Positions 1 to 64,000 of a stretch of DNA of 64,000 nucleotides are shown in pieces. Source of the stretch: Kudoa neothunni (lineage: Eukaryota > Animalia > Cnidaria); the NCBI GenBank assembly GCA_964304625.1, contig OZ199839.1, positions 8,402,560-8,466,559 on the forward strand, read 5' to 3'. The number at the start of each line of letters is the position of its first letter. The stretch's first letter is position 1. Both the position numbers and the translations under genes were made by a program. The notes under the pieces were generated by a model, which did not search any database, was not told the origin of the DNA, and saw only the letters and a program-made list of their open reading frames with translations.

Positions 1-693
1 CTGGGATAATTAATTTAAGTAAATGCTGTGATGCACTGTAACCGAATGAACTACATCTCTCGATCAAAAAATAAATCTCTCTAATCGTAAAATAACTAGC
101 ACAGATGGTCACTCCTAACAGTTAACTATTTGCAATTAATATATTTATTGAGAAAGTTTGATCAATTAATTAAACAATCGATTCATCGAAAATACTCCAA
201 CTACTACTACTACTACTACTATCATCTACACTCAATAATTCGTCCCAACGAACAACTCCTCTACAACCGATACCACTCATAGAGATGGCATTAGGGTTGG
301 TGGAGTGTGATAGGATTTATGAGTCATCTCCGAACTAAAAATATGTAAATATAAATGATAAGCAGATCAGATATAGATAGAACATGATTGTGCCAGATGG
401 TCGGGTAACCTAAGGACAATCTAGTCGATTTAATAACTCGGTGAAATGCTCCAACAAACTCACACCCCACACATATCAATTAACTCTCAGGGTGAACAGA
501 GTTGATGTCTGTAGTTGTACAAACAGACGTTATAATATAGAAAAACATGCGTGTAATTAAGGGATTAAACCATTGGAAACCACACCCGAAGGTTTAATCA
601 GCAAATAGTGAGATTACGAGAGGATTCCGTGGTAGTACGCAGACGATACAGCAGCATTTGGTATCAAATTTGTCCAAATATATCTTGTTCATA

Positions 694-1815
<1,122 letters not shown>

Positions 1816-2558
1816 TAATTTTACGTTTAATCAGCAACAATAACACAAAGTCAATCTATTACTGCCACCACTACCAACCACACACACACACACACTTTTA
1901 TTTTCCACTCAAATGTTTGTCTATCTAATTACTTTGTGAATTTGATTCGTCATTATTCGTCGTCTCTGTTGGTGAACAACTTCATCAACTATTTTAATTT
2001 AGTCTTTTCGGTGGTAGACGTAATTTTCATTTTAGCTGTCAGTTATCTTGATTTATTATTGTCGTTTATATTTGTGTAGTGTTTTTAGTTGGCTCATTTT
2101 TATTCTTGGTAGATGTGATGTTTGAATGCACACAAGTTAATTACTCTAGTTCATTATTACATGAGGAATTATCCAAATTTGTGTTATTGTTTATATTTTT
2201 TTGATTCTTGAGAGAACTCTCTTCCAACGTTAGTTTTGTTAGAATTCTCAATTTCTTCCGGATTTGATTTATATATTAAAAATATATCAGTAGAACTTTT
2301 TATATGTATTGTTATCTTTTCTAGCTTTATAATAAATACTACTACAACAACCACAACCATATTAACAGCAATTGGTTTTGCACGAGTAGACTGAGGAAAA
2401 ATAAGTCAAACTAACATCCTTGGTGGAATGGAATTTGTTGCGTGTCTTTAGGGGTGTAGTATCTTTTTGCTGGCCAATCTTATTTTTATTCTATGAGCTT
2501 ATAATCTCATACTTAGAGGTCTGAGATGAAGTCGTTAGTTTTCTTTGAGTGAACTCCA

Positions 2559-2776
2559 GCATTAACATTCATATCAACATACATGTCAACATACATATCA
2601 GAATACATATCAACATACATATCAACATACATATCAACATACATATCAACATACATATCAACATACATATCAACATACATATCAACATACACATTAACAT
2701 ACATATCAACATACATATCAATATACACATTAACATACATATCAACATACATGTTAACATACGCATTAACACACAT
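2559..2776. repeat. 12-bp minisatellite (ACATACATATCA)n, about 18 units
   Basis: Directly visible tandem array with degenerate ends. It explains the spurious HINI/STYI/MYVD ORFs. Confidence 0.95.
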
Positions 2777-2810
2777 AGGAACTGTAATCTATGTAGTGCT
2801 CAAATATGGT

Positions 2811-2927
2811 TGTAGTGACCTCTGTATAATAATATAATAACTTGAATATTATGATCGGCCGTCGCCACGGGAGGGGTATTATTAGTTAGCGAATTGTGGT
2901 TTTATCGCGTGCCGCTGCGTCACTACA
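2811..2927. mobile_element. 117-bp solo LTR-like insertion
   Basis: Ends TGTAGTGAC...GTCACTACA (perfect 9-bp inverted repeat, TG..CA). Flanked by 5-bp direct repeat ATGGT (2806-2810, 2928-2932). Confidence 0.75.
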
Positions 2928-4371
2928 ATGGTGTTATCTAATTTTCAAATAAGATTCATCGAGAGCCTAAGTCTTATCTAATACTAGCGCGAACTGTCCA
3001 GCTTTTCATTATTTCCCTTAATAACATTCAAAAAATATATTAACGCTTGAAATTGATATATTGAAGCAGTCAAACTAAAAACTTTTTGAAGCATCGTGCT
3101 TTAACGTTTACGATTAACGAAATTAAAATCATGATCATATCTGTATAGGGGTGTTTCAAGCCCGACCATTTCCATTTATTAACAGTTATGTGGCCTGCAA
3201 TCGAAATTAAATGATTTCATGTCAGTGTTTATTTTTTGCGTTGTCGTGTTGTTTAAATCCCGTTAAAATGTTATCTCAAGTGATATTCTTTGGCTCCAGG
3301 AGAAGGTTCAAAGGTGAATTCATGCTCGGCAAGAATTTTAATGCACTTTTAGCCATAAACAGCTATAATTCGCCTCAACTTCGACATATATAATACAATT
3401 AATTGGATAAAGCAAAAGCACCACCGTCTGAATTGAATTTAATAATTGAATTTAATCACAGAAAGTTAAACTTAGCGGGTGATTTCACTGAAATCTACGG
3501 ACACAGTGTTTGTATTATAATGCTTCAATCTATCTCGTTATAGTATAAGCTATTAATTCGTTATTTATGAAACAAATAGAGATTTTTTGTCAAACTTAAA
3601 ACCATTAACAGAACTTTCAAAATATGCGTATCGAGTCAAATACGTTAAACTTCTGAAATAAAGTGTTTACTTGCGCAGAAACCCAAATAGACACGCCAAC
3701 CTTATATATAATAATTAATGACATCGTCTAGTTAACATTTAACGGAGCATATAAGGGCGAAAGTCAACTTCAATCGACCTTCACCATCACATAAGTAGAT
3801 GTTAATCCTACAATTGAACTCGTGTAATCCGATTTACAAATTTTGAAACGACAAAATTACTATATTCCAAACACTCTTGGGGACTTTTGGGTTGGAAAAA
3901 TAATTTAAAAATGTTTTGAAATATTGTGATTTTAAAACAACTATCATAAATACATCCCTATTGGGACAACTATTTTGTCGCAAATGCGTACTTGCTGACG
4001 CACACGGACACCACAACTTTATATGTATTCAAAATAGTAGATTTTTATGCAGTAACTATTTCACAGGTATCTGATATTCCCCTCGCAGAACTGGCTATTT
4101 CATAGGCAATTAATATCTCTAAAACTAATAGATAAAATTTATTTCAATTTTTTTAATTATCATAACTTCAATAAATATAATTTTTTAAAAATTTATAGAT
4201 AAATGTATACATTATTTATAGTGATATGAAGGTGACTGAATCCGCGGTATAATAGGTAACCGATAGTATATAATCCCCTCGGGCACTCAAAACAAAGTGA
4301 ATACTAAACGTTGCAGCAAGGGTGTTAAAACCTTGAGGTTTACCATTAGATCTTGGGATTTTTTTATTTTA

Positions 4372-5045
4372 GGCTAAATCGGTAATTGTGGAACGTTTGG
4401 CCTCTCTATTTTTAGCGTTTTTAGCGTTTTTTACGTTTTTTACGTTTTTAGCGTTTTTAGCGTTTTTAGCGTTTTTTACGTTTTTATACATTATTATAAT
4501 AGTTATTTTTACATTTTTCAATTAAAAATCACTCTTTAAGTACAGTTTTGGAACCAATGAATCAAATAACACTTAATAATTGCCTTTAATAATATAGCGT
4601 TCCGATCAGAAAAATTTATAATACTAAAAATAGGTATATTGCTTTAGTTGACGTAAAATGTAAATATAAAAATGTTGTGAGTATTTAGAATGTTTCAATA
4701 TTCCACATTCATAAACAACCGTTAAATATGACTTCATTTGAAGTTATTATCGGTAGGATATCATATATAATTATAATGAACATTTTAATGCATGATTAAT
4801 ATTCAAATATATATATTCCTTCATAGTGATATATGGAAACTGACGTTTAAAATGGAGATTATGATATTTACTACAACGTCAAATATGCGATTAAGAGAGA
4901 AATTAATTTTTTAGATTTTGGAATAAATTTTTATTCGCCCTAGATGAAAAGAATATGTAAGATTTTTTGGAACCGCTTTCAACGTAAAAAACTTTATAAA
5001 ACGCTAAAAATGGGGAGCCACAAGCTCCACAATACCACAATAGCC
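4372..5045. mobile_element. MITE-like element with degenerate ~45-bp TIRs and subterminal (TTTTTAGCG/TTTTTTACG)n array
   Basis: Left end GGCTAAATCGGTAATTGTGGAACGTTTGGCCTCTCTATTTTTAGCGTTT matches the reverse complement of right end AAACGCTAAAAATGGGGAGCCACAAGCTCCACAATACCACAATAGCC. No clear TSD. Confidence 0.6.
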
Positions 5046-7650
5046 GGGTTTTTTATTTATTTACAAAACTTGGAGATTATTGAGTTTTTTGAGATCATTT
5101 TATGGATAATAAGTTGTAGGATTATTTAAAAAGTAATATTTATTTTTGGATAATATGGGTAATTAAAATTTTTCCAAATATCAAAAAGATATCACGATCG
5201 TTGGTCACATGCGGCTTTCCGATTCTTGAATAATTGTTATTTGGTCAAATGTTCTTATTGTTCTGTGACAGTATTTGGGAATTTAAAAGTTATCTTAAAG
5301 TTTTCTAGTCTTTTAATAACATATTTCAAAGTTATTGACTTTATATTATTTCAAAGTATGAGTGGAAATTCAAACGGAATATGAAAGAGAGCGTGGTATA
5401 GTATTTGTTTCAATCAAGGTTGGTTAATGGTGGATATTAAAGATGCTAAGGGCGGCAATTCCAGCTGTTGAAAATGCTGTAGAGTAGCGGTTCCGTGAAT
5501 TATTTAAATAAAATCTGAATCATATTTTATTAACATACATTCATTATAATAAGGTATTTCTTAACATTAACATAATTATTAAAAATTTCAAATATATCCT
5601 TAGTTTATTATTGTTTTTTCTAAATATTTTATATTTATTACAAAATTTCCCTGTGTTTTTCAATTATTTTGAAAACAAATCTATAAAATCAAAAGTTGTT
5701 CGGATGGTTATTTGTTACAAACTAAAAATTTAAAAAAAATATTTCTAAATTTTGAAGATTATGCAATTATAATAATTACTCCTTTTACAACAGCTTATTA
5801 TTGCGAAACTAGATTTACATGCTTGTTACCATAAAAACACTCTCGAAATCGCTTATATGCGTGTTGCTTATTCAAATGTTTTGTCAGAATTCTGTGAAAT
5901 CATTGATAAAAACCAACTTCCAAAACATTATTAAATTTTCTTTAAATGTCTATTATATAATAATCATTCCATTGTTTATTCTTTATTTTAATCAACACAT
6001 TAATTAACAAAAATAGATATTTTATACAGCAACGATATCTCGATTATTATATGATCATTTTTCAATTAGAAATTTGATACGGATTTTATTTTTAAACATA
6101 TATATATATATATATATAATAATTCAACTAATTTCGTTAAATTTTTTATTTTTAAAATTATGCGTCATTGCCTATACCTGGTTAGAATTTTAATAACTTT
6201 TAAAAAATTACATGGAAGGATTTCATAGTTGTTAATTTTATTTAATACAAAAAATAATTCGTAAATTGGTGAGTTAAACTTTTAATTATATATATTTTAA
6301 AACAAAATCACTATATAATTCATTTACATAATAATTTTTTTAATAAAATTGAGGATATTAGATTAATAGTTTATGTTAACACGTTTGTTCCTACATTTTC
6401 CTGTTGAATCGAAAATTTATTGAATTAAACTAACATCAAAATTATATATAATTTGAAATTGTTTTTAATCTTTTTATTAAAATGAAAAATGGGCACGAAA
6501 AGGTTATAAAACTTGTAAGTATATTGGAATATATATTAAAACAAAAGGGGGTCCGCGAGGAAGAAATGTTAGGAAGCACCGATCTAGAACAATTATTATT
6601 GAATCGCATAATTTAAGAATAATTTCTATACGAATATTCATTATATTACAGACGACTGTTTTTATATTTATTGTATTAAACAAGAATGAAATTCACTTCA
6701 ATTTTATTAGCTCTAAGTTACAATGTCAATGATTATAATTGGTGAAGTCTGTCCAAAGTGTAAACTTATAGGATAGTTGTCGGAAAATAAGAGCCAATAT
6801 TAATTTAAGTTTCGATTTTATTAAATTTTTTAAAAAACACGGTATAGTTGGAGATTATATTGTGAAATAATAACGTGATCTTAAAAATAAAATCGCCTTT
6901 TAAAATTTTCTAATGCGAGCTGAAAAATTGAGATTGTGAATTTCTAGTTACTGTTTAACAACTTTATTTAATTTTCATTGATATAAAAATTAAAATTATT
7001 AAATATAGAGTCTAAGTAATATAATCTTTTTCTAAAATAAGTTTTAAATTTGATATTTGAGTTTAAAGCGCGGTCGGTTATCGAAAGAGAAAATATCTGT
7101 TCTCAAGGTGATTTATTATCTTATAAATAACAAAATTTCTTATAGAATTTGATGAAAATAATTATAATATAATAAATACTAATTCTCGGAGAATATCAAT
7201 AAGCAGGCAATCATTATTACACAGAATTAAATTTAGAAAATAATAATTAATTATTATTTAATTTTATATCAAATAGTTTAATTCTACTAAATAGTAATAT
7301 TATAATTATATTTTAATTTTACAATATTCTTACTTGCGGATTTCAAAATAATACAAGACTTTATACAAGTTTTAATTCGCTAATTTAATGATTAGAATTT
7401 TTTAGCCACGTTTATATATATAAATAAAAAATACGATTTTTTTTATGATGACGTTAAGATAGTATACTTATTCTTTGATTGTTTAAAAAATAATAATTAT
7501 TGAAAACAATAAAATTATAACTACATTTAATTAAAAAAATTATGAACCTAAGTAGATAAATTATACTAGGAAACAAAGTTAAATTATAGAATTAGCCGGG
7601 TTTGTTTCAAGAAATTTTCCAGTTGAAATAGTCAAATAGTCAATAGTCAA

Positions 7651-7688
7651 ATAAATAAATAAATAAATAAACAAACAAACAAACAAAC
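7651..7688. repeat. compound microsatellite (AAAT)n(AAAC)n
   Basis: Directly visible. Confidence 0.9.
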
Positions 7689-8020
7689 GTTATCAATAAG
7701 TAGACGCATATAACAATAAAGTTTCTTGATACATACCGAAATTTTTCTAAATCGGCTTAGAAATACATAAAAAAAGAAATAAGTGAATTTACAGTATTTT
7801 TAGAAATATCATCAATATTTTTGTAATGATTAAAATTAAACAAATACGCTGTTAATTCATTTAGAATTTAAAAATAAGTTGCATATTAAATAGTATCAAC
7901 ATTCAAAAAACAAACCGCATATGAAAAAATGGAACATAAGAGCCGCAATCAATAATTCTCAAATACATTTCCAAAACATATGACTACAACTAATTTTTAT
8001 TCATGTGTAACTACGTCTAT

Positions 8021-8739
8021 CTATATAAGATGTTCGGGTGGGTTTGGTTTATAATATTCCATGTAAAAAGAGTGATTTTCTCCTTCCACATGCCGAGGAT
8101 AATAGCTGCCTCTTTTATTTTTATCTCTTTTAAGGCGGTAGATGTAGAGAATGATCATCACAAAAAATGTGACTATAATTATCACCACAATCACACTTAG
8201 AATGATTTTGGTAGCCCTTGATCTTTTTAGTTTTTGTTCCTCTTCGGGACTTTTTGTGGTTTTGCGTCTTCGGATTGAAGCGGCTCTGATGTAAGTCGAT
8301 CCTATTCAAGTGTTAGAATGTGTTGTTAATTTTGTTCTAGGTCAATTCTCACGTTTTACTAATATTATTTCATTATTTTCAAATAAAGCGCAATAAATAT
8401 TTACTCTGGGGATTTTTAAAATTGTCCAAAACCTAGAATTTAGTTAACATCGTTATCTGTATGTGAATCCGCTCAAAAACACCTTATTAATCACATATTT
8501 CTCTGAGGGATTGCAATCTTTATTGATAAAAATTATGACTCATACAATAATAGTTTTACTTGAGTTGATGAGATGTTTTGAGGTCATTCGACTCTCGGAC
8601 CTATAACCTACTAAGCGGTAAAAGTCCCCAATACAATTTACTCGATAGAATTTGGTTGCGACGCGATATTACCACAACCAACATAAAATTCCATAACTCC
8701 CAACACACTCAGCACTAACATTATACCGTTAGGATTCAT
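8021..8739 (-). CDS. miniature Crumbs-like single-pass membrane protein, 160 aa, 5 exons (8739-8642, 8600-8560, 8517-8483, 8432-8405, 8301-8021)
   Basis: Four GT-AG introns (41, 42, 50, 103 nt) join in phase into 483 nt. The protein has a hydrophobic N-terminus, a short ectodomain, TM IILSVIVVIIIVTFFVMIILYIY and tail RLKRDKNKRGSYYPRHVEGENHSFYMEYYKPNPPEHLI*. The tail matches the Crumbs FERM motif GxYxPxxxE and PDZ motif E[R/H]LI. Confidence 0.8.
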
Positions 8740-8987
8740 TGTGTTACCTCCTATTTAACTTTATGGTTGATAACTGTGCGTGAACAACCTTCATTATACT
8801 CTTATCAACTATAGTAACGCTGGTTTGTTTATTAAGTTATTCTCAATTATGCTTATATTGGTCGTCCATAGAGTTCAATATCGATCCATAGAAGCACCAT
8901 CAAAACAGACAGTTTAACACTGTGATGCTGTGTTTAATTAAATTATTATCGCTGCGTTAGAGACGAAACAATATTGGAGCCATAACC

Positions 8988-10464
8988 TTACCACCAATTA
9001 CTAACAGAAAAACTAACACTTAATGATTCCACATAATGCCACCAAGAGTGAGGTATATACAGAATATCACCCTGTTCCACAATGCATTCCAAATAGTTTA
9101 TATTTTTGAAGAGTGGGTATTTTTCGGTGTTGGGATTGACAACATCAACCTGCATGAATTCAAATAGAAATTATATTGATGGGAGTCCTCATTAAAAATA
9201 CTTGACTTGTGTTGTGAAATTGATAATGATCGTGAGGATACATTTGTTGATTGTATTCAGGACTTACCAGATGGAAATATTTTGATCCAACGATCTGACA
9301 GAACACATTGTCGTAGGCATCAGTGTGAGAAGGGGAAACGGTGTGGGAGGGTCCAACCCAAAAATTCTGAATCACCTTATTGTTATTATTCTCTATCCAA
9401 CAGTAGTCGGGGATACTAAAACCAAACAACTCAGCTATTGCACCACACATCATCGTACAATATCTCGTTAGCCAATTCAGGGATCTGCTGAAATAGATTG
9501 TGTTGGGCCAGATAATAGGTAGTGGATGTGTTGGTACAGCAACGAAAAAAATCTTGGATAGTCATAAATTTCTGCCACCATTCTCCATCAGTATAACTAC
9601 TACCAACTTCAACCGGCACAGTTCGATGAGCGAACCTCCTACATTACGAATAACAGTATCAGACAGTTGTCTTTTGTTTCCACATCGAACCACACTAATA
9701 AATACTCCTACCTCATCCACACATCAAAATTCCACAATTTATCTTTCACAGCAGGCCATTCATTCATATAGCCTTTGATTAGAACCGGTTTCTTTTGATA
9801 ATATTCCCTCAAAAATGTGTCCAATCCAAGCTTTTCCTTGGTATCTACTGGATATTTAATAGAATATTTGGTGTTCGGGGATCGGTTTGAATTCACAGCC
9901 ATTTCTGAATTAGAATCTACATCAATATCAGCACCAAAAAATTAATCAGTCTTATTGCCATAATAGTATACTTGGATCAGTTGACAATGAGTCAATGTCC
10001 ATCAACAAACTGTTCACATAAGAGGCACAAATTGTTAACAAATTCGCCCCTCTGTTACCATCCCCACATATATTAGAAATGGGCGCACCCAATAAAAGAC
10101 CGTAATCCAATGTGAGTAAAGAGTTTTTTAGTGAATCCGTTTTTAAGTGTACATAACTTTTTAACAACGATATCCATGAATATAATTGACGAAAATGAAT
10201 GTCAACAGTTTTCCATTCGTAACTGTTGAATATCTCATCCAATAAGTATAATATTGTAGTGAGTGCTTTCAAAATTTTATCACTCCATTCAACATTATTT
10301 AAGTCCGCTTGATGGTCAATCCAATAAACACATTTCGAATACAGACGCTCTATTAGATTTAGACAAATTTGTTCGGTTTGACGTATATTTTTTGGAATTA
10401 TTGTTAGATGCGCCCATTTTTCGTGTGATATTATAATGTTTTCCGAGAAAAAAATGTCTACCAT
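8988..10464 (-). CDS. KDM8: JmjC-domain hydroxylase KDM8/JMJD5, 5 exons (start could be 10500)
   Basis: Spliced motifs LDYGLLLGAPI, KPVLIKGYMNEWPA, HRTVPVEVGSSYTD, YLAQHNLFQQIPEL, WVGPSHTVSPSHTD (HxD), GDILYIPHSWWHYV (distal H) and SFSVSNWW*. Confidence 0.92.
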
Positions 10465-10573
10465 AAGAAAAAATAATAAAAAATATGGTTGCGTGCGCAT
10501 GCCACTACTCCCTAAAGTTAAGTTAAGTTAGGTTACAGTTACAGTTACAGTTAAGTTAGAATTTGTGAGTTAA
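10465..10573. promoter_or_regulatory. compact bidirectional promoter with NRF1-like GCGTGCGCATGC and GTTA(A/CA/G) repeats
   Basis: About 110 bp separate the divergent start codons of KDM8 and ATP6V0E. Motif at 10490-10502, repeats at 10517-10559. Confidence 0.55.
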
Positions 10574-10934
10574 ATGAATGCTAGTTGGATAATTCTTATA
10601 GCGGTCACTGTGTGTTGGCTGTTGCTAACTTTTGTGGTACCATTTTTCGTATGGACAAGGACACAAATGTAATTTAGCCCATGGTTTGTGTTATAAGCGG
10701 AATTTGATAATATTTGATATTTTATCGGTAGGATGATACGAGTATCTATTGCGATGACCGCTACTTGTATCTATTTGTCGTAATTTTTTTTCTTTTATCG
10801 ATCTGAATTCATTACTATAAAATCACATTTGTTGTAGATGGCTATGTATGTATTGCTTCCAGCTGAACCCCCTAGTTGGACCCCAGATGAAACCGAACCT
10901 GATACTCAACTTGATCCCTATTTGGAGAAATTGA
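10574..10934 (+). CDS. ATP6V0E: V-type ATPase V0 subunit e, 3 exons
   Basis: Spliced MNASWIILIAVTVCWLLLTFVVPFFVWTRTQM|MIRVSIAMTATCIYLS|WLCMYCFQLNPLVGPQMKPN...WRN*: two TM helices plus the QLNPLxGP signature. Not in the ORF track. Confidence 0.9.
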
Positions 10935-12432
10935 TGCGTCATTGAACGATTTTTTATTCGTTTATAATGCCAAAGTTTGGGGATTTTTAATGGATAAAAT
11001 TTTTATTGGCATACTGTTTGAACCTATTTTTATATGATATCAATGTGGTTGTTTCTATAAGCCGTCATTGTATCGTGAGCAACGGATTGCGCGCATTTGA
11101 TGTCATCTCTTTTAATTCTCTATCTAAATTTGTAGTTTTTATTTTATTATAATTAGTAGATGATGCATTAATGTGAATATTTCCATATTTCCAATTTTTT
11201 AATTTCATATTGATTAATAAATGAACAAATGAACATAAGGGGGAAATTTTACAAAAATTTTTGCCTGATTTTATCATCTTAGACGTAAATAGGCCGAATT
11301 GGTGGAAAAATATAATTGCGGCATAAAAATATGGTAGGCACTTCATTTTATACATGCTAGACTTTAGATTGTTTAAAAACTTTTTATATTGCAGTTTAGG
11401 AGTTTAAAAGTGTTTTCACAAAAATACTTATAAAAATTCGACGTTTTAATCAAAATTAATAAATTTCAAATAGTTAAAGTGAGAAATAATAATATCACGT
11501 GATCGATGGATTTTACACATTTACCTTGATTATCTGTTGATTCATTTACCTATTCGAAAAACGATTAGGAAAGGAAGGTGGCAACAATTAATGGAATATA
11601 GTTACAATTATGGAAGAGAAATAGAAAATAATAAAATATTTTAAACATAAATTTCGAATAATACAAATTTGAATGAAATTTTATGTAGGATAGAGCAAAT
11701 AATTTCTATTCTTGGAGGAAGGCCGGAATACAATAAAATATAATGGATCGAACATTGATAATGAATAGAACGCTTATTGTTTGATAAAAGCTAGAAAATG
11801 AATATCCTGCTTCTGATATCATAAATAACAAAATGAGACCTATGGTTGGCTTAATGGCATTAAATACCAATTTAATTGAAGAAAAATTAATCTTCATGAC
11901 ATAGTTTTAGATGAGGTTTTCAAAGCTGTTGAAAATCCAAAAAGAATTTCCAAGTGATTCTTAAGTTGTTTCGTGCTTAATGTTCATTTAAAATTTAAAT
12001 GAACAAGAAGAAATATTTCACCTCAATGGCGCTCTTTTTTGATAATTTCATTCAAAATAATTTTAAAATATATTGTTCCATGTGAAACTTGAGATTATAA
12101 TTTTTTGGGATTCCTTTTATTGTTTAGAACGATCCATATCCGCAATATGTCCTCAAAGTTACCTCACACTAATACACCAAAATTTACTGAATTTACACTC
12201 TAAGAAGGACCGGTTTGGAATAATAATTCACAGCTTAATAAATCGTGTGATATTTAAAAAAGCGTTGGTTAACTAAGCCTTTTCTCATTATATTTTAACA
12301 AAAAGTAATAGTAATAATAAAAAAACAAAAGGTCAAATCATGATTTTATCATTAGAAACAATCGTTTCTAACAACTAAATGTATTATTTATATTGGTAAA
12401 TTGACGAAAACTAGTATGACACATTAGTTTAA

Positions 12433-13517
12433 CCCTCTAATGTACTAAAATTCAACTGCATTCCGACGAATTTTGGAGTAACAAATTACTCCCTATTTTT
12501 ATTATTCCATTCGAAACATAAATAATATTTAATTTCAGAAAATACATATAGGTAAAATTATAAAGCTATATTCAGCTGTAAAACAACTAACATCTGAAGT
12601 AGTAATCCTACGAAGATTGTATTCGTTATAATCAGCCCTGACAATTTTCGATTAAATCTTGATGTTTGAGTAGATTTCACACGAATTTCATGCATGAATA
12701 GTTGAATTATTATTTTCGCAACAAAATAAAATATTTAATGAGAATAAGATTTTCAAACACTCGGAATGAATTTTGCGACAATGTTTGATTGGGTACATTT
12801 GAAACAAAAAGTGGTTTTCTCATCAATTTTCCGTAAACAAAATTCACACCTTGAGAATCTTGTTTGTGAATTTTGTTTTCTGGGTTCTAGAGGAATAGAT
12901 AAAGAAGAACTCTTAGGATTTTTGATTTTACGGATATTTCTCTCCATCAATGATTCATATAGTAACTTTTCCAGGCTATATTATCACCAGAATTTTTTTA
13001 TATACGGAGAACGCATTTTCAAGTTAACATATCCACCAAATGGAAGAACATCACCATTCGTCATGTTTACTCATTGAGAATCGACCCGAACTCTCAAACT
13101 TTTCAATATCGTAAGATTCTTCCGACATATCGGTTTTAAATTATTCATAATCACTTTTAAAGAATTTTATTCGTCATTTTAACTATTATCGGTGAAATCC
13201 ATCTCCATTACCACAAAGATAAAATTAAAAACTGAAGTCACGCGACAGTTAGGAGAGGTAATAACTGTACAACTTTGAATCTACTCATCGAATAAACCCA
13301 ATATTTGATTTATTTAATAATAATGATTATTTTAACTATCAATCAGTGTGAAAAGGAACTGGGACGATCTTTTAACCCAAGGATTCATTACACCCCAATT
13401 TTTAGGGTGAAAACTTGTTATAATTTACCTGATTTTACATTTTTAGTCATAATATTTTAAAATCATGTTAGATAACTTTTTGTTAGAGTAAAAATTCACA
13501 CCAAATTCATTAGAGGG
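12433..13517 (-). mobile_element. internally deleted piggyBac derivative
   Basis: TTAA-CCCTCTAATG ... CATTAGAGGG-TTAA (10-bp TIR, TTAA TSD). Minus-strand remnant RCEFCLRKIDEKTTFCFKC resembles the piggyBac Cys-rich domain. Confidence 0.8.
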
Positions 13518-14196
13518 TTAATAATACTATTTAACAAGTTCTAATGAGTAGGCATTAAGGAGCAGAATACCGACTATACAACCATATCCATGAAATCGGT
13601 GAAAATAAATAACATCGCTAAAAGCAATGATGTTAGTTTAATCATTCAGGTTTTATTGGCTCTCAGATTGCGCATCGGTCTCCATGATTTCACTTAGACT
13701 CGTCATCATTCTCATCAACGAGCAACCCATTTCGTTTCAACGTGTAACGAGATTGCACGACCTTCGTTAAGATATTCAACGTAATGGATCGGAAAGCGAA
13801 GGCATGATTAGGACGCAAAGATATGTCTGTGTGAGAAAACAACACGTGTTATAAGAGTCGAGGCTTTTCCACTCGAAATCGATGAATTTGAATTGTTCTC
13901 ATGCTCTATGGTGTTTTTTGTTTATTTTTTCTCTTCAACAGAAACTATTGGTGGCGTATTTTCCTACTACTATGTATGGAATAAAGTACGTAATCCCTCG
14001 ACGGAGGGCGCCTACTCTCTTTCGTTATACTTCGCGACATGCTTACTGATATATATTCCCTCGATAATCTACATTCTAATGATATTTGTTATTTATTATT
14101 AATTCAAAACGGACTTAATGGATTTTTTCCAGCAGGTTTATCTCCTTTATAGATCAAAAAATTGCACACGTGAAAACCTAATACAGACACAGTATA

Positions 14197-17100
14197 CAGT
14201 ATTTCATGACCTAAATGCAAATGCGCCGGATCAAAATGCAACTTTTTAAACAAACGATTTATTTATTTTTAGATTTAATTTTTATCAAATTAAGATATTT
14301 TTTGATAATATTCTACTAGGTGAGTTATGGTAGAGTGAATAATTTTTCGAATTCTATACAAGTGATTAACGAATTGCATCAAATAAATTTTTTCACTCAT
14401 AGAGTTTATTCATATTTATTTAAAATACATAAAGAAATTAATTTCTTATTCATTTCTGTCAAAGATTTAATCACAGTGCCACATTTTTAATATTTACGCT
14501 TCTCAAAAATGTACCGTTTCAATGTAAGATTTTACTGTTTCTTTAATTACCACTTTTAAATTTGTAATCTTATTGACATGTATACACAAAAATGAAATAT
14601 TAATTGACACCAATTTAAACTTCATGTTTTTAACACAACGTAAAATTAATTATAATTATTAATCTCTTCCGAACTAATACATGCTGCGAAATATGATTCC
14701 GCATGGTTCGCATAATTTTGTAGTTGACCACTAGAAACTCCATCTTCGCTGGCCATAATTGCGTTGATTAATTCCTCCTGATTTAGATAGTCCCTTGTTT
14801 CTTACAGTGGATTTAACCCTTTGTGGCACGCGCTAAAACTTCACGTAATCGCACGCATGGGGTCCAATGGAACCCGTTCAGAAAAGTAAGCAAATTAAAG
14901 CACACACATAAATTATTTATTTTTAAGGCAGTTATTACAAATAATGTTTGAATGTTGTTTTCAAACATAATTTGAGCATACATTTCAGGTCGTTTGGCGA
15001 ACGCATGTATAACAACTTTTTTATTTGTTGAATGCGATATTTTCCTCTAAAATATCATTTTTTGGAATATCTATAATAAATTTATTTTGAATTAATCATA
15101 TTTGTTGCTTTTCTTTTCAATTTGCGGTTGTAACAGTTGCATCGCTAAAGTCTTAAGTCTTAAGGAAATCCATCCGTCGAACGTTTACATTATTTTGGAG
15201 ACCATATATAATGCATAAATTAATAGAAACTATATCTAATAAAGTGTTAAAAATAACAGCTGGCCATCTTTAGTTTTTTTATAACTGGAATAACTGGCAC
15301 ACATTTGATCTATCGTGTCAACTCCTCCTTTAATGGAGTTGTAAAATTTAATCATCTCAGGAAGTTTTTTTGGATGCTTTGTATCGATAATGGACTTGCG
15401 ATGACATGAACTTAGAATAAATACTGATTTATTCTTTTTAGGTACATAGGATAATAATGTAAGATTTTTTGTGAATGAAAATTTTGATGTAAATTGCTCT
15501 CGTGTTCTTGAAGGCAAATGAGTGGAGGGGATTTCTTTTTTATTCTTTCTTATAGTTCCAACCGCAGTCACGCTATAGTTTAACAATTCTTCAAAAAGTG
15601 AGACAGAATGAACCAATTGTCAAAAGTAATATTTCTCCCAGATAGTAACACTGGTTTTCCAAGACGCATTACTAAACGCTGTGGAGAATTATCAACTTTA
15701 TATACACTACCACATTGAGCTCCAAGATATACTTCAAGATTTAGTGTATAATATGTGTTAGAGTCACATATATTAAATATCTTGATGTCATATTTGGAAG
15801 GCTTAGATGGGTTGTGTTGTTTGAAAATACATCGTCCTCTAAACGGCCTCGGCATTTCATCAATAGTCAGATACTCTGTGGGGCTGTAATATTTCATAAA
15901 TTTTGAGTTGATATAATTGAAAATATCTCTTGTTTTTGAAAATCTATTTTGGCTTGAGTGCACTGATTCAGTAGAATTATCGTTATAAGCGTAGGCATCT
16001 TTTTAAATTTATTACTGCTGAATTCCTTTCTGCAAATGGCGAAACCAAAATTATCAGCAACCCAAAGTTCCTGCATATCTGTTAGATTCGCCTTTTTTAC
16101 ACCTAAAAATAGTGTAGACCAATGAATGCCTTTATTCACACAAAACGAATTCAACGCAATCCCGTAAGCGTGTGAAATTTGACTGTATCTTTTTCGGATG
16201 ATTATTTGTAAAGATCAATATTCGATGTAGTATATCATCAGTAAAGAAATGACTCCAAATTTGAGACTCTGTGTATACATCATCAGGGATTTTTATTTGA
16301 TGTTTCTCCATAATCATATCATGCTTTGTTTTCTTTGAAAATAGCCCCACAGGCTTCTGGCACCAATCAAACTTAATAGTATGTGACTTTGGATTCAAAA
16401 TAGACGAAGGGTTATCTTTATGTTCGTCTGTGTCACTTTATGACACTTCGGAACTATTACTCTCGCATTCATCATCAAAAAACATGTTACAGTCAAAGTC
16501 TGAGTTATATGAATCTGAATCTTCCGAATCAGATTCATCGCTATGGTAGTTGCAAAATCAGTTTTGGCTCATCGAATTATAATATGTTATAGAATAGCCA
16601 AAAATATTTGAATAATTGTGATATATAGGTAGCAGTTATTGTAGAACACGAGCTAACGCTCGAAAAATATCACTTCTGGTTAATTTGATGGAAGAACTCC
16701 TCAATAGGATTGAGGAACGGAGAGTATGGTGGAAGAAATAATAACGTATGGTTTGTGGATTGAATTTGATTCCTTACTAGATCCGTTTTGTGGAATCTCA
16801 CATTGTCCATTATTAATAAGGCGTTATCAACTCCATTGCAGCTTAAGTTGGAAAATAGTTTATCTATGAAAATAGAAAAAACTTGCTGGTTGACAGTTCC
16901 ATTTTCTACGTGGAAAAGTCCACGCCCGTTCCTGACATGTTGCCGCGATTAAAGTAATATTTTTAGAGCGGATGCTTTTCACTTTCAGATTCGCTCTTGA
17001 TCCTGAAAGTGCTCATCCAAACGTTCTTCTCATTGACAAAGAAAAGCCCGACTCATCTATATAGATGACAGTAGAATGACGAGGTTTCAATTCAAGATAT

Positions 17101-17665
17101 TATAGCACGTATTTATTCATTTTAAGCAATTTTTTAAAATGATAATAAATCTTTTTCTCGTTTCAATACAATCCTGAGAATTTCTTCCCAGGAGTACAGT
17201 GGAAATTTTTTTTAAGTTATAATGGAAATCTTTCGAACAATTCGCAATCGTTTGACGAAATATTAATACTAAAATATTCTAGAACTTTTTCGGTAATAGA
17301 ATTTAACGTAATGGTACAATCCTCCTCCACAAAGTTTGCAGGTGTATAATGTATGGGTTTCAGTCAATTTTGAACGCCTGTCACCCCTTTCTTTTTTGGT
17401 GCACTTAATTCCGTATTCATCGATTTTTGCTTCAAAATGCGCCCAATGGTTGATTTATGTACACCCATTTTCTCGGCAATGTATTCGTTAGAGTATCGAT
17501 CCTAGAAATAATTTGAAATTATACGAAAGAGGTTATGAACTTCGGCTAGTGAAACTGCCATTTGTTTCATATCATCACTTAAGATAACATATTTCCTTTT
17601 TTGGACATTATTGCATGGGGTTGCATTTTGATCGGATGCAGTTGCATTTAGGTCTTGAAATACTG
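14197..17665 (-). mobile_element. Tc1/IS630-like DD34E transposon (decayed), interrupted by a piggyBac
   Basis: ~45-bp TIRs CAGTATTTCAnGACCTAAATGCAAnTGC..GATCAAAATGCAA with TA on both sides. Minus-strand motifs IAEKMGVHKSTIGRILK, VIYIDESGF, IMDNVRFH...FLPPYSPFLNPIEE (34 residues between D and E). Confidence 0.88.
14817..16679 (-). mobile_element. piggyBac (PGBD4-like) transposon with frameshifted transposase
   Basis: ORF fragments LTIDEM..FRGRC..KPSKY, NITFDNWF, VGTIRKNK, YNSIKGGVDTIDQM. TTAA at 14813-14816 and 16680-16683. Confidence 0.9.
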
Positions 17666-17949
17666 TAAAATATATCCCAGAAGCAAATTTTCTGGCATAG
17701 ACAGCTTTCGATACCCTTTTTAATCATCTAACACCGGGTATTTCTTACGGTAAGATACAATATTCGGCCAAGTTTAAAATTCTCTATACCGACTTCTCAA
17801 ATTATTATATTTATGGAATATTGGATAAAATAAACGGCCGTTTCTATTGAAGGAAATTCAACGATGGTTGATCGAAAAACTTTATTCGCGATCTCTCTTT
17901 AATTCATTTTCTTCTAAATCTAAAAAAAGTCTTGTGGATGTGGTATAAA

Positions 17950-18330
17950 AAATACAAATTGCAGACAGTCAAATTTGTAATACAATGTTTGGGCTTTACA
18001 GGATTCTCAAAAACAAAACTCTTTTGATTGCTGGTGGTGTAGATAAGGGAGGAAGAGTTTTTTTGTGGAAACCGAGGAGAGAGATGCTCCAATCTTCAGA
18101 CGTATTATAATATCTATATTTGAAAAAGATTATCATCCATTCATTATGATGGATGGTGAGGATAAAACTCACTCACATAATTAAAATTTAATTATGTTCA
18201 TGAAACTGTAATTCGTGATATGAGCTTGTCTCCATTACTGGAGTCCACATTAATCAAACTGAAGACATATGGTCCTTTCAAACGAAAATACCAGTCTGTG
18301 ACTAACAAAAAGAAACAGATGATTTCCCCT
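17950..18330 (+). mobile_element. decayed Merlin/ISXO2-like transposase remnant
   Basis: Fragments GGVD, RRDAP, HYDGW, YVHETV and ITGVHINQTEDIWS parallel TGAHTNTIEGTW of the copy at 35329. Confidence 0.6.
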
Positions 18331-18717
18331 TACATAACGGATTGGATATGTAAGAGTTACAAAAGTAAAGAGTTTCCGGAAAAACATTGTCTATGTTGTC
18401 ACATGAAAACATACTTTTCAAACGTGATATCCAGCATCACTCGATGATTTATCCCAAACTGCAATTGAGCCATTTTCTCTTTAAGAAGTGTTCATAATGA
18501 ATGGTTGAGGTAATGATTAATTGGAGACGATTATGTTTAGCTAGTTAATTTTCTAGGTACCACCTAATGATTAGGCGTGGTTAATCGATTTAATTAACTT
18601 TTTCCAACTGTTGTGGAGTCCATCAAACGGGTGATAATATTACGACGTCATAACTTTATAGATTGCACCTGGAATTTAGATTCTGAAGTGAAGATATATG
18701 ATAAAAGCCAACATTAA

Positions 18718-21049
18718 CCCATTGATGGTGTGCGTTCCCTTTTCGGCACATAGTTGTTCCACGATTTTCTTCTCTCGCTGTGTATCAATTTCTTTATAAA
18801 TGAAAAATTAAATTTATTGAATCATTTGATTTTATTTTATATATAAGCTAAATTACTTAGTGTATTTTTCCATAAGATAGGCTACTATTTAGTCTATTAG
18901 GCTCGACTAACACTAATAGAGAAATAAATTAATGATCTGGCAATAAAATTATTAAAGAGTCAATTCTGCGATAGAAAATATTCATTAATACTTGATTCTA
19001 TTATTTTTGAATTATAAGGTTACAAAGAATAAAAGACAATGCCAGATGAAGCATGTGGCGAAAAGGGAACGCAAAATCCAAAATCTTCCACGTGAGGATT
19101 TTTAATTATTAAGTTGATTGTTTTCAGATGGTGATAATTCACTACAATAAATTATTTGGCGCTGTTATTGAGCTTTGTGATAATGAAAAGATTGTTTCTA
19201 TATATTTTATTACTCTTCCTCCGGAAAATGTGGATAAATCAACCAATGAGGAGGCTAATGTAATACCAAATTCAGTTATGAATACTAATATAACCAATAT
19301 TCTTGATATTTATGGTGAAATTGAGGTACTAAATGAAGATTCCCAACCCGCTGATGGTAATGATAGTGAAGATTGTACCTGGAATCCATTCTGCAATGAT
19401 ACAAACAATGGAATTTTTAATGATCATCCTTCGTTGAATAATCAGAAAATATATGTGAAGAAGTTTTACTGAATTTTGATAATTATGGATCCTTCGTTTA
19501 TTTTCAAGAACTTTTAGATAAAAGCATAATATTAATGATTATTAAACAAACCGATTTATTTGCTCGACAGAAAAACGACCACACCTTCAATTTAACAATT
19601 TAACTGTTAACCAACTCAAGGCTTTTCTGAGCATATTGTTGATTTCAGGTTACGGTATGTTACCATGCCAATATATGTATTGGGAAAACAGCATTGATTC
19701 AGGAGTAGAAATGCTGAAAAGGACAATGACCTATAAGCAATTTAAAAACATTAAAAAGTATCTGCACTTTTATGATAATTCTAAAGTTTACCACGATGAT
19801 AAAATGTTCAAATTACGACCTCTGATTGAAAAACTCAACAAAAACTTTAAAAAATTTGGAATATTTACCAAGAATATTCCTATCGATGAGCAGATGGTAC
19901 CCTATACAGGCTATCACTCTTGTAAGATGTACATGAAAGGTAGACCCGTTTGCTTTGGCTTTAAAAAATGAATAATGGCATCTTCAAACGGATATATTTA
20001 TAGTTTTTCTATTTACTCCGGTAAGTCAGAAACGTATGATAAACAATTGGGACTTGATGGGAGTGTGGTTCAAAATTTTGTTAATGATTTTGATCTAAAA
20101 GAAATAAGCGATGTGAAACTATTCTTCGATAATTTCTTTTCATCATTCAAATTATTTGATAAATTATCAAAAAACATTTAAGCAACTGGAACAATCCGTG
20201 ATAATAGAATTTCTAAATGTCTTATAACGCGGAAACGCTTGATTGAAAAAAACTCCGAGACACACGTGAACATTCTGTTACTAAATCGTCGAATATTTTA
20301 TTATCACATTGGAATGATACAAAACCTGTACTTGTTATGTCCAGTTGCTTTGGTCCATATCCAACTAATAAAGTCAAAATGAATTGTAAATTGAAAAAAA
20401 CTTACCGCACAATTGATCAACCCCTTAAAGTATACATGTACAATAGACATATGGGGGAGTAGATATTGCGGATAGCTCAATAGCTTGCTATCGGATAAAA
20501 TTTAGATCCAAAAAGTGGTATTGGCCACTTTTTACCAATATGTTATCCATGGCTGTGATGAATTCTTGGAGGCTATCATATCATATATGGGAAGTTCATC
20601 AAAGTTTGATTTGCTAACCCATATTCGTACAATCGTAGCCAATTTAATAACCAGCATAAAAGAAAATATTCCGATTGGTCGAAGGTGTCTTCTTAGAAGA
20701 CGAAAAATGCGTCCATGTGTCAAAAACCATGCATTAAATCTTCCTCAGATAAAAAAAGAAAGAAATGCGCCATTTACCGGAAAACAACAATCCATTATTG
20801 GAAGAACTGTAATGTTTATTTGCATATAAAATGCTCAAAATTCAAAAATTTGTTTTTATTTGAACGCGCATCTCGGCCAGCTCTATTAGGATTTTGCACG
20901 CCAAAAGTTTTGCGTTCCCTTTTGGGCACTTTTGTAAAATCTATTTTTCTTTGCGTAAAGAAATTATCTTAAAATTTTATTTCATAAAGTGCAATAAAAA
21001 TTATTTTTTTATGTTTTTGTATAATTTGAAAAATAGAACCCTTAATGGG
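18718..21049 (+). mobile_element. piggyBac (PGBD2/3-like) transposon, pseudogenised transposase
   Basis: TTAA-CCCATT... and ...AATGGG-CTAA ends; subterminal TGCGTTCCCTTTTnGGCAC motifs at 18731, ~19053 (inverted) and 20911. ORF pieces DKMFKLRPLI, IPIDEQMVPYTG, FFDNFFSS, and a C-terminal Cys cluster. Confidence 0.88.
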
Positions 21050-21603
21050 CTAAAATTTATGAAGAATGATGAAACTGAATTAAATATATAGAATATACGG
21101 GTTGACTTTAATTATGTGATTGAAAAAGTGACAAATGAATTTGTTGAGTGACTTCTTAATGAGTTAATCTGTAGTCCCTGCAAGTCTTGAATGATTTCTT
21201 TTCCTGATATGGAAGGACTAAACAATTCCTGCATTTTATTGATAATCCATTGTAATCTTCGTATGAAGTAAGTTCTAATAAATCTCGCGACATTTATTTT
21301 AATACGCTTTCACTAAAATTTTCTCACATCCAGCCCTAATCCTAATATGAGGATTCTTAGGAGCAAAAAAGGTTTTACTCTTGAGTAATTTGTTGTAGGA
21401 CCTTTAGAGTTCTTAATATATTTATAGAAAATTAATGTTTGCACTAAGAAAATAATTTAATTGATTGATTTTACATTTGGGACTACTCAATATAAAACTA
21501 TTCGTAAAAAAAGGTAGAAAAACGACATAAATAATATTTAATCCGACCAAGCATCAAGTAAAGAGGAAGAGTAAGGGGTTTAAAATATTAATCATATTTA
21601 AAG

Positions 21604-22999
21604 TCAAGCGTAAGGAGCCAAATGTATACTTTTGGTGCCAACATCAAATATGGTGTAATAGCTTTTGAATAAACTGTCTCCAAGTAACCATTCGTTGTCA
21701 TCAGAGGGAAAAATAGTGGGTGAACAGACAATACCAAACTTAAAATAATGTTCAGTTACCCAGCAAACCGCTATTAAATACTTCCATCATGTAGTTCTCC
21801 AAAGGAATCGAAAATTGATGAGAGCCATATGTGAATACAAGATCTTTCCAAATGGTTTTGTTGTAACAGTCGAATAAATTAATATGTGTGAATTCGTTTA
21901 TAAAGTTATAGTTAGCTGCGCCATAAAGTTTATAAACTTGGTCTTGGGGCCCGAAAATTCCACTGGTGCCTGTGTCAAGCGTTGTAGAGCATTTTCCAGA
22001 ACATAGAATTAAATTACCAAATGTGACACTATGATAATACATGCTGACAAACTGTAGCTCACTAAAAATAATACCTATCAAAATCTACGGTCCAAAATTC
22101 CGTTTTTTTGGTCGGAATTCTCAAAAGAGGAGGTAAAAATTTGGTTGAATCATAACCCCCAAAGATAATTTCTCCTGCTGTACCGTATTCGTCTATTTCG
22201 CTATATTTTTATTAGATAAACATCTTTTAGGATGAGAATACAATACCGTTTCACTGAAAATGAAAATATGGGTTTTACAGTGTTGTTTTGTTGAATCAGA
22301 CGGTTAAATAATGTGTCCGTTACTATATCCGAATAGTCTTGGAATGATAAACCCAAAATCCCATCGGATACAGCAGCAAAAATTGGTTCACTCCAGACTT
22401 TAACCAATCCAAATGTATAATTATTAATTTGAAAGCCACCCAACTAAAAAATCTAAATTTAAACTGATTATATGATAAAATATTTCAACTTGAATGCTGT
22501 CTGCTGCGGAAACTCCGATGGCCTTCCCAGACATGTAATTTAACTCAAATTTATCTGATGTATTTCGAAAAGTGGTGGAAGTATTTGAATCATATCTTCG
22601 TGATTTTAACCAACAAGCATTGTATGGATACCCACAATCCTTCGGATATACCCACAAATAAGGAGAACCCGTGTCCACTTGGACGCTGAATAATTGTGGC
22701 GGTGTACCAATCCCGATAACAATATTATATAATGCCTGATATAATGTGAATGTATGAATCTCGTGCAGAAAATAAAATACCCTTTGGAATGTTGTCATGT
22801 TAATGGATGTTGATAATTTAATTTTTTGTATGCTGAATATGTCTTCAACGTCTCGTTCCCTAATATGATTTGCATACAAAGGAAATCTAAATTTTAAATG
22901 TACTAGCCAACTAATTCAGAGATTTATATACCTGTACATAAGTTGACATCGTTCAGTTATCAACAAATACACCGCCAATACTATCAAAAAATAATCCAT
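21604..22999 (-). CDS. secreted pepsin-family (A1) aspartic protease, 7 exons
   Basis: Signal peptide MDYFLIVLAVYLLIT; GIGTPPQLFSVQVDTGS; SDGILGLSF; GEIIFGGYD; LDTGTSGIFGP; WLLGDSLFKSYYTIFD. Both catalytic DTG motifs are intact and the frames join across GT-AG introns. Confidence 0.92.
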
Positions 23000-23999
23000 T
23001 ATTGGTTCTACTCTCGTTTAAAAACAACTAGCACCAATAATATTTTAATGTCTCTAATAGGATTAAAAATAATATTTTCGGTAAAAATGATGAAATTAAT
23101 ATATTATAAAGTATTGATTTTACCTTTAAAGTTTATTTCTTTTGAACAATTAATTACGATGAGAACATTCCCATATTTCAAAAATATTTATTAAACCAGA
23201 TTAAAATAATATACGGATCGTACACACTCGAATACAGCTCCCACCCATAAAATAAACTTTTATTAATTTTTAAATAATTGTCTGATCATATTTTAACTTA
23301 CGTTTATGCCTCCTACAAGATTTTTACATTTTTATTACTTAAAAAATATTAATTAATTATAAATAATAATTTTTGTTCAGATTTATCGCCATTAACCGCA
23401 GAGGGATAAATTTGTTTGTTGGAGTGCATTTTTTAAACAAATTATAATTAGCAATGCTTTAATTTAATCTTGCATATATTTAAAATAAAAAAAATTTAGA
23501 TATTTTTTCTTACCAATTAATGTCTTAGTGCCTCTAACATTCGGACTATTCCATTTCAAGGAATAATAGAAACAAGAATTTTAAGTTTCCTATGTGCCAA
23601 TGGTAGAAATTTCCTATTTCGTCGGTTGATCGAAAATCTACATAACCTTCTAAGTCACATGAAAATTTACAACTTCCAAGTACAATTGGGTTCCAGAAGA
23701 CCTCACATTTTTATTTGAGAAAATATTTGAAAAAATGATAATATGTATTTTTAGAAGTTTTTAAAATATTTGATCGATTATATATTCAGTAATTTCATAA
23801 ATGACATCATGTAATATTGTGTGCGCATGTGCAAACGATACAGAAATATTTTAACCACAGCGTATTTATTACTTTTGAGATCGCATATTTTCTATAAACA
23901 TAAACCAAAATTCAGCTCATTTAATAGAATTAATTCTTTATTTCGTTTTCGCTTAAATGGTCAAAAACATCGTAATCGTGACATAGACCATTGCATAAA

Positions 24000-24912
24000 A
24001 CAGGTAACATAGATACGCTTGAAATGTTCATTGGGGCAGAAATAACGCGTAAAAATCCACCTAAATATGCCTTAGTTCACCAACATGGCAGCAATTTCCG
24101 GATTATTTTGTTATCTCAATATTTTCCATACCATCAAATGTGAAACTCGCATTATTTGGAGAAATTTATGTAGTGAGAATAAACCACGATGTATCTTTCC
24201 TTCTTCTAACTCAAATATCAATTTAACCGATTCTCGATTATCCCTGTGATATTCCATCAGAAATAAACAGTCAATGAACCCACCCAATTCGATCCATCTA
24301 TCACCAAAAATTTTTCCACCCACGTACTGGTATATTTGAAAATAATGGCGTATATAACAAAACTAAAAATTATTCTGAAAGTATCAATTGTATTTTGTAA
24401 TAAAAACGGAGAGACACCAGGACGACTAATGGTAATTTTGCAACACATGTTCTGGATGCCAACGGCGGGTTGGTTGATCGGCCATAACGTTCCGTTCATG
24501 TGTATTAATGAGTCAAGTTGTGTATCTGTATCAATATAAAATTTTTCTAGCGATAATAATCATGAAACGGATAAAATGAATCTGAAAACTCGGTATCGGA
24601 GTAATTACTATTAAGATCATTTGAACACAACATTGAAATTAATTATGGTACGTGTGCGATGCAGATTAAGATATGATATTAATGCAATAAAAATATATTT
24701 AATCGATATTATTTTTTCAAGGTTTTTCCAAAAATTTAAATAAATATTTTGGATAATTGGATGAAAAAGTTTTTTAATTAGTGTAATTTTACTACAGAAC
24801 ATTTTAGAAGAATAGACTGACTGCCAAGAATTTCTCACAGGTTAATAATGTGGTAGAAAATTGAATACAAATGTTGTTTGGGGTCCAAAAGATCCCAATT
24901 ATATTTAGAGGG
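24000..24912 (-). mobile_element. piggyBac remnant (5' end plus decayed N-terminal transposase)
   Basis: End TTAGAGGG-TTAA like 13517, palindrome GGGGTCCAAAAGATCCC, and minus-strand ELGGFIDCLFLM...FSLHKFLQIMR resembling the piggyBac N-terminal block. Other end not found. Confidence 0.5.
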
Positions 24913-25439
24913 TTAAGTTGATGATTTTATCATTTAGATTTAGTTAGTGATTTTAGAAAATTTGGCATTCTGTTAAAGAGCTAAATCTTGACGTTTATTT
25001 AAAAATATATTTCTGCCAATAATTGCTTTAATATTTGTGTCTTTGATAAGATTTATTGCTTTGGACGAATTTCATCTGGGGTCGATATGCATCCATTTTG
25101 ACTCTTCATTTAGTTAGAATTGTATCTCTTATTTTTTAATTAATTCTATGTTTAATATTTTTTGATATTTTATAGTTTAGTGACATTTTTTGAATTAATT
25201 AGTTATTTACTACAGTAAGCAATAGATTTTTCGTACTTTTTAACTTTTTTGTTTCTCGTTTACTCTGAGAGTTTCTGTAAAAGTTATAGTTCAATATTAG
25301 AATATCATATTAAAATTTAAATAAAAAAAGTTTACAAATAAAGAAAAAATGATGAAAATACAAAAAATCCATCATTGCGGATTTTACGTATTTTTATTTA
25401 AATTTTTCGAGCTGATTTGTTGGTTTTTCGTAGTTTTTA

Positions 25440-26450
25440 GATGGCAGAAAAAAATAAAAAAAGCATAACAATTAATGAATAATTTGAAATACAGTACCAA
25501 CAAAGAACTTGATTCTGAAAAGTTTGAGTGAATTAATTTGATGCACTCAAAAAATAGAGCCAACTTCCATTGATATGATTAATAAAATTAGAGAATCGCA
25601 CTCAATTTGTTCGTATGTGGATTCATTAATAACAGATGGTTTAAGTTTGAAGGGTTTTAATCAATATTCAACCTAAAATGGCAAAATTATCAGGATGTTT
25701 TGTGTATCGTTGACAACGAAACACTTAAAAATGGATTCCGATGTTATTAGATATAATAAAGGGCTGGTCACCCGACTGTGTTTTTAAAATCAATGAAACT
25801 ACGCTATACTATCAGCAACACGAGCTAAAAAATTTTTTGTATGTGTTTGCATAGTTTTGGGAAAGAGCTATGTCACAACTAGGGAGAATGTCTATAACCG
25901 AATAAAAAAGAGAAAAAAAGAATAACAATCCTCTTTTATATTTTCAAATCTGGTAAGAAACTCGATCGTTTGATTATTTGGCATTCTGTTAAATCGCAGT
26001 GCTCCAAAAATGTTAAAAATCTTCTACCAAAGTATGAATACCACGAAAAAGCATGAATGACTGATTATATGTTTATAAAATATATAACTAGTTTAAATAA
26101 GTTTTTTGAATACATTCCGATAAACTTGTTTTATATTCGACAATGCAGTTTCTAATTTTCACAACGATTTAAGCCATATAAAAATGGGTTTCTTCCTCAA
26201 AATACGATAAGCCTTTTGCGGCCTTTAGATCAGAGCATTATCCACTCGTTAAAAGCGGCATATAAAAGAGAAATTATAAAAAAGTTCTTTACATTCACAG
26301 AAGCTACCTTTCTCCAAACATCTCCAGATTAGCTGGAATCTATATTTTTAAAATAAAGAGGTGTGAGAGTCTGTTAGCAATAAGACCATATTAAATTGTT
26401 TTAAAGATAGATTTTCTTCTGCTAACGATAAAAATATAAATAATGAAATT
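25440..26450 (+). mobile_element. decayed pogo/Tigger (DDE_1) transposase
   Basis: Fragments KA*MTDYMF, DNA, and FLPQNTISLLRPLDQSIIHSLKAAYKR (about 26190-26270) match the pogo FLPPNTTS.LQPLDQGII motif. Confidence 0.7.
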
Positions 26451-27549
26451 ACACTCCGTGAACTAACAGAAATTGACTAGATGATTCTAAAGGAGCATGA
26501 TAATTTTCTATGGATAATGAAGATTCAGGTAACTTACAGCATAACATAGAAAAGATAAAAGAACCACAATGATGATGATATATCCTAAGATTTACTAATC
26601 GAAGATATTTCTCCGAAGGAAGTTATAGAACCAATTCAAAAACATTAAAATTTCGTAAAGCGTAATGCAATTGATGAGTACAACTTGGTCATAAAACTGG
26701 AAAGTACGCTGTCAAACGTATTATTTAAAAAAATTTAGCCAAACTAAAATAATTGATTGTTACCATAACAGCAATTCTTAAAGTCGTTTCTCCGTTATTT
26801 TTTGATTTCTATCAGCAATTTTTCATTACTGATTCTCAAAATTGATAAAAATTGATGAGATAAGATAAAAAACCACTAGTATCGTTTCTTGTCGTTGCAA
26901 TAGTTTAATTCGAAATCACTTAGCTCAAAATTTACAAAAGAATAAACTTTTATTTAATCACAATGATAAAATTATAAAGAAAATTTATACATAAAAGAAA
27001 TAAGACTTTGAAATAAACGTTGAATGTCAATTAAACTATAAAAAAATTAAATTTACTCATATCAATGATAACATTAAACGAGTTTATTTTTTATTTTTAA
27101 TTATTCATATTATGCTAAACAGGAATGAGAATAACTTTAGTGAAAACCCGTTTAAATCACTCCCCGACCATCATGACTCTTTAGACGTGCATGCTCCGAA
27201 AAAGTACAAAAAATCGATTGTCTACTGTATTTAGGGTACCTAAAGTGAATAAATGTATATTCACTAGCTATTATTTTAATTTAATATTATAATAACGCAT
27301 CTTTTTATTAAAATCCACTTTTGAGACAGTTCAAAAATTTTTTAAATATTAATTTAAAATTTAAATTGCTTCATTTTAAAGCAAAGAATAAACATTTTCC
27401 ATAAATTTTACAAAAAATTACTTTATTAGGTATCCTGATTTTTTTGTTTGAAATCGCGTCTATGATTCACACAGTTTTTGGAGTTTATTATTTGTAAAAA
27501 ATGAAAAAAATATTCGAAGATATATTGTAGTTACTATTATTGAATAATT

Positions 27550-27583
<34 letters not shown>

Positions 27584-28351
27584 CTAGCGCAAAAACTCCG
27601 CTTTGCGTGTGTTTCCTTGCTCAACCACGCAGATTAGAGCCTTGAGTAGGCCAAGTTCATTTTAAATTCAAAGTCAAATATAATAATTTTACCGTTCTTT
27701 TGAGGACATTATTGATCGAAATAAACGGCAATAACCCCATCATCCTCACTTTCTTCTTTATTTGACTTTATTTTATTTAGGAAACATAAGTTTTTACAAC
27801 TCATATGGCGTATTAATCACTTTAACTAATTTAAAAGTTTGTTAACAATGTTGCATTTAATCACAACTTACTAACATCATTTTATGTTTATTTAAAAAAT
27901 ATTTAACACTTTTTATCTTTAATTTAACATGCAAAGTAAATAATTTATTCACGCGTACTAATCTCCCTTTTAAACGAGAAATGTTCGTTTACACCTAGTT
28001 CCCGCCTACACACGAACGAATGTTGTAGAACTTGTTAACTTAGTTTAATGTGGAAAAAGAGTAAACTTTCAATTTTTCAGTTTTATTTACATACAGAAAA
28101 GTAGAGTTATCCACTCGTATCTTTGAACGTTATAGCGAATCACGTGCGGCGCTAATCTGTTTACAAAAAGTTGACACTACAAATTCACCACTTTGTAAGA
28201 AAGTAGACAACCCCATTGTATTTTTGTAGTTAATAATAAATTTTTAAAGTGCACCACGAAAGTCAAATAGTCTAAAAGTCCTCTGTATAAGGAGAAGATT
28301 TGTGCGTAAACACACACACACATACGAACACTACCACTTTATACAGTAGGA
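27584..28351 (-). mobile_element. non-autonomous Helitron-like element (copy 1)
   Basis: Minus-strand 5' TCCTACTGTATAAAG..TGTGTGTGTTTACGCA and 3' ...GCAAAGCGGAGTTTTTGCGCTAG|T. Both ends resemble 61091-61718. Abuts a (TA)n tract. Confidence 0.65.
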
Positions 28352-29347
28352 AAGGATACATTAAATATTTGACAAAGGACAGTTTATATCTATGTCCGTT
28401 TGGGCGTATATGCAAATTCTCCTCTTTACAGGGACTTATTAATTTATTTGACTTGATAAACACACATTCAATTTCATTGAATAGTTTTACGTAAACATAA
28501 AGGTCTTGTGGTTTATTAAGGATAAATTGGTAGTGTATACTGTAATTAGATAGGTTGTAGCCTTATAATACTATGACCCTATCCTTATATTTGGTGAAGG
28601 CAACCTGATATATTAAGCTTTCAGCAATTAAATTCAACATAAAGGTTGTAATTTTACTTGGTCGCGAATTATTCAAATAAGTTAAGTTGATATTAAGGAA
28701 TTTTCAGCTGTTTTTATATAATAATACATAAAAAATTTTAAGGGGGATAAAAGGCAATTAATTTGAGGTATAAAATTACCATAAGTTTTTATTTTGCTAT
28801 TTTTATGAATTTAATTTTTATTTTGCTAAATATCAATTAAAAGTATGGTATTTTAATAATGTAGTCGATTAATTACTTCGTTGGGCTAATTCGAAAGAGT
28901 TACACATATCTTGTTAATATTTTCAAAAGATATTTCAGCGCAAAATATTCCTAATCATAGACAAAGTTGGCAAGTTTAACCTAGTTTAAATATACTTTAA
29001 TTTTTATCTATATAAAATAGTCGTCATAATTACATATAATAATTTTATGTATAACTTGGAAAAATATTGTTAAAAATTAATTATAATTTAATTAGTGTGA
29101 ACCAAATAAATATGAAAATATTTATTTGTAAACCAAACAAAAAATAACATGCATGGAATTGCGGTATGTTCATTCTAAAATAAATTAATGTTTATCAATA
29201 TAATAAACAATTAAAATAAACTAATATTAAAAATGAAATAAAATAATATCTACTTAGCTTATTTAATGGAGGCAATAAAAATAAAAAGAACTTTAATATC
29301 ATATAAAAATGACCAATTATAATATTATCACGTATATTATTAAACAT

Positions 29348-30918
29348 TTAACTAGATCCGATAACATACTTTTTGCTATGGGATCGCCTATAGATATGCA
29401 TAGCAGCAACGATCAAACCAGCGAAGATCACTACTATAAAGGGTAATAATATCAGCCAAAAATTCGTCGAGCTTTCCTTTGAGGATTGCGCCACTGCCAA
29501 GGGTGATTTTGGTGTTGAGGATTGTCGTGCAGTCGTAGATAATTCTATTTTCACAGGAATTTGTTTTACGGAGAATGGCGTCGTTGCTAGTGCTTCTTCA
29601 TCAGTTTCCTTCGTTTTAATTGAGATAAATGTTTCGGCCACAACTCGGCCATTCTTGTCAATTTTGCAATGTTTATCAACTTCTAAAATATAGGAAGCGA
29701 TTGCAAAAAGATTTTCAACTTTTATTTTGGAAATTTTGGAGTTATTTTGAAAAATTTTCCCATAACCTATCATGACCGCATTGGTCGTAGCGATATTTGG
29801 AGGATATCCGTTGTATCCAACAACGATATTTCTTAAATTTGACTCCTAATAATTATTAACAATGCGATAAAACATATTATTGTTTACATTTCTTACAACT
29901 GCCCAACCTTCTTTCATAATTATTGTGATGTCAGGTATTTGTTTAGACTCTGGAGATATAATGTCTTTAGGCATTGTTTGGGGCGTCATCACCACATCAA
30001 CACCTTTTTGTTGAGAAATCAATTTCACAACCATATCAGAATCCGACTCTTTCTGTAGATTTATGTGACCTTGCGAACCTTCGGTATTCATTGTATAAAT
30101 GACTGTATTCGGTAATATTTTCTTGAGAATAAGAGTTCTGGATAAGTCCAAGTCGATGATTCCGTAGCCACTTGATATCATTAAATTCCACTAATTTACG
30201 TCCCAGAAAATATAGAAAAATAAAAAAATACATCAGATAGAGAGTTTTTATGGGCGATCTTATTGAAAAAGTCATCCAACACTTTGTCGATTGTTCCAAG
30301 GTCTTCGAAAATATAGGAAGATGTATAGTTCCCGGCGTATAAATGACTTTGAATTTCGTCACAATACACCATTATGAGTTCATAGTCACCACTGACCATC
30401 CTTTTATAGGCTCCCTCAATTCTACATTTACACCCACATGCAGAATTATGAACAGGAGTGTGATATTTTGGAGTAATGCGATTGTTTTTGCCATAGGGTA
30501 CTGAACATCCGGGCCAGTAAAAACATGCCGTCCTACGCTTGTTATACATTTCATTTAAAGTCCATATAGGATAGGTATCACCACTGCGATTCAAAAATGC
30601 TGGATTGTTAAATTGATATTTATCTATACCAAGTCTTTTATCAAATACATAATCTCCAACCATTTTATAATTTTCAGAATTAAAACCAGTTGCCGCTGAA
30701 AAATGATTCGGTATCGGTTTTGTAACGTAACTGGGTTCGAGCTCAAACGATACTGGAGCCTGTTGTGATAGCTTATGTAGGAACGGTGTATTTTTTTCAT
30801 TTATCATCCATCTTCCAACACCATCCAACGAAATCCAAACGAGAGATGACTGGTTAGTTGTAACTAATAGTAATATGCATGTGACTAAAAAATATGGCAA
30901 TGAAATGATAGCATCCAT
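29348..30918 (-). CDS. ENPP/type I phosphodiesterase-fold type I membrane protein, predicted catalytically inactive, 3 exons
   Basis: Signal peptide, ISLDG, TKPIPNHFSAATG, PIWTLNE, FYWPGC, NLMISSGYG, PDITIIMKEGW, GYNGY, an S/T-rich stalk and TM FWLILLPFIVVIFAGLIVAAM. Two short GT-AG introns. Confidence 0.88.
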
Positions 30919-30977
30919 ATCTGCATTATGATGAAAACGTACTTATCTAATAATTCGAAGATCAGTAGTTAAGTTTT

Positions 30978-31200
30978 TGTTAATCGTATTTTAATACTCT
31001 AAAATTTGAACGTATCTACTAAATTATTTTGTTCGCCTTCTACTCAATCTACTTTCAGTATTTTAGTTTTCGTCAGCTAATAAAACAAACACTTCACGTT
31101 AAACTGTTAAACTACACTGGACAACGAATAATGAACAAAGAACAATGAAAGACGTGGGTGTGTTTATGTTTAATATAGGTTATGATTTAGATACATAACA
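30978..31200 (-). mobile_element. 3' LTR (223 bp) of a minus-strand Gypsy element
   Basis: Minus strand starts TGTTA directly after polypurine tract AGAGGGGAAGA (31201-31211) and ends TAACA. A related fragment lies at 33648-33716. The 30978 boundary is inferred from the inverted 5-mer. Confidence 0.65.
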
Positions 31201-31470
31201 TCTTCCCCTCTGCTGAGAAATGTGTTCTTGGTATTTCTTTGGAATGTTTAAAACTATATTAGGTCGAATATTCATGTTCTCAGGTGAAGCGGAAGCCGAT
31301 GAATTCGGAGTAACAAACGTAACGTATCCTCTGCAATTTCAGAATCTTCTTTACAATTATTTAAAAATACGAGGACATCGTCAATGTGAACAAATTTTTG
31401 CTTTCCATCTATTTCAACGTAATATGTTGCTTTTCCAAGTTTCTCAGTGACAATACCACATTCTCAAGTT
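31201..31470 (-). mobile_element. Gypsy integrase C-terminal (GPY/F-like) remnant plus PPT
   Basis: Minus-strand *ECGIVTEKLGKATYYVEIDGKQKFVHIDDVL upstream of the PPT. Confidence 0.65.
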
Positions 31471-31477
31471 TGATTAA

Positions 31478-31850
31478 CCCCCTAACGACATTGGGGTGTT
31501 CTGCACCCCAAATCGACTTTACTCTCCCCATAGTTTTTTACACTTGGCATCAAATAATTAAAGTTATAGCTATTCTCATAATATTTTAAGTTACATAAGT
31601 TGGGGAAAGCTCAAAAAAAAATTTGAAACAAAACTTAAAAGAAAAAACTCACCTCTAACGACATTTGGGTGTATTCCACCCCAGATTTTTGTTAGATAAA
31701 TTTTGTTAAAATATTATTATAAAACGTTTGATAAAACTTTAATATATTCTAATGAGATATTTTGGAAGAAAATCGCAAAAATATCATAGATTAATCCTTA
31801 ATAATCGTATTCGGACGCCTTTTTTTTGCATCGGATATTTTCGTTATTTA
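31478..31850. mobile_element. piggyBac-type terminus
   Basis: TTAA-CCCCCTAACGACATTGGGGTGTTCTGCACCCCAA, repeated degenerately at about 31651-31683. Confidence 0.5.
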
Positions 31851-31852
31851 CA

Positions 31853-33645
31853 TGTTGCATGATTCCTCTTGTTCTCGCATAAATTGATATATGTTTAATA
31901 AATTTTATTTGACGTAATAACCTCTATATTATTGTTGACGTTAGTTGCGACACGTTGTTGTTATTTTGTACTCATTGTCTTCTTGTGTGCTCGTTACATA
32001 TTGGTGTCAGAGGAAAATAACTGCTTTTTTCAATAAATATGAATGATAACATCGAAAAACAATTAATACACATCGACTTGCTGAGCGTTGCTAAGGAGTG
32101 GACGACAGATCAATCCTACGCTCAGCTGGCATTGACCCTCCCTTCCAACGTTCGCCACAAAATCCTTTTGAAAGCGTCGGAAAAAATTACTTGAGTACGC
32201 TGATAAAGTAACCGACAAAGCGGGAACATGGAGCGAGTTCACTAACGCGACTATCAAACCAGGGGAGACCGCGGAATCGTTCCTCGAACGAGTCTCCCGA
32301 CTCTTGGAATCTGTCAGACCCGACTGGGGAGTAGCGGACCGAAACTTCCTGATTCGTCCCAAAATAATTGCTTCCGATCCTTCAATCACAGCATGAAGTG
32401 GACCTCCAAACGCTCATTTTGGACTGTGACCGTTACAGAGCAACGAATGAAGCGTCCGTCAACCCAGTCGTGATAACCCCTAACGAAGAGCAACAGGAAA
32501 TATGTGCTACGAATGGCGGTTTAATGGAACGGATGAAAGTCTTGGAGGAAGCCATCAACTCATTAACTTTCTCCAAGAAACTATGCAAAGAATGTGGTTG
32601 TAAAGGACACACCGAAACGGAATGTAGAGGGAGTGTGTTATGCCACAATTGCAAACAAAGAGGCCGCATTAGATCTAAATGTCCACAATTTGGGGGAAAC
32701 GTCCGGGGGCCAAGTCTTCTCTTGGACTAGGCCCCCGGAGGCTATAAACAAGAGACCTGAAATTTTGTCATGTGCAACTACACGCGTTGGCTCCATGACA
32801 GAACACTATATCATGTTCGTCACAATACCTCCATCGACAACGAGAGTGAAGGCACTCATCGACACTGGGTCATCGCACACTCTGGTAAATGCAGCCTTAC
32901 TAACCCAAATGAACGGACTCTTATATTCGAATACAATTCTTTTATCGGCGGGAGGAGACTGTTGGGTCTCCGATATCTCCAGTTTAGCGCGGGAAACATT
33001 CGGGCGGTCGCGGGGGTCAACACTTACGAACTATTTCCCTCTTAATCCAAACCATATTTGACCCCGGGTTCTCCACCACGACAGCTCTAGTCTTAGACCT
33101 ACGAGTTGCTTACGGAGCTTTTGGGTCTAATCCCAACGTAGGAGACCGGGCGAGGAGAATCCCGCTTTGTTCAAAGGCGGAGGCGCGCCCGACCATTTTG
33201 GAGACCCGGAAAAATCGAAATCACCAGCCCCTCACCCTATATAAACCACCTCGCAATTAGAGTTGCATTCTTGTCTTGTTTATTTCCTATTCGAGTCTCT
33301 CTCTTCTGCATTTTTGGCGCAATATTTCAGAGACCTCCTACAAGCTAAAGGCAGAACACAAATCAACTTATCAATTGGCGACAAAATAGTGTTAGTGATT
33401 GCGCCTGTGATGGATAACTTAATCCATCAAGTCATAATCGGGAGAGACGCTCTCGATAAATTTTTCAACATCGCTATGATCCCAAAATCAACTAACGAAA
33501 ATGGAGTATGTGGAACCGTGTTAAGTCACAATCAATCCAAAGTGGTCACTCTCACCAAGGAATTCGCCGACATATTCAGCTACAGCGACGAACTGAAAAT
33601 GGCAAAGTCTACAGTCCACTATGTACCACCTACACTTCAAAACCG
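31853..33645 (+). mobile_element. truncated Gypsy LTR retrotransposon (LTR, PBS, gag, protease)
   Basis: LTR end ...GTTACA followed by PBS-like TGGTGTCAGAGG (tRNA-Leu type) at 32002. Gag has Zn knuckles CKECGCKGHTETEC and CHNCKQRGRIRSKC. Retropepsin ALIDTGS...IIGRD. The LTR start is approximate. Confidence 0.85.
32960..33329 (+). mobile_element. 370-bp solo LTR inserted in the Gypsy protease
   Basis: TGTT...TTCA ends, 5-bp TSD GAGAC (32955-32959, 33330-33334), TATA-like CTATATAAA near 33237. Removal restores SAGGDLLQAKGRTQ. Confidence 0.85.
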
Positions 33646-33939
33646 AGCAACGAATAATGAACGATGCAGGACGTGGGTGTCATTCGTGCGATTATGTTTA
33701 ATATGAGTTAGGTATACAGTAGGAACTCTATTTCACTTAATCTTCTGGGTACCAAGGGGAAATAGCGGGAATTTGCGCGCATGCGCGAGTTATAAATTCA
33801 GAAAATTGACATTTAATAATGATTATGTTGCGTTTAAAAAGGCCAGTTAACTATATAATAATTTTTAAAGGATAATTAAAACTGTAGAAACGTGTTAACA
33901 TCACAAAAATATTTTTCAACGAACCATGAAATACTCCCA

Positions 33940-34484
33940 TTGTTGCTATTGGTAGAATAAGGCGGTTTCGTCTACATTGTAAATAAAATATTCAGAATAT
34001 CTTTTAAAAATTGTTTTGATTTGATTGATCCATTCTGAAGTAGTTTCAGGCGTAGAATCACCTGATTAATTAATAAAAGTTGATTTTGAAATGTTGTACC
34101 TTTTTTGAAAGCAACGAAACCCTCAACGAATTGCACACGAAGATAAAAACTTTCCTTTGGCTAATCGATTTCTCTTGATGATTATTGTGACGATACTTAC
34201 TACAATCTTTCTGCTTCGTGTCCACCCAATCCACTCATATACATCTTCATCAACAGAATTAAATTGTCCAGCATGCAAATAATTTCTATTTTTGGATTCT
34301 TAAAATATTTACAGATTTTAATTATTTTAATTTTCATCTTTATGATGCCATTAGAAGTCGAGATAATAGATATTATAAAACGTGATACAGTGGCATTTTT
34401 TTGGTCATTAGATTTAAGACTTTCATAATAATTATTAATATTGTACTTTTCTGCAATAGATATAGTTATAGGAGTTTTTGGCAT
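33940..34484 (-). mobile_element. decayed pogo/CENP-B-like transposase
   Basis: Minus-strand EGFVAFKKRYNI and IYNVDETALFYQ. Candidate TIR TA-CAGTAGGAACTC at 33717. Confidence 0.6.
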
Positions 34485-35189
34485 TAAATGTTGACTTAAC
34501 TAAATAATAAACACGAAGCACCCCAAAAAAGTGCGTGAAATTGGTCAATCACATGACTTTTAGTTAAATTTATTAGCAACTTTTTAAAATAATTTTTATA
34601 ACAATTTTGATTGAAATATTATAAAAAACATATTATATATACTATGACCAATAAATATTCTTATTAAATAGGTTTTTAAAAAGTGTGTGAAATTGGTTAC
34701 TTACTGTAAAATCCTTTGTCTGTGTATGCCCACAAGTGCACATGTGCGATGAAAAATTTTCCTTATAGAGAGCCATATATAAAATTTTAAAAAGTTTTTT
34801 GATGTTTAAAAAAATCTTGTAATTGTTTTCACATGACCAAAGTTTCCCCCAAGTATTTATAAAGGGCACGACGAGAACTCGTACATCTAATGCGCATGCG
34901 CGTGTTTATTTGGGATTAAATCTATCGTTAAGTTAAAAATATGGGTAATGAGTTACCTTCGAATTTAAATCATAAGATTTTTAAAACTCAAAGAGACAGT
35001 ATTAAAAGGATCTGATGCAGCATAGAGATCCCAAATCCACCATGTGTATTAATCTGATTATCGCATAAAACATGGATTACATTGTACAACACTTGTTGCG
35101 GGTGATTGAGCGAGATGTATCCTTTTGTTTGATCGTAAATGATAAAATATGAAAATATTCCACAATACTCTATATGTAATAAACGTTTT

Positions 35190-36090
35190 TGAATGATCCC
35201 AAGAACCTATTCCACAGATTTGCATGGTTTTTGCGCCTCCATTAGAATTCAAACAAAAACTCATCTATGACACTTTGGACAATTTCTCCGTTATCATTGA
35301 TGGATGATGTTCGATTTCTTGGAGAAATTCAATATTTTATAGCGTTCCATGTACCTTCGATGGTGTTTGTATGTGCGCCAGTCACGGAGTCGACAAATTC
35401 TACACTATGGTTGATTTGGAGATGATGATAATGTTGGTGGAGATTTTGGCAGCTCGGGAAGCAATCTTTTATAATGATTGAGCCTTCTCTGACATACGTC
35501 TTAATAAGAGAGATTAAAGTCTCTGCGTTTCTGTCAGGAACTTCAATAAGGAAAATCCTTCTCTCTTCGGTTCTTTCAACTCCACCAACGGTCCAGGCAC
35601 CATTAACAGGATGTTCACGGTGATATTTATTTTTTCCGAATTTGGATTCGTCAATTTCCATGACTATACCTGGGCCTCCTATTATGATATTTTCGAAATC
35701 TAAACTATCAGCCATTAACTGTCTTAAGTACATCGAGTAGCTTGAAATAGTATTTGTCGAGTGTCCAGTTATAAAACCGCGTTGTGTTGATTTAACTCCA
35801 GCCAACCAATGGTACGGAAATTCAAGCACCTCATTTATTGGCAATTTGCACAAAGAAAAGAAAGTACCATTGAAAAATGACACTTTTTTCCCACAATCTT
35901 TTTTTGTACAACGCCATTGTTTGCGATTTACAGAGAAACAAATGTTTCCGCAATAAACGTAATGGCTTGGCTTGTTTATTATCCCTTCTTCAAATAGGAA
36001 TTTTATTGCAGCATCTTCAGAATAGAAAATATTTTGCAATTTCTTCAAAGGAGGAATCTTTTTTAATAGAATGGACAGAGCGCCGCACAT
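35190..36090 (-). mobile_element. Merlin / ISXO2 (IS1595-like) DDE transposase
   Basis: 278-aa ORF with WRC..KDC, MEIDESKFGKNKYHR, WTVGGVER, PDRNAETL, INHSVEFVDSVTGAHTNTIEGTW. Confidence 0.9.
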
Positions 36091-36460
36091 ATGCGAGATC
36101 AGCCTATTAAAATACTCTATGAAAGTTATTTTATTGTTAAGGATTACGCTACAACGACTTGTCAATATTGGCGATGTGAAAAGAGGGCTTGTAAGGACAA
36201 GCTTACAACTACTCTATTAGATAATATTTCGAATATTGAAAACCGTGGTAGTCATAACCATATTGTAAGCGACTATGACATTGAGAGGGCCGAATTTGCT
36301 GGCAAAATAAATTCATTATCGCAATCTACACAGTATTCCACAAGTAAAGTTTTCTCAGTTGCAACTACCACACCGAATATTCATGATTTACCCCTTGTTC
36401 CCAAGAGAACGGTTTATAAAAATATTCAACACCAAAGAAAGAGGAAAAATATTTTAATTA
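36091..36460 (+). mobile_element. MULE transposase N-terminal FLYWCH zinc-finger fragment
   Basis: YWRCEKRACK...GSHNH pattern. Confidence 0.7.
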
Positions 36461-36848
36461 ATACCCCTCGAAGGACGGTGGACGGTGGTCGGAAAAATTC
36501 CACCGGAACGGTGGGGGTCATTTTTAACCCCAACAATTTTAGCCTCTTTTTTGCGACTATACTTTCGAAATTTTATAATTACAATTAATACGAATAAAAG
36601 TAGCATTTTAATTGTTTTATGCTGAAAGAGATTTATCTAGCATAAAAATGTAATAAACCCTTGGAATAAGTGTTACATGCATACGAATGAATGCGACATA
36701 TATCAAAAAAATCATTGTCAAGTACATTCAAATATACTAGAGCAATGATTCCCGACCGGTGTTCGGTGAGATAGTGTCGAGGGTTCAACAGACGAGGAAA
36801 ATTTTGATTTTCCGTTCTGCACACCCTGTTGGAACAATTTGAGTAGTA

Positions 36849-36967
36849 TCGTGTTTCCACGAAAATAAGGTCCGGTCTTATATTAATTTCACGTTAGAAA
36901 TTGCTATTAGGTCTTATTTTCGATTAATTCAGGTATCACAGGAAGCTACCTATTTCGATGAGATACA
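36849..36967. mobile_element. Tc2/pogo-type MITE
   Basis: TA-TCGTGTTTCCACGAAAATAAGGTCCGGTCTTATATT...GGTCTTATTTTCG resembles CCGTGTTTCCCCGAAAATAAGAC-type TIRs. The right end is degenerate. Confidence 0.45.
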
Positions 36968-37433
36968 AAGATTTCCCTTTAAATAAAAATATATTTAGAT
37001 AAATACACTTTTTTTACTATATTTCACAACGTCCATAATCAAAAAGTGACCTTATATGATTATTTATTTCCCCTTCTCCATAAAGAAAATATTATGTGCA
37101 CTATGTTTGCTGCTGTGCCTAAAGCGTTAATGGAAGAGATCTGACTAACCAGAATTCCACAACCTAATAAGTTACGTCAGGGGTTTCACCTTGTAAACAA
37201 AAAAATCCCAATCTCTCCACATATTTCGGGTACGATTCTTATACCAATATCCACAATTAAATTTGACACCAAATTATCCTCCTCATCCATTAAATCCTCA
37301 ACATTGATTGGAGAGAAAGTGATAAAACTTCGAAAGCATGTCATGTTTATTGCAGAATTCATTAACAGCGTCCAATAAATTTCTGTAACGAATTACGTAT
37401 ATCACGAATTTCAACAATCTGTTAAAAGGTTAA

Positions 37434-37811
37434 TTGAAGATTTCTACGCGGAGGAGTATTTGTTCCCTTTTCGGCACATGTTTATTTTGTTAATAGTTTT
37501 CTTAGTTCAAAACGCATATCAAAGAAACCGAAATTTTGAGTTGCACACATATATAATATTAAATCACAAATTTATGAACGGAGATAAATTCATGTCGCCA
37601 TAATATTTCACTATTGGTACTAAATGAGTGGTTGAGCATAAACGGAACGTTATTTTTTAAACCATAAAATAGAATTTCTTGTTAATTTGTAAATTAACAC
37701 TGATTGACTGTACTAAGATATATTTTTATTTGTAAATAAATCGGTGGTTACACAAAAGAGAAAATCATATTTTATTCGTGTGCCAAAAAGGGAATAGTAA
37801 TCCTTAATGGG
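37434..37811. mobile_element. MITE derived from the 18718-21049 piggyBac family
   Basis: Shares GTTCCCTTTTCGGCACA (about 37463), inverted TGTGCCAAAAAGGGAA (about 37780) and the end CCTTAATGGG-TTAA. Confidence 0.65.
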
Positions 37812-38061
37812 TTAATACTTTAACTGGCTGGTCAGTTAAAGATAAAGATTATTTTTTATCTTTTTCAGTTTCTCTAATTAAATAATCTCATTATGAGGCG
37901 GAGCCGGGTGCTTTTATACGACAAATTTTTTTTAATTGAAGCGGTCATCAAAAGGATGATGTTATAAACAAATTATAAGTTTATATTTTTTTCAATTTTC
38001 AAATCATTTCTGTTTAATTGAAATTAGCCCACTCCCGGGCGAAGCCGGAGTGTTCGCGTCA

Positions 38062-38433
38062 TCTATATACAGGAAGTTGTTATGTTTGTAAGTGTGTAAA
38101 TTTAATATTTTTATCGATATGTATGCATCATCATATTGAGAACATTCAACTAATGTTTTAAAATAGGGATTAGTTTATGCATTGTTCAAATAATGGTGAT
38201 TTTAGGTGTGCAAGCTGTAAAATCTCTACAGGTAGAAACAGTGTTATGAATTAGGATTAAGTTCACTTATTATTCCAAATTAGTTAAATAACTCAAGCTT
38301 TATTTGTGTAAATTTTATCCAATAAATCGAAATACTTTTAATTTACTTTGAATTTAAAATGGGCTTAGTCTACTCAAGGTTTTAGCCTACATGGTCGAGC
38401 AAGGAAGCCTACACGAAGCGGGGCTATTGTGCT
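38062..38433 (+). mobile_element. non-autonomous Helitron-like element (copy 2, degenerate)
   Basis: A|TCTATATAC start. The 3' ~75 bp (CTACTCAAGG..GCAAGGAAGCCTACACGAAGCGGGCT) is similar to 61640-61718. Confidence 0.55.
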
Positions 38434-39465
38434 GTATAAAATATTTATAAAATAATGCAGGGGTATATTTTGAATATTTAATAATTATCCTAATACTAAA
38501 TTATATCTAGTTATAATGAATGTGTGATGATAATATCACATTCAGATTTTATTGAAGTCACTCACCAACCTCTTGGATTCTTCCTCGGGTTCCAGCCCAA
38601 GTTGAGAACTGCTGAACTAATATAAGAATAATTGGAGCTATCGTTGTATTCTGGAGAGAACGACATGCTTATATCGATGTCGTGCATACTTATGAGAACC
38701 GTGTGTATGGCGTTTCGTTATTTATTCATTATTTAGTCGATAGAATATCCGAAAATTTAAAAAAATCACGTGTATCAACATTTTAGATAATTTTATTCGG
38801 AGGGTGTGTATACATTAACCTTTTTGATACATGACAAAAAAAATTGCAATCATTTTTCTGAACGCTTTAATAAAGATAGATGATTACAGAAACTGTAAAG
38901 GAGTTATGTTCCATTAATAAGCTATAATATTGTTGATTAAATTCACTTGGATGGATTACTTTCCCATTTTACTAAGTAGATCAATAGTTGCTGATCCACT
39001 ACCCGGCTCTTAGGGCCTATAAATAACTAAGTATAATAAATATTAGTGTCACCCGAATATTATACTACTGTGCTAATAGCTACATCCTTTTTATAATTGC
39101 TGATTAAAATTCTCTTTCTTACCGCTTAAATGTTTAATAACTAACGATGTATATTATTTTAATCCAAGAAAAAGTAATAAAAATTTATTTAATTCAATAA
39201 AACTTTTAATAAAGATAAAAAATAATTTTCACATAAAAATGCTCAGAAAATTTATATATATATTAGTTATTTAATGAGTCACTCGTTAACCTAATCATAA
39301 CATTACAATATTAATAATTCGAATAAAAATTCACAATAATAATTAAAATTATAAAAAAATTAATTGAAAATTTGTTATCATATTATAAGAGAATATTTAG
39401 AGAGAAAAGATTATGCGCAAGTGTGGAGTAGATGTCGATACGCACGCGCACACAGAGGTGAATAA

Positions 39466-42400
39466 ATGAGTTTTCTTTTCCGATATCTTTTCACGGAAAA
39501 TGATCTCCACCCTAAGAACGAAGAGCCAGAAATAGACGCAGTTATAGCTTAAAGTTGCACAGGTTGAACGAAAAAATAATCTCCTATGTAGATCGAAAGA
39601 TTGTGTGACCGTTTGTCAACAGTGACATTAAGTTCGGACAAGGTGGATGCGTTGACTCAATTGCGAAAACATACTCGCGTATTTATCACTGAAAAAAATA
39701 GAAGACAACTCTCCACATAAATTAAAAATAAATTCTTGAATAGGATTCCAAGGTGGAAGTGGGAACCCGTGCAATGGACATTCTAACTACCACAATTCAA
39801 ACTAATATGTAATTAAGAGTTGTGAGGTTGATGAAAATACATCGATTTAGCTATGACGAGGATGTGGTGATGAAATCGATAGCAATCCTGTTTGAGGTGT
39901 TCAAACCGGAGATTTTGAATGAGGCTGTTCCTTCCGAATTGGGCGACCAACTCAATGATGGTCTATGGTTTCTTCCCCGCGAACGAGCCAACGTAGATGT
40001 AGGTTGTCAGTTTGGTGAGATTTTCTTGAAAAAATTAACCAACATTCAAATTTTGACCGAACTTCTCGAGGTAATCCCACACAATATTAACATCAGCAAT
40101 CAATGTATGCTCTGACTAGCTGTCCAACACACAAATTATTTATTCTACACTACGTCTATTGATTGTGTTGGCTCGTTGTCACCTGGTGCGATTACAAGAA
40201 CTCTTTCTAATGATTCCATTGAGTAACATTTTAATTTGAGATCAAAAAATCAAAAATTATCCTCATCTTATTAAGATCGTTTAAAATTTTAAATAATTGT
40301 TATACTAATTTGATATTAGTTGGAACAATAATTTTTTGTGTAGTTCTCTCCAAAGTTTCAACACTGTTGTTACATCCCAATGAGATTGTGAGAAATGATG
40401 TAATTTCAGTTTGAATAAATTTTTATTTGAATGAACACTTCGGTTAGACTCTAATGCTTTTAAGTTATTTGTCAGTGAGAAACAATTCCATTCAAGTGAT
40501 TGCAAATTATCTTAATAAATCACTTTAAAACCAATAGAAAATACTCGCCTTTGAGGGAATATTTGACCGGCTTTTCAACATAATAGAAAAAGAAGGTTTC
40601 AGTAATGGAAGTAACAGCCGTCACACTGCTTAATCAAATGATTCATTTAATTTGCTTTTATTAGCTATTGTTGTCCAGGATGCGCTACTTATAATTGAAA
40701 ATATGTTGACCGAAAATGCGTCCAATCAAATCAATTTCAAAGAATCAAAGTAAATCATAATCAATCGAATAATTGTTATAGTGATTTTAGTTATATTCAA
40801 AAGTTTGTTCCTTTTTTCGAATTTACCACTTTAAAATATGAAAAAAGTATTTTGTTGGTTTTTATTGCGTATATGAGGTTGTAAAATTTGAAATTAAATC
40901 AGTTAATTTAGAATGCATTCGAAATTTATTTGATCTCCAATTTATTTTTGATGTGCGCTTACGTGCTAATAAATCCATGTTAGTTTTGGTTTGAATTAAC
41001 GAAAATTTTTTCATACATTTAATATGTAATAACATTATCTATAATATCATAGCGTTTGCATTAAAGTTCTGTTGACCTCTAATGCTAATGGATTTGGGGT
41101 AGAAATCCACCCCAATGAAACGTTATTTATTGTGTAATTCGTTACTTATAATTTCAAACACTCTGAGATTACTTGTATTACTCCAAAATAATTTTATTTA
41201 CATACTAAAATATAAGAACAATTTTTATCTATATATTGAAATAAAATAATAATTTTTGTCTATCTTATTGGCGGAAATATACATTTTCGGTAATCATGGA
41301 ATGTGTGGCACGAAAATTTAATATTTTTGCACATGCCCCACAATCTCAATTTCACTCACCATCAACTTAGCACAATTTTTAAATATTGAGTGATGAGAAA
41401 ACAACATCGAATGAAACTCATGGTAATCCAACCTTCATTAGGAAAGACGTCCGTCTATACGGGGATAATGAACCGAAAATAAATAATATAAATACAAAAT
41501 TAATATTATTTGAGATTTAATCTAAAAGGGGATATACGATTCAAATCATTCTAATTCTCTTAGGGTTAAAAAACACTGTAAATATTATTATTAATTTTTA
41601 TACAATTAACCATTGCTTTTTTTATTTTTTATGATATAATCGTCACTTAAAAATAAGCGATATCGAAAATCGCGGTATTGATTTCAAAGTACATCGTACT
41701 GCCAAACTATCTCATCATTATCCATGTCACACCAATACCAATACAATACTCGGGATTTTCCGCTTCCAACTAGAGCATTTCATTAAACGTTCCAAAATTT
41801 CCCTGCCCCATTCAGATTACTTCACGCCCCACCGGTGAGGCGAAGGAAACACTGCCTTTTGAGATCTATTACCTAAAACGTGATTTAGCTGTAAAAATAT
41901 CAAATTCCTATTTTTTTAAATTTTTACATAGCTAAAAATTTATGTAATTACATAAAATTTAATTCAGTTATAGACTCAACTTTTTCCAAGCTAATAAATT
42001 CCTTGGTATGTAAATGAGATTATAATTTTATAGATGTATAAACTTTTATTACTAAATTAACCTTAAATTGTACATTTTGGAACAATTATTGTTTTAAAAG
42101 TAATAAACAATTCCCAACTTATCGAAAACGATACGCCACATTTGAATGAGTTCATTTGAGACCTCAAGTGAATATAGTTAATCTTTTTTTATTTTTTTGT
42201 TTATGAGAATTTTCAACAAATTAATGTAAATCGAAGCAAAAAATATTGCAAAATTTTACACCCCAATGTATATATATATATATATATATGTGGATGCATT
42301 GGATTAAGATCTATTTTGTTGAGATATGTGCTTATTCTTATTTATATAGCTGAAAATGAGGAAATAGCTATGTGGCGAAACTCGCAAATCATGAATGTGA

Positions 42401-44852
42401 CAATCGCATTAAGAGTAAACAGTTGAATCCGCTAAGTTTATTTTATTATATTTCCTAAAAGATCGTCCAAATACTTGTTTCATTTAATAACAGTCAAAAA
42501 TTACGTCAGAGTACCCAAAAAATCATCAGCCAATATGGTAATTCATAATTAAATCGATAACTTTCTTCGCGTTTCAATCATACATAGGTTTGTATGGATT
42601 GATTACAAAAATCCTTATTATCAATGATATCCCGGATAAAGTTTTAATCGAAGTATTTTTTTGTGGGAATAGTTGTTATTTATGAACCTTCTATATTATA
42701 GTGTATCTATACGGTGGGCGATCTGATGAGAACATGCCCCGAAAATCAATCCAAACTATCCAACATAATACTTCAAACGGACACAAATAACGACACTAGA
42801 AATCTTCCAACTTTTTTCCTTCTCACTATGATCAATCCTAAAGTTACATTTCCGATTCGATCAGCTTGTCTTTATGCACTCATTGTAATTGATGATTTAA
42901 TAGAAATGTTTCTATAAATTGTTAATTCAATCAGAATTACATCTATAAAAATGATCGATTCTATCGTTGTGTTGCTGGCGAACAATCCTGCGATGGAACT
43001 ACTAATAATGACGAAACGTTTGCTCACGACGAAGCTGCAAATTGTAAAAAATTCATATTTTCCGGCATATTTGGTTCGGATCCTTTTGTTGTATGGTGTT
43101 CGAGTGTATTGCTCTCCAATCTTACTTACAAGCATCCCAAATTTGTAGCTCACCTATTAAATTTACATTTCTCTAAAATAAGTAATCAAACGTGGTATGT
43201 GATATATTCAACACGTTTTTATTGTTAGCGGACAGAAAATACGTCTCACTGAGTGATACCACTAAAACCGATGCCATTGACGATGATGGTGTCACCTTGA
43301 TAAACTATTTGGTTGAACAACTTTTACAAGTCATTTTTCAGTTATTAAAATAATTCGGTAACTAAAAAATCTTTAGGATTCCCATATACAGATCAAAGTG
43401 GCTTCTCTCATCCTTCTCACCGGTTTAACGTACGAATGCGACGAATGTCTCAATGGATTTTTTGCCAATCCAAATTCTATAACATTGGTTTGTTTATATT
43501 TAAATGAGGATTTTTCCATTAGTTTTATTTAGTTGGTTTCGGGCTTGAATAATGATGAATCTATTTTCTCTTCCAAAATACTTGAAGGAATGGTTCACAT
43601 TTTTTATTCGTCTTGCTTGATTGCGTGTGATCGAATTGTGAAATTACCACCATCCAAAAACACTCCATCTCCAATTTATAGTTTGTAAGTGAAATTTTCT
43701 CATATTTGGTAGAATTATTTAAACTTTTAACAACTGTCATGGTTAGTGAACATCTTGTGAGTCTAATTAAATTGAAGACCGATCTTAAGCATTTCATTCG
43801 TAAAATCGATTCAGTCTCGAAAGATGCAGCCTTTCTGTTGGCTTCTAAATCTCCTCGAGTAGATTTATATTGCCATCTTACTATTCGCTCTAATATTTGT
43901 GTATCTAAATAGATTATTAACGCCTACCATTCTGATAATATATTATTCGATTATCGATACACCAAATTGGTTTACAAAATTGAACGTAGTTTGTTCTCCT
44001 TTTTTAGTTAATAACATTAACTGCGTTCTTCACAGATAAAATAACCGATTTGTTGCTGCCAAAAGTTAATAACCAACAACAACAGCTGCAACTTTTAGAA
44101 TATCAACAAAGAATCGAAACTCTTACCGAAGAAAACAACTCTCTTCGACAACAACTTCAATCCACTGTAATATGAAGAGAATTTGCCCATATTATCGCAA
44201 ATTTTTGTAAATATATTTGTAGTTTACCCTTTCACAACCCAGCCTCACACCACCCAACAGTCCTGTTCCTAATGAGGCGACTGCAGTAACTTATGTTGAA
44301 CCAACTCCAGTCGAATCTTCAAACAACTCTCGTAACATCTACAACACATACCCACCAATAAATCCTCAACAACCGATGTTTTCTAACAATTATTATGATA
44401 ATCCAGAGTTTAAAGAAGTCAAACTCGATTCTCCCACCCAAAATCCCTCTCCCTATAACTACTACACTAACAGTCCCACTTCACCTCCTCAAATTTACAC
44501 TCCTTATGGATATCCCACCGATGTACAAGCTACAAGCATAAACTCTAATCCACTCCCTCACAGTTCCTCCTATCCCACTACGTCTGAATATTCTTCGCAA
44601 TTTATTCGACCGAAAGATCACATGTCTCATTTAATGCCTGGCAAAGGAGTGCCCAGAGGAAGTTCCGCCACTGCTAGTTTTCCCTCAACTAACAATAACC
44701 CAAACTACAACTATCCAACTGTTTATCCATCCAATTATCGTAATTTGATAACGAATTATCACTATTATATTAATTTACTAGCTGCTACTACAAATCAGAA
44801 CAATAGTCAAACAAGCAACAACTATTATTATTACAATCCAAATCAAGGTTAA
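39466..44852 (+). CDS. USO1: general vesicular transport factor p115/USO1, multi-exon
   Basis: Exons IERLCDRL, VEVGTRAMDIL, QFGEIFLK, HPNEIVRND, IQ|KILAFEGIFDRLFNIIEKEG, IVVQDALLIIENMLTENASNQINFKE, VGDLMRTCPENQ, ILFDYRYTKLV match the p115 armadillo head. Exons between 41970 and 42700 were not fully resolved. Confidence 0.88.
41076..41565. mobile_element. piggyBac-type MITE in a USO1 intron
   Basis: TTGA-CCTCTAATG...TTAGGG-TTAA ends (family of 12433-13517) with palindrome TTGGGGTAGAAATCCACCCCAA. Confidence 0.6.
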
Positions 44853-44967
44853 ATTTTATATAGCTTCTGGAGAGGAGTTGAGCTCTTTATAACTCACCCC
44901 TATTTATTATTACACCCAACCAACACTATAATCAAACTTTTATAATTTTTAATGGTTGCTGTTTTTG

Positions 44968-45980
44968 TTAAATGTTAGCACTTTTCTTTCTATGCGAGTC
45001 CATATCGAGTTGATCCATTTCTTCTAGCATCAACCTTAAGGAATAATCATTTCCAACTAGGTAATTCATATAGAGGTCTTCCATGCTTTTTTCATGGTCC
45101 TATTTTCAGTTACACTTACATATAATAAAGTAAAACCAGCATATCACACACGTTGTCCCATCTAGAACTAGCTTTGTATTTATTGATTGGAGTTGTCGTT
45201 TTATTGTCGTGTCTGTTGATAGTAGAAGTTCTGTTTGTTTGACCCGAATGTGAGCCCAATTCGAAAAAATCATTAATGGAAATATCCTCTCCTAATCAAT
45301 TAATTTATATGAGTTTTTATTTTTGTTGTTTAGTACTTTCTGTTCCATAATTCATACGTCGAGGTTCATCGGGGTTTAAAAAACTTTTTGAATCATCCAA
45401 CGGTGGGGAATATTGAGGAATAAAACTGAATACCTCGTCAGTAATGTTGATAGGGCGTGTTTTCCTACGCTGGTCTATTGTACTCGTCGATGGCTCCCCT
45501 AAGCATGACTCGATGCACGATTCACACTCTTGCTTTAACTTGGACATTTCTAATTGAAGACTTGTCAGTTCCAAGGATAGATTTCCACGAGTAGCTCTTG
45601 CAAACTCTAGGTTTTCTCTAGATGTCAAAGAGTTAGTTTAATCTTTATGTATTTCCAAACTAACAAAAATAATTGGTTACATTTTTTTCATCACCTCACA
45701 AACTCGTTTATAGATTGTATAAAACGAGTTTTTATAGAATTCTTCCCTAAGTTGAAATTGGATTAGCTTTTTGGCTTGTTTGTCCTGCCGTTCTTTCTCC
45801 ACAAAGTTGGTCAATAGTACTTTTCTCACAACATTATGTTTTTTGGCCATAACTAAACTTAGCGTCCTGCTTGTCATCTTGCCGCCGTATAATACAGCTC
45901 CATATTCCACATACAAGATTAGTTATCATGGTGCTGATATTTTTATTTGTGATGTTTCTAATGGTATTGATGAAGTTCAT
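44968..45980 (-). CDS. uncharacterised spliced gene with a coiled-coil segment; 5' end uncertain
   Basis: Exons join in phase: ...YKRVCEVMKKI|ENLEFARATRGNLSLELTSLQLEMSKLKQEC...NYGTE|REDISINDFFELG...RWDN|DHEKSMEDLY...SANI*. Confidence 0.6.
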
Positions 45981-47799
45981 TGTTAGCCTTAAAATATTCT
46001 TAAGAGCGCATTATTTAAATTTTAATATTTTTATTATTTTTGTATTGAAATCCCTTTAAATAATATAAAAATTTTGTTAGTTCATTAATTGTGTATTATT
46101 ATATAAAATTAATAATTGTTACCATGGGTAAAATGCATTTATAGAAGTAACTATAATTAATATTAATTAAAGTTATTACGACAAAGAGTAATTTATAGTA
46201 TCCAGCGACTTTTTCACTTAGAAAAGTGACAATGTTAAATAATAGGATTCAGTTTTGATGGTAAAAATTTAATAATCTAGTTACCGGATTTTTCGTCCAA
46301 AACCGAATTGCGCGATACAGTAGTTCTTTTTACAAAGAAAACATTCGAAATAATTAACAGAGCAAAACTATTCTGACATCATGTCATGTGATATAGGTTG
46401 TGCTAAGAAATTAAAAATAAACATATATTAAAAAATAAAAGATATAAGAGTGAGTATTTTCTAATTGATTTAGCGCATGTTTATAGGAAAATCAGGTTTT
46501 GAACCTCACGAGATCCGGTAGAATTGACTCTAACTATATCCTGCTTCTAATACTTATTTCAATTTAATAAATAATTATTTATCTCGGAAAAAATTCAACT
46601 AAATATGGTCAAATGGAAGCTACTGGGAATTAAAATAAGTTCACGCATGCGTACAAGGAATGAATTTATGTTTTTGACTTGGCGGCAATGTTAAAATACG
46701 TCGCGCCGGTAAAACACCATTTTTCTTATGTTTCTTCTCTTTAAGATTGTTTATAATAAAATAAAATAATTTTGAATATTCATCGTGATAAAATTACATC
46801 TAATTTTTCACATAACCTCAGCTCGACAACAACCGTTGCATATTTAATCCATTTTTGCATTTGTCGAATATTCAATTACCTATGTACCCTAAGTATATTG
46901 TCGTCTTTTATTACACATAATTGTTGTAAATAATACTTCTACAATTAGCATACCGTAAAGAATACGCTGAAAGTGTTAGAATAAATTTCTCTCTTATAAT
47001 TCACTATTGCCTTATTTATTTTGCTATAAAAATGATTTGTGTAATTTCAACGCGTTATTTATATGTAGATAGGAAGACTTTAGTTCCTAAATTTTTATAG
47101 TAAGTTTTTATATTGAAATAAAAGAATTAGACTATTATTTTTCTATGAAATCAGGACGCCATTTTTTTAAAACGGTATTATTGATAATTTTCAAACTCCA
47201 TTTACATTTGTAATTATTGTACAACAAAATTTAATTTAAATATTAATTTTTTTAATATTATGACATATTCAGAGATCACCAGTGTACATAATCTATAAAT
47301 ATCCACAATGATAATAATTATATATTTTAGTAAACGACACTTTTATATTTATTTTATTTTTTAAATTTAAAAATATTTTTTCCTTAAAACCCAGTTACGT
47401 GTTATTTTATAATGCTTTCGCCATATTTATGAAAAACTTTAACTTTTAAATTTATTTGAACTAATAGTAATGTATTAACCTCAGGGACGAACAAATGAGG
47501 GAAGTATTATGGTTAGTTTATTAATAGTAATGCATAATATATTTTGTAATTCGTTATAATATAATTAAGCATTGTGGAAAAAAATATCTTCTTAAAAACG
47601 TAATCTCAAAGAAATAGATTTACTCGTTGAATTATATGGATATCTTCATTCGGTCGACATTCTGATAATTATTTTAGCATTAAATATTCAACAAACTAAC
47701 AGATGAAATGACAAATTTTTTAAGCTTCTTCACATGTATTTATTGATGATAACAAAGGAGAGTAATTACATAAATATGAAAATACTATTGCACATATAA

Positions 47800-48900
47800 T
47801 AAACAGAGACATGTATCTTTAACAAAAGAATATTTGTTTTCTTTAAACATATTATTCAGTAATGCATTTTTAGAACCCACGTTCGACCGAATCTATTCTT
47901 GTTGAAGATACTGAACTGAATTTTTAGTCAAAACTCCTCTTCTTATACGAAAATTTTTGTTTTTAGTCATCCCCAACATGCTTCTATTGTATTGATGTAA
48001 TGTGGGCCCCTTTCTGGCATATTCCATGGAATGATTGATTGCACTATGTCTGTAACTCATTGATTCCGAATTATTTTAGGCTGCCCATTCGTCATCGTAG
48101 ATAGAAGATTCGGGAATTACATCTGTTTGGATTATAGTAACTAAAGTCTCCCTATCCCGTCGTTTGGCGGAAAAGGTAAGAGATCCTTGGAAGAAACTCG
48201 CTATTTTTTGCTACTCAGCAGAGTGCTAGTCCAAATATCCAAGGTCCATCAACACGGCTCCTGTATCGTCGTCTCAGATTTGCATCTATATCCAGTAAAA
48301 CTATATACATAAAGCATGATCTATTACGGGAATTTTCAGATGATCCATCATCAAAAAGACAAATATTCGCTCTCACTAATATTCTCCGTAGTTTCGTTAT
48401 TAAGGTCTTTATTTAAATTCAAATTATAATTACTTGACTAAATTGATTCTTTTTTTGATACTACTGTCAATTTATCTCCTGCTTAATGATACCATCTGTT
48501 ATTTTTTCTCTTGCTGTGTAGGAGACTTTTAAAATATCCATAACGTATTCATCCCCCCGAAATAATTTTTATTTCTCACAAATGTTATCAAATAATGGAA
48601 AATATCTCATTTGGATTTAAAAAAGCCATAACGTGATAGGAAAATTAGTTTTTAGACAATTATTGCAAAACTGGGTGTGCAATCATCATCTACTAAACAT
48701 TGAACGAATGATTCTTGCACATTGGAAGTTTTGATCGGCGTTCACCACCTTTTTAATGATTGAACAAATGCTATCTTGATTTTGTCTTTAAATTCACCCG
48801 ATCGGTGATTTATGAACATCCATACACTCGGCAATTTATTCACTTGTATATTTCAGAGGCATTTCATGAGAAATCAAACAAACAATAATTACTTCTGCGA
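47800..48900 (-). mobile_element. decayed Merlin/ISXO2 transposase
   Basis: Minus-strand RRDRETLVTIIQTDVIPESSIYDDEWAA*, HSAINHS and HINTIEACWG. Confidence 0.7.
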
Positions 48901-50730
48901 ACAGAATAACTCTATTTCGAAATCTTACGTGAAATGTCACATATTTCCGTTTATTTATGTTAATTCAACTTTGATTTGGTAAGAGAGTGTTTTGATTAGA
49001 CGTATTGCCGAACGCATCTAAAAAATTGCTCTTTGATATAAAAATAATGTATTTTTATTTATAAAAAATTTACAAAAAATGTTATATCTTTTTAAAAGAT
49101 TGGTCACATTATGATTTTGAAATAATGTAAGAATTTTGATTCTTATATTTTACTTCCGCCAGTACATCTCTGACGACTCTATCAAAATTACCCGCAAGAT
49201 CGCACTATAACTACATGTGAAATTACGTATTGTAATGCAATGTCATTGTGAAAAGGTCGGTTAAAATGAAGAATAGTGGCCGCATGTACCTATTAAAGAT
49301 TATAATTAGTTCATACATTAATCCTACATATTTTAAATTAAATTAATGTGATATTTGTTGAACATTTAATGATAGGAACGAGTGAATGTCATCCAACAAA
49401 TTATTTTTTAAAATTAAATTTATTCAATCGCTATAATTAATCAGTTAATGCTGATAAAAAATATGGAAAAACCTATTCTTACAGATATGGAATTAATAAT
49501 AGGCAATCGCTAATGATGAAATATGACAATCTAAAAAGAATCGTAGTTGTCACACTCAAAGTTTGGGATAAATAACGCATCCTTTACTCGATCAATTAAA
49601 TGGTATGTATAGCTTGTGAAAATAATTACAAGGGGCTAACAGTTATTTATGAAAGATTACAGAACTATTATTGACAACAAATACAACGCCGAAAATAACT
49701 TGCTAATAATGAAACAATGATAAATACAAAAAATTAAAATAACCAACAGGTTCTTTTTCTATCGTGGTCATTAATTTGGATTACGTCCATTATTCTACAT
49801 TTTAACCAAATATTGTAACAAAAAAAACTATTTTGTAATTAACGCGAGATATGAAAAAATTTGAATACAATGGGTGACCATTCGTTCGTAATCCCATTAG
49901 GGCTAAGAAAAAATTACGATCCCGCCTGTTGTACATGTGGTTCGTAATTTCTAAGATAGCGAGCGTGGTACTAAGAAGGATACAATGCTATAAATCAACT
50001 ATAAAGATAACTTATTTAGGATAAATTTCTCAGCTATAGTAATATTTTTAAGTTTTCTGACAATTACATTGTATACTTCTCGTTCGATATCCGTTTGATA
50101 TTTATTATTATTTTAACTATGATATTTCAAGTAATGTCTTACATTAGACAAATGAGACAGGGCGATTTTGAATGGAATAATTCTTCGTCGTATGCCATCA
50201 TATTTATGAAATTTGTTGTCTATGTTACAGTTACCATCACTTATAACATCATTAATATTGGCGTAATTTTCAATATTGTTTCCGCTCCACGCCTTCGTTG
50301 GTTTTGGAAAAACATTATTATTTTATATTTCTCTTTTATAGTCATAACTCAATTTTTATTTCTGTCCCCCATTTCACCACCAATCGAAAACAAAAATCTC
50401 GACGCACCTGAAAAGTTACGAACCACACGTCGCTACAAAATAATCCAGAAAAAACCTAATTAATTAATTAAAAATATTTCATTCATATTCTTAATGGTCA
50501 AACAAATGTTTTTAAATGATTCGAGAAATAAATAACTCATTATAATCTTATGTGTACTTTAATTTTGTAATATTTCCTCAAATTACCAACCACACGTCTC
50601 CCACTGTGCTACTGTCGAGATGATGAGATCAATTCGAGAATCTCAAGATTAAATGCAAATGTGCTTAGATTAATTGCAAAAGTGCCGAGTATAAATGAAA
50701 ATCCTTATAATATAAAAGTATATAATATTA

Positions 50731-52096
50731 TTAGGTGGTTTTCAAAGGATTTTCGCAAATATTTGTGCAGTCTGTGTCATCTTTAAAATTATTCAGGTTC
50801 ATGTCTTTTCCGTTAAAAGTAAACTGTGTGCACTTTTTGGCATTAGTTGAAGTATGGTCATAAAAATATCTACTAATCTTGTATACATCAGTTCCACTTG
50901 ATTCCCCAGCTTTCGGCAGTTTACAAGCTTCCACTGCAGTTAATTGACCAATATGAGCAGCTTGATTTATATTAAATATTATTATCAATATATTTAATAC
51001 TTGCAGGACAGAAACTTGCACACAACTCAACAGAGCTAAATATGTTCAAAGCACCATCGTCAATCTGGACCCCCTCAGCTGGTGATGTTGACATGAAGGG
51101 CAAACATAATGCTTGGGTTTTATTGAAATAGTAGTATATGGAATAAGTGTTTCCGCTTTGTTGTGGCAATGCAAATTGATGTGGGCCCTCAGCATTGCAC
51201 GCTGCAACTTTTTTTTCTATTTTAGATAAATAAATTATTTATTATTTTGAAATATATACTTATGCATGTCTTCACACAGTTTGGTAAATCAGTGAAAAAT
51301 CCTCTCGTAGCAAGCTTTCCAATTGCAGCATAAACGCATCTGTTTCCTTCTTTGTGAGGAACAATCCCCATTAAGGGTGCGTCAGTTTTTACTTCGGGTA
51401 CAAATTTGCAATCGAATTCATTTGGTGTTGCTGTCATGGTGTTAGCTTCCGCTGATTGGTCCATTCGGCCGTTTTTGTTATCTGTTAGCATAAATATAAA
51501 TTAATTATAATATTATTTTTCAACATTCTCTGTAGTAATAAGAGAATTACTTTGACAAGCTTGTTTGCATTCCTCTCTGATTTAAAGTTGTTTGCGTTTC
51601 CACCACATCCGTTGTATTTAAAGCTGTGACAGAAGCCGTCTTTCCTTCAAAAGAATCCTTTTTAAAGTACCATCTTGTTAACATTCTAGTGCCGGTTAGT
51701 TCACAACCTCCATCTGCTTTTGGTAACGCACAAGCATCCGCTTGTTCTTCAGGTTTGAATTTTACTATTTCAGTATTAAACGCTAAAATAAATTTAACTC
51801 GATATACGATGCTCGTTGCAAGCAGATCTTGAAAACAAAGTTGTTGAAATTTCCAAGTGAACCAAGATAAGTAAAAGGTTTGCAAGTTGCGTCAGCTTTG
51901 TCAATATACCATCTCTCGACCTTAGCATTTGCTATTGCGGTTGCATCCGTCAACCAAGCTGGTGCTTGGCCAGCATCTTTGTCATATGAAGGCAAAGCTC
52001 TCTCTTTACAAAATAGATAAATATAAATAATTAATCAAATTAGTAACCAGCAGTAACAATCGCCCACAAAATGGAAAATAATGAAAGCACCAACAT
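50731..52096 (-). pseudogene. secreted multi-Kunitz (about 5 BPTI-like domains) gene with several frameshifts (pseudogene or consensus error)
   Basis: Signal peptide MLVLSLFSILWAIVTA. Domains RWYIDKADATCKPFTYLGSLGNFNNF, CALPKADGGC..RWYF..CHSFKYNGCGGNANNF..C..AC, YYFNKTQALCLPF..NIFSSVELCASFC, CKLPK..RYFYD..CTQFTFNG..NNF..CTNIC. At least 4 single-base shifts are needed to join them. Confidence 0.8.
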
Positions 52097-53095
52097 AGTT
52101 CACCGTAATGTAAAAAAGTCGTTTATGAATAATATTGTGTACGAATTGTCTTCGTCAAAATATATTCAGTATTCAATTAATTTATAGTTTATTAATCTAA
52201 TTGATATATTGGCGTGTATGAATGGTTATTAATGTGGATCAATAAATACGACTCATTCAAAGCAAAATTATTTTACTTGTTAGCAACGTTTACTAAAAAT
52301 TTTATGGAAAAAAATAAAATAGTATTAGAAAAATATGTAAAATAAAGCACTTGGCTTATATCATTAGAATTTAGTTTCAATTTATCAAACAACTCCATAT
52401 ATATATATATATATATATGCCATAAATCCATAAAATATTTATAATATATTTTATCATTACATTATAAAAAGTCTAGCGAAACATGAATAACGATGTTCGT
52501 TCGATTTCATTCATCCAAGTCGAAAAACTAATTAGCATAATAGTATTTTTTGGAAACAATTTTTATTAATTAAAAGTCCGTAATGTTATTTTTAACTTTA
52601 GGAAGAATACTTTAGATGTTTAAATTTTATAAAATACACTTTATTTCGTCGCTAGTTGACGGAAAGTCTTTAAAATATTTAAAAGTTAATTATCATTATA
52701 ATGAAACGAATGTATTATTTTTGAATTTTAATTTAAGTATATTTACAGATTCATTATTTAGTTACATCTTAGAATAAAATATGAAAACAAAAAATGTTGG
52801 AATATTCAACATGAATTAAGTTGTTGGATAATCACTAAAGTTATCAATGTTCATACTTTTTTAATCTTTTAAATGGGCAACATTTTATTCATTAATTTAA
52901 TTAAAATTTAATAATTATTTTCTTAGAGCGGTTATTCTAAACCAAATATAAGAATAGTCATAAAATATTTCTTAAAATTTCAATTAATGTTTAGTTTAAA
53001 ATGGACTGAAATTTGTTCGACTCATTGTTATCTTCTTCATATTTTGTACTTTAAAAATAAAAACTGGAATATTCTATTAGCTAAATTCTATTAAC

Positions 53096-53320
53096 CATCC
53101 GAGTGTCTTTGGAGTCCATTGGGTCCCAATGGATGTGTAAATAAATTTTAGAAAACCTGATTTTACATCAATGAATTAAAGATCATATTTATTCTTCTGA
53201 AAATATGAGTTCTATTAAAGTATTACAGAAAATTTAAATTTGTACGTTCATGTCACGAAATAATCAAAATACTTACACGTTCCTTCTTTTAGGGTCTAAT
53301 GGACCCAGATTTTTTACCAA
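53096..53320. mobile_element. piggyBac-type terminus
   Basis: TTAA-CC start with palindromic motifs GGAGTCCATTGGGTCCC and GGGTCTAATGGACCC. Confidence 0.4.
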
Positions 53321-54052
53321 ACAACAAAGAAAAATAATGTAAAGTAATTTTTTGAAATTAAATAAAATTTTATCGAGAGGAGGCAGAGATAATTTGGAAA
53401 ACTATGTGTTCATCAAATATGGAACATTACCGACGAATGAAATGATGCCAAAAATGGTTCTTATTGTAATATTTTGAATGAAATTGGATCCGATATTAAT
53501 TAAATTTATGATAACTATTGATAATATGGTTATTTACGCTGATCCGAAGTTTCTTAGGGTAATAAATGCTATCGAAATATATACGAACGTAAGGATGGTA
53601 TTAATTGGTTTTCTGAGGATATCCAAATAACTAAAAACTTTAAATAGAATATTTTTCAAAACCTCAAGGTTCACGTTCCTACACTTCAAACAGAATCAAC
53701 TCCACCACTGATACATTCCTAATATTTTATAGTAAGTCTTTTTCTCAACTGTTATTTCAAATACTAACAAGTTTGATAATTATAATTCTCGGACTTATTT
53801 GAAGACTTGGCAAACCAACAGTCACTGGCTTATATTGGAATCCTTTTCTATATGCTAATTGTCAGATCTAAATCATAATCACTCAAATTTCTTTGTTGCA
53901 AGTGTTGCTATTATTGTTGAAGATCTCGAGAGAGAAAAGCGAAGAAATTTTTTTGTCTGTAAAATCAGTTGTAATAAAATAAATTTGAATGTTTTTTTCG
54001 TGATATATTGTAACATTAAAAATTAAAATAATATAAATATCTCACATTTGAT

Positions 54053-54074
54053 CTATTTTGAACCAAGATATATG

Positions 54075-54108
<34 letters not shown>

Positions 54109-56298
54109 TATATACATATATATACGTATTGCGGGTTTTATTGGACGTAATTATTAAGTAATTAATCATAAAGGAAATACTTTTTAGGATCTCGATAATG
54201 TGGCATGATAAATTGTCCAAGTAATTTCCATCAATCAATGAAATAAACTTGAGATTTTCGACATCTTTGAATCTCGTTCTCAGATTCTTTATTATATCAT
54301 TGACTATTGTACCAAATAATCTTGCTCTTTCATTTTTTGTGTCACATTGAGTGCGAAAGATGGATCTAATTAAGTTATTTTTTAAATTATAATACAATAA
54401 CTCAAATTTTGTGTGCATATCCTCAGGTTTTGTTATTGTAACATTGATTTTTTAGATACAATATGTAATGTCTATCATTTTCATCTGCAATATATTGAAG
54501 AGTGCACCAGTTAACCCGAAAATTTCATTATATATCATCAGTAAAAAGTATGTTGAGTCGTTTTTTGGCCAATTGTAAAGCCCAGTACTTTGAAGTAAAG
54601 TGTCTGAATACCATAATGAGGAATTGCTGGTTATATTGTAGAAAAGTTTGCAATGATCACCGCGAAACTCTAATATCATCTGCACTAATTTTGAATTTGA
54701 ATTCCATCTTGTTGCTTCTGCTGTCAGATTACGTCTCCGCACAATCTTATCAAGAAATTGGACCTGTTTAATTGAATTTTTGAAAAAATAAGAAAGTGTT
54801 TCATTAGTCTTGAAAAAGCTCGTACAATCAGGAATAAATTTTGTCGATTGTGACAACACAAGATTTAACTTATGGGCATAACAGTGAGTAAACAGCGCGG
54901 TCGATATCTTTTGTCTAACTTTCAACTGAACTCCATTTAAGTGGGAGGACATGACTATCGCTCCATTATACGTGTGTGCAACTAATTTCTCTTCAATGTT
55001 GTATTAATATATGTTTTTAAACACACATTCCATTACACAACTTGTTGTTCTGCCACGAAGAGTATCAAACCCAATGAAAACATCCTTAATATTCGGTTCC
55101 AATACGTATCTTAATATTGTTGAACATTGAGATGTGCATGAGATATCGGTCGTCTCATCCACATCTGTCGCAACGAACGGAGCCTGTGCTGATTCCTCTT
55201 CAATATTATTCACTAAAATCATCTTTATAGTCTCAATCAGATCATTTTGAATACTGTTGGAAATACCAGAAAAAAACAGATGAATTCTGTAAATGATGAA
55301 AATATTTCGTCAAATTTTGCGGTATAATTCAACAACTCCAAATAATTACCACGATTTAAAGACAGCTTGTGTTAATTATTACCGCTAAAAGTAAGTTCTT
55401 GTTTAATCAAAAAACCAACTTCACGAATCAAAGTTTTCAATACCTTTCTGTTGTCCTTAACATTTTTATTGTGAAGTTCAATTGAAATATTATTCTGTTG
55501 ATCAAGACGCAATTCTACTCGTATAGATCCAAATGTTTTTCATGAAACTTGATTTTGATAGTGTATTGCAGATCGCAATGCTTATTTAAAGCAATTAGTA
55601 AATTATTAAAGTCGAAATATCTTTTTTTGACCCACACACTTTCATTAATCACTGAAAAAAGCAAACATGGGGAACAAAAAAGCCTTTTTGTCGCAACACA
55701 CCCACTTTTTTTCTCATATCACGTAGTATTAAACGTTCTGACAATTGCCTTTCCTTTCAGTTGTTTTAGTTCTTTAAGATACCTGCTCTCCATATTTGAG
55801 GAGATGAAGTAAGCTTAACAGAAGCGCGGGCTCTTATGGCAAGTAGGACAATAATTAGTATTATCTTTGGGTGATATTCCTAGTATAGTCGTCAATAGAT
55901 TATCTTATTTCAAAAATTTCTTTTAATTAAAATAAAAAAAATGAAGAAAAAGAACAATTTATTTGAATAAATAATGCACGCGCAACCTGGATATTTCAGA
56001 ATATTCATGTGATAAGACCGTAGGCAAGTTAAATTCTGCTTACAGTCGGCCATTAAAAACGCAATTGTGCGCAGAATGATGCGGCGCGTGCTAGTCACGA
56101 AATTTTACGCAGAATTTACACAGTGATTAAAAGGTAGAATCGATTTGTGCCTATCTTGCTGCCAATATCTCAAATTTTTTTGTAGTTTTATACGAATATT
56201 TGAATGATTATTGTAGTTTTGAGATAAAAGGGATTTTAACTTTACAACATTAATTAATTTTTATACAATCTTTATTCAATGGGATAGGCACGCGCCTG
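54053..56298 (-). mobile_element. hAT (ZMYM1/DUF4371-like) transposon, decayed, with (TA)n at about 54068-54125
   Basis: FVATDVDETTDIS..QCSTILRYV, GVQ..FTHCYAHKLNLVL, ATRWNS. Candidate 5' TIR CAGGCGCGTGCCTA at 56298; partner TIR not found. Confidence 0.85.
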
Positions 56299-56530
56299 TT
56301 GCAAATAAACATTATCATCAGTATACAGCTCTAAGTTTAAAATCACTGCGCTGCGCAATCAGAACATGTGGAATTAACTAATTTAGTTTCTCACTGCAAA
56401 AACTATGCACTATAAATATTAATAATATTAAATAACAAAGTTTTATTGATTTAAAGTACATAAAAATCGATAAAAATCAGTAATAAGAAACGTATAATAA
56501 ACACGCGCACGCAGAACTGGCAATTTAAAA

Positions 56531-58522
56531 ATGAGGAGCCTTTCGCTGTTCACCACGTTTCTCAAAAAGGCCAGATTCAACCCATCTGTAACAATTTAGA
56601 TAAAACCATTTAAATAAAATCGTTTTAGCTTGGTCGCGTGTTCAACAAAAGATCACTTACCGGTTTTGTGTCCGATGCGAAATTGCCATTTACTGTCGAA
56701 AAACAGTTGCCATCGGTTCAAATCACCACACTTGAGAATGGAGTGAGAGTTGCCACTTACTCTTACGGTTCTCCATCTTGTTCAGTTGGTCTTTTTATTG
56801 GTGCCGGGAGTCGTTACGAAACCCAAGAAACCAACGGTACCGCTCATTTTCTTGAGCACATGGCATTCAAAGTCTTTCAACCACTCATTTATTCCAATAT
56901 GATATAAAACGGATGATGCGAATGTAGGGCACTGAGAAATTGTCACAAGAGGCCATGGAAAGAGAAGTTGAACAAATTGGATGCAAACTGTTGGCTTACA
57001 CCTCCAGAGAACACACCGCTTTCTACGGTAAATGCTTTGCACAAGATGGACCCAGAGTGGTTGAAATCTTGTCGGATATTATTCAACAACCGCTTCTCTC
57101 TGAAAATGCCATCGAACGTGAAAAAGGAGTTATTCTTCGTGAGATGGAAGAAGTAGAATCTCAAGTGGAAGAATTACTGTTCGACTACCTTCATGGTACC
57201 GCCTATCAAGGATCTAGTCTTGGTTACACTATTCTTGGTCCATCCGAAAATATCAAGGGTATGACAAGAAAGAATCTAGCCGACTACATTCGAGATCATT
57301 ATACTGGCGCTAGAACTGTGTTGGTGGCCGTTGGGGATGTGGAACACAACGAATATGTGGATTTGGCCAAGAAATATTTAGGCAATTTGGATTCGAATTT
57401 TTTCCATCCCGAAAGTCCTATCAAGGAAATCCAACGCGCAAAATACATTGGATCAGAGGTTGTTTATCGATCTATCGGTCGATCAACTCATTCTACTTGT
57501 TCTATTAATCTTATTCTAGACCTCAATAAGAATTGACGATATGCCACACGCTCACATTGCTATCGCCTTTGAAGGATGTTCACACACTCATCCTGATTTT
57601 ATACCTCTAATGTTGGCATCATTGGTATATTTCTTTTAATTGCGATTATTGGAATAAATGATTTATTTATTTGTAGCATGTTGGCAACTACAACCAATCT
57701 ATGGCTATTGGAAAAGTATTTTTTGTTTAATTGTTATCATTATTTAATTTATTTAGTCTCATTATAGTCGTTTGGCGAGAGTAATTTACATCGCGTAGCA
57801 ATAAATTGTCTTATTTTATTACAGAGAGCTGCTAATGATGGTCTTTGTAACAGTTTCACTTCATTCAATGCTTGCTACAATGACACTGGATTATGGTAAA
57901 ATAGAATAGGAAAATGACTATTTATGTTAAAATTAATTGGTATTTAAAGGGGAATTTATTTTGTCACCGAACGACTCAAAATACTTCAAACATTGTACGC
58001 TATCGGCCGTGAATGGTTGGTTTTTGTTATTGGCTGTAGTAGCATTGATTGTTGTGTGCTGTGTAGGGCTAAATTAAGAAACAACATTTCTGACTTTGAC
58101 ACTTTGGTCGCCAAAAATCTTTTCATGTCATCCTATTTAATGCAACTTGATGGCACTACTCCAATATTCGAAGATATTGGACGGTAATTGCTTTGTTGTT
58201 AACTTTAGAATATTGGTTGTTTTTCATCCAGACAAGTTCTCGCCTACAACCAATATATCTCCCCATATGACATGGCTAGTCAGGTTCATGTATACAGTTT
58301 TCTAATTGGATGTTTTCGGTTCTAATTGAAATTTTTAGAATGTTACCACTGAACAGGTCAGAGAAGCTGTGTCCCATGTTATGAACAAAACCGACCATGC
58401 TGTAGCAACCATCGGTGAGTTGATGCTTATTGGTTGCTGTCTTTTATTTTTTTTTAGGTCCGGTTGAGGCATTCCCCAGTTACATGACCGTCAAGGGATT
58501 CCTATACAATCCTTTTTCGTAG
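56531..58522 (+). CDS. PMPCB: mitochondrial processing peptidase beta / complex III Core 1 (M16), 12 exons
   Basis: Basic presequence-like N-terminus; [31 protein letters not shown]|GT (HxxEH), [65 protein letters not shown]. Confidence 0.93.
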
Positions 58523-60810
58523 ACACCAATTTAATCTATTCCGTATTCGTCATATATTGAATTTGATTTTTTTTCATTGTTTCTTTAAAAATCATTGATT
58601 TGAGTTGTAAAATATGGGGTTTTCCTAAAATTAGAACTTCCGAACTTTATGGGAAAAGATTAATAAAATCCTGTGTTATATTTTGTCGGGGAAACTTGAT
58701 GTTCTAGCTAGATTACTTTGCAGAAAAAGTAAAAGTTGGGATAATGCTATCTTTATATGTAATCACGTTGATAAGGACTGCTGTCTCGATTATTTCACTA
58801 GCGGTTGATTGGTATGAGAGTCGGATGATTAATTGTGTCATTGAGCGATTTCTTGAAGTTGTATACGTTGGGTTGCACATATTGTTTGTCTGTCAATCTT
58901 TATGGTCCTGGGGGTCGCTTGTTTTAAATATTTAAGACAACGACACTTCTGTATTCTACATCCTTATTCAATTATACAAGCTGTGGTTAATGTGTACAGT
59001 CATTACTGTGGGATATACCCGCGGTTATAACTCGGTCTGGTAGGAAGGTTTGGAATAGATGTTTGAATTTTTTATTCATATTACACCAGTGATATTCAAC
59101 CGGTAATCCGCAAAAGTCGCTTAGAAGATTCATAACAAAAAATATAGAAACTCAGACAGTGGGTAAAATCAGTTACCCACTGTATAAATTGGCGCTTGCA
59201 TACAGAAAAAAACTGATTTTCTTAAATCTATATTATAGACATTGAAGAATCACGTAAATAAATTGAGTAAAGTTTTTTGATTTATATTATATGTACAAAA
59301 TAATAGTGAATTTATAGTTTGTTTTCTAAAACATTGATAAAATTTTGTTATTTTCAATTGTCTAAATTTTCTGAGATGATATTTCATAAATCTCTTCTTC
59401 AATTTAACACAGTAGCTTGTATTTTATACTACAACCGACTTCAATATCCTTCATAGTTGATTACATGACTCCCTTATTTTCGTTAATATCAACCATTTAA
59501 TCTTTCTTTATCTCCTAATCGAGTATCATTTCGTCAGTTTCGTCCTTTTTTTATTTCATAAAAATAATTTAAGGTGGAACTCTCGAATTGTAGACTAATA
59601 ATTGTATTTTAATTTTTAGGAGGAAGATTTTCAAAGAACTTCAATATTTCATTTTTTTTCTTTAAATGTTCAACGCTTCTGGCTATCAGTGATGATCGTA
59701 GCTGGTGATTGCGTTAAGTCCGCAAGTGGTACAGAAATCGGAATAAAAATGTACGTAAAATTGATCATTACAGATTTTACGTACCTTGGCATTATTTGAA
59801 ATTAAACGAAGATTTTATATCTGTAAAATGGGGAATACTAAATAGAATATACACGTTTAATATGAGAATCACTAAGTTGTTTTTTAAAAAGTGCGTAAAA
59901 TCGGTTGCCGATTGAAGTATGTATCTATTTACAGATGTAGGTTGTCTAAAATATTGTCGATGTCGCTTAAACGTTAAACATGATATATTTTAATTTGTTG
60001 TAAATAAATTGTTGAAAATTTGTTATAAACCTTTAATTTTATTTGTTTACAATTTCCTTAATATACATGAGGATCCGCAAGATAATTTGAGTTTATCATG
60101 GGATCCACCATTCAAAATGATTGTAAATCACTGTATTGGACTTTAAGGGTCATGCCGATCACGTTTGACTCAACGCTTTCGAAGCTATAAAAAATGGTGG
60201 ATTCAATTATTGTGATAATTACCGTAAGAGGACAATATTTATTGTCTTCAACCGTTACAGAATAATTGTGTGGGAAGCTAAGTACGACTTGCTGTAATTT
60301 TTATAATGTTCATGGAGTTATTGTGACATTTCAAAATTCCACTGACTAATTAATGAACAACTCCAGGGGTTTGGTCATGTGAATAAACATAATCGAGAAA
60401 TTATTTTGAATTTAATCCCAAATTATTTATTTTTTAATAAATAAAAAGAAAAAGTTAGCTGCTTAATATAATACTTTCCCAATGGTTGCATATTGAAATA
60501 TTTTAGGTACTAGTTAGAAAGTCGAACCAATACTTTAAGAATTTAAGGGTGATATCACATACCTCTTTATTATTTATCAGCGCTATAATAAATTAAGTAC
60601 TACTATTAAATAACACATATAACTACACTGTATCGCGCAGAATGTGTATAAAAATTTAGTTGATTGATTATTTATGTATTGAAGAGAAACAACTTACATT
60701 TTATGGGAATGATTATGAAGTAATTATCACCTAGTTTTACATGTTTTTTTTCAAAATTCATAAAATTTAAATACATTTTTAATATTATTTTAAATATTAT
60801 TTTAAATTAT

Positions 60811-60938
60811 TGTGACGCATCCACATAAATAGAGTAGCGCCTAACTTCAACAGCGCTATGGTCCATAGTCTAAGTGGTAAGGCTAAGGCTCCGCCACTAG
60901 TAGCTCGAGGATCACAGGTTCGATCCTCATCCGCTACA
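60811..60938 (+). mobile_element. 128-bp solo LTR-like element containing tRNA-type A and B boxes
   Basis: TGTGACG...CGCTACA ends, 5-bp flanking repeat ATTAT (60806-60810, 60939-60943), A-box TAGTCTAAGTGG (60866-60877), B-box GGTTCGATCC (60917-60926). Confidence 0.65.
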
Positions 60939-61090
60939 ATTATATATAATAAAGTATATTATTAATTAATTAATAGAAATAAATCTGTTACGAATATTTT
61001 ATTGATATAAAATATAATTCTGCCGAGGAAAGTTATTGCATTTTAATAATAAAAGTTTAATTAATTTCTTTAAAAATATTATTTTTAAAA

Positions 61091-61718
61091 TCTACTATAT
61101 AAAACAAACCAGTAATCTGTGTGTGTCGGTGTGTACGCATTTTTCATTCTTTATAGAGAGACATATCGCTCCATTTGAGCTCACATATGGAAAGATAAAA
61201 TTTTATTTTAACACAGAAAAATACGTAAAAAAATTATAAAAAGTTACGTTTAAACGTACCATAGTGTTTATTTTACTTTAAAATTATTTGAAAATAATTT
61301 AGTAATTTATTAATTCAAATAAATAATTTAGTAATTTATTAATTCAAATAAGGACGGTAATATTAGGTTATGTAACCAAGCATTAATATGAAATTCATTT
61401 GTTGATGTTCAACAAGATTAGTCCTTTTCATATGGTATGATTTAGATATTAATGCAAACAATAAGGAGAAAATCGATGTTTTAGGAGTTCTAAATAGGAA
61501 ATTCAAACTCTCAGTAGTATTTATTCGTTTTTAAAAATATTAAATAAGGTTCATGCGTCCAATGAGTTAAATAAATCATCAGTTAATTGGGTAATCTTTA
61601 TATTATTTAAATATATACTCTGAATTTACTTTGAACATCAAATGACCTTGGCCTACTTAAAGCTTTAGTCTGCGTGGCTAGGCAAGGAAGCCTAAGCGAA
61701 GCGGGGCTTTTGCGCTAG
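61091..61718 (+). mobile_element. non-autonomous Helitron-like element (copy 3, complete)
   Basis: A|TCTACTATATAAAA 5' end, GC-rich subterminal segment and CTAG|T 3' end, no TSD. Internal 29-bp tandem duplication at about 61292-61350. Confidence 0.78.
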
Positions 61719-62620
61719 TTTATAATAGGTGTTATTTAAAAAATAATATAGATATAAATTTTTTAATAAATTCACTACATAATTCATTCATAATTGGCCA
61801 ATTTAAGGATGAAAACTCTATTGACACGTTTTCTTCTGAAAATTTACTTGTTAATAAACTATATAATGCATTTTTAAAATTAAAATTTTTATGTATGCGT
61901 TCTTTTACTAGGTATGTTCATCCGTTGTAATAACCAAAGCCAATGTACAATTCGGTTTGATCATTTTATATTATCTTTACTTTCGACATTTCGACAGGCA
62001 CTTATCCTATTTATGAATATTGTTATAAACTATTAAGTTGATTTAGTAGATTTTTATTTTGCATTCTCTAGGTTAATTTGTACTACCATAAATCAGGCTT
62101 TACTAAGAAAAAAGTTGTCGTTTAAATAGTTTTTTGTTTTTCATAATTCTAAAAATAAAAAATACAATAATTCATTCATTTAAAAAAATTTGATAAGAAT
62201 GTGTAGTATACCGTTCTATTGATAGATGGATTTTAATATGAATATTTTGTGCATTCAAATGAATCGATATTTTGAATTACCAGACATACACTTCCTAGCA
62301 GGGTTGATAATCCGAGATAGTTCATATTATTTATTATACAGTTTATCTTGTGATTAATCATGATAATAATACTAAAAATTTTTATAAGAAATCATTATCG
62401 TGTTTATTGATTTGAAACCTGAATTGTTTTGTCAAAGGATAATTTTGATAATATAATATTGTCATGATTAATTATTAAAGGATAAGTTTATTATAAAATA
62501 GTTCAATAATAAAGCAATGAAACTTTCGTTCCAATAGCTTTTTGGTCCGGCACAATATCGAATATAATAAACCATTCACGTATTCAGTTACAATCGTTTA
62601 TTTCACTAATACTATTAACC

Positions 62621-64000
62621 ATGTTTAAGAGTGTACTCTTATTCTACATAATTTGTATATAATTTCTTTTATGATTAATTTTATTATTTTTCGTTTTATT
62701 AGTACTTGCAAGGACAGATCAGGCATCTAAAACTACACCTGTAGCTGAAGTGGAGGCTGCACTAACTTATCAGATTATTCAAGATAATAACACTAAGGAA
62801 AATTTACTAAAACACACGTTGAGAGGCACAAAGTATGTGGCTAACAGAAAATGTCGTATAATGAGATCAAACGAGGCAGAAATTATAGTCGCTGCCAGTG
62901 CAACAGTAGCTGAATTTAAAGAAATCTCAACTTGCCCTAGTGAAGAAACTAGCACCAATGGTGAATGTATCATCGCATGTAACAGTGAAAAAAGTAAAGT
63001 TCCTTATAATAATCTTTCGCCAAGAACCAAATACATCTACGTAAAAGACGGTGGTGACAAGACAGCTGTTGAAAGCGACACCCATAAACAGGGTGGAAAA
63101 GTGTTTGGTTTGGCAATATGTAATTTAATATAAATGATTGAAATATATTAATGTGTTAAATTTAGCATTAATAGTAAATCCTCAGATAAAAATATCTGTA
63201 GATGATGCTAAGAAATTGAAGTTATCTACAAATACTTGCAGTCCAGTCGATTGTCCCATCTTTTATAAAGATGCAATGTTCCAAAATGGATCAAAGGTAA
63301 GTCAATGTGATACAGCTGTCTCGTCTACTATGGAATTCGACTTATTAATTCCTCACTATGAGATGAGATGTATGAAGTACCCCAGTTTTTTTTATCATAT
63401 GCCAAATACATACATGAAGACCAACATGGCTATTTACGAGCCTCAATATTATGTAACCAAAAAGACAGGAGATGATACAAAAGTTGTAGTTAAATTCACA
63501 GGTTCAATGTTATCATCTGAAATATGCGTATTCAGCATTAAAGACGGGAAAGATACTGGAAATAGCCAACCATTTGAATCTAAATGTGGAAACACGGATG
63601 GGAAATGCTACGCACCGTGTAAAGATATTGAACTTACGTTAACTGCAGCAAAAGAAATATATAAAATCTTAATTCAAACCAGGCATCACGACCTCACAAA
63701 AAATACCGCTACTGCTACAGAGGGATTTCAACAGAATAAATTTGGTATTTATATGGTGAATAATAAGATTTATAGTTCATTTTGTAGCGATTACAGAGAC
63801 TGGGGATGGATTATTATCGTTGTATTCAAATCAGGGTGTAACATTCGATAGGACCTTATTTGGGACGATTGGCACCACCCCCTCTTCTACATGCACGCTA
63901 AAACATTATGCGGCTGACAAGATTAAAAAACCATCGACGAATACAAAGTGTGACTCTACAACTCGAACGGGAAATGATAATCATTGTAATACAGACCTCA
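62621..64000 (+). CDS. secreted/surface Cys-rich protein with internal repeats, 3' truncated by window
   Basis: Signal-like MFKSVLLFYII|LLARTD. Exons join through phase-1 introns (GKVF|ALIV, QNKF|AITE) and the frame stays open to 64000. No family recognised. Confidence 0.75.

Follow-up and report, generated by a model that had tools for sequence, protein, structure and literature searches.

Does the 64,000-nt window analysed here encode a Crumbs protein that keeps the membrane-spanning helix and the polarity tail of the family while having no EGF/laminin-G ectodomain? By the window we mean the whole stretch C2:8,402,560-8,466,559, an AT-rich sequence (GC ~31%) from an assembly of 40.26 Mb in four contigs. 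The original prediction placed in it a terminal exon for a transmembrane helix and a tail of about 38 residues with both Crumbs signatures, and such an exon is indeed present at that position on the minus strand (Table 1). Its acceptor reads ttgaatAG/GA, with a branch-like CTAAC 14 nt upstream, the exon is single-copy in the genome, and its GC content is 0.37 vs 0.22 in the downstream spacer. The exon product comprises 31 aa of a basic juxtamembrane ectodomain, where the stretch before the helix reads ...IRRRKTTKSPEEEQKLKRSRATK, then the helix, and then the cytoplasmic tail. The AATAAA past the stop codon is a weak candidate for the polyadenylation signal, because this hexamer is frequent by chance in AT-rich DNA. 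That the terminal exon truly codes for protein and that its tail is of the Crumbs type we consider quite probable. For the locus as a whole, the explanation that we favor, with a probability of about 0.62, is that the gene is a functional CRB3-like member of the Crumbs family, i.e., a small single-pass membrane protein.

Table 1. Coordinates of the proposed gene, its neighbor and a candidate partner. Positions refer to the window unless a contig is given; a slash marks a proposed exon boundary.
Feature	Position	Strand	Description
Proposed exon 1	8642-8739	minus	98 nt; ATG + MNPNGIMLVLSVLGVMEFYVGCG; donor GA/GTAAAT; within ORF 8638-8739
Proposed exon 2	8560-8600	minus	41 nt; TATAG/ and /GTAAAA; in the three-exon and five-exon models
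Proposed micro-exon 3	8483-8517	minus	35 nt; optional; acceptor TAAAG/, weak donor /GTGTTT
Proposed micro-exon 4	8405-8432	minus	28 nt; optional; acceptor TCTAG/, donor /GTAAAT
Terminal exon	8021-8301	minus	281 nt including stop TAG 8021-8023; 94-codon open frame
Transmembrane helix IILSVIVVIIIVTFFVMIILYIY	8138-8206	minus	23 aa, no glycine; from translation
Cytoplasmic tail RLKRDKNKRGSYYPRHVEGENHSFYMEYYKPNPPEHLI	8024-8137	minus	38 aa, Crumbs type
FERM-binding motif G-S-Y-Y-P-R-H-V-E	8084-8110	minus	Glu at Tyr+6, Pro at Tyr+2
C terminus K-P-N-P-P-E-H-L-I	8024-8050	minus	proline-rich, then predicted PDZ ligand EHLI (canonical ERLI)
Possible polyadenylation signal AATAAA	7996-8001	minus	20 nt past stop codon
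KDM8/JMJD5-like JmjC gene	8988-10500	minus	five exons; Cupin_8 matches 6e-16, 1e-14
MPP-type MAGUK (PDZ-SH3-GuK)	C1:1.9962-1.9994 Mb		

We compared the tail with the published Crumbs signature, which consists of a tail of <40 aa, the FERM motif RxxxGxYxPS, and a class II PDZ ligand [E/D][R/K][L/I][I/L] (PMC5968619). In size, the product resembles a type-I protein with a tail of <40 aa, as the 23-aa helix is followed by 38 residues and a stop, close to the 37 aa of the Drosophila Crumbs tail (PMC3564977). The FERM motif reads K-N-K-R-G-S-Y-Y-P-R against R-x3-G-x-Y-x-P-S, with G, Y, and P kept, R replaced by K, and S replaced by R; sponges keep two to four of the five FERM-motif residues (PMC5968619). 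Numbered from the first Arg past the membrane, Y12 and E18 stand six residues apart, which is the spacing of Y10 and E16 in the Crumbs tail, where both residues are essential (PMC4359734, PMC3564977). At the C terminus, the tail departs from the strict ligand pattern in having His at position -2. A known exception to that pattern is the ETLI ending of glass sponges (PMC5968619), and the Crumbs tail on contig L145, ending in ESLI, shows another deviation at position -2. Upon alignment with 12 Crumbs tails (alignment A1), we found G, Y, P, E, K(-8), E(-3), L(-1), and I(0) to be invariant, while the deviations from the signature were Ser13 to Arg, Arg(-2) to His, and one residue fewer in mid-tail. 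The Crumbs-like tail length, the GSYYPxxxE motif, and the PPEHLI ending that had been predicted were thus all seen, with a length of 38 aa and a Tyr-Glu distance of +6. In Drosophila Crumbs, the second aPKC site presumably has its counterpart in Ser11 of the present tail, which has no counterpart of the first.

Using a degenerate DNA pattern (G-x-Y-x-P-S-x2-E-x17-E-R-L-I-stop), we scanned metagenome contigs and obtained 117 loci, every one of which (117/117) encodes a transmembrane helix followed by the canonical 37-aa Crumbs tail; the vertebrate-looking contigs L062, L085, L101, L149, L151, L164, and L166 were set aside from the reference as a precaution, although none of them was regarded as human. 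A profile of 24 Crumbs transmembrane-plus-tail sequences with pairwise identities <75% (profile A2) was aligned by hhalign to the helix and tail of the present gene with 93% probability (P 3.3e-7), at 40% identity over 40 columns that run through the last residue, whereas the genome's Caspr/neurexin-IV-like tail reached 10% and aligned over the helix and G-x-Y only. Among 392 decoys with shuffled tails and the helix kept, none attained the real score (maximum 27.2 vs 35.0). In BLASTP, the best single tail was L104, with 34.7 bits (E 1e-9 for a single comparison) and 18 identities in 57 positions (32%); the alignment covers helix and tail, contains a single 1-residue gap, and pairs the helix with the Crumbs transmembrane segment. 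With a C-terminally anchored position-specific scoring matrix (PSSM), the tail scored 25.2 bits, compared to -21 ± 5.7 for the null, and none of 20,000 null sequences reached this value (maximum 12.4). As the search pattern fixes nine of the profile columns and thereby inflates their weight, we scored the remaining 28 columns separately in a fixed register; with background composition as the null, p was 8e-4, and with shuffles 5e-3, a signal carried by R7, E18, M24, K(-8), and P-x-P. Two other statistics were tried and set aside. Maximizing the free-column PSSM over all alignments (18 bits) led to an incoherent register, and the fixed-register test was used instead. Plain hmmsearch with an HMM of 20 tails gave 7.7 bits, a score that was matched by 6 of 5,000 shuffles and is by itself not significant genome-wide, and 0.2 on the whole ORF after bias correction; we rejected it as unsuited to a motif region that is short and anchored at the C terminus. 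Standard searches were not significant either: phmmer of the PDB had no match, phmmer of the tail, run exhaustively on 1.84 billion proteins, gave only two junk matches due to repeats, and the literature on EHLI with PDZ domains contained nothing relevant.

These comparisons bear on the notion that we are looking at a chance open frame without biological meaning. AT-rich DNA is rich in hydrophobic ORFs, and three other ORFs resembling a helix plus tail occur in 273 kb of this genome. Against this, a six-frame composition model predicts the relaxed FERM-plus-PDZ signature 0.07 times per genome, and only 1.4e-5 times when a transmembrane helix is required next to it, and the profile, PSSM, and shuffle tests likewise speak against chance, which we regard as very improbable. 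The ending P-E-x-[LF]-I-stop taken alone was found at chance level (51 sites vs 44 control sites), and just one of the 51 genomic sites, namely that of the present gene, lies in the context of a transmembrane helix and a FERM motif. The remaining sites, the four P-E-R-L-I-stop sites L010, L018, L023, and L033 included, were rejected as being without Crumbs context.

A combination of similar elements occurs in glycophorin C, syndecans, and neurexins, which likewise cross the membrane once and have next to it a G-[ST]-Y site for FERM/4.1 proteins, along with a class II PDZ ligand for the MPP family or CASK. In those tails, Glu stands at Tyr+4 without the Pro, the end is an aromatic E-[FY]-[YF]-[AVI], and the lengths are different. 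A small lineage-specific type-I protein could have acquired both a FERM/4.1 site and its class II PDZ ligand convergently, without descending from Crumbs. Similar motif pairs are present in the unrelated ICAM-2, syndecans, and nectin (PMC3564977), and the match to Crumbs is weak by ordinary HMMER statistics. Features from the ESM Atlas for the helix and tail point in both directions: glycophorin-C and a 'crumbs homolog 1-like' cluster both scored 0.91 and syndecan 0.87, with glycophorin-C ranked first and the Crumbs cluster second but with the most features in common, a result that serves as a lead only. The Pfam Syndecan profile (PF01034), which includes neurexin-type tails as well, scored 17.9 bits on the last exon, below its cut-off of 25.2 and over profile positions 12-44 only, i.e., the transmembrane helix and the first, juxtamembrane residues of the tail. 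With the tail alone, there was no Pfam match and the Syndecan signal was gone, indicating that it stems from the region of the helix. Furthermore, the ending is EHLI, and neither EFYA nor EYFI; Glu at Tyr+6 and Pro at Tyr+2 are placed as in Crumbs, whereas the neurexin-type tail of this genome, that of the Caspr-like gene at C3:6.09 Mb, reads G-C-Y-Q-T-E-E and ends in ...ETGYI. The full-length profile match, moreover, takes in the non-motif positions listed above for the free columns. The tail therefore does not fit the syndecan or neurexin type better, as the 93% against 10% and the sub-threshold Syndecan score attest; judged by its sequence, it is of the Crumbs type and homologous to Crumbs tails, and we consider convergence unlikely.

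The 5′ part of the gene is defined less sharply. The original prediction was a gene of five exons, and its splice flanks (GT..AG throughout) and its closed frame of 160 aa were reproduced. Upon enumerating exhaustively all models with GT-AG introns of 30-400 nt and at most five exons whose frame is uninterrupted between the ATG at 8739 and the stop codon, however, we obtained 13,726 frame-open models, of which the five-exon structure is one. A predicted three-exon alternative (8739-8642, 8600-8560, 8301-8021) encodes 126 aa and has three good splice sites in common with the five-exon model. Proposed micro-exons 3 and 4 add up to exactly 63 nt, and the frame closes with or without both of them, such that the 126-aa and 160-aa versions fit the sequence equally well. 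We hold the exact five-exon model to be tentative and somewhat doubtful. Most likely, the 5′ part would consist of a signal-peptide exon at 8739-8642, whose product MNPNGIMLVLSVLGVMEFYVGCG appears signal-peptide-like, and one to three tiny exons. The predicted protein would then measure 126-160 aa, of which ~55-75 aa would form a basic ectodomain that has no recognizable domain, in line with the Pfam scan of exon 1 and the last exon, in which no domain exceeded the cut-off and the last exon had only transmembrane-type matches below it. Basic clusters in the predicted ectodomain read RRRK and KLKR, and it is a matter of speculation that RRRK might be a candidate convertase site. The indexed sequencing runs containing the stretch were all DNA runs. 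Three RNA raw-read runs under the same species label had zero reads on 6800-10800, and as the neighboring KDM8-like gene likewise had zero, they provide no test of the gene model.

The zero read counts would also agree with the last exon being a relic of a large Crumbs, either untranscribed or without a functional product, although KDM8 was equally blank. In favor of such a relic, the upstream exons are not uniquely defined, KDM8 occupies the place where ectodomain exons would be expected, and no protein with such a tail was found when we searched the last exon against a word-indexed collection of 5.8 billion proteins, which itself lacks the proteome of this genome. The state of the exon argues against decay, as 94 codons are open where ~7% of codons would be stops, the acceptor is intact, and the candidate signal-peptide exon supplies an in-frame ATG at a suitable distance. 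Although the genome evolves very fast, no functionally essential residue has been lost. The pace of this lineage is apparent from a Rac-like exon that is only 55-62% identical to any Rac among the 5.8 billion proteins, where it has no self-match, and the conservation of key residues against such a pace would argue for selection. Since, in addition, a PALS1-like partner is still present (see below), we regard a relic as quite unlikely.

Alternatively, the gene might be larger than it appears, with EGF/laminin-G exons located beyond KDM8 and KDM8 nested in an intron. This would resemble the metagenome Crumbs tails, most of which have EGF-like cysteine patterns 0.25-3 kb upstream. The KDM8-like gene ends in ...SNWW and a stop at 8988-8990, which is 248 nt upstream of the proposed ATG and agrees with the ~250 bp originally noted, and its position leaves little room for further upstream exons. 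Its introns measure 43, 52, 55, and 73 nt, showing that tiny introns are normal in this genome and making an intron that would hold a whole gene hard to reconcile with the local gene structure. In 10 kb upstream on the gene's strand, we counted zero EGF-like cysteine patterns, and the EGF and laminin-G matches of the genome are located elsewhere. As predicted, therefore, ectodomain exons of the EGF/laminin-G kind were not seen upstream, and a larger gene is very improbable.

We searched the whole assembly in six frames for a full-length Crumbs. Laminin-G gave four matches, which belong only to a classic-cadherin-like gene at C1:3.88 Mb and the Caspr-like gene at C3:6.09 Mb; EGF gave five isolated calcium-binding modules and no tandem array; and profile A2, run with an insensitive filter, had no match. 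No candidate for a large Crumbs is thus visible in the genome, and this absence is provisional because six-frame searches are insensitive, those for PB1 and L27 having been empty as well. The suggested partners were found in part: a PALS1-like MAGUK is present, while the same insensitive six-frame search, which also misses expected genes, returned no L27, PB1/Par6, or PATJ. The PDZ/SH3 exon of the MAGUK has its best solved match in PALS1/MPP5 (4WSI, 7M4R, 2.3e-11; Dlg4 1.5e-6), its guanylate-kinase exon is nearer to Dlg, its search against the protein collection gave nothing, and L27 was not detectable by PDB search.

The PDZ domain of this MAGUK can be read against the structure of PALS1, for which the roles of E, R, L, and I of the ERLI ligand have been described (PMC4356366). 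In PALS1, Thr270, Ser281, and Arg282 hold Glu(-3) of ERLI, and Asn315 forms a hydrogen bond with Arg(-2) (PMC4356366). The Kudoa domain keeps Thr270, Ser281, and Arg282 and carries the substitutions Asn315 to Glu and Phe318 to Leu. EHLI is a plausible ligand, because replacing Arg(-2) by Ala lowers the affinity for PALS1 only ~6-fold and Par6 takes any residue at -2 (PMC4356366). The proposed co-evolution of the Arg-to-His change with the PDZ domain finds a suggestive counterpart in a single substitution, Asn315 to Glu, next to a His-bearing ligand. In the mechanism that we propose, cleavage of the signal peptide would leave a membrane protein with a short, basic, domain-free ectodomain, whose juxtamembrane G-S-Y-Y-P-x3-E would dock FERM proteins, e.g., of the moesin or Yurt type; the genome has at least four FERM-domain loci. 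The C-terminal E-H-L-I would enter the PDZ groove of the PALS1-like MAGUK, with Ile(0), Leu(-1), and Glu(-3) as contacts (PMC4356366), and possibly that of Par6 too, and the bound tail would nucleate an apical scaffold without the EGF/laminin-G ectodomain.

Short Crumbs proteins are known from vertebrates (CRB3) and Caenorhabditis elegans (CRB-3), and the present gene would thus be an additional member of a kind that is not new. Vertebrate CRB3 is described as small and of type I, with one transmembrane segment between a short ectodomain lacking recognizable domains and a ~40-aa tail, and this tail has a G-x-Y-x-P FERM motif, a proline-rich stretch, and E-x-L-I that binds PALS1 and Par6 (PMC4359734, PMC3564977), all of which is similar to the gene product predicted here. 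It differs in that the Kudoa tail has EHLI instead of ERLI and Arg in place of Ser after the Pro, and in that the predicted ectodomain is strongly basic. Vertebrates furthermore retain the large CRB1 and CRB2, whereas our insensitive search found no large Crumbs in the Kudoa genome. C. elegans CRB-3 (C35B8.4) is a protein of 100 aa without extracellular domains or a signal peptide and with an EGLI ending (PMC4359734). It is alike by description in keeping Tyr10 and Glu16 and in its non-canonical position -2 (PMC4359734), and its shortness would be matched by the predicted product; the present gene, by contrast, has a candidate signal-peptide exon, and C. elegans has two large forms besides, CRB-1 and EAT-20. 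A nematode origin, as the likeness to CRB-3 might suggest, is doubtful, as no cuticle-collagen N domain was found in the genome, although this search carries little weight because its control had no match anywhere. Compared to Crumbs of the Drosophila type, the helix and the 37-aa tail align end to end, with 32% identity to L104 (helix plus tail) and 40% to the profile (tail), but the ~30 EGF repeats and laminin-G domains of canonical Crumbs are absent, the interval from Glu16 to Lys(-8) has one residue less, and two extra residues lie beside the membrane. An independent miniaturization and the inheritance of a CRB3-like paralogue would look the same in these data.

What could add interest is the possibility that this is the only Crumbs of a reduced animal. 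In its full form, this idea holds that an EHLI mini-protein is the sole surviving Crumbs of a drastically reduced, fast-evolving animal and that the PALS1-like PDZ domain (Asn315 to Glu, Phe318 to Leu) changed together with its ligand; we consider this conceivable but rather doubtful. If true, a whole animal lineage would run apical polarity on the Crumbs tail alone. In Drosophila, rescue experiments reportedly show that most of the function of Crumbs resides in its tail when this is bound to the membrane, and an animal lineage with only the helix and tail would be a natural experiment in support of this and would help to define the minimal Crumbs module. Finally, short multi-exon genes such as this one are missed by ORF- and word-based annotation and can be recovered by a tail profile, and the 117 reference tails can be reused for such profile searches.

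The Kudoa neothunni genome encodes an MPP-type MAGUK on C1, and the nearest solved structure to its PDZ and SH3 domains is PALS1. Relative to PALS1, the PDZ domain of this MAGUK carries Glu in place of Asn315 and Leu in place of Phe318, and no L27 domains were detectable in the protein. A second PDZ-like exon lies ~0.7-1 kb upstream, which may be part of another gene.

Genome-wide, laminin-G matches were confined to two genes, one cadherin-like (C1) and one Caspr/neurexin-IV-like (C3), and only five EGF modules were found, each of them isolated. So small a number of EGF modules suggests that the repertoire of matrix and adhesion genes is strongly reduced, or else that the search lacked sensitivity. 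The tail of the Caspr/neurexin-IV-like gene contains G-C-Y-Q-T-E-E and terminates in ETGYI. Upon comparison with Pfam Syndecan, a small ORF with a syndecan-like helix (L058) scored 16.3 bits, under the cut-off, and an EFYA-type ending was not found downstream. Among 5.8 billion proteins searched, the Rac-like exon in the window reached at most 55-62% identity to any Rac, which, at the sequence level, is a marker of extreme divergence in this lineage.

Features located in the K. neothunni assembly and in one metagenome contig
Feature	Location	Strand	Details
MPP-type MAGUK	G000:C1:1996180-2000310 (L041, L043)	minus	PDZ-SH3-GuK
Classic-cadherin-like gene	G000:C1:3881000-3884100 (L006:5060-8053)	minus	laminin-G match; 997-aa open frame
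Caspr/neurexin-IV-like gene	G000:C3:6092300-6096000 (L008)		laminin-G match
Small ORF, syndecan-like transmembrane helix	G000:C1:15850585-15850692 (L058)	plus	IAGIVIGVLFAVLAVVAVFCLISKKYD
Rac-like small GTPase exon	window 1357-1812	plus	
Tandem repeat	window 2516-2834	both	open frames translate to (MYVD)n or (CMLI)n
278-aa ORF, ISXO2-like DDE transposase domain	window 35329-36165	minus	PF12762, 1.8e-11
71-aa ORF	L113 (Ga0209786_1034900) 102-317	plus	MGEASSFSAL + helix + canonical Crumbs tail

Canonical Crumbs tails were present in six gutless-worm-type metagenome contigs (L065, L091, L100, L112, L126 and L161), with no EGF-like pattern within 2.5-4 kb upstream of them, an absence that may be due either to long introns or to the annelid hosts having short Crumbs paralogues. 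The 71-aa ORF of metagenome contig L113 is either a short Crumbs or merely bounded by an exon junction. Position -2 shows natural variation in another such contig, L145, whose Crumbs tail terminates in EESLI.

Many of the genome-wide matches to the PDZ-ligand pattern P-E-x-F-I-stop arose because of a repeat family, probably a mobile element, whose ORF ends in ...IIILIIYLWNSPEHFI* and which occupies at least nine sites on C1-C3 (e.g., L019, L021, L030, L186 and L187). The tandem repeat in the window gave rise to false ORFs and to one false decoy combining a transmembrane helix and a tail.
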